From assembly GCA_038496445.1 (NCBI GenBank), contig JALMLS010000516.1:1-64000 (forward strand): a stretch of DNA of 64,000 nucleotides. Direction: 5' to 3'. How positions within the stretch are numbered: position 1 is the first letter of the stretch; every line of letters begins with the position of its first letter. Both the position numbers and the translations under genes were made by a program. The notes under the pieces are model-generated. The model was given only the letters and a program-made list of their open reading frames with translations. It did no database searches and was not told the DNA's origin. This document shows positions 1 through 64,000 of this stretch, piece by piece. The stretch comes from Trichosphaerium sp. ATCC 40318 (lineage: Eukaryota > Protista > Tubulinea).

Positions 1-1679
1 AACGTACCTTCATACTCGATTTCGTTTGCTCCAATCCAACATTGAGAAGCTCCAGCATCAGCACAGGCTTGTTGTACAGCAGCGTTATCAGCTGCATTTG
101 TAATCTTGGCCATATCTGTTCCATAAGTAGCTTGACATGCATCTTGACCATATTCGGCATCATATGGTACAGCAAGTGTAACGTATGAGTGTACGACAGG
201 TGCATTGCAAAGAATCGTCTGAACAAGACCTTCCTCGCAGATATCGTATCTCCATTTACCAGCATCGGTGCCACTTGCAAAGATACTCACGCAGTTAACG
301 ACATGATCGTTGTTGTTTGATGAGTCAAAGTTGGTGTATGTCACTCCAGAACCATCTCGCCATACGAGAGTACCTGGAATAACAAAGTTAGATCTAAGCC
401 AACTGTTGCAAGAAGTGAAACATACCTTCATACTCGATTTCGTTTGCTCCAATCCAACATTGAGAGACTCCAGCATCAGCACAAGCAGTTTGTGCAGCTA
501 TATTATCAGCTTCAGTTAGAATCTTTGCAAGATCTGTTCCATAAGTAGCTTGACATGCATCTTGACCATATTCGGCATCATATAATCCACCAGCAACGTA
601 TGACGCAGTTTCAGGAGCATTACAAACAACAGTTTGCACGAGACCTTCTTCACAGATGTCATATCTCCATTTACCAGCATCGGTACCACTTGCAAAGATA
701 CTCACGCAGTTAATGACATGGTCGTTGTTGTTTGATGAATCAAAGTTGGTGTATGTCACTGCTGAACCATCCTGCCATACAAGAGTACCTCGAAAACAGG
801 TTAGAGTTGAGAACCACAATGACGAGTTTGAAGAACATACCTTCATACTCGATTTCGTTTGCTCCAATCCAACATTGAGAAGCTCCAGCATCAGCACAGG
901 CTTGTTGTACAGCAGCGTTATCAGCTGCATTTGTAATCTTAGCCATATCTGTTCCGTAAGTAGCTTGACATGCATCTTGCCCATAGATAGCATCGTATGT
1001 GGTGCTGAGTGTAACATAGGTTGATGGAGCAATTGTAGGTGCGTCAGTAGGTGCGTCAGTAGGCGCGTCAGTAGGTGCGTCAGTAGGTGCGTCAGTAGGT
1101 GCATCAGTAGGTGCATCAGTAGGTGCGTCAGTAGGTGCGTCAGTAGGTGCGTCAGTGGAAGGTTGGTTGCAAACAGCATATCTAAATGCATCACATGTTT
1201 CGTAGAACCATCCAGAAAAGAGGGTTGAGAGTGCTACACAATTTCTTCCGGCACTATTTCTTGTGACGAGGAAAGACATGAATCGGTTGTAGTCCACAGT
1301 GCTTCCATCTCTCCAAAGGAATACATCTAGAAGAAAAAAATCAGATCTTGCTATGATTGGGTATTTGCTAGAACAATACCTTCGTCAAGCGCATCTGTAG
1401 CACCAATCCAACATTGTTCACCAAGTCCAAGTGCGTTACAGGCATCAATGGCGTCATTGTGATCTTCTTGGGAAGTGATGGTTGCTAGATCTGTGCCGTA
1501 TGTGCTTTGACAAGCAGCTTGTGCATCTGTCGCGGACATTTCAGTCGATAGAACAACATATGCATTGACCATTGAGACAATCAATGATATCAGGATCTAC
1601 AAATAGTGTTAGACAGCATCAGACATACACTTGATAAAAAAGTGAAATATCGTACAAAAAGTGTTGAAGTATTTATCAT
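1..1679 (-). CDS. Secreted multi-C-type-lectin-like-domain protein with TDAP mucin-like linker (runs off the window start)
   Basis: ATG at 1679 gives a spliced signal peptide (MINTSTLF|ILISLIVSMVNA). At least 4 CTLD units follow (AQAACQSTYGTDLATI...CWIGA...WRDGS...C...W...C). GT-AG introns sit at the same position in each unit. Confidence 0.85.
1035..1157 (-). repeat. 12-bp tandem repeat (~10 copies) encoding (TDAP)n
   Basis: gtaggtgcgtca repeated; in frame with the CTLD exons as PSTDAPTDAP...PTIAPST. Confidence 0.95.
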
Positions 1680-2748
1680 TGTGGGATAAGTTTCTAAGTT
1701 GTTTGTTTGTTGTGTTGTTTGTTATGTTTGTTTTGTTAAGATTTGTTTTATTCTACTCAAGAGTTTTGCCTGTCAAAAGTGTGGTGTCAACTTTGCGGCC
1801 GTGAGTTGCGGGCAAAAACAAAACTACGAAATCAATCACTGAAAACAAAAACCTTGTTCAAAACCTATCAAATGGTTGCTCGCTTATAGTACGACGAAAT
1901 CAAAAACTCGGAAAAGTTAAAAAGAAAAAGTAGCATCACGTCACAAAACACGTGACATCAACGTGAACATATCTCCAACACAAATCAACAATCGCCCGGC
2001 ACCTTGGTGCTGTACATTGTAGATACGAATCTTCACTCCCCGCGCGAACGTTGTACCACTTCGCGATATGATCAACCAGATACAATGTATGTGGGTGTAA
2101 ACGTGGAATCGTTCGATATTAGAATAAAATAAATACAACACAATCAGAACAGAGTTGGATACTTCAAAAATAAATTGTGCACGTGTCGTCAACATTTTTA
2201 TGTGAATATCACCGCCACGAAAAAACACCTTCATGTATTCAAAAAACCTAACAGTGTATGTCTGGATATGCTTGATAGCAAGTTTGTAGTTGATTGTTTA
2301 TGATTCACGTAGAAAAAGATAGTCCATCGGACAAATAATTTATAATAGTTAAGTTGAGGTTTGATACAGCTTTTTCAAGGTGCATCATCGTCAAGCAGCA
2401 ACTATTACCTTTTGACAACATAGTAACACAACACAAACGAGTTTGTACTTGTTTTCTCCGCTACAGACATTTGGGTAAGACTTAGAACTACAAACAGCCC
2501 ACAACGCTTACACCCACATCCCAAAAATTCCCTTTTTTTGTACCAGTGTTTCTTGTATAATAGATAACAAATACTAGAGCCACAAGACAAGTTGATAGGA
2601 GAGTAGACTTAGTGTAATAACTCTAATGTTGTAAAATCTGCGCTGTTCATATCGCAAATCCATCTCTTTCGCAACTCAACGGCTTCACCATATTTGTTGT
2701 TAATAGTAATAGTTCTTATTTTGTTTTTATTAATAAATATCATGACAT

Positions 2749-4688
2749 TCACACTGCAACAGAAAGTTCGTTAATATCTCCTTGTAGTTCGTCTCTTCTT
2801 CTCTTACACATTGCTGCTAATTTATCTCTAATATCGTACAAATACGCAATTTCACGAGCTGGGTTTTTATGCCTTGACCCTTTACGCATTTGTTTAAAGC
2901 ACGTTTTTGCAATGTGGTCCATCCTTTACGAAAGAAAAAATTAGAATTTAATGTAAATGGTATTGTAAAGTGGTTGTTTTGTTTTTAATTGCAAAAGGCT
3001 ATCAGTTATGATAAAGACAAATACTTACATCTCAGTGTCAAGCTCAATATCTGGTTTACAACACGAATTGACATATCCATTGGCTAACCACGTGTTCTTA
3101 TCTCTTACCCAAAACACTTGATTGAATTGAAAGATTGCTCTCTTTAGAGGTTTAATCCAAAGAGCAATCATTGGCAACAAACTGTATACAACGAGTAAGA
3201 ATATCATCATTCCAAAGTTAACCCATGTCAAAGTCTCGTCTGTCCAACGAAATGGTCCAGGGTCTATTGCAAGAAGTGTTATAAATACAAACTACTAAGT
3301 TATAACAGAAAGAGATACCTGTATGACAGTTATTGAATGTCATGTTACCACTAATGCTAAATGGTTCTGAAATTTTTAACAGTTTTGCCCACAAGCCTGG
3401 AAGCTCTTTAGACTTTATTTTGACATCTGAAGTAACACCAGCCGTATACTCTATTTTTCCTCCTATAGTAGTGTTAATTGTTTAAATTGGAACTGTTCCG
3501 TTGTCTATGTACCTGAAGATGCTAAAATTGCTCTGTTAAAGTTGTAGAACTCAACAGCAAGAACAAGTGCAGCTATAATAAAAAGAATGTATCCCAGGGA
3601 GAATATTCCCTTTTTGATAAATCTACGGATGCCAAGACTAGTAGATATAGTTAATCAATGCTATGTTCAACAATGTGTGATACTATGGAGTACTTACTAG
3701 CTGATTTTAAATGGAGATCTTGATTTTATTTTTCTCTTTTTTTTACCATAAACAAACTTCACGTTTGCAACTGTAAGCCTCAACCAAGATATTATAACCA
3801 CGGCTAATATAAATGAGCTAACATAAGTTGAAGAGGTTCTGCTATATACCTATCTGGCATCGTCTTAAGGTAGAAATAAGAGTACGAAGCTGTAGAAATC
3901 TTTCACGCAATTTGTCTAGAACCTATAAATAGACTGTTAACAGCAAATCACGTGTTTATCGGCATGAGTTTTGATAAAATTCTAACAGGTCGTACTCTTT
4001 TCATTTCTGAAATGTCAACTGATATACGATGGAACGGCTTGACAGACCCAGTGCTGTGTGTGTTTTTCAGATTTTCTATAAAGTTCCCAAGATTGAAAAG
4101 GCTGCTGATTAAGCTTCCAAGCTTCCAAAATGCTTTGAACAAGCCGCCTATACTTCATATAAGATAGTTCACTTATCATAGAAATGTGTTTTTGAACCAA
4201 AAGAGAGTACCAAGTCCGTCTTCAATCTGGTTTGCAAGATCTTTGAAGTCCAATGTTTGTATATTTGCTAGTCTCGTTGTAATTCTTGAGTTGAGGCTAT
4301 CTAGAGCCTCGGTGATCTCACTAGAGATATGTAAGAATACTATTTATATTAAAAAGCAAAAAAGGAATACATACGTTGCTGTGGTATTGTACATGCACTC
4401 AGTCTTTTCTTCCCAGCTGTTCAAAATTCTTTCATTGTTTGATAAAATCAATGTCAAGATCATAACGTATACAAGATTAATTATCAATTTACGAAGCTTT
4501 TTATGTGTTGTGTCTATTAAACCGGATAATAAAAGGGTTCCAAGGCTTCTGGCTGCATCTTTAACGGTGCTGGGTACTCCAAATTTCCAAAATACCAAAG
4601 TCTTTGATTGTTTGTTTGACTTTTTTCTGGTGCCTGGTTTAGGTGTTGTAGTTGCTACACTTACAACGTTATAAGTGTTGTTGCTCAT
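2749..4688 (-). CDS. Hypothetical multi-exon polytopic membrane protein
   Basis: ATG at 4688. Spliceable exons include hydrophobic segments (e.g. WVNFGMMIFLLVVYSLLPMIALWIKP). Last exon ends ...DINELSVAV* at 2749. No family recognised. Confidence 0.55.
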
Positions 4689-4920
4689 CGTAGGACGCTA
4701 ATAAATTAAAAGGCAGTAACCTACTGGCAGTTTTTTAATCACGTTCTTTGAAATGATCTCGCAAGTCTTGCGCCATAATACGCCAATACGGGCGTTAGCT
4801 GAACTGGGTCTAACTTGCTGGTATAGAGTTGCTTTGAGCTTAGCTTAGCAGGATCGGTTAAACCTAAATAGGAATTTACAGTTCGGATAATGGTGAGAAA
4901 GGATTTGGGTATTTCTGTCT

Positions 4921-5131
4921 ATAAAATCACGTGATTGTTGTGGCTGATGACGGAGCACTATTAATTAATTCGTTATTAAAAATTAATTAAGAAATCGCGA
5001 GGATTTCGTTTATCAATTCATGGGATGAAAACAATAGGGAAAGAATGAAAAGAGCTGTGAGCTTCGTTTGCTGGAAAAACGAGCATATCATAAAAATCAC
5101 GTGATTATTGTTGTTTATGACGGAGCACTAT
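4921..5131. repeat. Imperfect ~41-bp direct repeat pair, each containing AATCACGTGATT
   Basis: aaaatcacgtgattgttgtggctgatgacggagcacta (~4923) vs aaaatcacgtgattattgttgtttatgacggagcacta (~5093). Confidence 0.8.
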
Positions 5132-5434
5132 AGATAGTTTTTTTTGGTAATCACAGTCCCAACGCGAGTTTGCTACTCAGTGTTCTGTTTATTTAAAAGC
5201 TCTACCATATTACGTTAGTGCACGTTAATAACTGCAAAACTACCAGAAGCTTTCTTTTTAAAGTATTAGCGAAAAGAACGCTGTGGTGCATACGAAAAAC
5301 GTTTCCGTCAGAGGATAAACCGTTTACGCCACTGGACTGTCCAAAACAAGCGAATTTTTTATACAAATATGATATGCAAGTTGAAGCAATTTTTTTATTA
5401 TGTGCTGTACAAACACGCCAACAAAAAGCTGATC

Positions 5435-7749
5435 CTAAGCTGTAGGAGGCTTCTCAAATGTCCATTGTTGATTGTGGTTGTTTGTTCCATATGTATACAA
5501 ATACACGTTCCTACAAAACAAAAAAGTTATCAATTGTAAGGTAATGATACATCATAAAGTTGGACGTACTGGTTGTTTGATCCTCCATTGTTACCGTCAA
5601 TAGAGTAACGAAGGTCACGTTTTTTTAATCTATAAGTAAATGCTTTACCAGATACTAGAGATCTCTCCCAGTGTTGGTTAACGTTTTCTTGATCGCACTC
5701 GTAAAGCTTCAAGTTCCTGGAAAAAAAAGAGAAAAATCAGTATTAAGTTCGCACTACAAGAGCGCTTACTGACTATTAACTGCTCCATTTCCTCCATCAA
5801 GGCAATAGTTTGTATATCTCTTACGGTACATGTAATATTTTTCATGTTTTGTTTCAACCCAGTGCTGATTCTCGTTTTCATCGTTGTATTTGTAAAGATA
5901 TACATTGTTGTTGTTTTCATTTGGCTGCTTTTGTGCTGTCAAGGCATACCCAAGTGCATTCTCCTTTCTCATAGTATATACCTTTTCAGTGCTTGTATAG
6001 GTAAGACAAAAACCAACTCTGCTAAGCTTATCACAACCCTCAGCTTGACTGTTCCTTGAAAACTTGAGCCATTTGTTTAAACTGACAAAAAAAAGTAAGT
6101 CTAAAAGAAGGTCAAGATGAGACGTTACTTGTTTGTAGGTATGCTTGATTTCATGATACCAGAATTATCTGGATCGTGTTCCATATCCATAAGATGCCCT
6201 ATTTCATGTGCAGTCAAAATGACTCTTTTACGAGTGTCACTTCGTTGAGTCACTTCTGCTCCAAAATTGACTTGCGAACACAGATTATTCACCTTGGCGC
6301 TTCCTAGTGTGTTTCCCGAAGAACAGTCATGATAGAGTAAAACCAAGGTTGGCTGAGGATCGACTTTATCATATGAGTATCTACCATTTATCCACGTATT
6401 AAGTTTATCAAGAATTTGACCTCTGCTACTGCAAGTCCATTCAGCTGCTACAAAAAGGTTACCACAGATTTTTTCTCAGGCAAAGACAGATTTCTTCTAC
6501 GTACAATAGTCATCCCGCTCTTCCATTATTAATAGTTCCGAAACAACGAGTTTTACATTCTTAGAAAAGAGAATAAGTACGCACATCCGCTAACTTTGGA
6601 CAAAATTCTGACTTACAAGTTCTTCATTGTATATCGCATTTACGCCATGAATGTCTAACACACTTATTTAGAATAGAGCACATCTGGAAAATACTAATGC
6701 GCACTATTTGTTACGTAGTCAACTGATCCGTCAACACCTCTATCGTCGTAAAGGCTTTCATCAACTACTGCAACCTTTCAGGTATTAGAATACACTGTTA
6801 AATATTATATGTCGTGTACAATGCGGAGAACCCTTAGTGAAGATGGACAATCATCTGGTGGAGGTACTAATGGTACTTTATCTCCCATAGGATATGATCT
6901 TTACAAAGGTTAATAGATTGTTTATAAAAAGCAACAAATGTACAAACCTTCTTGCACGCTTGTGTAGATGTCTGTTTGAACGAATTCTTTCGTTACATAC
7001 ACCGCACCCGATTGATTCTTCGTGATTTAGACTTTCTTGCCTGTTAATTAAAGATGAGAATTAGATACCGCTCCAAAAGTGCAAAAGAAAAAACAAAGAA
7101 ATATAGAAGATTTCTTACCTGAGAATCACGTGCGTGCCTGACCCTAGTTTTTGTAAATGGCGTGCTGCCATGTATTCAATGTGTCTAAATAAGAAAACAA
7201 CTGTTAGTATGACTACATAGAACAAGTACTTTGAATGAGAAACTTACTTTTTCGCTGGTTCAATGACAAGCATTTCATCATCAACAAATATAATACCTTC
7301 TATTGTTCCATCTTCGTGAGCCATAAAGCGGAATCGATAGTCGTCATTGATAGATTTGATGGAACAGGAATATACTTGGAGCTGTTTCCTGTACCCAAGA
7401 TAATCTAATTTCGGTTCAGAAAAAAAAACCAAAAAACAAAAATTACCCTAGAATCGACGCTGAAAGGCGAATCCTTGATACATTCAACCATCACTGTACC
7501 ATTACTTTTGTGTAGTTTTAAGATATGAACTCCTTCAGCGCTTCGTTTTTTTGAAAGCACCAGTTCAACTACCAAAAAAATTAGTGCCGAGATAAAATGA
7601 ACGCTCGCACGTGATTTGACTACTTCAAAGTCTTGTAAGTTATCCCAGTATTGTTTCTCAAAACACATAACGGCATTTATCATTAGACCTATCGCATATA
7701 AGTTATTGGTAACCCCTTGTATCTTACCAATGAGTACGAGCTTCCACAT
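5435..7749 (-). CDS. Secreted M12B (reprolysin/ADAM-like) zinc metalloprotease with C-terminal ricin-B (QxW) lectin domain
   Basis: Signal peptide, prodomain with Cys-switch-like GCGVC, zinc motif HEIGHLMDMEHD, Met-turn GIM, then three QxW repeats (NENQHW, NVNQHW, NHNQQW). Stop TAG at 5435. Confidence 0.88.
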
Positions 7750-8304
7750 CGTTGTTGTATTTGAGTTATGCAGTTTTCCAAACGAAAAATGATAGCGAAT
7801 TGTTTTAAGTGCATATCACATCATAGCTCACACCACGTGTGTCGTCGTTGGTTTAAATGAATGCCCAAATATAATAATAAGCTAACGCAAAACCATAGAG
7901 GACATTGGGGATACTCGGACAATCTACAATTTTTGTGTTGTTTTTTCTCTGAAAAACTTGTTGCCGTGCACATTACCGCTAAAATAGCTGGGAACCTCAA
8001 GCGGTGTAACAAACTGCAAGCAATAAGGATTTAGGTACACCATCAGCGTTTGCATGTATACTACCAAAGTATTGCACCACGTGTGGGTCTACTACAAGCG
8101 GTTGGATGATCTTACCTGATAGGATGATTAGAATCAGGGGTGCGACTTCTTTAGCTTGTCAGATTAAGGGGAGGTTTTTAGAACCACCAGCAAATTAATA
8201 TAAAAAACGGTGAGCGTATTAAGGCAATAGAGAACCTTGAAGTTGGTTTATGTGAATAACGTTTTACAATACAAACTTCAATTGATTAATTTTACTATTC
8301 TTGG

Positions 8305-9924
8305 CTACTGAGTTAACATACGCTGGTGTCTTGTCGAAATACCTTCACAACCACTTAGATCAATGACATGCGCTGATTCTAAATAGCCAATAACCTTATC
8401 TGTTATAGTATGAACACGTGATAGGAATATACTATGAACACCAGCTAAAGCCTTAATACCAACATCAGTTACCTTAGTATAAGAAAGATCAATAGTATGA
8501 ACACCAGCAAGGCATTTAACACCAACATCTGTTACATTACTTCCAGACAAGTTGATGAAATGAACACCTCCTAAAGCAGAAATACCTTCATCTGTAACAT
8601 TGCAACCAGAAATATCAATAGAATGAACACCAGCAAGAGATTTAATACCAACATCTGTAACTTGAAAACAACCAGCAAGGGAAATAGAATGTACACCTGC
8701 CAAAGCACGAATACCTTTATCAGTAACAAGCATACACCCAACAAGGTAAATAGTATGGACACCTGACAAATATACAAGCCATGCATCAGATACTTGTCGG
8801 CATATGCTCAAGTCTATGGTGTGAACTCCAGTGATCTCTTTCATACCGTCGTCAGTCATATTAGTATTAGACAGATTAATCTTCTTAACACCCGCTAAAG
8901 ATTTAAGTGACTTATCTGTTAATTTATGACAATGGCTTAGGTTTATCTCATAGACACCAGAAAGATAAGAAATACCATCATCAGTAACACAATCACAACG
9001 ACTAATAGACAGTGTATGAATACCAGCAAGCATCTTTAAACCTTCATCAGTTATCTGATGACAAAGACTTAAATCCAAAGCATGAACACCAGATAAGTGC
9101 TCTAAATCAGCATCAACGACTTGTGTACATCCTTCAAGGTTTATAGAGTAAGCTCTTGATAGATGACTTAACCCTTCAGCTAGTATCTCAGTACACCCTG
9201 ATATGTTAATTGTATGAATGTTATTAAGTGTCATGATGCTCTTATCTGTTATATTGCATAACCTGCTTAAGTCCAATTTCTTTGCATCTTTTAATAGAGG
9301 CAATAGATCATCTGTCATTTCATAGCACAAAGCCGTACAATCGATTATCGAATTGTTTAATATGCCGCTATATTTAGATACTGTTGACACGTGTTTTGAT
9401 GTTTTGAGTGTAACCTTTACGTATCCTGTTACATAATGAATAATGTTTGCGATCCGCCAGCAAGTGCTTGCGGCAGCAAACCTCTCCTTGTTCAGAAAAC
9501 TCAAAATTTCGCCAATCGTTTCTGAAGGTAACGCGCAGAATGAGAACGTTGGTTGAGGTGGTAAGCTAATAGCATTAGAGCTGAGTCATTGAGCGTATGA
9601 AGAGAAATTAAGAAAGTTTTTGCTCGTAATACTTGGAAAAACAAAAATAACAAATGGAGAAAAGGTGTAGACGCGGTTTTAGTCATTTTAATCACAAAGT
9701 AGACACAAGGAGTAAGTTCAATAGAGTCTTTCATTGTAGATGAAGCAGCTGAGTTTATTAGCATACCATTGGCGTTTATTCATCGTTGGCGTTGTTTGCT
9801 TGATGCTGTGATTACACTTTGGAGTTACAGCGACTTTTGTTGATTTGTGCCGTTTTTTTTGTGAAAGCGTCGGAAGTCCGCTTCTTTCTTTATTGCTGTT
9901 TATATATAATGTATTGTTAATCAT
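8305..9924 (-). CDS. F-box / cysteine-containing LRR protein (family member 1)
   Basis: F-box LPSETIGEILSFL...ASTCWR, then ~14 VHTIDLSxCxxITDxGLxxLxG repeats in one ~1.27-kb exon. An acceptor at ~9583 implies an upstream exon, putative ATG 9924. 5' end uncertain. Confidence 0.85.
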
Positions 9925-9986
9925 TTGGTAAGGTTGTTTTATTACAAGACTATATTACAACGCAGTAATTACAACAAACAGAGCTA

Positions 9987-11483
9987 CTAAAGCTTCACTT
10001 TTTGCAAAAAGCGTGAAAGTGTTTTACCATATGGAATCTGTGACAGATGATTCGGAGATACGTATGTGACACGATTACCATCACGGTCATTCTGTGACAC
10101 ATGAGACAAGTGATAAAATTCGCATGCTCCATGAAGCTAAAGACAAAAAATTAGAAAAATCGGAAAAAAAAGAAAGAAAAAGATTGATCTTTTTTCAATT
10201 TATGTATCTGGTGCCTCCAGGCTGTAATCAAAGTACGTTGATTAAATAAACAGATACTTAAATATTATGTACAGTTGGAATATGAAAGTACTTGTGGACA
10301 GTAACGCCCAATTTTTCTTCAAACAAAAAAAGAGGCTCGACGGTTTTTTTTTACCAATTTACATAAATAACTAATGCTTACCATCAAGCGTTCATAGCTA
10401 GAATCCATTACAAACTTCAAAGTTACAGAATCTTCTTTTCTCTATCAAAAAAAATTAGTTACGATCACGTGACACGTAACGACAGGTAAAAACTTGATAA
10501 AACGTACCAAGTTTGTAACCAATAAATTATCCATCTTTAAAAAATTAGGCTCTGCCTTATTATGGAAAAGAGCACGTTGTGTTGACTTATCAATACGACG
10601 CCATGATTGTTGTGGTGAGTATGTTCGTTGTATAGGCTTTTTTGGTTCTCCTGTACGTCCAAGCATTGCATCTTGTTCTTTCTCTGTAATGTTTACAATT
10701 GACGCCAAGAATTTCTGATTTGCGGGCAAAAATAGCTCCGCAGGGAACGTAGGACCCATAGGTTCTAAAGAAAACTGTTACACAAACAAATACAAGACAA
10801 TTTCGCTCATTTTCGTTGATTTATCTCTTACCTGTCACTAAAAAATCATTCCAGTCCTCATCATCTCCACCAAGCTCACGCAACTCTTCTAAGAAGCGAG
10901 AAAGCGCAACTTCTGTAATAGATTGTGAGTGTGGTACGGTTGTTTTTATGTAGCTACATGAGGTATGTAGTGCGTCCTATAGGTACCAACCTTGCTGAAT
11001 ACGCCTTTTGTGCTTTTGACCGAGCTTAACTCTGCCATGAGGTCTGTACATATAACTCTGGCGACTATGGGTGGTAGTTATCGTTTGCTCACTCTGTTGG
11101 CTACGTAAACTCTCTCCTGTGGTTCAAGTTTTAACGCTTGGGATACAAAAGGAGATTGGCCCGTTTTATAAGTTTATCTACGCGCACAGAGCGCGCTCGG
11201 GCCGTCATTTATCGAAAACACAACTTGGAGACAAAATGACAACGTACTGCTTGATCGTCGCTTGTGTCTGCTTACAGTTGGCGTTGAAGGTTGTGGCGCA
11301 CGCACTGTAACTGGCGCAGTACCGTATGTGGTCAATTCAACATCTACTAACCTAAACACATGTCAAAACCGCGTAATCAATTACCACAGCGCCAACAGAA
11401 TCCCGAAGGTGAAATTACGAAAGACAGTTCCATACGCACTCTCTCAACAAGAAATCTATATCACCTCTATCTTCGTTTTCCAT
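9987..11483 (-). CDS. R3H domain-containing protein (R3HDM4-like)
   Basis: Spliced R3H motif DSSYERLM|LHGACEFYHLSHVS and an upstream GQKHKRRIQQ R3H-associated-like motif. Stop TAG at 9987. Confidence 0.7.
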
Positions 11484-11712
11484 ATTACTAGCTCTCTACG
11501 TTGTTTGGTTGCGATTTGGAATGGTTAAGCGAAATTTGATGAATAAGTGAAAATTCACCGTTGAATAACACTTTTGGTGCAACAGCAATCAGCGTCTCCA
11601 AACGCTAGCGTATACGACATCATATTAACTGTCCAAAAGGTAACTTTCAAACTCCATAAATCCTTGTGAGGAGCGAGATATTTACTGTTCTTTCGAAAAA
11701 AACTTATTTATT

Positions 11713-12567
11713 TCATAGCTTGCTGCCAACAACCAAATCACCTTCCGCTTGCAATATTTTCCATGTCCTGTATACAACGTTACCTTGCCCAGGACTGCAT
11801 TCCTCAACTAGAGTGTCACCGACGCGTGTCATAGACTTGAACACATTATTCTTTTTCAACACAGGTAGTGTTGTTACCAAAACACTGGTAGATCCATCAC
11901 TACTAAACTTACCCAATGTAGCCGAAAACGACAGAAAAGACAACTCTTTGGGGCTTAGTTTGAATCCTTCTTTGTCACGTGACGAGATCTCTGAAACCAG
12001 AGAAGCAGTTGTCATTCCATCACTAGGCGGTCTATCTACCACGTGTATAAAGTAGTCACCTACCACAACAAAGATCCCTGAAGTTTTGCTGTCTACTCTA
12101 TCGCCTTGTAGAGTTTGCGAAGCAAGAGTACAAGCACAAATACGCTTTGATCCAGAATCCGTTTTTCCTGCTGTTATTAGCTCCCAAATTTCTCTGTAGT
12201 CGTCCTCTATGCCATCTTCTTCTATGGTAGTGCTAGTAAGCCATTTAACTTTGCCAACATCTCGCTGTGAAGGTTGTCGTAGATCCAGCTCGCGATGCCA
12301 TGTTAAAACCCATTTTTCGCTTTCTCTACGCGTGGAGAGCTTCCCAGCGAAAGATTTCAGCTTGAGAAGTGATAACACTTCTGATTTTGAATATTCGTTA
12401 ACACTTTTCTCTGGTAGCCTTATACCCGCCGGCATACGAATATCAGCGAATAGAATAGGCGTTTGTAGCCAGAAAACAGTACTTTTTGTATCCACACATG
12501 CGCCAATAGGCTCTTCTTCTCTCAAACGCTTCCAAACGCCTATAAACTGCGGATCAATTGTTTCCAT
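11713..12567 (-). CDS. Intronless 284-aa hypothetical protein, HRI1-like / bacterial-type beta-barrel family
   Basis: Single ORF with motifs WLQT..FADIR.P, SFAG, WHRELD, DVG, EEDG..DYREIWE. Confidence 0.65.
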   Translation of the reverse strand: METIDPQFIGVWKRLREEEPIGACVDTKSTVFWLQTPILFADIRMPAGIRLPEKSVNEYSKSEVLSLLKLKSFAGKLSTRRESEKWVLTWHRELDLRQPSQRDVGKVKWLTSTTIEEDGIEDDYREIWELITAGKTDSGSKRICACTLASQTLQGDRVDSKTSGIFVVVGDYFIHVVDRPPSDGMTTASLVSEISSRDKEGFKLSPKELSFLSFSATLGKFSSDGSTSVLVTTLPVLKKNNVFKSMTRVGDTLVEECSPGQGNVVYRTWKILQAEGDLVVGSKL

Positions 12568-12761
12568 TGTGAGCAGGAACGATTAAGTTGCTGTTTAGCT
12601 ACGTTACACAAAAAATACCAGAATAATTTTAGTCGAATGTCCTTTTGCTCTTATGACGTTCACAACAACATATAAGTACTCTTCAGAAAATAAGGGGGTT
12701 GTAGCTTTCAATACAGACTAGTAATAAACGATTTCCTTTTTTTTTTTTACATGTATTTGTT

Positions 12762-14030
12762 TCAATATTCTATAACTGGATTTGGTGGTATCTCGTCATC
12801 AATGATTTTACCAATTTTAAAATCCACTGCTGTTCCGAAATTTAGGTGTGCCGTAATACCAACAACACGGACATGTACTTTACCATCCAAGACAACAGGC
12901 AAAGACCCTTGAAGTAAATATTTTGATATCTTAGTCAATAATGGTATTAGATCTTCTTCGTGTAATTGGCTAAGTTTTTCAGAAGTAAACTCGAAGTCTA
13001 TTGGTAGTCTCTACACCATTAAGTTAAAAGCTGCTTTTTCAATAGAACTGCATACCACTACATCGCTTGATACAAGCGTAGGCTCCGTGATAACTACCTG
13101 TTTAAGCTTAACAAAAGAGCATTTTACATTGCTTTTTTACTTACGTTTCCAACTCTATACCCAAAAAGACTTACGTCAAAATCTGCATTTTCTAGTAATA
13201 CAGAGACATAGTTCCTGTTGTCTATTACCATCTCGAACTAATTAAAAAGTAAGGGACAAGCAAAATCAACATAAAAAAAATAGTTGGAGTTTTTTTTCGG
13301 TTACAATGACGTTTTATGCAAAAGATGGCGTACAAAAAATGTGGCAGTTATAACAGGTATTTTAGTGTATGAACTTATTGATGCTGTAAATAGAGGTAGT
13401 TAGTTATTACAAGACGTAACCCTATCTTACCATTTTTGTATTTGGCGTTTTGTACACTAAACTCTATTGGCTTAGGAGCTAAAGCTAAGCGCAAATGTAA
13501 GTTATTGTACTATTACGTTCGATAACAAAGGACTTGACAGGTAGTATTCATTGAAACAAAATGACACATTTCTGTTGGAAAAAAAAACTTGGTAAGGATA
13601 GAATGTAGCCTTACGAAAATTATATTAATGTAAAATAAACCAGTGTTCGTTTAGAAGCTATATTAAGAAACCGAAATCACGTGTATGTCAAGGAACACAT
13701 GTGTTTCGAAAACTGGTTTTTTTGTGAAACAAATCGATTGTATCAAACACTACAATGTTCAACGACAGATACGTACACGCAAAAAATATGTATACGCTTA
13801 GCACAACCATTATAACACCAAAAGATTTCCAAATTCTGTAGAACTTCGTTAATTGAATTCAAGTGATTTTCTAGAGTTAGTTTTGATGCAATTTGCCAAA
13901 ATCTGATACCTTCTATACCGTAGTGCCCGTAATCGCTTAATGTACTCCATTTGATCACTATCTTGTACATTTTCATCTAAAGACAGCTTCTATTCATTGT
14001 TTGTACTTGATACGATGACAATTGTACCAT
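12762..14030 (-). CDS. Membrane-anchored LEA_2/WHy-like domain protein
   Basis: TM segment (GVIMVVLSVYIFF), then FEMVIDNRNYVSVLLENADFD...LPVVLDGKVHVRVVGITAHL. Stop at 12762. 5' end uncertain. Confidence 0.45.
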
Positions 14031-14232
14031 CTCATTGTTTGTACCTGAACTTTCTTGTTCACAGGGCGTCTACGTAAAGCCAATCCCCTCTCGTTTATCT
14101 TATGGCTACGAGAAAGCGTAAGAGCGGCAAAAGGGTTCGACATCGTCTTATATGACCCGTTCTGGGGCCTTTTTAGATTTTGGTCATCAAAATTATGCAA
14201 ACAAGGCTTTTTAGTTATCCCCTAATATAACA

Positions 14233-14831
14233 ATGATAAGAACTGTAATACTAGCACTATTCGTAGTTGCAGCAGTAGTTGCACAAGGTAAAGCCGGTTG
14301 CGAATGCAATGATGGAAACAAATGCGCTTGCTGCGCTTCGTACGAAAGTGGTGTATTCAAACTAGAAGCTTGTGCTAACCTCGAATGGTCACCAGCCAAT
14401 TCCGTACGCGCTCTTACATTAAATCGCCTCTAACGCATTAAATAGAGCGTAGACGCAACTATCACCGTAGGTGGTGGACAAGTACTCCAGACTGTCTTCA
14501 CAAGTACGTTTAAACAACGCTAAACGCTTAATACTTAACTACGGTATAGAAGAGAACCCAGAACAATGCACAAATGCAGGTGTATTCAAACTCTGGTACG
14601 TAAACCCTAAACCCAATTCAATTCCTATAAACTTGCTAATGGAACCTTTCTTTAAGCTTTAAAATGGAAAACGCAACACTCACAAAACAAGGTGCATGTG
14701 CTTGCTTCGGTCTACACTTTGAGACTTTTGGTGTATCAGTAAACACACCGCTAGGATACATGAATGTACCTGATAATACATACAACTGTCCAAGCACAAG
14801 CAAGGAAAAATGCTCAATCGGTGATTTGTAA
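14233..14831 (+). CDS. Small secreted Cys-rich protein (DUF4773-like)
   Basis: Signal peptide MIRTVILALFVVAAVVAQG, then CECNDGNKCACC...ACANL; three short introns; stop TAA at 14829-14831. Confidence 0.7.
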
Positions 14832-14949
14832 AAAAAACACAAACAAAGACAGTTACAATCAAATAAACAGACCTTTCCTGAAAAAGAATATACATGGACG
14901 ATTGTCCGATTTTTATTTGTCAAAGTATTTTTTTTTTTCCACCACAAGC

Positions 14950-15560
14950 TAGCCAGGAGGCAGGGGTAGGAGATTGGGTAGGTGGTTCAGTTGTTGGAGC
15001 TTGGGATGATTGAAACTCCAGCAAGGTAGTTTGTGTACTGAGCGTCTGACTTTGTCATGAATCCGAGTATATTGCTTGTTTCTGTTCTAATAACTATGTC
15101 ACCAACTGATATTGTGCCATTGAAAAAGGCAAAAGATTCTGTGACTGAAAGAGAAACGCCAAGTAAGTATCAAAGCTGCAAAAAACAAAAGAAAACAGTA
15201 AGTGTTTTGAGCTACCTATCGTCTACTTTCGCAAGAGTGTATGATACACCTGCTACGCCATATGCTACCAAATACCCTTCAGCTGCAGAGTATGCTCCAA
15301 AAAGGTTCCTGTTGTGACACCTGAAACGATATCTACAGAAGATCCAATTTTAGCACCAAGGGCACTAACTCTTTGAGCAGTGATTGTGTTGATTCCTTTT
15401 ATGAGAACCAAGTATTCGCTTTGCGCTTCATGAGCTATCACGTTTGGTCTTGATGTTGATTGTCCAAAATCAAGCTCTAATGAAGTTCCTTCTCCGTTGT
15501 CAGAAATATTACGTCCAGCTACATAGTTGTCCAAACCAGTTGATGAGTTGTACTGCCAAA
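14950..15560 (-). pseudogene. Frameshifted fragment of a secreted-type protein with a PT-rich linker
   Basis: Coding-like stretches (GLDNYVAGRN...GVTTGTF / GAYSAAEGYLVAYG / ESFAFFNG...GVSIIP / APTTEPPTQSPTP) join only through two frameshifts. No clear N-terminus. Confidence 0.4.
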
Positions 15561-15732
15561 TGACAAAGCAGATACACAATGTGAGTTCACAGTAACGATT
15601 TGTTTCGAGAAAAGAAGTGTATTTAAACATGAAGAGAACACTAATAACAAAGCTTGAAACCTCCATTAGCCAGCTGATGTTTTATTTTTCAAAAGAATTC
15701 CTGTACAAAAAAAAGGTTACACCAGTTAAGCT

Positions 15733-17531
15733 TTATCTTGAGCGAGATCTATAGCGCCTTGGCGGTGTCCTGGACCTATATCTTCTCCTAGGGCTCCGAG
15801 ATCTCCTTTGTCTTGGAGGACTAAGTGACATATCAACTCGTCTTCTCAGTGGGCTTCTTGATCTTCTCCTCAACGGACTTCTAGATCGCATTCTACGTCT
15901 TGGTGGTGTACTAGAATCACGAAGTGGAGAACGTCTTCTTGGTGGTGTTGAAGATGTATTCAAAGAAGAAGGACTCCTTGAACCAGAAGAGTTACCTGAG
16001 TACCTTGGAGGGCTTCGTGATCTAAACGATACAACTTTGTAAGCTACCCAAAAATATAAAGAAAAAATAAGCCAAATAAACAATAGGTCTGTCTGGCATT
16101 GTCTTGTCTGTTTTTTTGTTACCTATTTGCTGGAGTATCATTAACGATACGTCTTCTCTTGGTGTTGGGTTGTGGTTTAGTATTACTATCATTCTCTAGA
16201 CTTCTCTTACGGTTGGATTGCTTTGCACTAAAATTTTAGGTTAAGATAACTTTGGCAATATTTTTGTAGTACATACGGGGTATCTAGGCGTTGGTTGAGT
16301 CGGTCGACTACAATTTTTATTTTAGTCTTCATGCCAGTATTTGCAGTATTTCTATCAGGTCTAATACAAAGGAATAAATGAGTTTTTTTTGATAAATCAA
16401 CAAACAACTGCAAAAAAAAGAAAAAAGAAGGTATCCGCACTGGTTTTGTGTTTTATGTACAGAGTCTTTACTTGGTGAAATACGTAGTCTTTTACCAAAG
16501 AAAGTAGGTGTAGTGAGAGAATACGACTTTTGTGCGCCCTCTAACGTTGTAAACTCAATATAAGCATACCTAAAAGCAGAGAAATATTAGCTCTAATTTT
16601 TTTGTTTGTTTGTTGTCTTGCAGTACACAACTGTTTCAGTCACGTGGGATTTTCCTTTTTTTTGCAATCTATATAAATATAAAATATCATTACTCACTTT
16701 TTCTTTAGTGCTGGGTCTCCAGCAACACGAAGAAAGTTAATATCGCCGCAACTATTAAAAAAGTTTCTTATTTGTTTATGTGTTGCCTAAAACACGTGAG
16801 CACATTATCAATGGCTTCGCTGTACCTTTGGTGAAATATTACTAACATATACTGTCCTTGATACAGCGTCTTTCAGAGAGTTAAGGTCAACAGAAGGCTA
16901 AAAAGCAGTGAGACATCAAAAGGCTGAAAAACAAGAAGATGATCTGAGCCTACCTTTTTTTTCTTTGTAACTTTTTTAGGTTGTTTTTTCTCCTTCTCCT
17001 TGTTGTCCTGGTGTTTTATTTAGCCTGTATTGACGTCAAATACAGTGTACGTACGCTTGCTGGCTTTGGAGCTTGTGGACGTTTGGTAACGGTTTTTTTC
17101 TCAGTACTTTTGCTTGCGAGCTGTATATCTATTTTTTGGCCGCACAGCGAAGTACCTTACGGGTATAAGCCAGTATTTACAATATAACGTTACCAGAGAG
17201 GAGAAGAGCTGTAGGAAATGCTGAAACGTCTGCAAACTCTACAGTAGCGCGTCGAGAAGCTTCATTGGCGCTTTTAGAGCTAAGTTGATATTTAGTGACA
17301 TTTCGTTTCAGGTGTCACGCTAAAACGATGAAAAACGCACGGTAGTGTAACGCGCGTAATATCACCGCAGATTGATAGAAAATCTTTTATATTTTGTGCC
17401 GTAAGCTTCGCAGGTACGTTATTTATGTAAATAGAGTGAGATATATGGCTGTTGGAGGTAGTTGTCGCGTTTTTTAGATCATCCTGCTCCGTTCTGCTTG
17501 TTTGTTGCTGTTTTTGCCTACGTCTTGGCAT
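15733..17531 (-). CDS. Two-RRM SR splicing factor, SRSF11/SREK1-like
   Basis: RRM1 SIYINNVP...CGDI; RRM2 RTVYVSNI...FFNSCGDINFLRVAGD...YAYIEF...FFGKRLRI; C-terminal RS/SP domain. Confidence 0.8.
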
Positions 17532-17885
17532 AAGGTCAATTAGCCTTTAAAGTGAACGCAGCTACATTCAATTGCGCATTATGGTCGGCAGAAGTCAAGA
17601 ATTCCAAAACCTTGTTGACAAAAACTGTTGCTTGATGTTTGACAGTTTGAGAAGGACGGTTTGTCGAACCTGGCTAGAAAAGATGAAGGTATAGAGCTAA
17701 GGTTATCACGTGTCACGTGCTATTCTAGTAACGTTTTGGAGACAGGCTGATAGCGCACCGTTGTAATTGAAAGAGAAACAGTGTTAGTTTTTAACCAACT
17801 TTTTTTCAACTCTCAGACAATTGGTTGTAAGATACAACCCCCTTTGGCGCCGGTTCCAGGGACTGAACGCTTATTCACCACACAA

Positions 17886-17968
17886 GATGGTGTAGCCAGC
17901 TGGTTAAAGCAGCTTGATTAGAAATCAAGTACCCTTGGGGTTCGCAGGTTCAAATCCTGTCGCCATCG
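17886..17968 (+). tRNA. tRNA-Ser (anticodon AGA)
   Basis: Acceptor stem GATGGTG/CGCCATC with discriminator G; anticodon arm CTTGA-TTAGAAA-TCAAG; long variable arm; T arm GCAGG-TTCAAAT-CCTGT; T5 terminator just downstream. Confidence 0.95.
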
Positions 17969-18140
17969 ATATATGTGTTTTTGTATTTGTAGAAGGCACC
18001 CTTATAATGCTAAAGGGTGTTGGTTATTTCGTACATTGTGCATAGTATGGGATCAACACAATTTTGGTGCTTTGAAAGAATCACGTGAGCTATAACCTAT
18101 GAAAGTTATCACTATTTTAACTATGATATATCGGTCATTT

Positions 18141-19973
18141 TTATAACGGGTGTAGTTTATTTACTCTACAGGACAGATAGTGCCTAGAAAAAAGACGATA
18201 AGCAGGGAGAGAAGAAGGTTTTTGTATTTGTTGAATGGTACCTCCTCGGTTCTTTGAAGTTGTCACGTATGGATTTCTCTCAGGATCAGGACACTTAACC
18301 GTAGCTTTAAAGTCTATCGCATCAGGTTTTGCTGCATCTGGTAGTTGCAAAGAGTTCCATAGGTTTATTGCACCAGCTTCGTGAGCCTTTTTAGAAAAGT
18401 GAAAGCTGTTGCAAATGAGTAAGAAATAAAAACATCAAGGCGACGTTGTGTACCAATCAAGAGCGAAATAGCTTCTATCAGGAATACCCATTGCGTCTAG
18501 AGGCAGTTTACTATTCTAAGACATATTAGAACAAACCACAAATGGAAGAAAATAGGAACAAAAGAAATAATTTAGTGCTTCTCCAGTACCTCAAACATAG
18601 GTTGGATTATTATGGTAAAGTCTTCTTTATCATATTTAGGAAGAGTAGCAAGCTCTCTAGATATCTTAAGGTACTCCGACCACATTTTTGTGGTGTACTA
18701 GTACAAGTTAAGAAAGAAAATGAGCTTATTATTACGTACTGCTTTATCATCTGGAGATCCTACTACACATGGACAAGCGTACTGGTGGACTTGTTCACAT
18801 AATTCATCACCGATACCCAGATCGCTAAAGTAACACTTAATTGTTTTTGAGAAAAGACTCTTCAGCTAAAGTACGCTAATAGTAGTGGATTCAAAACAAG
18901 TTGAAGATTCACTATAACTCTAGGTATTTCAAGCAATGTATCGAGTGCTAACTAAACAGAATCACGTGAGAATGTTTGTAAGTACGGAACGAAACTTGTG
19001 TACCTCCATATCAAATCTACGAAGCGCAGCCGAATTAGGGTCTGGGATATCATGTTGCGTTTTACATGCTGGGCAGAGGTTGTTATCTCCAATGAATAGG
19101 CTAATAAACTTCCAATCATTCTCATAGTCAACTTTGGGATCAGACTTCATTTTCTCAATGAGAGTCTCCGCCTATTTAACAGTGTTAATAGTTAACTCAC
19201 TATGTATTCAAAAAAAAACTAAGAAATACCTGGTAGGGCATATTTGAGGTGTATGCGCCAGAAACTGTGAAAAAAATGAGAAAGAGTAAGAAAAACCAAG
19301 TGTGTAAATGCCGGATGGCCTGTACTTACGAGCTCTATTTAAAAACGCATTAGGATCATCTGGGCCACCTATACCAACTGATCCACCTTAAAAGTAACTT
19401 ATTTAAGGAGATAGCAACATTTATAAGACCCTTACCGTAAATGTTCTCGTTGTATCTTTGAAAAAAGTTCGTTAAAGTTATTGCGTTTGCATCATTACCA
19501 ATATCCCAAGCCACGCCTCTCTATGAAAGTTTAATGTTGATGCAAGACCTTATAGCTCTTTACTTACATAGTCAAAGTTCCAGCACTGTTCCTCAGGATC
19601 GTAACAATCAGCGCCAAATCCAGCAGTTAGAGAATCGCCAAGAGCAGCGATTGTATCAATATCTATTCAAAAGAGAAGGTTCAGCTTTTGTCATCGAAAA
19701 GTCGACCCACGTTTTTGTCAAAAAAAGGAAATTACGCTCAACACGCCGAAGGTTCGTATTATTGTTACGTGTACCTGAAAATTTTAGGCAATGGACGTTT
19801 GTAGGCTTTACGGCACTTCTTTCAATATGAGGGCAAGCCCTTTGTTGAGTTGTATTACCAGGTGGTAAGAGTTTTCCCCGTGATTTAATTAGTTTCCCAA
19901 TCATTTCGTTACGATCATAGCCAAACGTTAACGTAATACAAATCGCGCTAACAAGAAGCACAATAAAACGCAT
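18141..19973 (-). CDS. Secreted phospholipase B1-like SGNH/GDSL lipase
   Basis: Signal peptide; PTNVHCL..DI..IAALGDSLTAGFGA; RGVAWDIG; VDYENDWKFISLFIGDNNLC; C-terminal FHFS..AH. Confidence 0.88.
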
Positions 19974-20263
19974 TGTATTGTATTAGTATCAATACTGTCA
20001 GCAGAGTGTACCAATCTTGACCGGTATTTCAATTTTGTCAGAGGCTTAAATTTTTACTTGAAGCTTCAACTTTTTTAGCCTCTTGGGTATCAAAACAATC
20101 ACGTGCTAATTGTGTTGGTTATCAAAACTACTTGCAACTATTCGTTCCAGCTGAACCACACTTAACTGCTTGCGGTGTGGTAGTCATAATATGCGTAGTG
20201 CTTAAAGTCAAGATTTTGATAAACTGAGAACGGTAACACCTGCTATCAAGCACATATCCTCTA

Positions 20264-21530
20264 ATGTCATTTCTACAATCACTCATTGCTTCAGGCGTTA
20301 CAGCAGCAATAGCTAAAACGGCAGTAGCGCCACTTGATGTACTTAAAGTGCTGAAGCAAGTTAACCCAGGAAAATACAATGGTAAGCGTCCAGAAAGGAT
20401 TCAAGCACTATCTTTTCGCTCAAATATAGATTTGTAACCGATTTTAGGTATTATGGGTTATTATACAATTTTGACGGATGTACTGAGCCATGGCGGCTAT
20501 ATGGCGCTGTGGACAGGCAATTTGATGAATATTGCTCGCTATTTTCCTACTCAAGTACAAACACCATAAACATCGCTTACTATCGCATTTAACAACCAAT
20601 TAGAGCCTTAATTTCGCATACAAAGGCTATTGTGTTAACTTTGTGAATGGTTTGGGACTAAAGAACAGCTTTATGCGTAGTATGTTGTCAGGTAAGCCAA
20701 TAATAAAATTATCATCCAACTATCACGTGTTTTGAATAATAATAATAACGAAAAAACTTTGCAAGCTTAATCCGAAAAAATAGGTTGCCTTGCAGGATGT
20801 GTAACACTTGGTGGAGTGTACTGGATGCAAGCAATATCTACAAGGTATAGTTTATTTGGTTTGTAACGGGAAACAATACTCTCTTTGACTGTGAAAAGGT
20901 TTTTTGTTACAAAACTAACTTTGTTTTAAACAGGTCCATTGCGAAGATCCTTGATCCTACAGTTGTTGCTCAGCATTTGAATATCTTGGATCTATATAAC
21001 GTATGATCCGATAGTATTTTATTGTTGACAATCACGTGATTTGACTTTGGACACTAGGGATTCTTTGTTAGTGTTGTTGGTATCGTTGTTTATCGTGCAG
21101 CTTATTTCGGCTTGTATGATCTTGGTAAATCACACTTCAAAGACTTTGGAAGCAAGTTTATATTTGCATGTGGTGTAACATCTCTTGCTGGATTTATTTC
21201 ATTTCCTCTTGACACAATAAGGTACAAAAGCCAATAACAATCCATTGTTTAAACTTTTTTTTTCTAGGTGCTATCAGCTCGTACATCAAACAAACCCTGT
21301 TGACACCATACTACAAATATTCGATAAAGGGGTATGATTATAACTTCCTTGTTCCTTGTATTGTTAACCCTTGTTTGTAGGGTATCTCTGGTTTTTGGGC
21401 TGGTTCTGTTGTTAATTTTCTTCGTGGTATTTTATCTGCGTTTGTATTAGTAGGTATTGATATTGGTCGTGAGAACTTTTGGCCAAAAAGAGATCAACAA
21501 AGGCCTCAACAAAGGTCGCGACATTCGTAG
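20264..21530 (+). CDS. Mitochondrial carrier (SLC25), divergent ADP/ATP translocase-like
   Basis: Spliced product has AKTAVAPLD, GNLMNIARYFPTQSLNFA, SVVGIVVYRAAYFGLYD, SFPLDTIR and NFLRG. Stop TAG at 21528-21530. Confidence 0.88.
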
Positions 21531-21865
21531 TTACATGATTACTTAAATCATAATTGTCAAAATAAAGTAGCCGTACAAAGCTGATTACTTGTTTTATTTC
21601 TGAGTTGCAAATAAACACCAAAATACAAGCGTATCACATAGGCTTCTCTCATGTCTTTTTAGCAAGACCATTTTTAACAGCTTACATTTATGTCTCTTGG
21701 TGTTAACATCAATACCTTGAAGCTACCTAATTGCAATTCTTTTTTTTTTGGTACAACTTCTGTTCACGGATTTTATGGATAAGAAAATGACACTAACAGA
21801 ATTTATCATAAATTGATGGTATTTGTTTATTGAGTACTATTTTAACAAGCTATGCATACATATCG

Positions 21866-24334
21866 CTACTTGAAATTGTGTACTAGATTATTTACATGTT
21901 CCAATTCTGCTCCTTCTTTCAGAGAAACAGCTTTTATTGTAGTTTCAGTGTTTCTTTGTGTCGGAGTATTCTCTTTGCTGTCTAGTTATGAGCTGTGCTA
22001 CTGACAAAGATGAGAAGTTGCACAAGAAAACTGCTCAACAATCCTTGAATTCGTTGCTGTTTTCAATCTCATCTTCGACACTTCTTGAAGCTAACTGACA
22101 TGATTTTTGGTCCAAAACATTTTTCGTAACAGCAATGCCCATCTCTGTTGTCTAGCTCACTAGAGGCAGCTAATGGGTTGTTTAAATAAGACAAAATGTT
22201 CAGGTTTTTTTGCAATTTAATAGAAGTCGGTTCAGCCTGTTTCTCTACAAACAAATATATTTGGTCACTACGGAATGCCTGTATATCACAGTGCAATGGC
22301 TTGGTCAACGATAACTCATTTATAAACTTAACCATTACTTTTGACATTCGTTTAAATACAATAAAACAATAGCAATGTTGATTAATAGTACATTATTAAA
22401 CTACAACACAGCATGAGTACAGCTGCAAACCAAAATAGGCTTATTGATACTACGTTCATAAAGAAACCACTAAATAGTCCAATGGCCATAAAACAACTAA
22501 CAAGGCCGAAACTAGGTGTGAGGAAAATTTTGAATCTATTATGAAAAAAAAACGTCAGTTTGGTTAAAAAAAAATAAAGTTGATCAAAAATCGTAGAAGT
22601 ACGCACGTGTTTACATTTGTGCAAGTTCGTTCTATACTCTTAACTATATTTCCTTGTAATTTTTGCATTTTTGAGACATCTTTGATATTAGTGGAAGGTT
22701 GTTTTCGGTTCTGAAGACTCAGTAATAATTCTCGTAATTCAGATAAAGTTTTAGTATTGTCTGTAACTTTTTCGACCTTAATCTTAGTCTGCTTGTTGTT
22801 TTCTTTTGCTTTAATTATTTTTTTTGATGCTTCTGATAGTCTGTATGCCATAGTATCCTACGTTGAAAAACTTTAGAGCGAACTATTGACAAGACGGTAC
22901 TGTTCTTTGAAAAAAATTGTTATTTGATTTTTATAAAGCTTACTTTTTCTTTGTTTGCAGCGTCAAGATTAAGCTGTAGCATTCTATTATCGTAATTTAC
23001 TTGTGTGATGTTAACTAAATATTGTGAGTAAGTATGTAGCTAATGGTAAGGGATTATTGAGAAGTTATTCTGTTCTATTCGGTACGTGCGTCTCATTTTT
23101 CTTAGTTTGCTTGAAGCCATTTCTTTGACGTGTTCAATCATGTCTATAAGTTCGCTATTCTCCTCTGTTATAGATTGCATCTTTCTATCCATTGAGATCA
23201 TCCTATCTTTTGCTTTACTCATTGTAGTCTGATGAGAAGCTTCCATTATCTGCTTTGATTTTTGAAGTGTTTCAAAGTCTTTTTTTAATTGAATCAACTC
23301 AACCGAAGCTTGATTGTTTTTTTCTTCCACTTCTGAAACACGTGCTAATCACGTGAATACAAAATATCAAAAAAAGCAACTAAAGTATAAGAGGTACCTC
23401 TATCAGCTGGTAAATCTTCGAGTTGTTGTTCTAACGCCGAGTACTTCTCTTGCAAAGCCAAATACGCAGCGTTTTGAACTTTTCCATCTTCAACAGCCTT
23501 TTTAAATCATCTACTATCTTTAACTCTTCCTTCATTTTTGCTAATCCTTCTTGATCTTTTTCTAGACCTTTTATACGTTCCAATAACGAAGCATTTGATG
23601 TTTTTAATTTTATAATTTCAGAGTCGGTAACTTTTTGTTCTTCAAGTTGCTTTTTAAGTGACGATATCTCGTCTTGTTGGTTTTTTATCATTATTTGATG
23701 CTCTGCTATAGTTCTTTTCGCTGTTTCAATATCATTATTTACGTTTTCTTCATGTTCACTCATATCTGATTGATAATAAGCAAACTTTAATAGAATCCAC
23801 GTGGGTTTTATAAAAGAAGTAGATATACCTTTTTTTTGCTTCTTTTCACCATTTACCCCGTTTCTATGTAAAACAGAAGAGTCTTTATGTACAGTATCTG
23901 CACCATTATTGTTTATAGTCGTATCTTGATTAGAAATATCATTTGATGCCTAAATGTAAATTAAATAAACTAACGTAAACCCACGTGATATTTAAGCGTC
24001 ATATGTGTACTTACAACAGTTGATTCGTGTGTTTTAGAAACATCTTCTTTTTCTTTTATTTTTTTCGCGAGCGGCACCTCTTTGCCACGTGCACTTACAA
24101 TCTATTTAAATATATGAGCGTAACAGCTACAAAAAAACATAAATGAACCCGCTTACTTCGGTCATTTGAATAAACTCGTCTTCTCTATGCAATACAAACT
24201 CCTGTACGTTGACGTTAGTTATTAATTTACAAAAGCGAGCGAAAAAAAAAACGGTCAAAAAAAGAACTTGCGATGTATTTCCAGCGTATGCTTCTTGGTG
24301 CGTATTTCAAACTATGTAAAATCAATCGTTCCAT
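21866..24334 (-). CDS. Hypothetical coiled-coil protein with C-proximal transmembrane segments
   Basis: Consecutive heptad-rich exons (23431-23763, 23040-23330, 22564-22851), then a hydrophobic exon (22382-22540). Ends approximate. Confidence 0.55.
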
Positions 24335-24769
24335 ATGCCACCTCCTGCATTGTAATAATAAAAGGGAGTACGGAGAGTGTTCACGTGCGCACAAAAGCAA
24401 TAAGAGATGGAGCTCAAAAATGCAGAAACTAAGATTACAATCATACAATCTAGATTGAGCACAGTAGAGTCATTCCAACCGGAGGGTTTTATATGTAGTT
24501 AGAGTGACACGAAGTTATTGATCGCAATAATTGGGAAGAGCAAAGTACATTGTTTTTGTCAAACAGAGGTATGCTACCATGCACTCAAGTCATATGAGGA
24601 GCGCTTAGTTTCATGTTTACACATTCTATTTTTGTTTTGTTTTGCATTACAGTTTTTGAGGTTAACACGCGGTACCTCGAGTCACGTGACTGATAGGAGT
24701 TTTTGTGTAAGCAAAAAGCAACAGAGATCGTTTGTTGGTTTGTTCTCATTGATCGGCTTGGAACTACAC

Positions 24770-25343
24770 TCAAGCATGTTGTGGCTTTGGCCGTAGCCTT
24801 AAAAGCGCGTGTACTCTTGATTCGTGACCGATTTCGTACTGTTCAAGTGTCCAGACCTTCTGCTTCTCTACCAGAAAAAACGATTCTCAGTTGATCAGAA
24901 GTTATTCCCCAGTCTTGGGCTATGATGCTCTTGACTTCATTTATAGTGTTTTTTGAGTTAACTGCAATTCTTTTCAATGAGGAGTTTGTTTCGATATAGA
25001 TTTCTATATCACCTTGTTTTATAGGTACGACGTTAACCATTGAGTTGTGTTTTATGTAGTAAGTGTCTATTCTACTCTTATTATGTAATTGGCGGTTGTT
25101 AAAGCGTAAACAATACTCTTGAACATCTTCAATCGCTATCAGAATGATTAATAAAGGGTTTGCAATGTTGAACAAAGCTAGCACGGCCAAAACAGACGAA
25201 ACATGCTTTTGGAGTTCCAAATACGTATCAAACGGCGTACCATGCTGTTTTTTAAGCATTTCTTTAACTTCGTTAACTGTTGTTGTGCATTTCACATCAA
25301 GCGTCACTGAGCTGCCATCTGGTAATGTAACGGATATCTTCAT
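24770..25343 (-). pseudogene. Tandem di-ubiquitin-like (Ubl-Ubl) gene with a frameshift in the second domain
   Basis: Ubl1 MKISVTLPDGSSVTLDV.... Ubl2 ...QLRIVFSGREAEG continues only in another frame as WTLEQYEIGHESRVHALLRLRPKPQHA*. May be a sequencing error. Confidence 0.65.
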
Positions 25344-25543
25344 GCGGTTTTTATGCTGGTTTGTACTGTTGACGTATTTTGGGAGTTCACTTTCAGCAAA
25401 TTCAATTCTTCAAGCTCGCCAAAACTAGAAATTTTATTCACGGCGTTTGATAAGCGGGGTAGTTTGTTACTTTCGCTAGTTTCCAGTGTAACAACTTCGG
25501 TGAGTAGCAGTTCAATCAATGACAGATTACGATAGAAAAAGTG

Positions 25544-25673
25544 TGTTAATGCAATGTAATTTATTGATTTGTAATGGGTCTCTGGCTACGTTGATCCAGG
25601 TAGGTCGCAGCCGAGCGAGAGTCTCTGCTCCAATCTGGTAGAGTTGGGCTAACAAGAACAAGTGTATCTAACA
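25544..25673 (-). mobile_element. Possible short solo LTR (copia-like termini)
   Basis: GC-richer 130-bp island with TGTTA...TAACA ends and AATAAA near the 3' end on the minus strand. Flanks match only 3/5, so no clean TSD. Confidence 0.3.
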
Positions 25674-26001
25674 GAGTCGCCATTGTAATGAAGACAAGCT
25701 TATTATTAATTATCGGTTGTAATTGGTAACTTAAGCTCGATGTCAGCCTCGTACGCAAATCACGTGGAATATTTTGAGCTTACCGGTTGATCAATGGCCG
25801 ATGCATCCAAAAAGTAACGTGAGATCTATGGCAGATGACGTCACGTGACTTACAAAGCCAATTTTGGACGCTGAGTGCTAGTAGTAACAAGTGATTCTGA
25901 GATCATAACAAAACCTTAGCTACCGAAATTACGCATTCCTTTCCGCCACTAAGAGAAAACGCAAAATAGTTTTTTCAATTTTGAAGCTTCAACAATCCAG
26001 T

Positions 26002-26253
26002 TGTAAAAAGGCTCGTATTTATCCTATGTAAGTTAACTAGATACACTAGTATATACTTACTAGATAAATCCAGGAGAGACGTCTGTCTCTCGTTGTTCAT
26101 CTCTGTAAGGAAATTGTATAATTTCCTTATCTGTAAATAGTAAGTTTACAATTACTAAACGTGTACATAAAATAAACAGATTATTAACTACCAACAAGAG
26201 TTACACCTCTTCTCCCTATTAACTAACTAGTAAAAGGTTCGGACACTTTTACA
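26002..26253 (+). mobile_element. Solo LTR (252 bp) with 4-bp TSD
   Basis: TGTAAAA...TTTTACA terminal inverted repeats; CAGT at 25998-26001 and 26254-26257; internal TATA-like sequence and AATAAA. Confidence 0.75.
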
Positions 26254-26418
26254 CAGTTATAGTTGTGTTACCCAAAAGCACCCAAAAGTGTGCGAATACG
26301 AAAATTCCGAACAAAAAAGGAAAGCGGTCTTAAATCGAAAAAACTCATTCTTTAGTTTAACCTTTATAACAACACCTTACAACCCTTTTTCAAGCTAAAA
26401 TACAAGGTATTAACGATT

Positions 26419-29400
26419 ATGGAGCTTGATGAACCATTATTGGCGAAAAAGCGGCTAGATAAGTCTAAACCACCTCGCCTTGGTTTGAAAGCGCTCTGGG
26501 CGCCTTTGTCTTCGATAGAAAGTAGAGATACCGCTACAGGGAATTATTTCTACCTTATGGTACGTCACAGTGCACCTCTATCGCTTTTACACAAAGTCTA
26601 AACTGTATAAGCGGTTTTTATTGATTATGTCGACGCTCATGGCTTTTTTCTACGTAACATGGACAATACTGTTGGTTATGGCGTACTTCAAGTCAACACC
26701 ATTTACTCACTATTCGCAGATATTTACGGTTCGTTCTTTTAAACAATCAAAAAAAAACCAAAAAAAACAGTCCTACATACATGTAGCAATGGTTTCAGGA
26801 ACGCATTAAAAACGCTACAAACGTTACCACAAAAACTCTTAATTTTTGAAATCAAAAAATTTTCGTCACGTGACGCTTTTAGACTGTGAATGCACTTTCT
26901 CATATGGCGTTTTAATACTTCCTGTAAACATCTCTTTGCAACTTTTCTACTTTGCAACGCTTGTAGCACTAGTAAGCGTGTGTTATTGACGAGTTTTCTA
27001 TGTAGAGTGTTTCATACGCTGTCTATTACTTGGATACTGACCTAAGCACTGTTACCTTGAAATATCAAACTATAAGTTTTTATATTGTATTGGTTTTTTC
27101 GTTCACTATTATGATGTACTATGGAGTACTCGAAATAAGGAATAACAGGCACGTTAACAAGAATACATTTGATTGACTTGTCAAACTATGTTAGTGGTAG
27201 GAACCAACGTACTATTTAGGGACAGTAAAAGTGTCATTCCTTCACTCAAGCATTACACGTTGTATATTAGCAATATCTTAAAATTACGGCGTGGGCATAC
27301 TGGTAATCTTGCTAAAAAGATCGCAAATGAGTTTTCAGAGTATGGAGACGTTGTAATGGTGTCTGTTCCTTTGCGTAAGAAAGCTCATGTCGAGTTATTG
27401 TTAAAAAGAGATGAGTTACTGAAGAAAAAAGATGATCCTGACTTTGTATCTGAAAGCATGGACAACGGACAAGGTAATACAAAAATAAGTAGAGTATTCA
27501 ATGTGCAAGCACTAAAACAATGTATAAGTTGACTTGGACTCTGAATTAGAGGATATTAATGCTAAGATCTTGGAACAAGAACACATGGCAAAGCCAACAT
27601 ATGCCGGAGATGCTTTTGTTACTTTTGCTTCACCAGCTGGTCCTTGCGCAGCACACTCAAAGAGGAACAAAAAAAAGCACAAGTACACAGGTCTTTCATT
27701 ACGGTAGCTTATTGTGAATCAGAGGGTTAAAGTGGACTCGCGCACACGAGCCTAAGAGCATGAATATGAACAATTATCGCGTCAGTCAAACTTCTCTTAC
27801 TTTCAAAGTACTTGGCACGTGATAGTTTTATGTTTACTACAAAGGCTAACGTGTATAATAGGATCACTAGTAATTGACTCAGGTCTCACTGCAATACTTG
27901 CAGGACTGGTTGCATTATCAAAGTATTTCACAACTGATACGGTAACGCTCGTACTTAACTTCGTTTAAGTGCTAAAGCTTGTTTTCAAGGGATGTACAAA
28001 GAAGTCATATGCTATCGAAAATATCGCCTTATCAGCATTTGTGTCTGTTGCTCTTAGTGTATTCTTTTCCATAAGCGAGAAAATCGTACATTTTGTACAA
28101 CAGAGTACGTGGATAGTCTTGAAAAAAATACTAACCTCTTCGCAGAAATTGTTGATAAACTTGTTCACTTTGTGAGTTATGACAGCAACGTACACCCAGT
28201 CCTTTAGTATATTCAGGTTGAATATCTATTCACATGTCTATTTAGATTGTTCTAATGATGATAAAGCACCAAGGATTGCGTGGTGTCTTTGTGCTTTCAG
28301 CATATAGCATTTACTTCAATTGCTTTCTTACAAGCTCCACATCCTTGGTAGTAAACAGTCTTATAAATCCTAACCAAAATACAACATTAATTAAAGAAGA
28401 ATTTTCTGCGGTTGCCTCAAAGGGTTTCACAAATAGTGCAAAAGTTATTGTACGTGTAAACAAATGTTATCATCAGTTTTGTTTTTTTTTTGACATTTTC
28501 TTTGACAGCTTTTATTCTACATTGCATCAATTGGTGTTGGTAATTTTGTAGAGATTGTTGGTCCTAAGGATCGCCTTATGTCATGGTTCGGGAGGTAAGA
28601 GGTTACCCATTTAATATAAGCTGTCTAATCGACATGTTTAACAGGAAAGTTGATAAAGAACCAGAGTTTCCTCTAGCTAGTAGATTTGGCGATTTAACTA
28701 TTGAGCTTACAACATGTGTTCTGGGTCTTTCCGCATCACCTGCTGTATTCATATTATTCTGGTTAAACTTATTTTTTCGATACTGGAAGGATAAATACTT
28801 TAGTAAGTAAACCATCTTCAAACTCTTTTTGCTTTTTTTTACAAACTGGAGATTTAACATACTAGTGCATTTTTTCGAACTTGTTTAACATTATCCGCAT
28901 GTGCATTAGTGCGAATGCAAGCTAAATTAGTCAGAATCTACTCTTTAAACAGAGTCATTAAGGACAACATATTAAGGGGTTGTATTCTAACTTTTTTTTA
29001 ATAGTTGCAAACAAGTTCAAAACAAGAAATGTACCTGGAGATTTTGCATCTAAGTATGCCTCTATGTTTATGGTATTCAGTGTAGTACTGTTTTTAATCC
29101 TTTACATACTTTATTTGAATACAGCTTCTTTGTGGGCTACGTAAGTATACAGAGAACTCAAACAACATATTCTTACTTTTTTCGCTAGATTTATTGGATC
29201 AGTTTCTGTTAATATTTTTGGTGGGTCTATAATTGCTTATATGTTGGTTTTCTTTTTGCCTGCTTGGGTTTTTGCTTTTATAGTAATAGCGCTTTTATTT
29301 TATGTTGCCAGTCTTTTTAAAAAAAAGCCATTTGATGACCTTGTATGGACTCTCAATGACGGAGATTTTGATACTTATCTTGGACCAAATATTACTTATT

Positions 29401-29580
29401 CTAATACAAAGGACATGCCTCGTTGTGGTATGAATGCTTGTACGTCATTCAAAGCAAAAGATATTACATGCCTTAGATACTAATATTACTATTGTAGATT
29501 GTGAATACTTTCTTTCAGATCATGACGATGTCGAACAAGCAGAACTGCAAAGGGAATCCTCATTACTTATTGTAAATTAA
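26419..29580 (+). CDS. CSC1/OSCA/TMEM63-like multi-pass cation channel
   Basis: Many TM exons; cytosolic segment YTLYISNI...GDAFVTFAS...RAHEP; C-terminal EFPLASRFG...P...FRYWKDKY; stop TAA at 29578-29580. Confidence 0.7.
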
Positions 29581-29595
29581 AAAACGAAATAAATA

Positions 29596-31200
29596 CTAGA
29601 AATATCTAGTTGTTGTGTATGGTTCCAACTCACTGGGTAGTATAGTGGCAACAAAAAAAACGTTTCTGATACCTCTACCATTTAATGTGAAATTTGATGC
29701 CACACGCAAAGTTATAAACGGTACCGAGACAACAAGGTATCAAAATATGCTGAGTTATTAGAAGCACAAAAATAAAGCTTGTGCTTTTGACTGCTTTGTC
29801 AATTACTAGTGTGAACTATCTATGTATACCAGCAAGCCGCTTGATTTGTTCATCTATTCTGAGGTGTCCATACTATTACCTTTACACAACATACGCAACA
29901 GCAAAAGGCATCAACGCACTTTTGGAGCTTCTTATATTACCTGACAAAGTGGATGCCACTGGCTAACTAATTAATATGTTTGGTATAGCTATCCATTAAT
30001 TGGCAGATAACTTTTGAAAGAACAAACGATTTTATTAACCCAAAATACTGTTATGGTACATTGGAAAGCTCACTGCACCATATATCTTCCATCTACGTCC
30101 TTGACATGCCATCACAAGAAGTAAATATCCACCACACCTGTGGGAGAACTTAACTAGTTAAGGAAGCAAAAAAAGGGTAATAACGAAAATATTGTCTTGT
30201 TTCTCGTACGGAGATATGTACATGTGACAATACTCATCAAGGTTTTGATTGGGAGGAGTGGTTACTCTGGGGGATCTTCCAAAACGATGACGTATTTCAC
30301 CCTCTGTAGTGAAAGAGAAGGCTCCTACTTTTTTCCCTTGATGTATAACTTCAGCAGTCATTTCATGGAACGTCCCTGTGTATGGACGTCCTTCTCCTGG
30401 GTCATCTCTTCTAGTATGGCTTTTTTTTATAGTTATTTTTACTTCTACACAATAGCATTCCTTGGAAACACGTGTCATCTTCTTAAAACCTCTTCTTATT
30501 TTATACTCAGAGTATTCTTCATTCGGTTCTGCTTTCAGATTTTCCACGAAACTTGCTATCTTACCATCTTCTATTATAAGTTGACTGTAATGAGAACATT
30601 GTTTATACGTACCTGTGACACGGAAACCCTTGATGTTATAAGTATCTGTTTCAATGTAGTAGGAGTAATACGGGAATAATTGCTAAAAAAAAATCAAAAA
30701 TTGAAAGACTACCACTTACGTACGTGAATAAAAATGGACTTGTCGCCTTCACACTGAAACGTACTACCATCTGCAGGTACTTTCTCTTGACACTAAGCTT
30801 GTAAGAAAACGTACGTGTAAACGGATTTCAGTGAAGTACTCTATGAAGTCTTTTAAAAGTTTGAAAATAGCTCTCCGACTGTTGTTTTATTACGTGGCCC
30901 CATCTTGAGTTCATCAAAGCTAGTAGTTTTTAACCGTAGTCGTATAATTTTAAACAACACGTGACGTTTGATTAGTACCTCTCCATAAAGAGTCATTCGC
31001 TATCGCTTTGTTTAAAGCACTGCAGGTACTTGATAATGTTAAAGTATCTTTTAAACACCCAAAATTGCATGAAAAAAAAACCTGGTAAGTGAAAATAGTA
31101 CACGAAGATATTTATGCTAACATATCACGTGTATAAGTTCGCAAGGAAGCAAAACCATCGTAGTTTGGTTGTTAGGTGACAGCTTTTGTGCTTTGCTCAT
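29596..31200 (-). CDS. F-box protein with uncharacterised C-terminal domain
   Basis: Spliced N-terminus MSKAQK...LLPCELIHVI|C...DTLTLSSTCSALNKAIANDSLWR; downstream exons include 30158-30547. 3' end approximate. Confidence 0.6.
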
Positions 31201-31709
31201 TTAATCTTTTATTTATTTCGTTTACAATAGATTAAGTAATGATCACGATTATTGAACACTTTTTCATTAAACGTGTTCACAAGACTGTTACTCAAATCTA
31301 GACCTTTTTACTGTACCTGTGGTTAGCCTTGTGTCAAGGATTGTAAGCTTGATGTAAACCATTTGACAGGCAAAGTTAAAACTCATCCTGCGAATTCATT
31401 TTAGTTTTAAGTAGTGCACGTGTTGCTAAAGGTTATTGAGATTTTGGATACTGGCACGTTGACATAACAAATTCTCCTCCAGTATATTTTTTGCGTGAGG
31501 AATGAAATTTCTTCCAAAATAGGTAACGAAAACCTGCACGAGTTTTCTATATGGAGTACTGAACTCGGAAACACGCTTAAATTAGTATCAAAGCATCGTG
31601 ACTATTCATCAATTTGCCATAATTAAGCGCATTTTATGATGTCGTGCGTTACCATAAAGACATGCACGAACTTGAAGGAAACCAACTACAGTTGTAGGTA
31701 TAGAAAAGT

Positions 31710-34700
31710 TTAGTTACATTTTATTTGAAATACAGAATTTGTCTTTGTTCCATTTATCAATCCACCAATAGTTAGAGCCATTGATCCCTCGCTGTTTTTT
31801 GAAACTCCGATTAATTCATTACATTCTATAGCTGGAAATTGTCCTCCTACTTTGACCCACATTACTACAAAGATAGAAAAGTTAATAACTGACAAGCACA
31901 TATTACTAAAACAAACAATCTCAAAAAAAAGGTTTCCTTACTTGATTTTACATCTTGAAGCGTTTCAACACCAGCAAGATCAACAGTGTATATGCTACCG
32001 TCAGTACCAAGTCCGTAGTTAATCATCATTGTTCCTAAAACAAAGTATGAGCCAAAAGAACAAGCCCATAATCATCACTTACCGACTATAATACATCCAT
32101 GTTTCTTTGCGTTGACTGTAAATTTTTTGTACTTTAACGCTTCATTATCAACTGGTACGTCTCCTGTAGACTTAGGATTCGACCATTTCATTGTGAGTAA
32201 GTTTAGAGTATGAACATCAACAAATCTTGTAGTGGCATTATTGCCACCAACTATGAATAGTTTACCGCCGTAAAAAACAGCAGAATGTTGTGCTCTTGGA
32301 CAAGGTGGTAATCCGTCACTTCCTTGAGGTATCCATATTTTTTGTCCTTTATAACGTGATTAGAAAAATACTTGTTTAATCAATAGAAACATATGCTACG
32401 TACTTATATCAAGGAAGTAAAAGTCATTGTAATACGTGTAAGGGCCTCCAGAGCAAGAGCTGCCACCAAACAGCATTATTTTGCCATCAACAACTATGAA
32501 GACAGGTTAATAAAAAACATCCTTTTCAGTGCTATTGACGTACTGTGAGTAGCAGTGTGAAGAGCCCTAGGTGAAGGTGCTTCTCCATGCACTTTAAGTG
32601 AACGAATACTTACTTTGTCGTGACTGATGACTGTCAAAGTTGCGACATCCTAGCGAGAGAAATCAGACAAAATTATTTGGAAAGATTGTTTTAATGTTGT
32701 CTTCTTTGGCGTTTTTCGTACGTTGTATTGTGCTCTACTGTCCCAACCACCGATAAGATAGATAATACTTGGTTCACTAGGATCTACAGTTGCACTATGA
32801 CCCCATCGAGGACCTGTCTTGAACGGATGCTTGTTGATGGTTTTCCATGTTCCAGAAGCGACATGCAGAATATCTATTGCTGGATAGTTTCCTTGTCCCA
32901 CACCTCCAGTAACAACTAAATAGCGCTCGCCATCTTCTCCTATACATAAAGTACTTGCAGACCATCTATTAAAGATGAGTAAAAACTAGGCTTTTCTTTG
33001 TTGTTCGTTACGTACATCCTTGGAGAAGTATGTCCGGATAGTGCATTGCTAAAAAAGAAGAGTTAGTGTTAATATGCAATTATATTTTAACGTACCTCTT
33101 TGAGACATGCCATTGTTGGCTTGAAATATGACTTTTTACGGAAGGAGTCAACCCATATTGTGATCCATCTTTAACATTACAATTCCATTTACGAAGATGT
33201 GGTGCATATTCTAGCTCTAGGGATCGCTTGCTTATTGGTTTGTCTGTTTTAATTTCATATGTAATCTTGACGTCTGGTTCATAGTAATGGCCCATGAAGG
33301 TAAGCAGAACAGTAGCGCTAACAGGTCCTAATTTGAAAAAAAAAAAAAAATCAGAAAAAAAGAGGAATTATTTCATTTCACTAATATTGCTCCTTACCTT
33401 TAGCGTCTTTGCCAACATTTATATTGAGAACCATTGGTTCTGTATCTAGAGTGATTCTCATTTTCTTGGTATGTACAACAGCCTCTAAATGGTCAGTTAG
33501 TAAACCGAACACTCGTAAAAACGATGCACGTACTTTTTAGAATAGTTGCTGGTAGACCATTGTCCAGACCGTATACAAAGAGTTTTGCTACTCCTGTAGC
33601 GTTATCATATGTATTACCCAGAATGAGCTGCCTCTTTAAGACCCAAGGTGGAATCTATAATCACAACGTTAATATTTAGCAATTCGATAAAATAGTTATT
33701 GCGTACTTCTAAGTTGAGTTTCTTCATTACCATGGACATTACATCATCAGTAGTAGCGAATATATGTATATCAGCTATAATCGAATATTAGTAAGAGGTT
33801 TAAAGTAACTGACAATGATAGCACTTACCCATTTGTGTTAGAGGAGTCTTCTGTAAATTTACAATGACAAGTTTTCCTCCCTTTAATTTCGTGTACTCTG
33901 GGTTATTACCTAAATAAATAACCACGTGAGTTTCAAATTAAACCACGTGATCTCCTCAAACAAAAAAGAAAACTAAATCATGTACTTACACGCTGGAGTA
34001 ACAGTTAAACTTGAGCCCATAGCCAAATGCAAATCGGCTTTTTTAGAATTTTTTATGGCTTTCCTGAGACCTTCCTCTGGAAGTGATTGTCCGAAATCTA
34101 CTGTCCATTCAAGCAATCTACCGTTACAGCCAGGAATTACGCAATATCTGCCTGTAAAATGATCTCTACCCCGAGATAGCCTGTAACATTGGAAATCGCG
34201 TAGATATTGGTGTCCGCAGATCTCACACTCTTCAATGTTTCCATTACCATGTAATTCGCTTATTTTATGTGTTGGCACGCCACTTCGTCTGTGTAGACCT
34301 GTTTTGTAGAGTTAGCCTCAGTTTTTCGCACAAAATACTTTCCAAGACTTAAATCGTTGGTTGTTTGGTTCAAGAAGCAACGTACCATCGCAATTTTGAG
34401 AAATCAGATACTTCAATATGTTGTGCTTCATAAGCTCAACAATACTCATGTGTGTCTTTGTTGGTACAGCTCTAATCGAAGAAGTACCAGAAGGTGCTTT
34501 CTTGCCTTGAGCTCTGCACGTCCATACACCGTTTGGACCTCTAAAGTCCGGAATACCTTAAAAAACCAGTCAACGCCATCAGACAGCCGTAGTATATTAC
34601 CTGCGCTCGTTGAAACGCCTGCACCGGTAAATGCGACCATATGTTTGCTGGCCTTTATCCATTCGACCAAAGTATCCACCTTACGCTCGAGAACTACCAA

Positions 34701-34819
34701 TAGGTATCAATACACGAACAATAATTGTCGTTTTAATTTTTTTTTTATTGTCAATTACCTTCAGGTGTATCATAATGCTCTTTTATTGATTCAGCGTCTT
34801 TGTGTGCTGTCCATGCCAT
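31710..34819 (-). CDS. Class IV sirtuin (SIRT6/7-like) fused to a C-terminal Kelch beta-propeller
   Basis: Sirtuin motifs [31 protein letters not shown], ELHGN..CxxC...CxxxxC, GSSLTV, IVNLQKT. The spliced frame continues into Kelch blades (PRWGHSA..LIGG, PRALHTA..LFGG, PRAQHSA..IVGG). Confidence 0.85.
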
Positions 34820-35427
34820 GTTGCAATGTTGTTATTTTGTTATTTATTATGCTGTACATAACGTTAAAATAGGTTCTTTGAACCAAAATTAATCTGGTCA
34901 AACTTTTTATTCCAAACTTTCCAACAACTGCTTTAGGATATTTGTGCAGTGCAAAGTAAGGTAAGAAGAGCTACCTGCAAGTCCGTGAGTGATCTAACAA
35001 CAGCGAAATCTCCGAGTGACTACTGGCTTTTTTCGTCGTAAATTCAAGTTCATTTAATACAGTTTAACAACCAGTTCTGCTAAACAAGAAACAAATTGTA
35101 TGGATTCCATTGGAAGAGCGTCAACGTTACTAATTTTGTTTTAACTATGTTGCAACCATGGATCGAGGATTGACACGCTCGCTCTGCACCAGAGCTATCG
35201 GTCAGGGACAGCTGTGTTCTTTTTCCTCCAGATCGTCTTGCGCTGCCTTTTTGTTGGGATTGAGGATGGTTTAACCTGCTTGGTTTGTTGTAAGGCGATG
35301 TTGATATTTGTTACATAGTTTGAACATCAGTTGCGTAGGCAAATTTTTTTGTGCAAAGGAAATATCTGTTTAGTTTAGTCGATTTTTTTATACAAAGGTG
35401 GTTGCTCCCATATTCATTTTTCTATTC

Positions 35428-37089
35428 CTAAATTGTCTTTGTTTCTCCATGAAACAATGTTACAAATGCATCTGTGTCTACTCCGTTATCTGCTTTTGCG
35501 GTTTCAAGATCATCTCGAGGTTGAAGAACAGGCTAAAGGGAGTTACACTTCAATGTTTTAAAGTAAACTATGGTTTTATTATCGTACCTCAGAAGTAAGA
35601 ACAAATGTTCCCCAATGCATACCAATTGATTTTCTAGCTTTTAAATCGAGATGCATCTTAACTGCTTCGTCTGGATTAACGTGCTGAGCACGCATAAGAT
35701 TGCTACGAAGAACGTCAAAACTCAAAAAGCACGTGCACGTGCGAACAATAAAAAAATAAATAAGCTGTAACAAAAAATCTGCTCAAGCTCGATTTGCATT
35801 GTCTCACTATGGTCACGTGTGTTGACATACCGTGGTTCATAGGCTCCTATTGGAATAAGAGCTAAATCAAAGGGACCAAATTTATCTCCAATCTCCTTAA
35901 ACGTATCACAGTATCCTGTATCACCTCCAAACCAAACCGATTTTTTTTTACCAATAATACTATAACTTCCCCAAAGAGAAGTACGCGCATCACCAATAAA
36001 ACGAGCAGACCAATGCATCGCAGGTGTAAGTACTATATTTACATCTTCATTATACTGATATTTCTCCCACCATTGGAGTTCAATGTAGTTATTAACACCA
36101 CAACTTCTGAAGAACTTTCCAAGACCTTTTTTTTTTTTCTCGTTAGATTTAATGGTTTAAGTGCTTTCTTGAAATCACTCGTCAGCGTACCGTATGGAAT
36201 GATCCACTTTGCGCTATTACCTATTTTCTTAACAACAGCTTGATCAAGATGATCATAATGATCATGTGATAGAACTATAAAGTCCAACTCTGGTAACTCT
36301 GAAACTTGACAAGGTATCTATTATTTTCAAATAAACAAGAAAAGCTATGATCACTGATAACTTATTAACGACGCCAGTACCTCTCTGTATCGCTTTGGAC
36401 CAACCCAATCGCTTGGAGAACATCGTCTTGAAAAAACCTAAGCAAGCGTTTCAAATAGGCTTATAAGGCACCAAGTATACGTCTAAGTTATAATAGACCA
36501 AGAGTTGGCGTTTTGTTCAACCGGAGAAATATAACACATGCGTACTGGGTCTGTGAGGAAGTTTAGACCTTCCATTTGAACTAGGAACGTTGAATGGCCA
36601 ACCCAGGTAACTTGTAGATCTTCTTCGTTTGGTTCCGTTATTTTATCCCATGAGGGGTTGTGTATAGGTAGTTCCTGTTATTTGTTAACGTACTAGGCGT
36701 TTTATGAACTGAAATTCGAAACTAATGATTACCTTATCCAAAACAGATTTTGGTGGCACTTTCGCTGGCCACATACCTCCAGCTTTCATAAAATCCCACG
36801 CGCCAACAGAATATCTGACTGTGTCAGCAAAATAAAACGTACGCTAACATCGCTTAAACGTGCTATAACAACGTACTTGCGCCATTCTGGCCATGGATTA
36901 TCGAATTTACCCTTTTTAAACAGAGGCTGGGATAACTTTTCTCCTTCCTTAACAGTAGTGCTAACACCGTTTGGTAGTGGACGCGCGATGCTTTTCATGC
37001 TTTTTAACAATAAATAAGCCTTGTTTATGAAAAAGATTCTTGAAAGCTTTTAAGTTTGATTATCATACGTAGCAAAGAAAGCAAACATC
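35428..37089 (-). CDS. NAPEPLD: N-acyl-phosphatidylethanolamine phospholipase D (metallo-beta-lactamase fold)
   Basis: [59 protein letters not shown]. Start codon uncertain. Confidence 0.92.
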
Positions 37090-37266
37090 GCTGCCACTAT
37101 TATCCAATAAACAAAAATCTAAAATATGAGACTTGAACTTCAATATTCGCTCAGACTTTTTTTTTTGTGGATTTTTTTTTCATTTTCTTTATTTTACATA
37201 CACCAAACGCCTTTAAACCGAAAGGATAGGTTGGCTATAACTTTTTACGCGTAATTACGTGACATG

Positions 37267-40200
37267 TCATGTTTTTTGGGAAAGGGAAACAGCGATTGTT
37301 GGTGACATTATCGCCGCGTTTTGAAGGTCCTTCTCAAAGTAACGCGTATTTGATGTGTTTCCAAGTGGTTTTACGTATTCATCGTAATTTATAGATATAT
37401 CAGGCTTATAGTACTTAATAGTAGCTGCCAAGGAATCAACGTCGCCTTTCCACCTTTTTTAATCACGTGAGAACGAATACCAAAAACAGATTGTTTTTTT
37501 TCATCAAGTTTTTTTTTTTTTTTCGTGTTGACGTACCAGTACGGTATTGGTACAAGGGTTATACCAAGCTCCATGCAAATAACAGATTTCTCAATATCTC
37601 TTCCTTTAAAAACTGTAGACGGTTGTACATTGGCCATACAATCATGGTAATGGAGTTCTCCTGTTGCGAATAAGCAAGATGTAGAAAAAACAACGAGGAA
37701 ATTTTTTTACCTTGATACTCCAGAGCCAAATCATGTTCTGACACAAATACATCGACTGAAATATCTACACCAGTAGATTGTCTTGCACCTATAAAATGCT
37801 CTTCTTGTATATGACAAAAAGGAAAGATATTCTGTAAACTACTAGCCAACCATCTTTGTCTGGCTTTTTTTTTCATTGCTTCAGAAAAACACTGCCAATC
37901 AAAGTTGAACTCAGGGTGTAGTACTTGTAAAACTTTTGGGTAATAATTCAACATAGCACCACCGCCCTCATTTTGTATATCTTGTTGAGATACACGATAC
38001 CTTTGTAAAAACATTCAGCAACAAAGCTCAAAATTTCACCGTTTTTTCAAAACAAAATCAACATACCACATAGCAGGATCCGTTATATTATATTTTGCTT
38101 TGAGTTCCTTCATGAATATTATCTGTAATTCTTTATCATGCCAATGACCACGACGCTTGCGTATAGCACTTTAAAAATGTCAATTAGCAAGCATGCTATG
38201 TTTAATTTTTAAACGAGACAAACGCACACTGCCCGTTCCACTGCTTTCCAATTATACTTTGGATAAACAGCTTTAACAGCTCGAAGAATAGAACCACCGA
38301 ACCTAGGTAATAACAGTAAACTCGAGGTTCTTTTTTGCATGTTGTCAACAAGCCAAGCTCGTCGGATGTTTTTTGATAGGTATAAAAATAGGAAACTTAC
38401 TTCCTTACTATTGATCCTCCGCCATGGCCAATAATATGCTCAGGAGGTACTATTAACCAGTCTTCTACAGTTCTAATACCTATATTTCTAGCAATAATGT
38501 CAAGCCACAGTCTGTGGTTTGAAAGTTCATCATTCACATCTTCATCAGCGCTTGCTTTTACAACTTCATGCCAAATCGCACTTGTCCGACTATTGCTCAT
38601 CAGAATAAAGTACCTTGTATTGTATAATATTAACCGCACTTTTTATTCCATAATACCCAATGGTGATGAGGATATAGAGCCTTCAAGGCAATCGAGATAG
38701 AGTTAGAATACCTAGAAAATCGTTTCAATATTACAACTTTTTTTTTACTTTTTTTTTAAAAATTCACGTGTACCTGTTCATGACAGACGCCGCGTATATT
38801 TTTATGTCTTCTCCTGTGACGTTATACCATCCATCTAGTATCTTAATATTAAGATCATGAGCGATATCATTGAATAAAAGCCTTTGATTATCCACATCTT
38901 CCCAAAAACCTTGAGGTACTCCAGTGAACTTCCACAATGCCCAGTGTTTAGACGGGTACAGTGTCTGTAACATTAACAGAACAGAGTTACCAAACAGAGT
39001 AATTAAACGATTATGTCCGACAGCATTTATCTTCTTGCAAGTGACAGCATACCACTTATCAAAAGTAGTAACACCTAGCTTTTCACCAAGCGATTCAATC
39101 ATTTCTTGTTGATTTTTTAACATAAATTGATTTGCATATTTTGGCTTTTGTGGTAGTTTAATTATACGATCAGTATCTCTCCGATGCCTAGTAGGATATC
39201 AACATAGTTTTAAGGATACTTTTGAGCAAGTCTTCTTATACCTCTGCCGTACGACTGGATACATTTTCACCAGAATATCTTGTAGTTTGTTGACTCTATA
39301 TTTCGATAAATTCAAACAAATTATCTGACCCTGTTGCTTACCTTTCACCAATTCTCTTTGCATATAAAGCAATATCATTACGATCAAAATATTTCCACGA
39401 CCAATACTCTTCGTCTTCATTCACTAATGAGTCAAAATACTCTCTTATATGCCTTTGGAATTATGAGAAAAACAAACTAAGTTTGACCAAAAAAAAAATC
39501 AGTGTACATTTCTTTCCAACGCAACCAAGGGCACCAAGGAAAAATATTCTCAAGAGCTCTATAGAAAGAACCGTTATACCTAACTTAATTTAATCTTGGT
39601 TACTAGGAAGTATTATCGTACATATCAAGAATGTTCTTAAGTCCATGTTGTACAAGTACGCTTGTTTTTAATTTTAATAAGTCACTATAAATCTTCACCC
39701 CAAGAGTTTTTGACATATTCGCTATCTCGGTTCGTTGAACCTCTAATATCAAGGCAGTATGAGGTTTAGATCCTAGTAACTTTCTTTTGCGCATTTTTCG
39801 CTTTTCAAATTTTCTACTGTTGCGTTAGATGGCAAAGCAAGTACAAGCTTGTATTTTCGACCTGTGATTATTTTCGACATTGACGTAAGTTTTGTTATCC
39901 CTGAAGGTGAAGATATTAATCTTTGATCGCTTGAAATAATGTATCATACTCTATGTTATTTTTCCACTCAGGGTATAGTCCTAACGCAGCATTCTCCAAG
40001 GTGTTATGACTTAAAAATTTAGTAAGAATTTTCTAAGATTTTTAATGTACATTTTTGTTAATCGTCTGCCACCCAGCCTGTTCAACTCTTCACGTGGCAT
40101 CCCTCCAATATCATCACAAGTTTTTAGGTTACCTTGAGACGCAATATTGTTGAAAGCATCACGTTGATTGCTTGTTTTTTTCCAAAAACCGTTTGGTACG

Positions 40201-40670
40201 TTTCTGTTGAAAATGTTCAGTTTTCTTTCTCTAACAAGATGCTTCGTTACCTGAACCGCCAAGGTTCCCAGTCTTCGTCTGGATATAGCTCCTTGAGAGC
40301 TGACGTCAATGAACCATTGTACCTTGAATAGGTTAGTACAATAAGATAATTACACGTGCAACAAAAAATAATTTGTTGCGTACGAGCTCAGTAATATCGA
40401 GTGGGCTCTGAAACCTTTTAAATCGCTTGATACTATTGAGTACCAACCTGTCAAGTCCTTAAACGCAAACTCTTTGGCTATGACGTTAAATGCTGTTCTA
40501 TGCTCGAACAGCGTATTATTATGACTTTCTGCAGGTTCTTTGTGCGCATAACGACTACCGTGACGCTCTAACATTTATTCAGCGTAAAACGACTAGAAAC
40601 GCAAATTCTGTTTACCTTTTTTGTGTCCCCTCAGTATAGAGATACGTGCGCACGTTGTAACGGCAAACAT
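37267..40670 (-). CDS. Tandem helical-repeat protein with C-terminal PD-(D/E)xK (RAP/DUF559-like) nuclease-like domain, probable mitochondrial targeting
   Basis: N-terminus MFAVTTCARISILRGHKK. About 8 repeats of FWxxxxNQRxxFxxIAxxLxIxxxxxWY...GG..L..YxxS...L..LYP...W. Then VDVFVSEHDLALEYQGELHY...RDIEK..IC..LGITLVPIPYW. Stop TGA at 37267. Confidence 0.8.
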
Positions 40671-40832
40671 TATGTAAACAACACCCCAACAAGTACATTC
40701 ACACCAGCAACGCCTTTTGCGCTATTCTATACGCATACGGGTAACATTGGCAATTAAGGAGCGTGATTCCTTTGACTATTAACTTATTACAAACCGTTTG
40801 TAACGTACATTTACGGCGTACAGTGAGACTCA

Positions 40833-42589
40833 ATGAGCGAGGATTTGGTCTTAGATGACATCGACAATAGTTCTAGCGCCGAAAAAGATTCAAATGACAA
40901 GGACGGCACTGTTGGCACTTCAACAGTAGCCATTGCCATCGACGATGACTCTGCCAGCGATATCTCGCTAGAAGATTTGGAAGATGTCGAATACGAAGAC
41001 CCCAACGATCCAGCGTCTAAAAAGACAGTGTTTCAACGCATGAAGAACCAAATATACGTTGCAGCGTGCCCACAGCCTGATAATTGGAAGGGGTGGTATA
41101 TCGGTAAGTATAGGCTTTGCGCGTGTGAAGGCACAGTGCTACGTTTTGTTTCAATTGGGCTAACAACTGTTTTTTCAAAAGGACTTGGTATAGACATTGT
41201 AGCTTTAATAGTGTGGGGCATCGTTATTGGCACAGTTTTAAAGCCTGTTGACATTAAACGGTATTGGTTCATGCCTTTAATAGGTACGCTTTGCATTTCG
41301 GGCGTTTGAAGCAACACGCATCGAGAAATGGCGTTATTCGCGGGTTAAACCGAATTACACAAATCGCCGTAACTCTGACTTTCTAAATGGAGGCGATCGC
41401 TACACGCCTCTAAATCGCGCAGGCGCATCGTGTACTCACAAAGCTAACTAACTATTCGTAAAAAGGTGTATTGGGATCTACGATCGCTATGAGTACTCCA
41501 GCAGGCGGTGGTGTGTTCTTTTTTCCAGTCTTATCGGCTTTTCCTGAAGTTACTGAAGAACAAGCTATTGCTTTTAGTATTGCTGTACAGCTTGTCAGTA
41601 TGGGATTTTTTGGTTCTATTACATGGCACGTAATGGATTGAGCATGTAAAATAGCTTTAACAAATAGAGCTTTGATGGTTTTTTGGCGGTTTAGATGAGA
41701 AGTTGCTTATAATCTCTCTGTAGGCTTCGCCAAGCTCGGGAAGTTATTATGTGGTACCCATTGATTATAGCTGTAGTTATGGGATGGGCTGGATCAGCAG
41801 TGAGGTTAGCTAACCCGACATTTGTGAGAATTCACGAAGCTAATATTCGTTTTGAAATTTAGCATGTTCGCTTTACGTATTACAAACGGAGATGCTGTTA
41901 AGATTGGATTCGCTGTTTTTTCCTTGCTACTGGCTTTGTACATAGTGTACATGTTAACGTGCCAGCGTGGACGCACAAAGAAGAATTCTGGTAGGGGAGT
42001 GTCTATACTAGCTTGGAAGATGACACTCACTCTTGTAATATCATCTTTTGTTGGTGGCTTGCTTGGTACGAAAAAAAGGACTCTTGATTTTCTTGTTGTG
42101 TTTGTATGGCTAATATGTTGTTATAGTTGGCTACATTGCGGTAGGAATTGATGTATTGCTTTTTGCAATATGGACTGCTTTCTTCAAAGTAGATATTAGG
42201 CGTGCAACTGTAACTTCTATATTAATAATGGGATTCACGTGCATTGTTCCTTTCTTTGCTCATTTATTCCACTTTAAAGATATTCCAATAGAGTTATGGT
42301 TAATGGCTCTTGGTGGAAGTATTGTAGGCGCTCGTGTTGGTGCTATTTTGAATGTCGCTCTTGGGCGAAGAAAGTACGGAAGGCGATGAAAAACTTTTTT
42401 GTTTGGATTTTTTTATGTTTTGGTTGTTCGCTTATTTAGCTTTTTTCTAGGATTCTTGTGCTACTTATTGTACTTCTACTAGCAGAAGTTATTCGTACAG
42501 TAGTCGAGGTAGCCCTCGAAAAGGAGGTTGTAGTAGTAGAGGTTCCTGGTAATTCTACTATTATAGCAAACATTACAGCACCTATTTAA
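40833..42589 (+). CDS. TauE/SafE (TSUP) family transporter
   Basis: Acidic N-terminus, STPAGGGVFFFPVL, GYIAVGID, ATVTSILIMG, GSIVGARVGA; multiple TM helices. Confidence 0.8.
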
Positions 42590-43012
42590 TAATATTATTA
42601 AATTCAAAGGATTCTTTCAAAGTACAACGAATTCTGTTGAAGAAAAAAGAAACCCAATTTTTCATGCTTTGCGTGAAACACTTGTATACTTTATGGATTG
42701 TATTCAAAAGAAAAGTACAGGTTTAACAAAAACCAGCCAACTTAACCCGTGAATAAAACAACCTGTTCGCTTTTCAAACGTATTAACTGAAATTGATCGT
42801 AACAATTTGTCCGATTCAACTCTAGGGAACTTGTTCACAGGTATATCGATTTTGTCAAAATACCATATTGATTTATTAATCACGCTTTACGTGATTGTTT
42901 TTTTTGTTGGTAATTAACAGGTTAATTAAAGCGCGTAGCTTTTGTTTATTTATTCCTTATCTATCAAGTTCAATTGATTTTTGCATGTCATCAATAGGTA
43001 AAATAGTTGTAT

Positions 43013-43409
43013 TTATTCGAATACGTTGATTGTCTGGCTCAACCATGAAATTCTAAAGGCTCCGGTTAACACTTTTGGGGCATTAGGGTTATTACTCACC
43101 ACGAATCTTAAGATTAAGTATAGAAGAGATACCAACAGAGCAGCTACAACTAAGCATGTACCAAACCAAAACGAAATCCAAAATCCAATGCTTGCGTGAA
43201 TTTGGCAGCTTAGCTTACAAGAAGGATCTAACAATATTATTTAACTACAAAAATTACACTACGAACGAACCATGATACATCTTTTGCTGAGAAATCGCAA
43301 TAACTCCAATGGCACCAATGCTTAGAAACACAAGTCCTACTACGTAGCAAACAAGTATTATATTACGTTTAAACTGGAGGCGACAACTTGTTGCAATTCT
43401 CATTATCAT
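43013..43409 (-). CDS. Small two-TM membrane protein
   Basis: Two exons, each with one hydrophobic helix; stop at 43013. Confidence 0.5.
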
Positions 43410-43643
43410 ACTTAAAACTATTGTGTACTAACAATACTGTAAACGCCTTTTTCACGTGTTTTTTTGTTCCCCAGTTTTTCTTTTTTTTTTTGCACGTGTA
43501 AACTCCGCTATAGAATGCATAGTGGGTTGTAGGCTTTTTGATAGCCGAGATTTAGTTTAATAAGAAACAACAGAGGTAAATTACCAAAGAGAATTGCTCG
43601 TGAACAAGTGAAAGTCCCATTTATTTCACAACTACTAATAAGT

Positions 43644-45543
43644 TTACGCTGTAGCCTTAACTATTTTCTTGAACTTCTTCGTTTTCCAAAAGGATAATGC
43701 GACATCAAAAAATGTTGTAGTATCAGGAACATATTGATTAAGTTGAAATAATACGTTGTCAAACTCATCTTGCTCATGGCATGCAATGTCAGCATGTGCT
43801 AATGCAAAAGCGTACATTACATTTATTCCTAAAATAGGATATTATTGTAGTGCTAGCAAGCAGATCCTAGATGACTTTTATCTTTCGTACCTTCGATCAT
43901 GTATAGATCAAGCATTCTTAAAGCAGCTGGTGCACTTTTACGTAGCAATGGACCAGATGAAAAGAGCATTACATGTTCTCTAACAAACTGGGTAAAAAGT
44001 TAAAAATAGTGCAAACAAATTATTTAGATAAAATTACAACACTAATGAGCTTCAGTGTGGCCACTATTTACATAATGACGTCTGTAAGCTGGTTGGGTTC
44101 AATGTGCATAAAACAAATTGGTTCTCACGTGCCTCATTTGTGAAGAAGTTCTCAAAAAGCTGACTTATAGCTGGGCTTTCTTGTGTGACTTCATACAATA
44201 TGATTAGCTTGGGTTTTAGAAGGTTAGATTGCCTTACAGTACATTGCAATATTAGTATTGTAGCCCTCCTCAGAGTAAATTGTTTTTAAGAAACAGCTTA
44301 AAGTCCAGAATGCGTGCTAATCTCACAGGTAAACTTTTTTTAATTTGTTTGGATACTACTTTACCTCTTCTGGCATAATTGATAGAAACAAACCAACAAA
44401 ATATGTATCACCTATAAGTGGTGTTTTTTAGCAATTAGCGCATTGGAAAGTACCTCCAGCATATTCAGCTGCTACACTTTTAGCAAAGTGTGCATAAAAC
44501 AATCGTGTCATCTTTGCTCTCCTAAAACAAAACAGAGTTAGAGACGCTATTTAGTTCAATAAAGTTCAACAAAAAGTAAGCGTTTCTTTGAGGGAAGTGT
44601 ACCCCTCTGACTTGTCACTAAAATATGGGTGGTCAAAAAAAACTCTTTGCATATCCAAGTTTATTAACTTCAGTTGGTAAGTGTATTTTTCAGCTTCCTT
44701 TTCGTATTGATCCAAATAGTCCTTTGGTGTAACTAATTAATGAAAATCCACAAAGAATATTTAATTTGGACTCACTTGATACGTTTTATCTGATGAATGC
44801 ATTGCTTTATATCCACCAGATAAGTGAAAGTACACAAGCCCTTAAAAAATGGAAATCAAAAGAAGGAACACAAGTCCACTAAATATATACCTCTGACAGC
44901 TTTAGGGAAGCCTTGCCATGCTATTTTTTTAAGCTATCAGCTGATTAGAATGAGATACATTGGTGTAAATAGCTATCTACCTTTGCTAGCTTGGCTGACG
45001 AGCAGTTGTCGCTTGACAACTCTTCCATTCTTGGCTTTAACCAATCACTTACTTTGGCATCTTTAGCAAGCTCCTTGGGCGTGTTTATACTGAGAAAAAT
45101 ATGAGTACACTAAAAAGAATGACATTTGTACAATGTTAAAAAGTAGTGTAATTTCGAGGAGCTGAATGTCATTTTACGCCCAATTGCATCGTATTCGGCT
45201 TCGTCAAGTACAAGAGGTTTTCTGGACCAGTATCTATTGCCATGTTCAATCGCTGGTGCCTAAACTAATAAATCTTATAGAACAGTGGCTACTTCGCTAC
45301 ATATGACGCTAAACTGTAAATACTAGCGTATTTAATGTTTTTAGTACGTTTTATTATTAAAAATGCGTACAACAGACGATAAACAACGCGTACCTTCGCT
45401 TTGAGTAAGGAAGACCATATATGATCGCTTTCGGCAACAGTTTTTAATTCTTTGCTCACTTGTGCAACCGCCAGCAAGTCTTTAACAAGCGCATTTGATA
45501 GAATTGCTTCCCACAACTCTACTGGAAGCTTTGTGTTCGTCAT
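43644..45543 (-). CDS. Intron-rich F-box protein
   Basis: LPVELWEAILSNALVKDLLAVAQVSKELKTVAESDHIW is a canonical F-box; many short exons run to ...KKIVKATA*. Confidence 0.7.
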
Positions 45544-45982
45544 TAGAGCTCAAGTTTGTTGCTGTTTTTTTGATACTAAACTTAAGTTGCCTTCTATAAA
45601 TAGAACTAGACTACTAACGGTGAAGCCGTTTGCTAAAAATTTAGGTATGCTCGTGCGCAATGAAAGGAGGTACAGTTCCAAAAATGTAGCCTACCTCATA
45701 TCAACGGTTTGTAACTCTAAACAAAGATTAAGTGTAAGAGTTTAACAGCAAAAGACATTTGGTACCAAACCTATTTTTATAACCTGAAGAAATGCTTTCC
45801 ATCACGTGATATTTGGCATATTTTGTTTTAGTGGTATTTTACAACAAATAGGCACAAATAATTGGATTCCAAAGGCTTGCTTATGGAGTGCGTCCTTGGC
45901 TATCCACTCCATGCACAGAATCAACACTTAAGTTTACTATTGTTAAGTGTACCTCTTTTTCGTTATTTTTATGCCTAAAAGA

Positions 45983-48900
45983 ATGCGAGCTTTCCTTCTT
46001 CTCGCGTTTTTATGGATAATAGGCGTACGGCTTGACGTACCGTCAAGATATGCAGCATACGTTACCATTCAAAATGAAAATCTCTCAAGTGTGAGTATAT
46101 CGTGTATAGATACCCCGTGGGCCATATTGACGCTATATAGGGCGTTAATAAAGCTTATTTTGTGTATGATAGTAACAATACAGCAACAGCCTTGCAGTAC
46201 ATTGACCCTGCGAGTGAATACGCATGGTTGCGTGAACAACGATTTTACGACGCCGTACGTATAAATACCAAAAAAATCATAACAAAGCACAGGAAGGCGT
46301 AGATATACGCCGATTTAGCGATACAGGCTGCGAAACACAACGTTATCAAACTGATACACCGTTCCCTGTTCACTCGACTTCAGGAAGGGAAAATAAAGGC
46401 GATGTAGTGTTACACATACCTCCATTTGACACCAGCCTCAATGCGACTGAAAGGACATGTGAAATGTACTCACTTAGTCGTACAGCACTTTCAAGCGAGA
46501 TACAAACAATATGGGTTACCTCTGGTAATGATACAGAGCCATGCAGGTAATTAGAGCGTCCACAGGGCACTTTGAAACCACCAAAAAACCGAGAATAACA
46601 AAAAACTGCGATTGCGAATCTAACCTTCATTTAAGGATACAATGGGGCGATGGAACAGTATGGACATTTCATAAAACAGGCCTAGTAATCAATGGATCGT
46701 TTGAAACTCTTCCTGACTCATTGGATGGTCCCTCAGATGCGTTTGCGGAATATGATGGAATGTGTCAAAAATCACCTTGTCATGATCGTTCTGATATTAT
46801 TTTGGGTACATCTTAACGTCTTTGATTATTATCATACACGTATAAAGTGTCCTTAATACTTATTTATACGTTTTAGTATTGGATGCATCAGATCGAATGT
46901 CGTCACAGTGGACAGAAGCATTAAATTGGGTATCTAGCTTTCTTTCGCATTTCTCGTTTTCTGAGGATGCAACACGTGTTGCAATTGTTACATATAATGA
47001 CTATGCACAACGTGTTACAGAGCTTGGTTTTGTATCTGACGTATCTTCAGTGCAAACAGCTTTGGAATCCATGAGAAACATTGTTCCAACTGGTATTGTT
47101 TTTTGTAAAATTCGAGCTTTTTTGTTTTAGTTAGTACGTCACTAACACCATGTATTTTAGGTTATCGTTGTATCGGATGTGGTATAAATGAAGCAATTAA
47201 ACTTATTTTCAACGCAACTGAAAGGATGGAAGAATGTGGTTCTGATAATAATTGCGCAGCATCAACTTTAGTTAACCAAAGCTCGCTTTATATTAGACAA
47301 GCAGTGCCAGTTACTTTGATATCTATTATTACTGGTCTTTCTGATAGACCATCGTACTCTAATAGTACTTCATATTCTAACAGCACGTATTATAACTTAG
47401 ATTCAGACCAATACCTTAAACTGGAAATGGGTACGTTTACCAATTAAATCATTCTTAAAATATTCCGTATTGTTGATGCGTCAGTCCTTCCTGGAAAAAA
47501 GGAAAATTTTTTTCATCCAAAACATTTCGTTGGTTGACTTCAATTTTCCCTCCTTTTACTAATAGTTTCTTGTAAAGAATCTTTTTTATTTGGACTAATG
47601 TTTTGTTATAGATTACATTACTGCACTTGACGTAACCTCCTATGTTTTACCAATTGGATCCTCAGATTTTGCACATGAGATAAATGTATTAACACAAGGA
47701 AGGCTATCTAATACATTCACAAGTACAAACGTAGAAGGCCTACATAACATTACAAACACACTTGTTAGCAGCTTGTGTACTAGTGATAGCTTCTGTAAAG
47801 AATCTTGTATAGGCTTTTGTGGTCTCAACGCAACCTGTCATTGTCCAAGCGATTGCAGTGACTATAACATGTGTACAAAAGATGAATGCTTGTCATCAAC
47901 AAAAGGGTGTATGCATTACCCGAATCCAGCAATAAGCGGAGTCAAACAATGCGATGATGGTGATTTATGCTATAATACCGTTTGCAAAACGGTGCCTATG
48001 ACGAATGATCCTACGTTACTTCCTAATGGAATGTATGATCCCAATGGACCAGAATGTTCAAGTGTAATGTCAAATGTATCTCTTGCTTGTAGAGATGAAA
48101 ACTGCACTACAAGAGAATGTCTTCCAACAATTGGATGCGTAGAGAAGAAGGAAGAGCTCTGTGTTGCTGATACTATTTGCCAAACACCTATTTGTGATCC
48201 ATCGGAGGTATTCCCGTACAGAGGTATCCCTGGTTGCAGTTTTGAAAGCAGCACTGTCCATACTAATTGTTCTGGATGCGAAGTAGTCGCAAGGTACGTT
48301 GAAATGACTAATTAAGCACTAAGAGATCATTGTTTTAGAGGTGAAACACTTAAGGTGAACTGTATTCTAGGTGACCCGTTGAATGTATGTCTTGGTAGAG
48401 ACAATATTGGCATTGCCAATGATACCAATAGAGGAAATTGTAGCAATAAGTGTGCTGGATATTCATGCGATCCAAGCAGTGAAGGTTGTGTTGTTGTAAC
48501 AACACGTGATTGTAAGGATTATCCTTGCGCTACTAGCAGCTGTAATGCATCAACAGGTACTAAACAACAACATGTGTTGGTCTAGTTTGTTAATTACTAT
48601 TATCAGGAGATTGTGACTACACTCCTAAAGAGTGCCCTCCTATTGATAATCAATGTGATGCATCTACATGTGATCCACTTCAAGGCGGATGTACTATAGA
48701 TATTGGTGGGGGTGTTAATTGCGATGATGGAAATCCGTGCACTAATGACTTCTGTAATGGTACTATTTTATCTCCAGGCGATCCTTGTGTTCATGAAGAT
48801 AAGTGTAAACAAGATCTTGGAGACTTGGGGTACTGTAAAATCCCATTTTGCTCTGGCGAAGGTATGACAATACTTTTCTTTTGGTAGCACGTGATTTATT

Positions 48901-49909
48901 TTTATTTAGGAGCTTGTACTTTTAAATATCGTTCTTGTCCTCAAATACATGGTTTGATGGGCATATGTGATGAAGAACTGGAAGCTTGTATTTATGCCAA
49001 CTCAACTGGACAAATTGTAGCGCCTGATTCACTTTCACCAAGTGTAGCTTCAAATACTACTGTTGCGCCTTCACTGCCAGCAAACTCTACAGTACCTCCA
49101 AGTACCGTCAGTCCTAGTGAACCATCAAACTCTACAATACCACCAACTACCATCCAACCAACCACTGCGCCTCCAACTACTGCACCTCCTTCAACTGTTG
49201 CACCTTCACTGCCAGAAAACTCTACAGTACCGCCAAGTACCATTACTCCTACTAAGCCATCATCAACACCTGAACCACTTCCTCCAAGAAATCCTACTGG
49301 AGCTTTGAGGCTTACTATTACTTCTGGATGCCCACCGTCTATACAAATAGTTACCACTCTAGCAGGTGCGTTACACATTGATACTCATTATTTACTTTTT
49401 TTTTAGAAGTTGCTGGTATTCCAGTACGTCGCGTTTGGGTGGAGCTAAACACTTGCTCTACACAAAACTCTAAGCGAGATATATCAGAAGTTCTTGTATG
49501 TGTACAACCACGTAGTGGTAAGACAGAGGCAGAAGAACTACTTAAACTTCGCACTGCGACAGCCTCAGGTTCGTTGTTTTCCTAGAAACTTTTGGTCTTA
49601 CTATTGTTAGCTTCTTTTAAAGCTCAAGTCAGCTTTACAGATGCAACAATAGTTGCATACAGTCGCAGTAAACCTACAGAAGCTTCTAAAGGTTCGAGTA
49701 CCAAGGATATTGCAATATACGCTGGTTTTGGAGCAGCTGGTTTATGTATGTATTAGTTTTTTAATAGGTTTTTGGAATAATTGTTACTAATGCTCTCTGT
49801 AGTATTCCTCATACTGTTAATTGTAATTATTATATTGGTTAGAAAGAAACCTAAGCCAGTACGACCATACCATGCAATGACAGATATGAGCGAATTGGAT
49901 GTCATGTAA
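45983..49909 (+). CDS. Type I membrane protein: vWA domain, Dictyostelium-type Cys repeats, Pro/Thr stalk, TM and short tail
   Basis: Signal MRAFLLLAFLWIIG; vWA DIILVLDAS...RVAIVTY...CIGCGI; CSDYNMCTKDEC and CDDGNPCTNDFC repeats; PPTT stalk; TM; tail RKKPKPVRPYHAMTDMSELDVM*. Confidence 0.8.
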
Positions 49910-50048
49910 CTAGTTGTAAAACAAAAATTAGAATAAAAAATCAAAGTAGCATTATTAGAAACTTGTGAAATTACTTTAATGGGTGAGTACAACATACATA
50001 TTAACCTCAAGCGAGCATCTTTGTTGGTCATGGCAATGCTGATACCAG

Positions 50049-50765
50049 TTAGTTACAATATGATATTTGCAAGAGCAAATCATCAAGTGTAAGACAAACG
50101 TCAAGTACACTACCTAATGACTTAATACATTCAGCTGTCACTTTTGTATCAATTGCAGCAATACTGTGCAATCCAACTAAATACTTCACACCTTCATCTG
50201 TTACATCTGTCATTGAGATGTCAAGTTTATAAACTCCTACCAATGCTTTTATGCCGTCATCAGTACCTGATGTTGCGCTCAGGTCAATGGTATGAACACC
50301 TTTGAGAGCTTTGATGCCTGTATCAGTAATATGTCTACAAAATGCAATATCTATTGTATGTACACCAGCCAATGATATCAAACCATCATCTGTTATAAAA
50401 GTACTCATTATGTTGATAGTATGTACACCTGCAAAGAGCTTCAAGTGACTGTCATTTATTGTAGTTCTCATTCTACTAGAAACATGAATTGGTGTGTTGT
50501 GCAGTAAAGGGCTACCAGAAAGTCTTTCTATGTCATCTACTCTTGAAATACAGATCACGTTGTATCCAACGTGTTTATAAACGATATTTCGTAGTAACCA
50601 ACACGTCTGTGCTGTATGTATCATAGAACCGCCTTGTGATAGAATATGAACTATTATTTCAACTGGTAGCGATAGTAGATGCTGTTTTTCATCATTTTCT
50701 TTAGATTGCTCTTGATCTTTTGATTCCGAACCAAATATGTTGAGTTGTTGAGTGTTATCCTCCAT
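50049..50765 (-). CDS. Intronless F-box / LRR protein (family member 2)
   Basis: LLSLPVEIIVHILS..AQTCW, then GVHTIDL...TDxGI repeats; single ORF. Confidence 0.88.
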   Translation of the reverse strand: MEDNTQQLNIFGSESKDQEQSKENDEKQHLLSLPVEIIVHILSQGGSMIHTAQTCWLLRNIVYKHVGYNVICISRVDDIERLSGSPLLHNTPIHVSSRMRTTINDSHLKLFAGVHTINIMSTFITDDGLISLAGVHTIDIAFCRHITDTGIKALKGVHTIDLSATSGTDDGIKALVGVYKLDISMTDVTDEGVKYLVGLHSIAAIDTKVTAECIKSLGSVLDVCLTLDDLLLQISYCN

Positions 50766-51697
50766 ATTTGTAATTAAACAAGAAATTTATAGGTCGTTCA
50801 TTGGTTGATTTAATTGTATAGACGCTGCTTAATGATAACGTTCTTAAGTGACAACACTAGTTTTATTGATTTATTACTTTGGTCACGTGCTGTAAATATT
50901 GTCCTTTATCAAGGTAATGAACACTAATTATAACCGAATAACCCTAGATTCTATGTTTCTGATACAGCAAGCGGAGTACATAATGGAAGAAAGTTCAGGG
51001 AAACTTACACCATTGATATTTAGACTGACGGAGTTGTGTGGAAAGTATACTACTGATTTCACAGAAGATATTGGCATTGCTACTATTACCTTAACATGCA
51101 CCTTTAATGAATCAGTCGTAAGGCCGTACGCAATTGTGACAACAAGTATTTTTTCTTACATACTTCATACCTCAAACTAAGGTCTTTTGTTCCTGGTAGA
51201 TTTTAATTTAGATTCAACGAATATTTCAACGGCTACAACCTCTTATCTTAATATACTACCTCACTCATGTGTTCGTAAACTGTGTCAAAGTGATGTTTCA
51301 ACATACTTTATTTGTTTACATACTCAATAGGTACTAAAAAAGAAAACTTTACAAATGAGTATCCTTCGGCAACAGGATATGCTGGAATGTAAAACTACAA
51401 AGCTAATTAGCAGTGCAAACTATGGCCACTTATACTCACGTGAACGAATTTGAATTAAAAGAGACACCGGTTGTTGCGATACCAAAATAACTTGTTGAGA
51501 GACAAGCAAGTTATCAAAAAAAAAAGGTGTAAACAAATCACTTTATTTATAATCGTGTTGCCAATGGCTTTAAGATCAAAGATCAGTGCTTGCCAACAAG
51601 ACTTTAAACCAACATAATTTAATATGTCGATGACAAATCGTTGCTTGTTCAGAGAACTACTTGGCACTTTTAAAAAGCTTTTTTGTAAAAAGTTGCT

Positions 51698-54600
51698 TCA
51701 TGAAAAGAACGTGTTCTTTCGATAGAACTGGAAACCCCTGAAAAATATATGAGTTAATCATTGCTTAAATAATATCATACTCTTTTTCCAGTAAATTAGA
51801 AGCACTATCTAGGTATTTTTGGTGCAATACTTGTCGTTCTGAATGACTCTGAAAGTTTGACTTAAATCCTTCACCTATTTGTACGCTTAGAATTTCTTCT
51901 TTTGTGTTATTAAGTACCTAGGAGCTCATATAACTCTCGTATAGATAAAGCGCATGTATCTACAACTTCTTGTAGTACATCAACTCTACTTCTATCATCT
52001 AAAACTGACTTGAAGCTGCAAATAACAATAGGAACTCCTGAAGTAAAAGCGTTAAATAGAAAATAAACAGCACTGAGAAGAATGTTTTGTACCATTGTCT
52101 ATAAAGAGTCGTATTGGGCTGAAATGCTTCTGAACTTTACTTGTACTCTTGTCATACTTAGCAGTTGGTCCAATCTCAACAGGTATTCTATGATTGGCTA
52201 ATAAATTCATTAGTTAGAAAGAAACATACTTCGCTCTAATGCTAACCCAAATAGTTCATCAAAGTAGGATTCTCGTGCATTTTAAAAGCACCAGATAACC
52301 TTCTACCACCACCCATGTGTACTGCAGATATAATCGATTCAGAACTACAATAAAAAAGCAATCAGCAAACCGAATAAATGAACTACATCAAAGAAAAAAA
52401 GTCAAGTTGGAAAAAATCACGTGATTAGAAAAACAACAAACCTATGTGATCCAGATGCTATAGATACATTAACTCGGTGTTTCTTGAGGTACTCAAAGGT
52501 AGAGAGGAAATATTTGTAGTTAGAAGCATCAAGCTCTTCTGAAAAGAAAAAAAAAACCGTTAGATATAACAAAGCACGTTTAAACAACATTTACCTTCTC
52601 CATAAACACCAAAACCAACGATATTACTCTTACCAGATTGTATACATCCTACAACAACTTCGGAAAGGTCCTTGAATTGAGTTGGATCATCAAGTCGAGG
52701 ATTGGCATACAAAACTAAAGTGGGTAATAAATATGAGATTTGGTCGCTAATTACAATTGTACCCAAAGCAGCCTTGCAGTTTTTATTTGAGCTGTTATTT
52801 TTAGATACTCTACTTTCAACTATATCTAGTACGTCTTTTTCTTTTAAATCACGCAGAGTATGAGCTTTTGGACGTAGAACAATTTCAACATCTAAACAAA
52901 TAAACAAAAAATCATGATGGCAGAAAGCAATGAAACTAGTCGCACAAGTTACGCCATCTGAAACCGCTTGAGAAAAAACTGAATCAACAGCATCTTCTAT
53001 TTGTTCTTTCGTTTGTAAGACACGCTCCATTATATCTCGTGCAACGTCATATGAAGCTATTTTTAGTTCCTGCCAAGTAAAATTACTGGAATGCAAAAAA
53101 GAAGAAAAACAAGGGAATCACCTCAACTGATTTAAGTGGGTACACTCTATCATCCTTTGGAAGCGAACTGTAGTATTTCCATAACTGTTCGATATTATAT
53201 CCACTTCCTAATCTCACATTCAAATCAGCCTTTGGAAGGCGCTTAATGAGTTCTTTTGTAATAGGTGGATTTGTATGATTAAGTCTCCAATAAGGAATGC
53301 TGTAGAGGTTAAGGAGCAAAGTATAGATCAACAGTAAAGGAAATATGGAAAAAATTAAAGGTGATACGATTCTCCAGATATGATCTGTTTAAAATCTAAA
53401 CCAATATCATCGTAGTATGGATGGTCAATGATAGACGATACATCAATGTTGGCTTTGTTCAATTTCGTAACAATTTCTTTTAACATCTCAGCCTGTTTAA
53501 TTAACTATCAGTTCTCTACCTTAACTAATAACAAGAAAATGCGTACCCTCAACCTTCTCTTTTTTTTAACTCCAAGGAAAGTACTCTTCCAGCCATCTCA
53601 AAATCGTTAAGGCACTGTCGAAACAAAAAAAGAAAAAAAAAAGAAAAGAACCATCAACGAGATAAAAGCGGATACAGTCAATCATCCGAACCATATTTTC
53701 AACACTAAACTTGTATTTTTCTTGTATTAGATCATACTCTCCGGAAAGAGTACAATCAGAAACTGTCCTGTTATCAGTACAAGGTACGATAACAATACCT
53801 TCATCAAAAAATTGTCTGATTGGGTGATCATCAAAGTTACTGACAGCTTTCGTATGTATATTAGAAGTCACACAACTCTACAATAAATATATAAGTTTCT
53901 TCAAAAAAACGTCCTCAATCTGGGCGCTACAGTCACGCCTTTGCAGACTTTACTTACCTCAATCGTTACACCACGATCAACAACGTATTTTCGCAAGTCA
54001 TCATTTTGTATTAAATGACAACCATGTCCTATACGATGTGCACCACAATACTGCAATGCATCTTGTACAGACTGCCATCCAGAGGCTTCCCCACTAGTTC
54101 ATAATAAAGTGAGTATTTGTGGAACATTATAGCACGGTACCTGTGTAAAGTACAGTTAATAAGCTTGTTATGTACTATAGAAAAAGCCTCTCTGTGGTGC
54201 TTGGAAGATATCTGTTCTGGTCCTCCAGCCAAGTCAAACCCAACAACACCTCTATCTTTATATCTCCTTTTAAAACAAAATCAGCGAATGTATTTTGTTG
54301 GCGTAAATATTACCAAGCTATTTCGGCTATTGATTCGGTTACTTTTGGATCCAAACTGCGTAATCCACACACTATCAACTTCGCAATGATAGGCAAACGC
54401 AATTCTGACATAACCTTTGTTGTACAAGTTAAAAAGGGAGAAAATCACAAAGGATACAATCACGTTATTTTTTGAGAAATCACGTGATATTTTTTCTTAA
54501 GAAAATGCAAAGAAAAGTACCAGTCCTTCTACAGCGGCCTCCATTACACCACCCATACTTAGACCACTTTTTAAATGTAACACGGGACTAAATCTTATTT

Positions 54601-55225
54601 CTATATACCGAATACCATCAGCACAGGCGTCTTTACAAACCTCATAGACAGCTCTTGTAATGGCAACTAAAAAACACATCAAAAAAACTTTGGAAAAGAA
54701 AAAAAAAAAAGAATTCTTCACAACTATTCAGAGTTATCTTTAAAAGGAAAGAAGCGCGCTTACAAGGCTTTTGAAGTACACTTCCTGTTATATCAAACCC
54801 ACGCAAGTATTCAATAAGTGACTCGCATGTTTCATCAACTGAAATCAGTTTTTTAAGTTCTGCTTCGTCAAAAGTAGGCAATTCAATGCCCTGTTCTTTA
54901 GCTAGCTCAATGATCGTTTTTGCGCTGATACTGCCGTCTAAGCGGAACGTTTAATAAGTAAGGTGTCATAACATGAGCTGGTATAAGCTTTTAAGGCACT
55001 TTGGCGCGTGTTGTAATTCTTTGAGGCAAATGCCGTTGAGAATACTTCGTTGCGTTCAAAAACTAACGTACCGAGGTGGCAATGTAACTCAGCCTTTGGT
55101 AGAGACTTTATTACGTTAAATGGTATTTTTTGCGCCATCGTTTGTCGTGTAGGTGAATAGGCACGCGTGGTGTTATTAGGTACGTGTCGCGTGCTGATAT
55201 GCCGTTTAAACACTTTCCCTAGCAT
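51698..55225 (-). CDS. ADA: Adenosine deaminase with a second, degenerate ADA domain
   Basis: Domain 1: LPKAELHCHLDGS, YIEIRFSP, GFDLAG, HSGE, RIGHG, TDN. Domain 2: LPKADLNVRLGS, VEIVLRP, IVGFGVYG, RRLSG. Basic N-terminal extension before Met at 55138. Confidence 0.88.
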
Positions 55226-55813
55226 ACAAAACGAAATGTGATGCTTTTATTGAAATTGTGAGAATCTGCGTTGACTTTCTTATTGATCCCCAACACCTGT
55301 TAAAGCACTCTGAAGGATGGACAATGTTATAAGTGGTCTCGCTATTCTACCTGCAGTGAGTATAAGCTCTATTTAAGCACTTTTATTCGTATAAATCAAA
55401 AAGCCGGCTAAACATGTATAGATATACTTTGTACGTAGCCTAGATTTTGAAATTGGGGATAGAAAAGAATACGCGTACAATACATTTATTGTAGTGCAAA
55501 GCATTCTCGCACTGTGTATTGCGTACATATATTGGAGTATACGCAGTACTAGGGATCAAAGAAGTGTTTCTCTCACTGTACGCATTGTCACATTATTGTA
55601 CAATTTTTAAACTCAGTGCACGTCACTTGTTACGCCATGTGTACCACTATACGGTACTTTCAACGCGAATTTAACTATGCCACGTCAGTCACTTGTAAAC
55701 ACCATCAAAACTTTCCCCAAATGACTTAAATATACCACCAGAGTACTAATAAATACAATAGAAAAACATTTGGGGCCAACAAATAAAGAAAGAAATTATT
55801 ACGGTTTTTGAGT

Positions 55814-56639
55814 ATGACTCAAGAGAGTTTATGAAATTAGCCTTTGGGTACGCCTATACAACATACTTTATTACTATTTTCACTACTTTCTTTCCTTTAA
55901 AATCCAAAAATCATCATCAGTCAGTTTTTGTTCAATTTTCAACTTTCGTCAACGAAGACACGTCAGTTTTGTATCTTTACGCGATTTATTGACTTTACAT
56001 CAATATAATTTTTTTATACCTGGATTGATTATTGCTTTTTTATTATTTACTAACTTGCTATTAGCTTTCTGTTATCTTTGGGTATGATTTTCTGGGGTAC
56101 AGTAAAATGGCCTGAAGTTGTAGCTACCTTCGCAGCAACCCAGTGTGTTATAAGTATGTCAAAACCTCGAAAAATCTAAACTACTACATGCCTCTATTGT
56201 AGAAGTAGTGACTACTGCTATCGCAGTACTGTTATTTCAAACAATTGCGCAATTAGAGCAAAAAAATCACAAACCCTTTTTTGCCTATTTTATATAATTT
56301 TTGACATTACTTGTAGTACCTTTCAGAACGTTTAAATCCAACCTCTTCAAATCGCATATACTTGGCTGGAACATACCTAGACCATTCCCTCAACCACCTT
56401 CACCTTTTAAGCAAATGTGGAGCGAGATGAAAAAGGAGTTACAATCTCTTGACCCTAACGCAAAAACGCCTCGTGGTAGTAAGAAAAAATCAGCAAAGAA
56501 GCCAAAAGCTGGTGATGTTGCTGCAATACGCAAAAGACAAAAACAAAACCAAATAGCAGTTGAAGAAAAGGATAAAATAGACAGACAACTAAGAGCAGCA
56601 AAGGGACATAAAACGAGCAATCGTAAAAAAGTGAACTAA
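55814..56639 (+). CDS. Pho88/SND3-like small membrane protein
   Basis: TM segments, then LLFQ...PFRTFKSNLFKSHILGWNIPRPF, resembling the PHO88 C-terminal motif; basic tail. Confidence 0.5.
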
Positions 56640-56990
56640 TAACAAAAATCTCGTGTGGGTACAAAAAAAAAGTATCCACAAAAAAAGAAAAAATAATCCA
56701 AAAAACACTGCATTAGAAAGTGTCAATAACGAATAAAAAAACCCCGCTAGCGCGTACCACACCAAAAACAGAGTTTTTCTGCGTAGTATTTTTTTTTTCT
56801 GAACTTTTAAAGGTTTTAATCATTAACCGGCACTATTGCACTTTTTGTAACTTGTGGCTGTATAGCACTGTACTAAAGAGTGCTATGAGAGTGTATTGCC
56901 TTAATAATGCGCTGTCAAACCATTTTGGCAAAAAAAGTTGTCAAAATACTTCAAACAACATTAAAGCGGACAAATAAGAACTACAACAAG

Positions 56991-59900
56991 ATGGAAAAGA
57001 AAAGTAAAGGGGTACCAAACAAACAGCGTACCCTAAAGTTGGAAAAAAGGGTTTCAGTAGAAGAAGGGTTAAATGGTGCTAATTCGCTGGAAAATCGTGG
57101 AAAGACATCAACAAAGTCTAAACGACCAAACACTAGCCGGTACAATCGATTTTTTGCTCTATTTTGGTAGTAACGCTCTTTACGATACAGGAGACGTTCC
57201 AAGCGTATGGCTTCTTCTGATGGGACATTAAAAACTGATCTCGCCTCGTTCAGATTAGTTATAAAGACAGAATTCGCTTGCATCGCAGAGCAAATACGTG
57301 AAGAGAACAGGGAGCTTAAAGAATTAATTGTGAGCTTGACAGAAAAGGTAGTTGATGTAAAAATGTTACAAGGCAAGAAAATAACGTTTTATAGGTCGAC
57401 CAACAATCACAATCAATACAGTTAATGAGCGACGAAATAATAGAAATGAGAAATAGTGCATTGTACGTTGTGCTCGCCTAAAAAGTAGTTTGACCTATTC
57501 GCTTGCTTATCCTACGCGTATAGAACAACTCCAGGTCGATCTAGACCATCTAATGTCTCTTTTGAACGGCCGTCTCCACGAGACTCCAGAGGTAATCTAA
57601 AACCTTTGTCAGTTCCTCTTATAACCATGTTAACCCTCTTTTAGTCGTAAAATCGCAATCAACGACATTCAGCCCACTCAAAAAAACAAAGACTGTTAAA
57701 CCAAAGAAAGAGAACAAGAAACCTTAGTAAGTACTGATGAGCATTAAGCATGAAAACAAAGGTTTTCTATTTTTTATGAAATTAAACGAAACTAAAGGCT
57801 AATCTCTCGGCTTACACATTTTGATAGCGCCTTACGTAAAACCCACTCAAGTACTCCATCAATTAATGTGAGTAAAAAATCTAAAAAGAAGAAAAAAGAT
57901 GATCAAGGTTACTCAAGGTACGCACCTGTTTGTGACACGTGCAAAAAAAAAGTCTTTTAGATTTTTTGTATTGTTGTTTTTGACGGCTTGCTTCTATGTC
58001 TATCATTTGTTCTACAACACTACGCATTCATTTTAACAAAGGCATTAATACTAATGAAGTCAACAATAGCGAACCTCCAAAGACAAGAAAGAATAGCTCT
58101 GATGCGACTTTCTTTAAAAAAGTAAGTATTAAATTGATGTTGTTTGTCTGTTTGTTTATTGGTTTTAATTGGTATACAGCTCATGCGTGGTATGTCAAGT
58201 AAAGAGAAAAAAGTACTAGATAATCTACACGAGAAACTAGAAGCACATCGAAAGCAATCAATTTCAGGTAAGAACGAAAGAGCTCTTTCAGTTCTTTATT
58301 ACTTTCTCTTTTTGTATCTTTGATTATTAACTTTTCTTATAGAGGATAGATCACCTTTCGCAATTGGGCATTTACATCCTAATTCGCCTAGAAGCCCTTC
58401 TCCTCTATCACCTGATGCTTCACTTACGGTTACTGCTAAGATAAACAACAGCCAACTTAACATGGAGTGTACGCTCTGCTCTTAACCTACCTTTCTTCTT
58501 TTTCTTTAAAACTAACATTTTCTTAACAGCGCATGGGCTTTCTTTTATACCAGCAACAGTACTGGTTAAATCACAAGATATACAAAGCTTACAACTAGCA
58601 AAAAATAAGTTTGTTAAGTTCCCAAACTTAACATCTTTCAACTTTCTCACAGAGCTTGATCTATCTCATAATATGATAGAAGTCGCTACTGGTTCTATAT
58701 CAAGTCTAAGTAACCTCACAAGTCTTAAGTAAGTACACTAAAGAAAGCAAAGAAATCGAAGAAACCCAATAACTTGCTTTATTTTCTCAAAATCTCATTT
58801 TTTGTTAGGTTGGAAGACAACTCTCTTTACGCACTCTCTGCAGATATTAAAAACTTGAAACAGTTGAGAAGACTATTTCTGGGGGATAATGACTTAGGAC
58901 CAAATATACCAGATGTCATTCTTCACTTAACAGCGTTGACAGAGTTAGAATTGTTGTAAGTGGTTTTTTTTTTCCATTTTTTTTCTTTTCTGATGTACAT
59001 CTTTTTTAGCGCCAATTCTCTTCGTATGATACCTGCTGGTATCTCACAATTATCCAATTTGGAGTTCTTGAATATGTCACAAAACCACTTGGAACACCTT
59101 GGCGGTGGTGTTGCTAACTTAACCCAATTGCGGCGCCTTGATGTTAGAGAAAATAGGCTAGTGCAGTTACCTTCAAAAATAAGTAACCTCTCCTTGTACG
59201 TTATTTGATCATTACTTCCGAGCTTCCTATAACCTTTCTGTGGTTCTTACTCTCAATCCTAGATTAAAGACACTTAATGTGTCAAACAATAACTTGACAC
59301 TGCTGCCTTCATCTCTATCTGAGTGTAATCATGTTTTCAAAGGACTTGATATTTCTGATAATCCATTCGTGGATCCAATGATAGTAGAGCAATATAATGC
59401 AAGTCCAATGGCTTTATTGACTTATTTGCGTATCTTGCATAAGAGTACGTACTCTACTTGTTGGTGTTGTCTTTAAGCAAAGTCTTTTTTACTTTGGTTG
59501 TCTAATGTTAATTTTTTTTTAGAGAATGCTGAGCAACCACCATCTCATGGCGAGTATACTTTATCAGCATACTCTTCAGGTCTTGATACTGATGTTGCAG
59601 ATGATATGAAGATACACACTGATTCTAATGATAACAGTGAGGATGACAGTGGTACTGATACTGTACGTACAATGCTTGTGTAATTTTTTCCGATTTTTTA
59701 TTGCTTTCTCGTCTTGTTGTGTATGAAGGACTGTCATATTTTAACCTTCAACTGTGTAAAGTCTATAGCATGGTGTTACATACTTTCACAAGCTGTATTT
59801 GTTTATGTTGTAGTGTTTTTGACTAATATTTGCTCTGTTTAGAGTATTATAGATAATCCCAGTTACAATAATAAATTACGATCTCTTGTTGTATGGACAA

Positions 59901-60368
59901 GAGAGGCTTTAGAGAATAACTTACAACCAGTTATTAAAACTTTATCTCAAAGTGTATTTAAGAGTAAGACAAAACGTCAAGCAGTAGTATCAACAATACA
60001 AAACATCGGCAGGGTACACAAACACATAAGGACAACATTCGCTTTTTTGTTTGTGCATGGGGTTTCTTTTCTGATTTTTTTCTTAGATTTTTGTTAACAA
60101 CTCAAGTTTGATTCCTGGAGAGAAAAGTCGTTGTGAAGTGCTTCTTGGTATTGAGTCTGTTGATAAGAGTGCTCAGACACATCATATATATAGATGTTGG
60201 GAGATTATTGATGATATTATGGAGAGTATGGGTGAGTTACTTGACGAACCTATAACAAGTGATGCAAAAGTTGAACAAACTCTAAAGTTAATTAATGCAA
60301 CAAAAGAGATTTTGGACTTATTAGCTGAATGTGCTACTACGACAGGAATTAATGCTTTTGATAATTGA
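56991..60368 (+). CDS. Intron-rich protein with N-terminal low-complexity/coiled-coil region and typical LRRs
   Basis: LxxLxLxxNxL repeats (LTELDLSHNMI, LRRLFLGDNDL, LEFLNMSQNHL, LRRLDVRENRL) split by introns; stop TGA at 60366-60368. Confidence 0.75.
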
Positions 60369-60844
60369 GAGAGAAAAATATACCCTTTATATTGATATCA
60401 AGGATTGAAATCAAAAGTGTAAAATAGTGAAATAAAGATAACATTAGATAAAAAAAAACCATGTTGTTTTTTTCCAGTAGTTCACTCTTGTTCAATATCT
60501 TCCTTAGTGTATTCATAAAGAACTCTATTAAAATCCTGACAGCTAGAGGATATTGGAAGTACAATAACAAGTTTGTTTTGAAATGATATTGCTCAAAGGT
60601 GGGCCTATGGTCACCCTTAAAAGAGCATGCCTAAATCTACATTTCCGTTGACATTGTGTTTGTTTTACCTGGTGCAACGCTGTCAACAACAGCTATCCTG
60701 TATAAACTTAAACTAACTGTTTTGTTAATGCCGTTGATAGGAACATGTTAATAAAACATTGTAAAGGAAGTGTCAGTTTTTATTGAGTGTTCTTTTTTAC
60801 AGCACTACTTTGTCTGCACCATGCGAGTTTGAAGTGCTACTTTT

Positions 60845-61105
60845 TCAGGTTATGTACCTATGTTTGAGATTAGGTAAACAATCAATGCTATCCTTTGATA
60901 TCTGAGGACGTTTTTCGATTGTGAGAAAGAAAACAGATTCCAACTGCTCGACGTCTTTAGAACTAATCATAGGGCAATTAATAAATTAACATCAATAGCA
61001 CCTGACATTGCTTTAATGCATTCATATGTAATATTATTCCCTGAACATTCAATAGTGTAACCCAGTGATTGCTTGTATACCTTCTACTGTAACTGACTTA
61101 CATCT
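60845..61105 (-). pseudogene. Frameshifted relic of the same F-box/LRR repeat family
   Basis: RCKSVTVEGIQAITGLH / TIECSGNNITYECIKAMSGAIDVNL / NCPMISSKDVEQL... join only through frameshifts. Confidence 0.6.
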
Positions 61106-61303
61106 CACTAACAGTTTCTGGTTTTTCCAAGTATAAAGTCATATTCAAAAAAACAACTATTTATTTAGACTTAATTTCGAAAGGGTACGCTGTATTGAAA
61201 AAAAGAGCTTGTTGGGTAAATAATAGTCCATTGGTTTAATGGTAGATAGATGTGGAGAGTTGTATTGAGTGTTTTGAGATCGCTCTTTTTGTAGTCAAAC
61301 AAA

Positions 61304-63079
61304 TCACCAAGAAAAAGCTCGCTTGTTCATTAAGGTTTCAGATATGTTTTTACAACGCTTTAGGCTTATCCTTTTAACATCACCCAAACTATTAATGGCA
61401 CCTTCAGTAATATTATCATTGCCAACAAGGCTTAATTTATGTGCATCCATAAAAACTTTAATCCCTTCATCAGTTACTAAAGGACATCCTCGGAGACATA
61501 CATTCCTTGCTCCACCGAGATACTTAACGCCTTCATCAGTAATTAGATTACATCCTCTCAATGATATGGTTTTGACGCCTCCAAGAGCCTTGATGCCTTC
61601 GTCAGTGACTTTCAAACATCCGTATAAACAAATAGAGTTGACACCTCCGAGATGCTTTATACCTTCACTAGAAACATTAACACATCCTTTGAGATTAATC
61701 TCTTGGACTCCAGAAAGTGATTTAATAGCCTCATCACTCACAAATATCCTATTCTTTAAGTTGATAATCTTAACACCACTCAAAGCCTTGATACCTTCAT
61801 TTATGTCAATAGTATTCGTATGTTTAAAACTCAAATCGATTGAATGAACACCAGCAAGTGCAGCAATACCAACACTAGTTATCTTTTTACAATTTGGTAG
61901 ACTTATAGTGTGAACGCCAGAAAGAGCTTCAAGTCCGTAATCAGTAATATGCCTAGGTGGGTACATTTTCTGTACACCTTTGAACGCTCTTATACCTTCG
62001 TCAGTAACATTCTTCAAAGCGCTCATCTCGACAACTCTAGCTCCTTTAAAAGCCATCATACATCTATCAGTTAACTTTGTATTGCATCCAAAATAAATAA
62101 CACTCGCTCCACCAAGAGGTATCAAATCATCATCTGAGAATCTATTTGAGCCTGTAATGAACTCATCTACTCCAGCCAACTGTTTATAAGCAGAAATTGG
62201 TCCCTTTAGCTGAGGTAAGGCTAATTTCTTTGCGCCCTTTAAATACTGTAGTATTGTAGTTGAAAGACCGTAACACCTTAGTATAAGGCTCTCAATACAC
62301 TTTAAGTAAGAGATACCTTTATCTGTAATCTTATAACTTGATACGCTCAAACACTTGACACGTGGAATATGCTTCAACCCTTCATCTGAGATATATTTGC
62401 AACGCATCAGGTTAATTGTATGTACGTTTGATAAGTGACATAGATGGTCATTTGTCACTGATGTACCACTCAAGTCAATAGTATGTAGATTAGACATAAG
62501 GCGAAAAGAGCCACTTGAAGGTATGGAGTAACATGCAAAGTTTAAGGACTTTGCTTTCGCTAATATTTTTGCAGCATCTTCTCCATAGCAGCTATAAAGT
62601 TCAATCTCTACTTTGAAATGTGCGTTTTTAAGTGTCTTGAAATACTTCTCTATGCAATCTATTTGTGAAAGGCTGGTTATTGACGCTGTTGCGTATCCCA
62701 TAGAGTTACGCATAAAGTTTGTCATTTTCCAACACGTTTTAGTTAATAAACCCCATTCATAGCGTTGAAGGAACGTAAGAATATGTTCTAGAATATCGGG
62801 GAAGAGGTTGATCAAGTTTTGATTGTCATTTGCTTCATTTTGATCTGACGCGTCTCTATAAGTGCGTTAGTGGCGTATGGGAGCAATAAAAGATGCTGGC
62901 GAAGGTAAGTAAGCGAACCAGAACAAACACAAGTAATGTTGCTAAAATTAGCAGCTGGCAGCATAATACGCAACAAGGAGCGTTAAATAAGATACAAAGC
63001 GGTATGCGGTCGACGGTAAAGGTCTTTTTCGCAAAAAATCTCCGTGCCTGTTAGTTTGGTTGCTTGATAGCTCCGCCAT
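61304..63079 (-). CDS. F-box / LRR protein (family member 3)
   Basis: LINLFPDILEHILTFL..LTKTCW, then ~17 LRRs in one ~1.55-kb exon. A ctaac...tag acceptor at ~62856 implies an upstream exon, putative ATG 63079. 5' end uncertain. Confidence 0.85.
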
Positions 63080-63208
63080 TCTGGAAAGCAATAAAATTGG
63101 GATTAGAAGTACACACGTCTCGCTAATGCCTTCTTGCGATTTTACAGCACTCCAAAAACGCGTTGAAAAGTCAACGTCGGTCACCACGAGGTAAGAAAAC
63201 ACGTGCCT

Positions 63209-63914
63209 GCGAGAACATAAAGTCTAAGATAGATATCAAATACCACACAAATAGAATAATACAAGAATTTCTAGGTAAAAATAAAGATACAAAAGATCCT
63301 ATAACATTATACAACGAACATGCAGGTGGAAACAACTTATTTTGCAAATCTAAGTGGCCAACCAAGAATAAAACTAATCCAACATACGACCAAATAGAAC
63401 TTGCGAAACTCGGTAGCTCCATTACAATTAAAACAAAAGATTACAATATCAAACCTTGGTACTTAACCAAAAACAATTCCAACCCCACAAACTTCAGAGG
63501 CTCACAAGGATATGTCACAAAAGAATTCATAAGCGAACTTAAAGAGAAAACTGGTACAAACAAAACTAATTTAATCAACACCCTAGCTAAACGACTGAAC
63601 CACATGTACATCACTTATCTATATAACAAATACCGTACTAGATGCCTAGAAACCCACACCTTAAAAAAATCAAAAGGTCAACATGTACCGATGCACTACG
63701 TAAGATGGCAAGCCAAAGTCATACGCATGCGTCAATTCCTACCAATCACAAATGCAATACCTCTTTTTCCCAACACAACTAATACTAATACGGTAATCAC
63801 ATAGCATTTGTTATAACAGCCAACCCAAACGCTTCGGCGTAGCCCTTTGGAGGCTAGAGGTGGGTTGGCTGTATAAAGATCGTTATTGACTTTTTTTTTT
63901 TTTTTTTTTTTTTT
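63209..63914 (+). mobile_element. 5'-truncated non-LTR retrotransposon (ORF2 C-terminal fragment, 3' UTR and T-tail) with 17-bp TSD
   Basis: TAAGAAAACACGTGCCT at 63192-63208 and 63915-63931. A/C-rich frame is open from the TSD to the stop at 63804, with H..C and YNKYRTRC motifs. 25-T run at 63891-63915. Confidence 0.8.
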
Positions 63915-64000
63915 TAAGAAAACACGTGCCTTCTTAGGGTGCTTTATAATCATTAATTGCAGACCTTTACTATGTGACATTTTAGCAGCAAGTTAAAATG

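Follow-up and report, generated by a model that had tools for sequence, protein, structure and literature searches.

The minus strand of the window (the whole stretch of DNA analysed, 64,000 nt) carries a real and intact nuclear gene for a predicted repeat-array endonuclease, in which an array of 75-residue helical units precedes a restriction-endonuclease-like domain. The reading that we prefer, and consider likely, is that the protein is an endonuclease guided by its repeats and probably located in mitochondria; as its substrate, DNA is slightly more likely than RNA. The gene was reconstructed from homology and splice signals, as follows:

37267..40670, minus: whole gene, 18 exons, 815 codons plus stop; hand-built splice model, script-checked, colinear by blastp with full-length homologues
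40670-40616, 40567-40384, 40322-40251, 40203-40051, 40009-39950, 39900-39862, minus: exons 1-6, from high to low
39816-39622, 39579-39508, 39452-39342, 39295-39242, 39187-38774, 38711-38640, minus: exons 7-12, from high to low
38589-38401, 38302-38228, 38168-38067, 38000-37711, 37660-37537, 37453-37267, minus: exons 13-18, from high to low

The joined exons give a predicted coding sequence of 2,448 nt (815 aa) that is not interrupted by stop codons. Each of the 17 introns has GT-AG ends and a length of 41-98 nt, 15 of them are in phase 2, and three splice donors in the model are unusual (GTCGAA, GTGCGG, GTGCGT). The part of the model without homology support is the predicted 18-codon exon 1 with the 48-nt intron that follows it. 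Beyond it, transcript-derived full-length homologues align colinearly with the protein over residues 30-787 (blastp), in agreement with the original prediction that all of these exons form one gene.

To delineate the repeats, we built a 75-position unit HMM from 1,029 units in 151 homologues, leaving the window protein out. This HMM finds eight units in the conceptual protein, seven of them at i-E 1.2e-13 to 4.9e-25 and one, unit 4, vestigial:

40253..40505, minus: repeat unit 1, aa 40-103, i-E 1.7e-18; phase-2 intron at profile position 52
39964..40202, minus: repeat unit 2, aa 105-170, i-E 1.2e-13; phase-2 intron at profile position 52
39513..39743, minus: repeat unit 3, aa 213-275, i-E 5.3e-14; phase-2 intron at profile position 52
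39256..39400, minus: repeat unit 4, vestigial, aa 295-327, i-E 0.43; phase-2 intron at profile position 52 retained
38926..39120, minus: repeat unit 5, aa 355-419, i-E 7.6e-22; the sole intronless unit, inside exon 11
38648..38919, minus: repeat unit 6, aa 422-491, i-E 4.9e-25; phase-2 intron at profile position 52
38242..38537, minus: repeat unit 7, aa 512-577, i-E 4.9e-19; phase-2 intron at profile position 52
37886..38158, minus: repeat unit 8, aa 586-654, i-E 4.7e-18; phase-2 intron at profile position 33 instead

Applied to the unprocessed six-frame ORFs of the entire window, the same HMM matched the present gene alone, in colinear order, and no further paralogue was found in the 64 kb. 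The original prediction had described about eight degenerate helical repeats of about 75 residues, and this picture holds, with seven clear units and one decayed. The motif that it had given for the repeats, YxxS..AL..LYP..W, is the profile consensus itself (Y53, S56, L61, Y65-P66, W70). The shared intron that it had seen before YxxS is equally real: in units 1, 2, 3, 4, 6 and 7 a phase-2 intron lies at profile position 52, just ahead of Y-x-x-S, and six additional phase-2 introns lie at unit ends or just past them. The array was demonstrably born from duplication of a two-exon unit.

Pairwise identity between the units is 12-39% (mean 22%). Their most conserved positions, N13-Q14-R15 and the Trp residues, are common to all units. 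Three helices carry the low-information positions (38, 39, 42, 47, 48, 51, 58 and others), and these are just the positions on the outward-facing sides of those helices. The structural evidence comes from the homologue proxies P0024 and P0034. In a predicted homologue structure covering 4.6 units (pLDDT 93.4, pTM 0.69) each 75-residue unit folds into five helices, and a Foldseek search of the PDB found no solenoid match for it (best E 0.35, TM 0.14). The repeat array is basic, with a pI of 9.4.

Two basic segments lie outside the units:

40536..40670, minus: N-terminal leader, aa 1-29, of basic composition; includes the predicted 18-codon exon 1
39780..39863, minus: Lys/Arg-rich insertion, aa 188-200, containing KRKMRKRK, before unit 3; read from the translation

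The first 18 residues include 2 R, 2 K and 1 H; acidic residues start only with E19, so that the N-terminus lacks them up to that point, as originally described. The same tendency runs through the family: among the N-termini of 84 homologues, positions 2-21 are free of acidic residues in 49%, compared with 8% of internal windows, and 65% carry a net charge of at least +3, compared with 11% of internal windows. In composition the family's N-termini thus look like mitochondrial presequences, which fits the mitochondrial-type leader of the original prediction, and we consider that the protein is probably imported into mitochondria. The KRKMRKRK patch looks like a nuclear localisation signal or a loop that could bind nucleic acid; as a nuclear localisation signal it could be a point against a mitochondrial location.

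The C-terminal part of the protein contains the putative catalytic domain:

37345..37885, minus: Vsr/DUF559/RAP-like PD-(D/E)xK domain, aa 655-790, split over exons 16-18
37751-37753, 37718-37720 and 37712-37714, minus: nuclease residues D699, E710 and Q712, respectively, by residue mapping
37650-37652, 37596-37598 and 37587-37589, minus: nuclease residues H716, D734 and K737, respectively, followed by P752-x-W754-W755

A nuclease HMM run on the raw window ORFs matched at 3.5e-13 and 1.8e-10. All eight columns that are invariant in 42 homologue domains are kept (D699, E710, G713, H716, D734, P752, W754 and W755), and the canonical Lys of (D/E)xK is replaced by Gln712. The motif reported earlier for this C-terminus is present, with a spacing of D-x10-E rather than x9. 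By homologue proxy (P0024, residues 511-673), the domain is predicted to have a restriction-endonuclease-like alpha-beta-beta-beta-alpha-beta core, and a RAP-type fold is likewise predicted C-terminal to the helical array; in the fold scores of the proxy, RAP and Vsr were tied. The original assignment to a Vsr/DUF559/RAP-type PD-(D/E)xK fold is therefore upheld, by the homologue fold and by the intact conserved residues, and the predicted nuclease is apparently active and of a DNA-repair or homing type (Vsr/RAP-like).

Pfam DUF2726 gave weak matches in 22 of the 42 homologue domains (best E 6.4e-6), with P0155 reaching 29.6 bits, above the cut-off of 24.7; VSR, DUF559 and DUF2726 were grouped with 1cw0, 3hrl and 3r3p by Steczkiewicz 2012 (PMC3424549). 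Pfam RAP was absent among the matches of the 42 C-terminal domains (E<=1) and of full-length relatives. Eight window ORF pieces, searched singly against Pfam at E<=1, gave no match; the nuclease domain is split by two introns. PDB sequence searches with exons 16 and 17 and with profiles A1 and A2 returned chance-level rows only.

The protein belongs to a very large family. With exon 11 as the query, it comprises 4,795 cluster representatives at E<=1e-3, of which 366 remain at E<=1e-30. A word-indexed protein search with exon 11 gave no match, as its length filter leaves out relatives of full length. Amoebozoan relatives had been anticipated, and they are there, together with several members in the heterolobosean BB2 and others on eukaryotic metagenome contigs, so that the family is not purely amoebozoan. 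Cavostelium, which is not known to have insertional mitochondrial RNA editing, has many members. A single protein may have as few as about 4 units or as many as 20 or more, and the many paralogues are divergent. The nuclease is common to about half of the top matches, and the C-terminal EYQG..H and/or (I/V)P(Y/F)WW motif occurs in 70 of 151 scanned proteins. The neighbours of the homologues are eukaryotic nuclear genes. Because the homologue contigs carry TBP, Utp12, actin and Skp1, an origin from a giant virus was rejected, and a viral fold library gave no match. In the literature on RAP and helical-repeat proteins in Amoebozoa and on Lig E in amoebae we found no description of the repeat, and we found no functional description of any relative, in line with the original prediction.

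Some relatives are fused to DNA enzymes: P0129 and P0221 to an ATP-dependent DNA ligase, and P0231 to Pol X fingers and palm (E 4e-25). These fusions, with the same array and nuclease, suggest a toolkit to nick, fill and seal. The original prediction leaned equally to RNA and DNA; on account of the ligase and Pol X fusions, we now lean slightly towards DNA as the substrate.

The closest known layouts are FASTK, OPR-RAP of Chlamydomonas and the apicomplexan HPR-RAP, in which a helical repeat array is likewise followed by a C-terminal RAP-like domain. Their arrays consist of 37-40-residue hairpins or FAST_1/2 domains, whereas here the module has 75 residues and five helices, and relatives are fused to DNA enzymes, unlike in those systems. 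No match to Pfam RAP, FAST_1/FAST_2, OPR, PPR or TPR was found among family members. These nearest architectural analogues act on RNA, which counts against a DNA substrate. On the side of the nuclease, Vsr, DUF559 and DUF2726 proteins (1cw0, 3hrl, 3r3p I-Bth0305I) are small, mostly prokaryotic, and stand-alone or intron-borne, while the present nuclease is eukaryotic and intron-rich, lies downstream of a long repeat array, and has a family-specific terminal extension P-(Y/F)-W-W ... S-L-x-x-T-I.

TALE, PPR and PUF proteins share with the present family tandem helical modules in variable number that are joined to an effector domain or employed together with one. The present units differ in size and fold, they fall short of near-identity, and they lack a single hypervariable di-residue. 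We therefore rejected TALE-like repeats (near-identical, 33-35 residues, with a hypervariable di-residue), since the units have 75 residues and are 12-39% identical, and PPR/OPR-like helix-turn-helix hairpins of 35-40 residues, since there are five helices per 75 residues and no Pfam match. Of the designs first named for comparison, the TALE type is thus not matched by these units, which are divergent and have variable positions over three helices, and the PPR/OPR type is not matched either, as the units are not hairpins.

The best shape matches of the array are Atlas clusters named DUF4046 (TM 0.46/0.58 over 198 residues and 0.45/0.46 over 231), and a feature search with window exon 11 scored 0.88 to a DUF4046 cluster at rank 11. 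DUF4046 (PF13255) is a 90-position model, about one present unit in length. It has precomputed matches on some relatives; in the best case, P0235, the score was 21.7 bits (E 3e-4), under the gathering score of 22.8. It matched none of the window ORF pieces (Pfam, E<=1) and was outside the 25 most-matched families of 113 multi-unit homologue segments. We found no paper on it and no known function.

Under the reading that we prefer, the basic array would run along nucleic acid and position the nuclease, which would cut or nick through a centre formed by D699, E710-x-Q712, H716 and D734-x-x-K737, and the array of each paralogue would probably select its own site or structure. A different role, which we regard as possible and less probable, is that of an organellar RNA-processing or RNA-binding factor, a counterpart of FASTK, OPR-RAP and HPR-RAP, whose array binds a specific mitochondrial transcript or rRNA and whose RAP-like domain cleaves the RNA or only anchors it. 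The identical layout, the presequence-like N-termini across the family and the many degenerate paralogues, as in PPR and OPR families, all fit such a factor. Moreover, RAP proteins are undetectable in Amoebozoa and Excavata according to Hollin 2021 (PMC8190603); these groups host the present family, which could fill the role. However, no member gave a match to Pfam RAP, FAST_1/2, OPR or PPR, the enzymes fused to sister proteins are DNA ligase and Pol X DNA polymerase rather than RNA enzymes, and the family that Pfam brings closest is DUF2726, placed in one group with Vsr and DUF559.

The ligase and Pol X fusions would also suit a generic DNA-repair nuclease, acting in the nucleus or in both compartments in short-patch nick, fill and seal, with the repeats serving as a docking or DNA-clamping scaffold without sequence specificity. 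In eukaryotes, Lig E-type ligases take part in the response to DNA damage (PMC10665377), the present protein has the KRKMRKRK patch, and all units share N13-Q14-R15 and the Trp residues, a pattern that uniform rather than specific contacts would produce. We nevertheless think this unlikely: unit numbers from about 4 to 20 or more and many divergent paralogues are hard to fit to one generic task, and the N-terminal composition favours mitochondria over the nucleus. Least probable of all, and in our view very improbable, is a locus that does not function, either a decaying paralogue or two genes mis-joined in the model. The vestigial unit 4, the three odd splice donors and the predicted nature of the gene model could be read that way, but the frame is open for 815 codons over 18 exons, the invariant nuclease residues are all kept, and the model is colinear with complete transcripts from other species.

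Helical arrays joined to a RAP or Vsr-like domain (FASTK, OPR, HPR) are the main eukaryotic means of controlling organelle genomes and transcripts, and TALE, PPR and PUF readers became tools after their codes were read. A repeat-guided endonuclease of the present type is the same design made from a different module, a 75-residue five-helix unit for which we found no solved structure, usable Pfam model or literature, and its family counts thousands of members, found in lineages from which RAP proteins are reportedly absent or too divergent to detect. The fusion of the array to DNA ligase or Pol X in relatives suggests that enzymes for nicking, filling and sealing share one targeting module. A bolder proposal, to which we assign little probability and to which the findings do not specifically point, is a hitherto unrecognised modular recognition system: each 75-residue unit would read a short piece of mitochondrial DNA or RNA, and the arrays would bring nuclease, ligase or Pol X nucleotidyltransferase to set sites; in lineages with insertional mitochondrial RNA editing, including the heterolobosean BB2, where site recognition is unexplained (PMC5421314), the paralogues could be the factors still missing for recognition of the sites. 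Should the arrays turn out to be sequence-specific, they would be a new recognition scaffold, and a candidate answer to how sites of mitochondrial genome maintenance or editing are specified in amoebae.

On the minus strand, colinear open segments are spread over the three reading frames from 40800 to 37200, and when joined at GT-AG boundaries they yield the predicted gene that heads the following list of features in the window:

40670..37267, minus strand: predicted gene; 18 exons, 2,448 nt, 815 codons, no internal stops
39861, 38639 and 38227, minus strand: unusual predicted intron donors (GTCGAA, GTGCGG and GTGCGT, respectively), not of the GTA type
39780-39863, minus strand: Lys/Arg-rich insertion between repeat units 2 and 3, containing KRKMRKRK
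40833-41309, plus strand: divergent gene; acidic N-terminus followed by hydrophobic segments
8305-9504, 50049-50765 and 61304-62815, all minus strand: three long leucine-rich repeat ORFs with a recurring GVHTIDLS-type unit
394-1297, minus strand: overlapping ORFs with a long (P-T-D-A)n / (L-L-T-H)n tandem stretch

The 17 predicted introns measure 41-98 nt, 15 of them are in phase 2, and 14 donors begin with GTA. Two of the three remaining donors have GTGCG in common, which may be a donor variant that the organism tolerates or a sign of errors in the predicted splicing. To check that the exons belong to one gene, we compared the conceptual protein with fetched homologues by local blastp. Database searches, family scans and structure predictions were run on single exons or on homologues, and the joined translation served for local alignments. 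Single colinear alignments covered residues 42-776 with P0005 (841 aa), residues 30-787 with P0013, a Cavostelium apophysatum transcript, and residues 215-784 with P0024, a complete MMETSP transcript ORF that is also the closest relative (30% identity across 590 residues). Because these alignments are single and colinear, the comparison supports a single transcription unit. Only about 160 bp separate its ATG from the start of the divergent gene at 40833, so both are probably served by one short bidirectional promoter region.

We built a 75-position profile of the repeat from 1,029 units of 151 homologues, leaving out the window's own sequences. It detects 8 units in the protein, 7 of them with independent E-values of 1.2e-13 to 4.9e-25, while unit 4 is vestigial (E 0.43). 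We also ran the profile on all 64 kb of the window, as raw ORFs in six frames: the matches were confined to this gene and in order, and the window has no second paralogue. The unit consensus (P4, W8, N13-Q14-R15, F17, L21, L25, D32-W33-Y34, then G45-G46, L49-L50, Y53, S56, L61, Y65-P66, W70, W73, F75) contains the repeat motifs quoted in the original prediction. Units of the protein are 12-39% identical to one another (mean 22%), and the duplications behind the array are therefore old. A phase-2 intron falls exactly at profile position 52 in units 1, 2, 3, 4, 6 and 7, and six further phase-2 introns lie at or just past unit ends; the simplest explanation is that a two-exon unit was amplified, as had been proposed.

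The repeat fold was modelled on a 345-residue stretch (4.6 units) of the heterolobosean BB2 transcript P0034, using 113 colinear homologues. This homologue proxy has five helices per unit (pLDDT 93.4, pTM 0.69), and a pTM of this size for an elongated array suggests that the modelled inter-unit geometry is defined. The variable positions of the unit (38, 39, 42, 43, 47, 48, 51, 52, 58 and 59) follow an i, i+1, i+4 spacing in helices 3-5; such exposed faces are common to all helical domains, and they neither support nor exclude a per-unit recognition code. The model resembled no PDB structure (best Foldseek E 0.35) and the repeat matched nothing in the viral fold library. In the ESM Atlas, the clusters closest to it in shape bear the name DUF4046 (TM 0.46-0.58). 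The window exons gave no DUF4046 sequence match, the 25 families matched most often by the 113 homologue segments do not include it, and one relative scored 21.7 bits where the cut-off is 22.8. Our literature search yielded no mention of DUF4046 or PF13255 and no description of this repeat type. We therefore regard the repeat as diverged kin of an uncharacterised DUF, and it is outside every characterised family.

A C-terminal EYQG..H and/or (I/V)P(Y/F)WW motif is present in 70 of the 151 homologues scanned, and an alignment of 42 motif-bearing domains has 8 invariant and 6 nearly invariant columns. Our protein retains all eight of the former (D699, E710, G713, H716, D734, P752, W754 and W755) and five of the latter, the exception being a Pro to Ser change at 703. 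An AlphaFold model of the P0024 domain, built with this alignment, reached a pLDDT of 87.4; 22 of the 42 domains match Pfam DUF2726 weakly, and that of the homologue P0155 exceeds the cut-off. VSR, DUF559 and DUF2726 were placed in one PD-(D/E)XK group with 1cw0, 3hrl and 3r3p (Steczkiewicz et al. 2012, PMC3424549). Together, the conserved columns, the homologue model, the DUF2726 matches and this grouping show that the Vsr/DUF559/RAP-type fold had been assigned correctly. The domain looks catalytically competent, although (D/E)xK has Gln712 in place of its canonical Lys, a role that K737 may take over. The original prediction of a repeat array and a nuclease within one gene is confirmed: the predicted 18-exon frame is open, the gene is intact, its array of eight five-helix units arose by duplication, and the Vsr/RAP-type active site is intact.

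A search with exon 11 (137 aa, 1.5 units) recovered 4,795 cluster representatives at E<=1e-3, of which 366 reached E<=1e-30; each was matched over 3 to 20 separate stretches. Where the source has a name, it is Heterolobosea sp. BB2, Cavostelium apophysatum, Echinamoeba exundans, Physarum polycephalum or an MMETSP transcriptome. In the Atlas, the exon's neighbours are clusters without names from Evosea, Tubulinea and Discosea. Two homologue contigs carry TBP, Utp12, PIG-Y, actin and Skp1, genes that are eukaryotic nuclear and not viral. Our gene is one paralogue among many. Elsewhere in the window, the leucine-rich repeat ORFs look like members of an LRR family that has expanded in this genome, and the tandem stretch at 394-1297 adjoins a domain that contains Cys and Trp and is similar to a C-type lectin.

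We compared N-termini in 84 homologues with a Met start and at least 25 residues ahead of the first unit. On average, residues 2-21 include 3.9 K+R and 0.8 D+E, as against 2.6 and 2.5 in internal windows of the same proteins; 49% lack an acidic residue (8% internally) and 65% have a net charge of +3 or more (11% internally). By composition, many family N-termini read like classical presequences, and that of our protein, including predicted exon 1, agrees (5 K+R, 1 D+E). However, the KRKMRKRK insertion may serve as a nuclear localisation signal or as an additional loop for nucleic-acid binding, and it is hard to square with an exclusively mitochondrial protein.

The repeat region has a pI of 9.4 and the nuclease domain one of 5.7. 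We propose that the basic array would bind nucleic acid and, once bound, would position the nuclease. DNA is slightly favoured over RNA as the substrate, since relatives carry DNA-acting partners: an ATP-dependent DNA ligase has been added to P0129 (after the nuclease) and to P0221, and P0231, a C. apophysatum transcript, has Pol X fingers and palm (residues 522-677; E 4e-25 and 7e-15) after its array and nuclease. The domain's own affinities in Pfam and in structure, to DUF2726, DUF559, Vsr and I-Bth0305I, point the same way. Within the family, nick, fill and seal enzymes are joined to one array type. RNA is a strong rival, as the architecture parallels FASTK, OPR-RAP and HPR-RAP, and RAP proteins were not detectable in Amoebozoa or Excavata (Hollin et al. 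2021, PMC8190603), lineages in which this family occurs. The groups in which RAP was reported as undetectable are those rich in this RAP/Vsr-like family, which is invisible to the Pfam RAP model. BB2 has about 500 insertions, made by editing that is probably co-transcriptional and whose site recognition is unexplained (Yang et al. 2017, PMC5421314); a tie between the family and editing is no more than conceivable. Whichever the substrate, the protein shares with FASTK, OPR-RAP and HPR-RAP a helical array joined to a RAP/Vsr-like domain and differs from them in its repeat, which is a new type within this known design.
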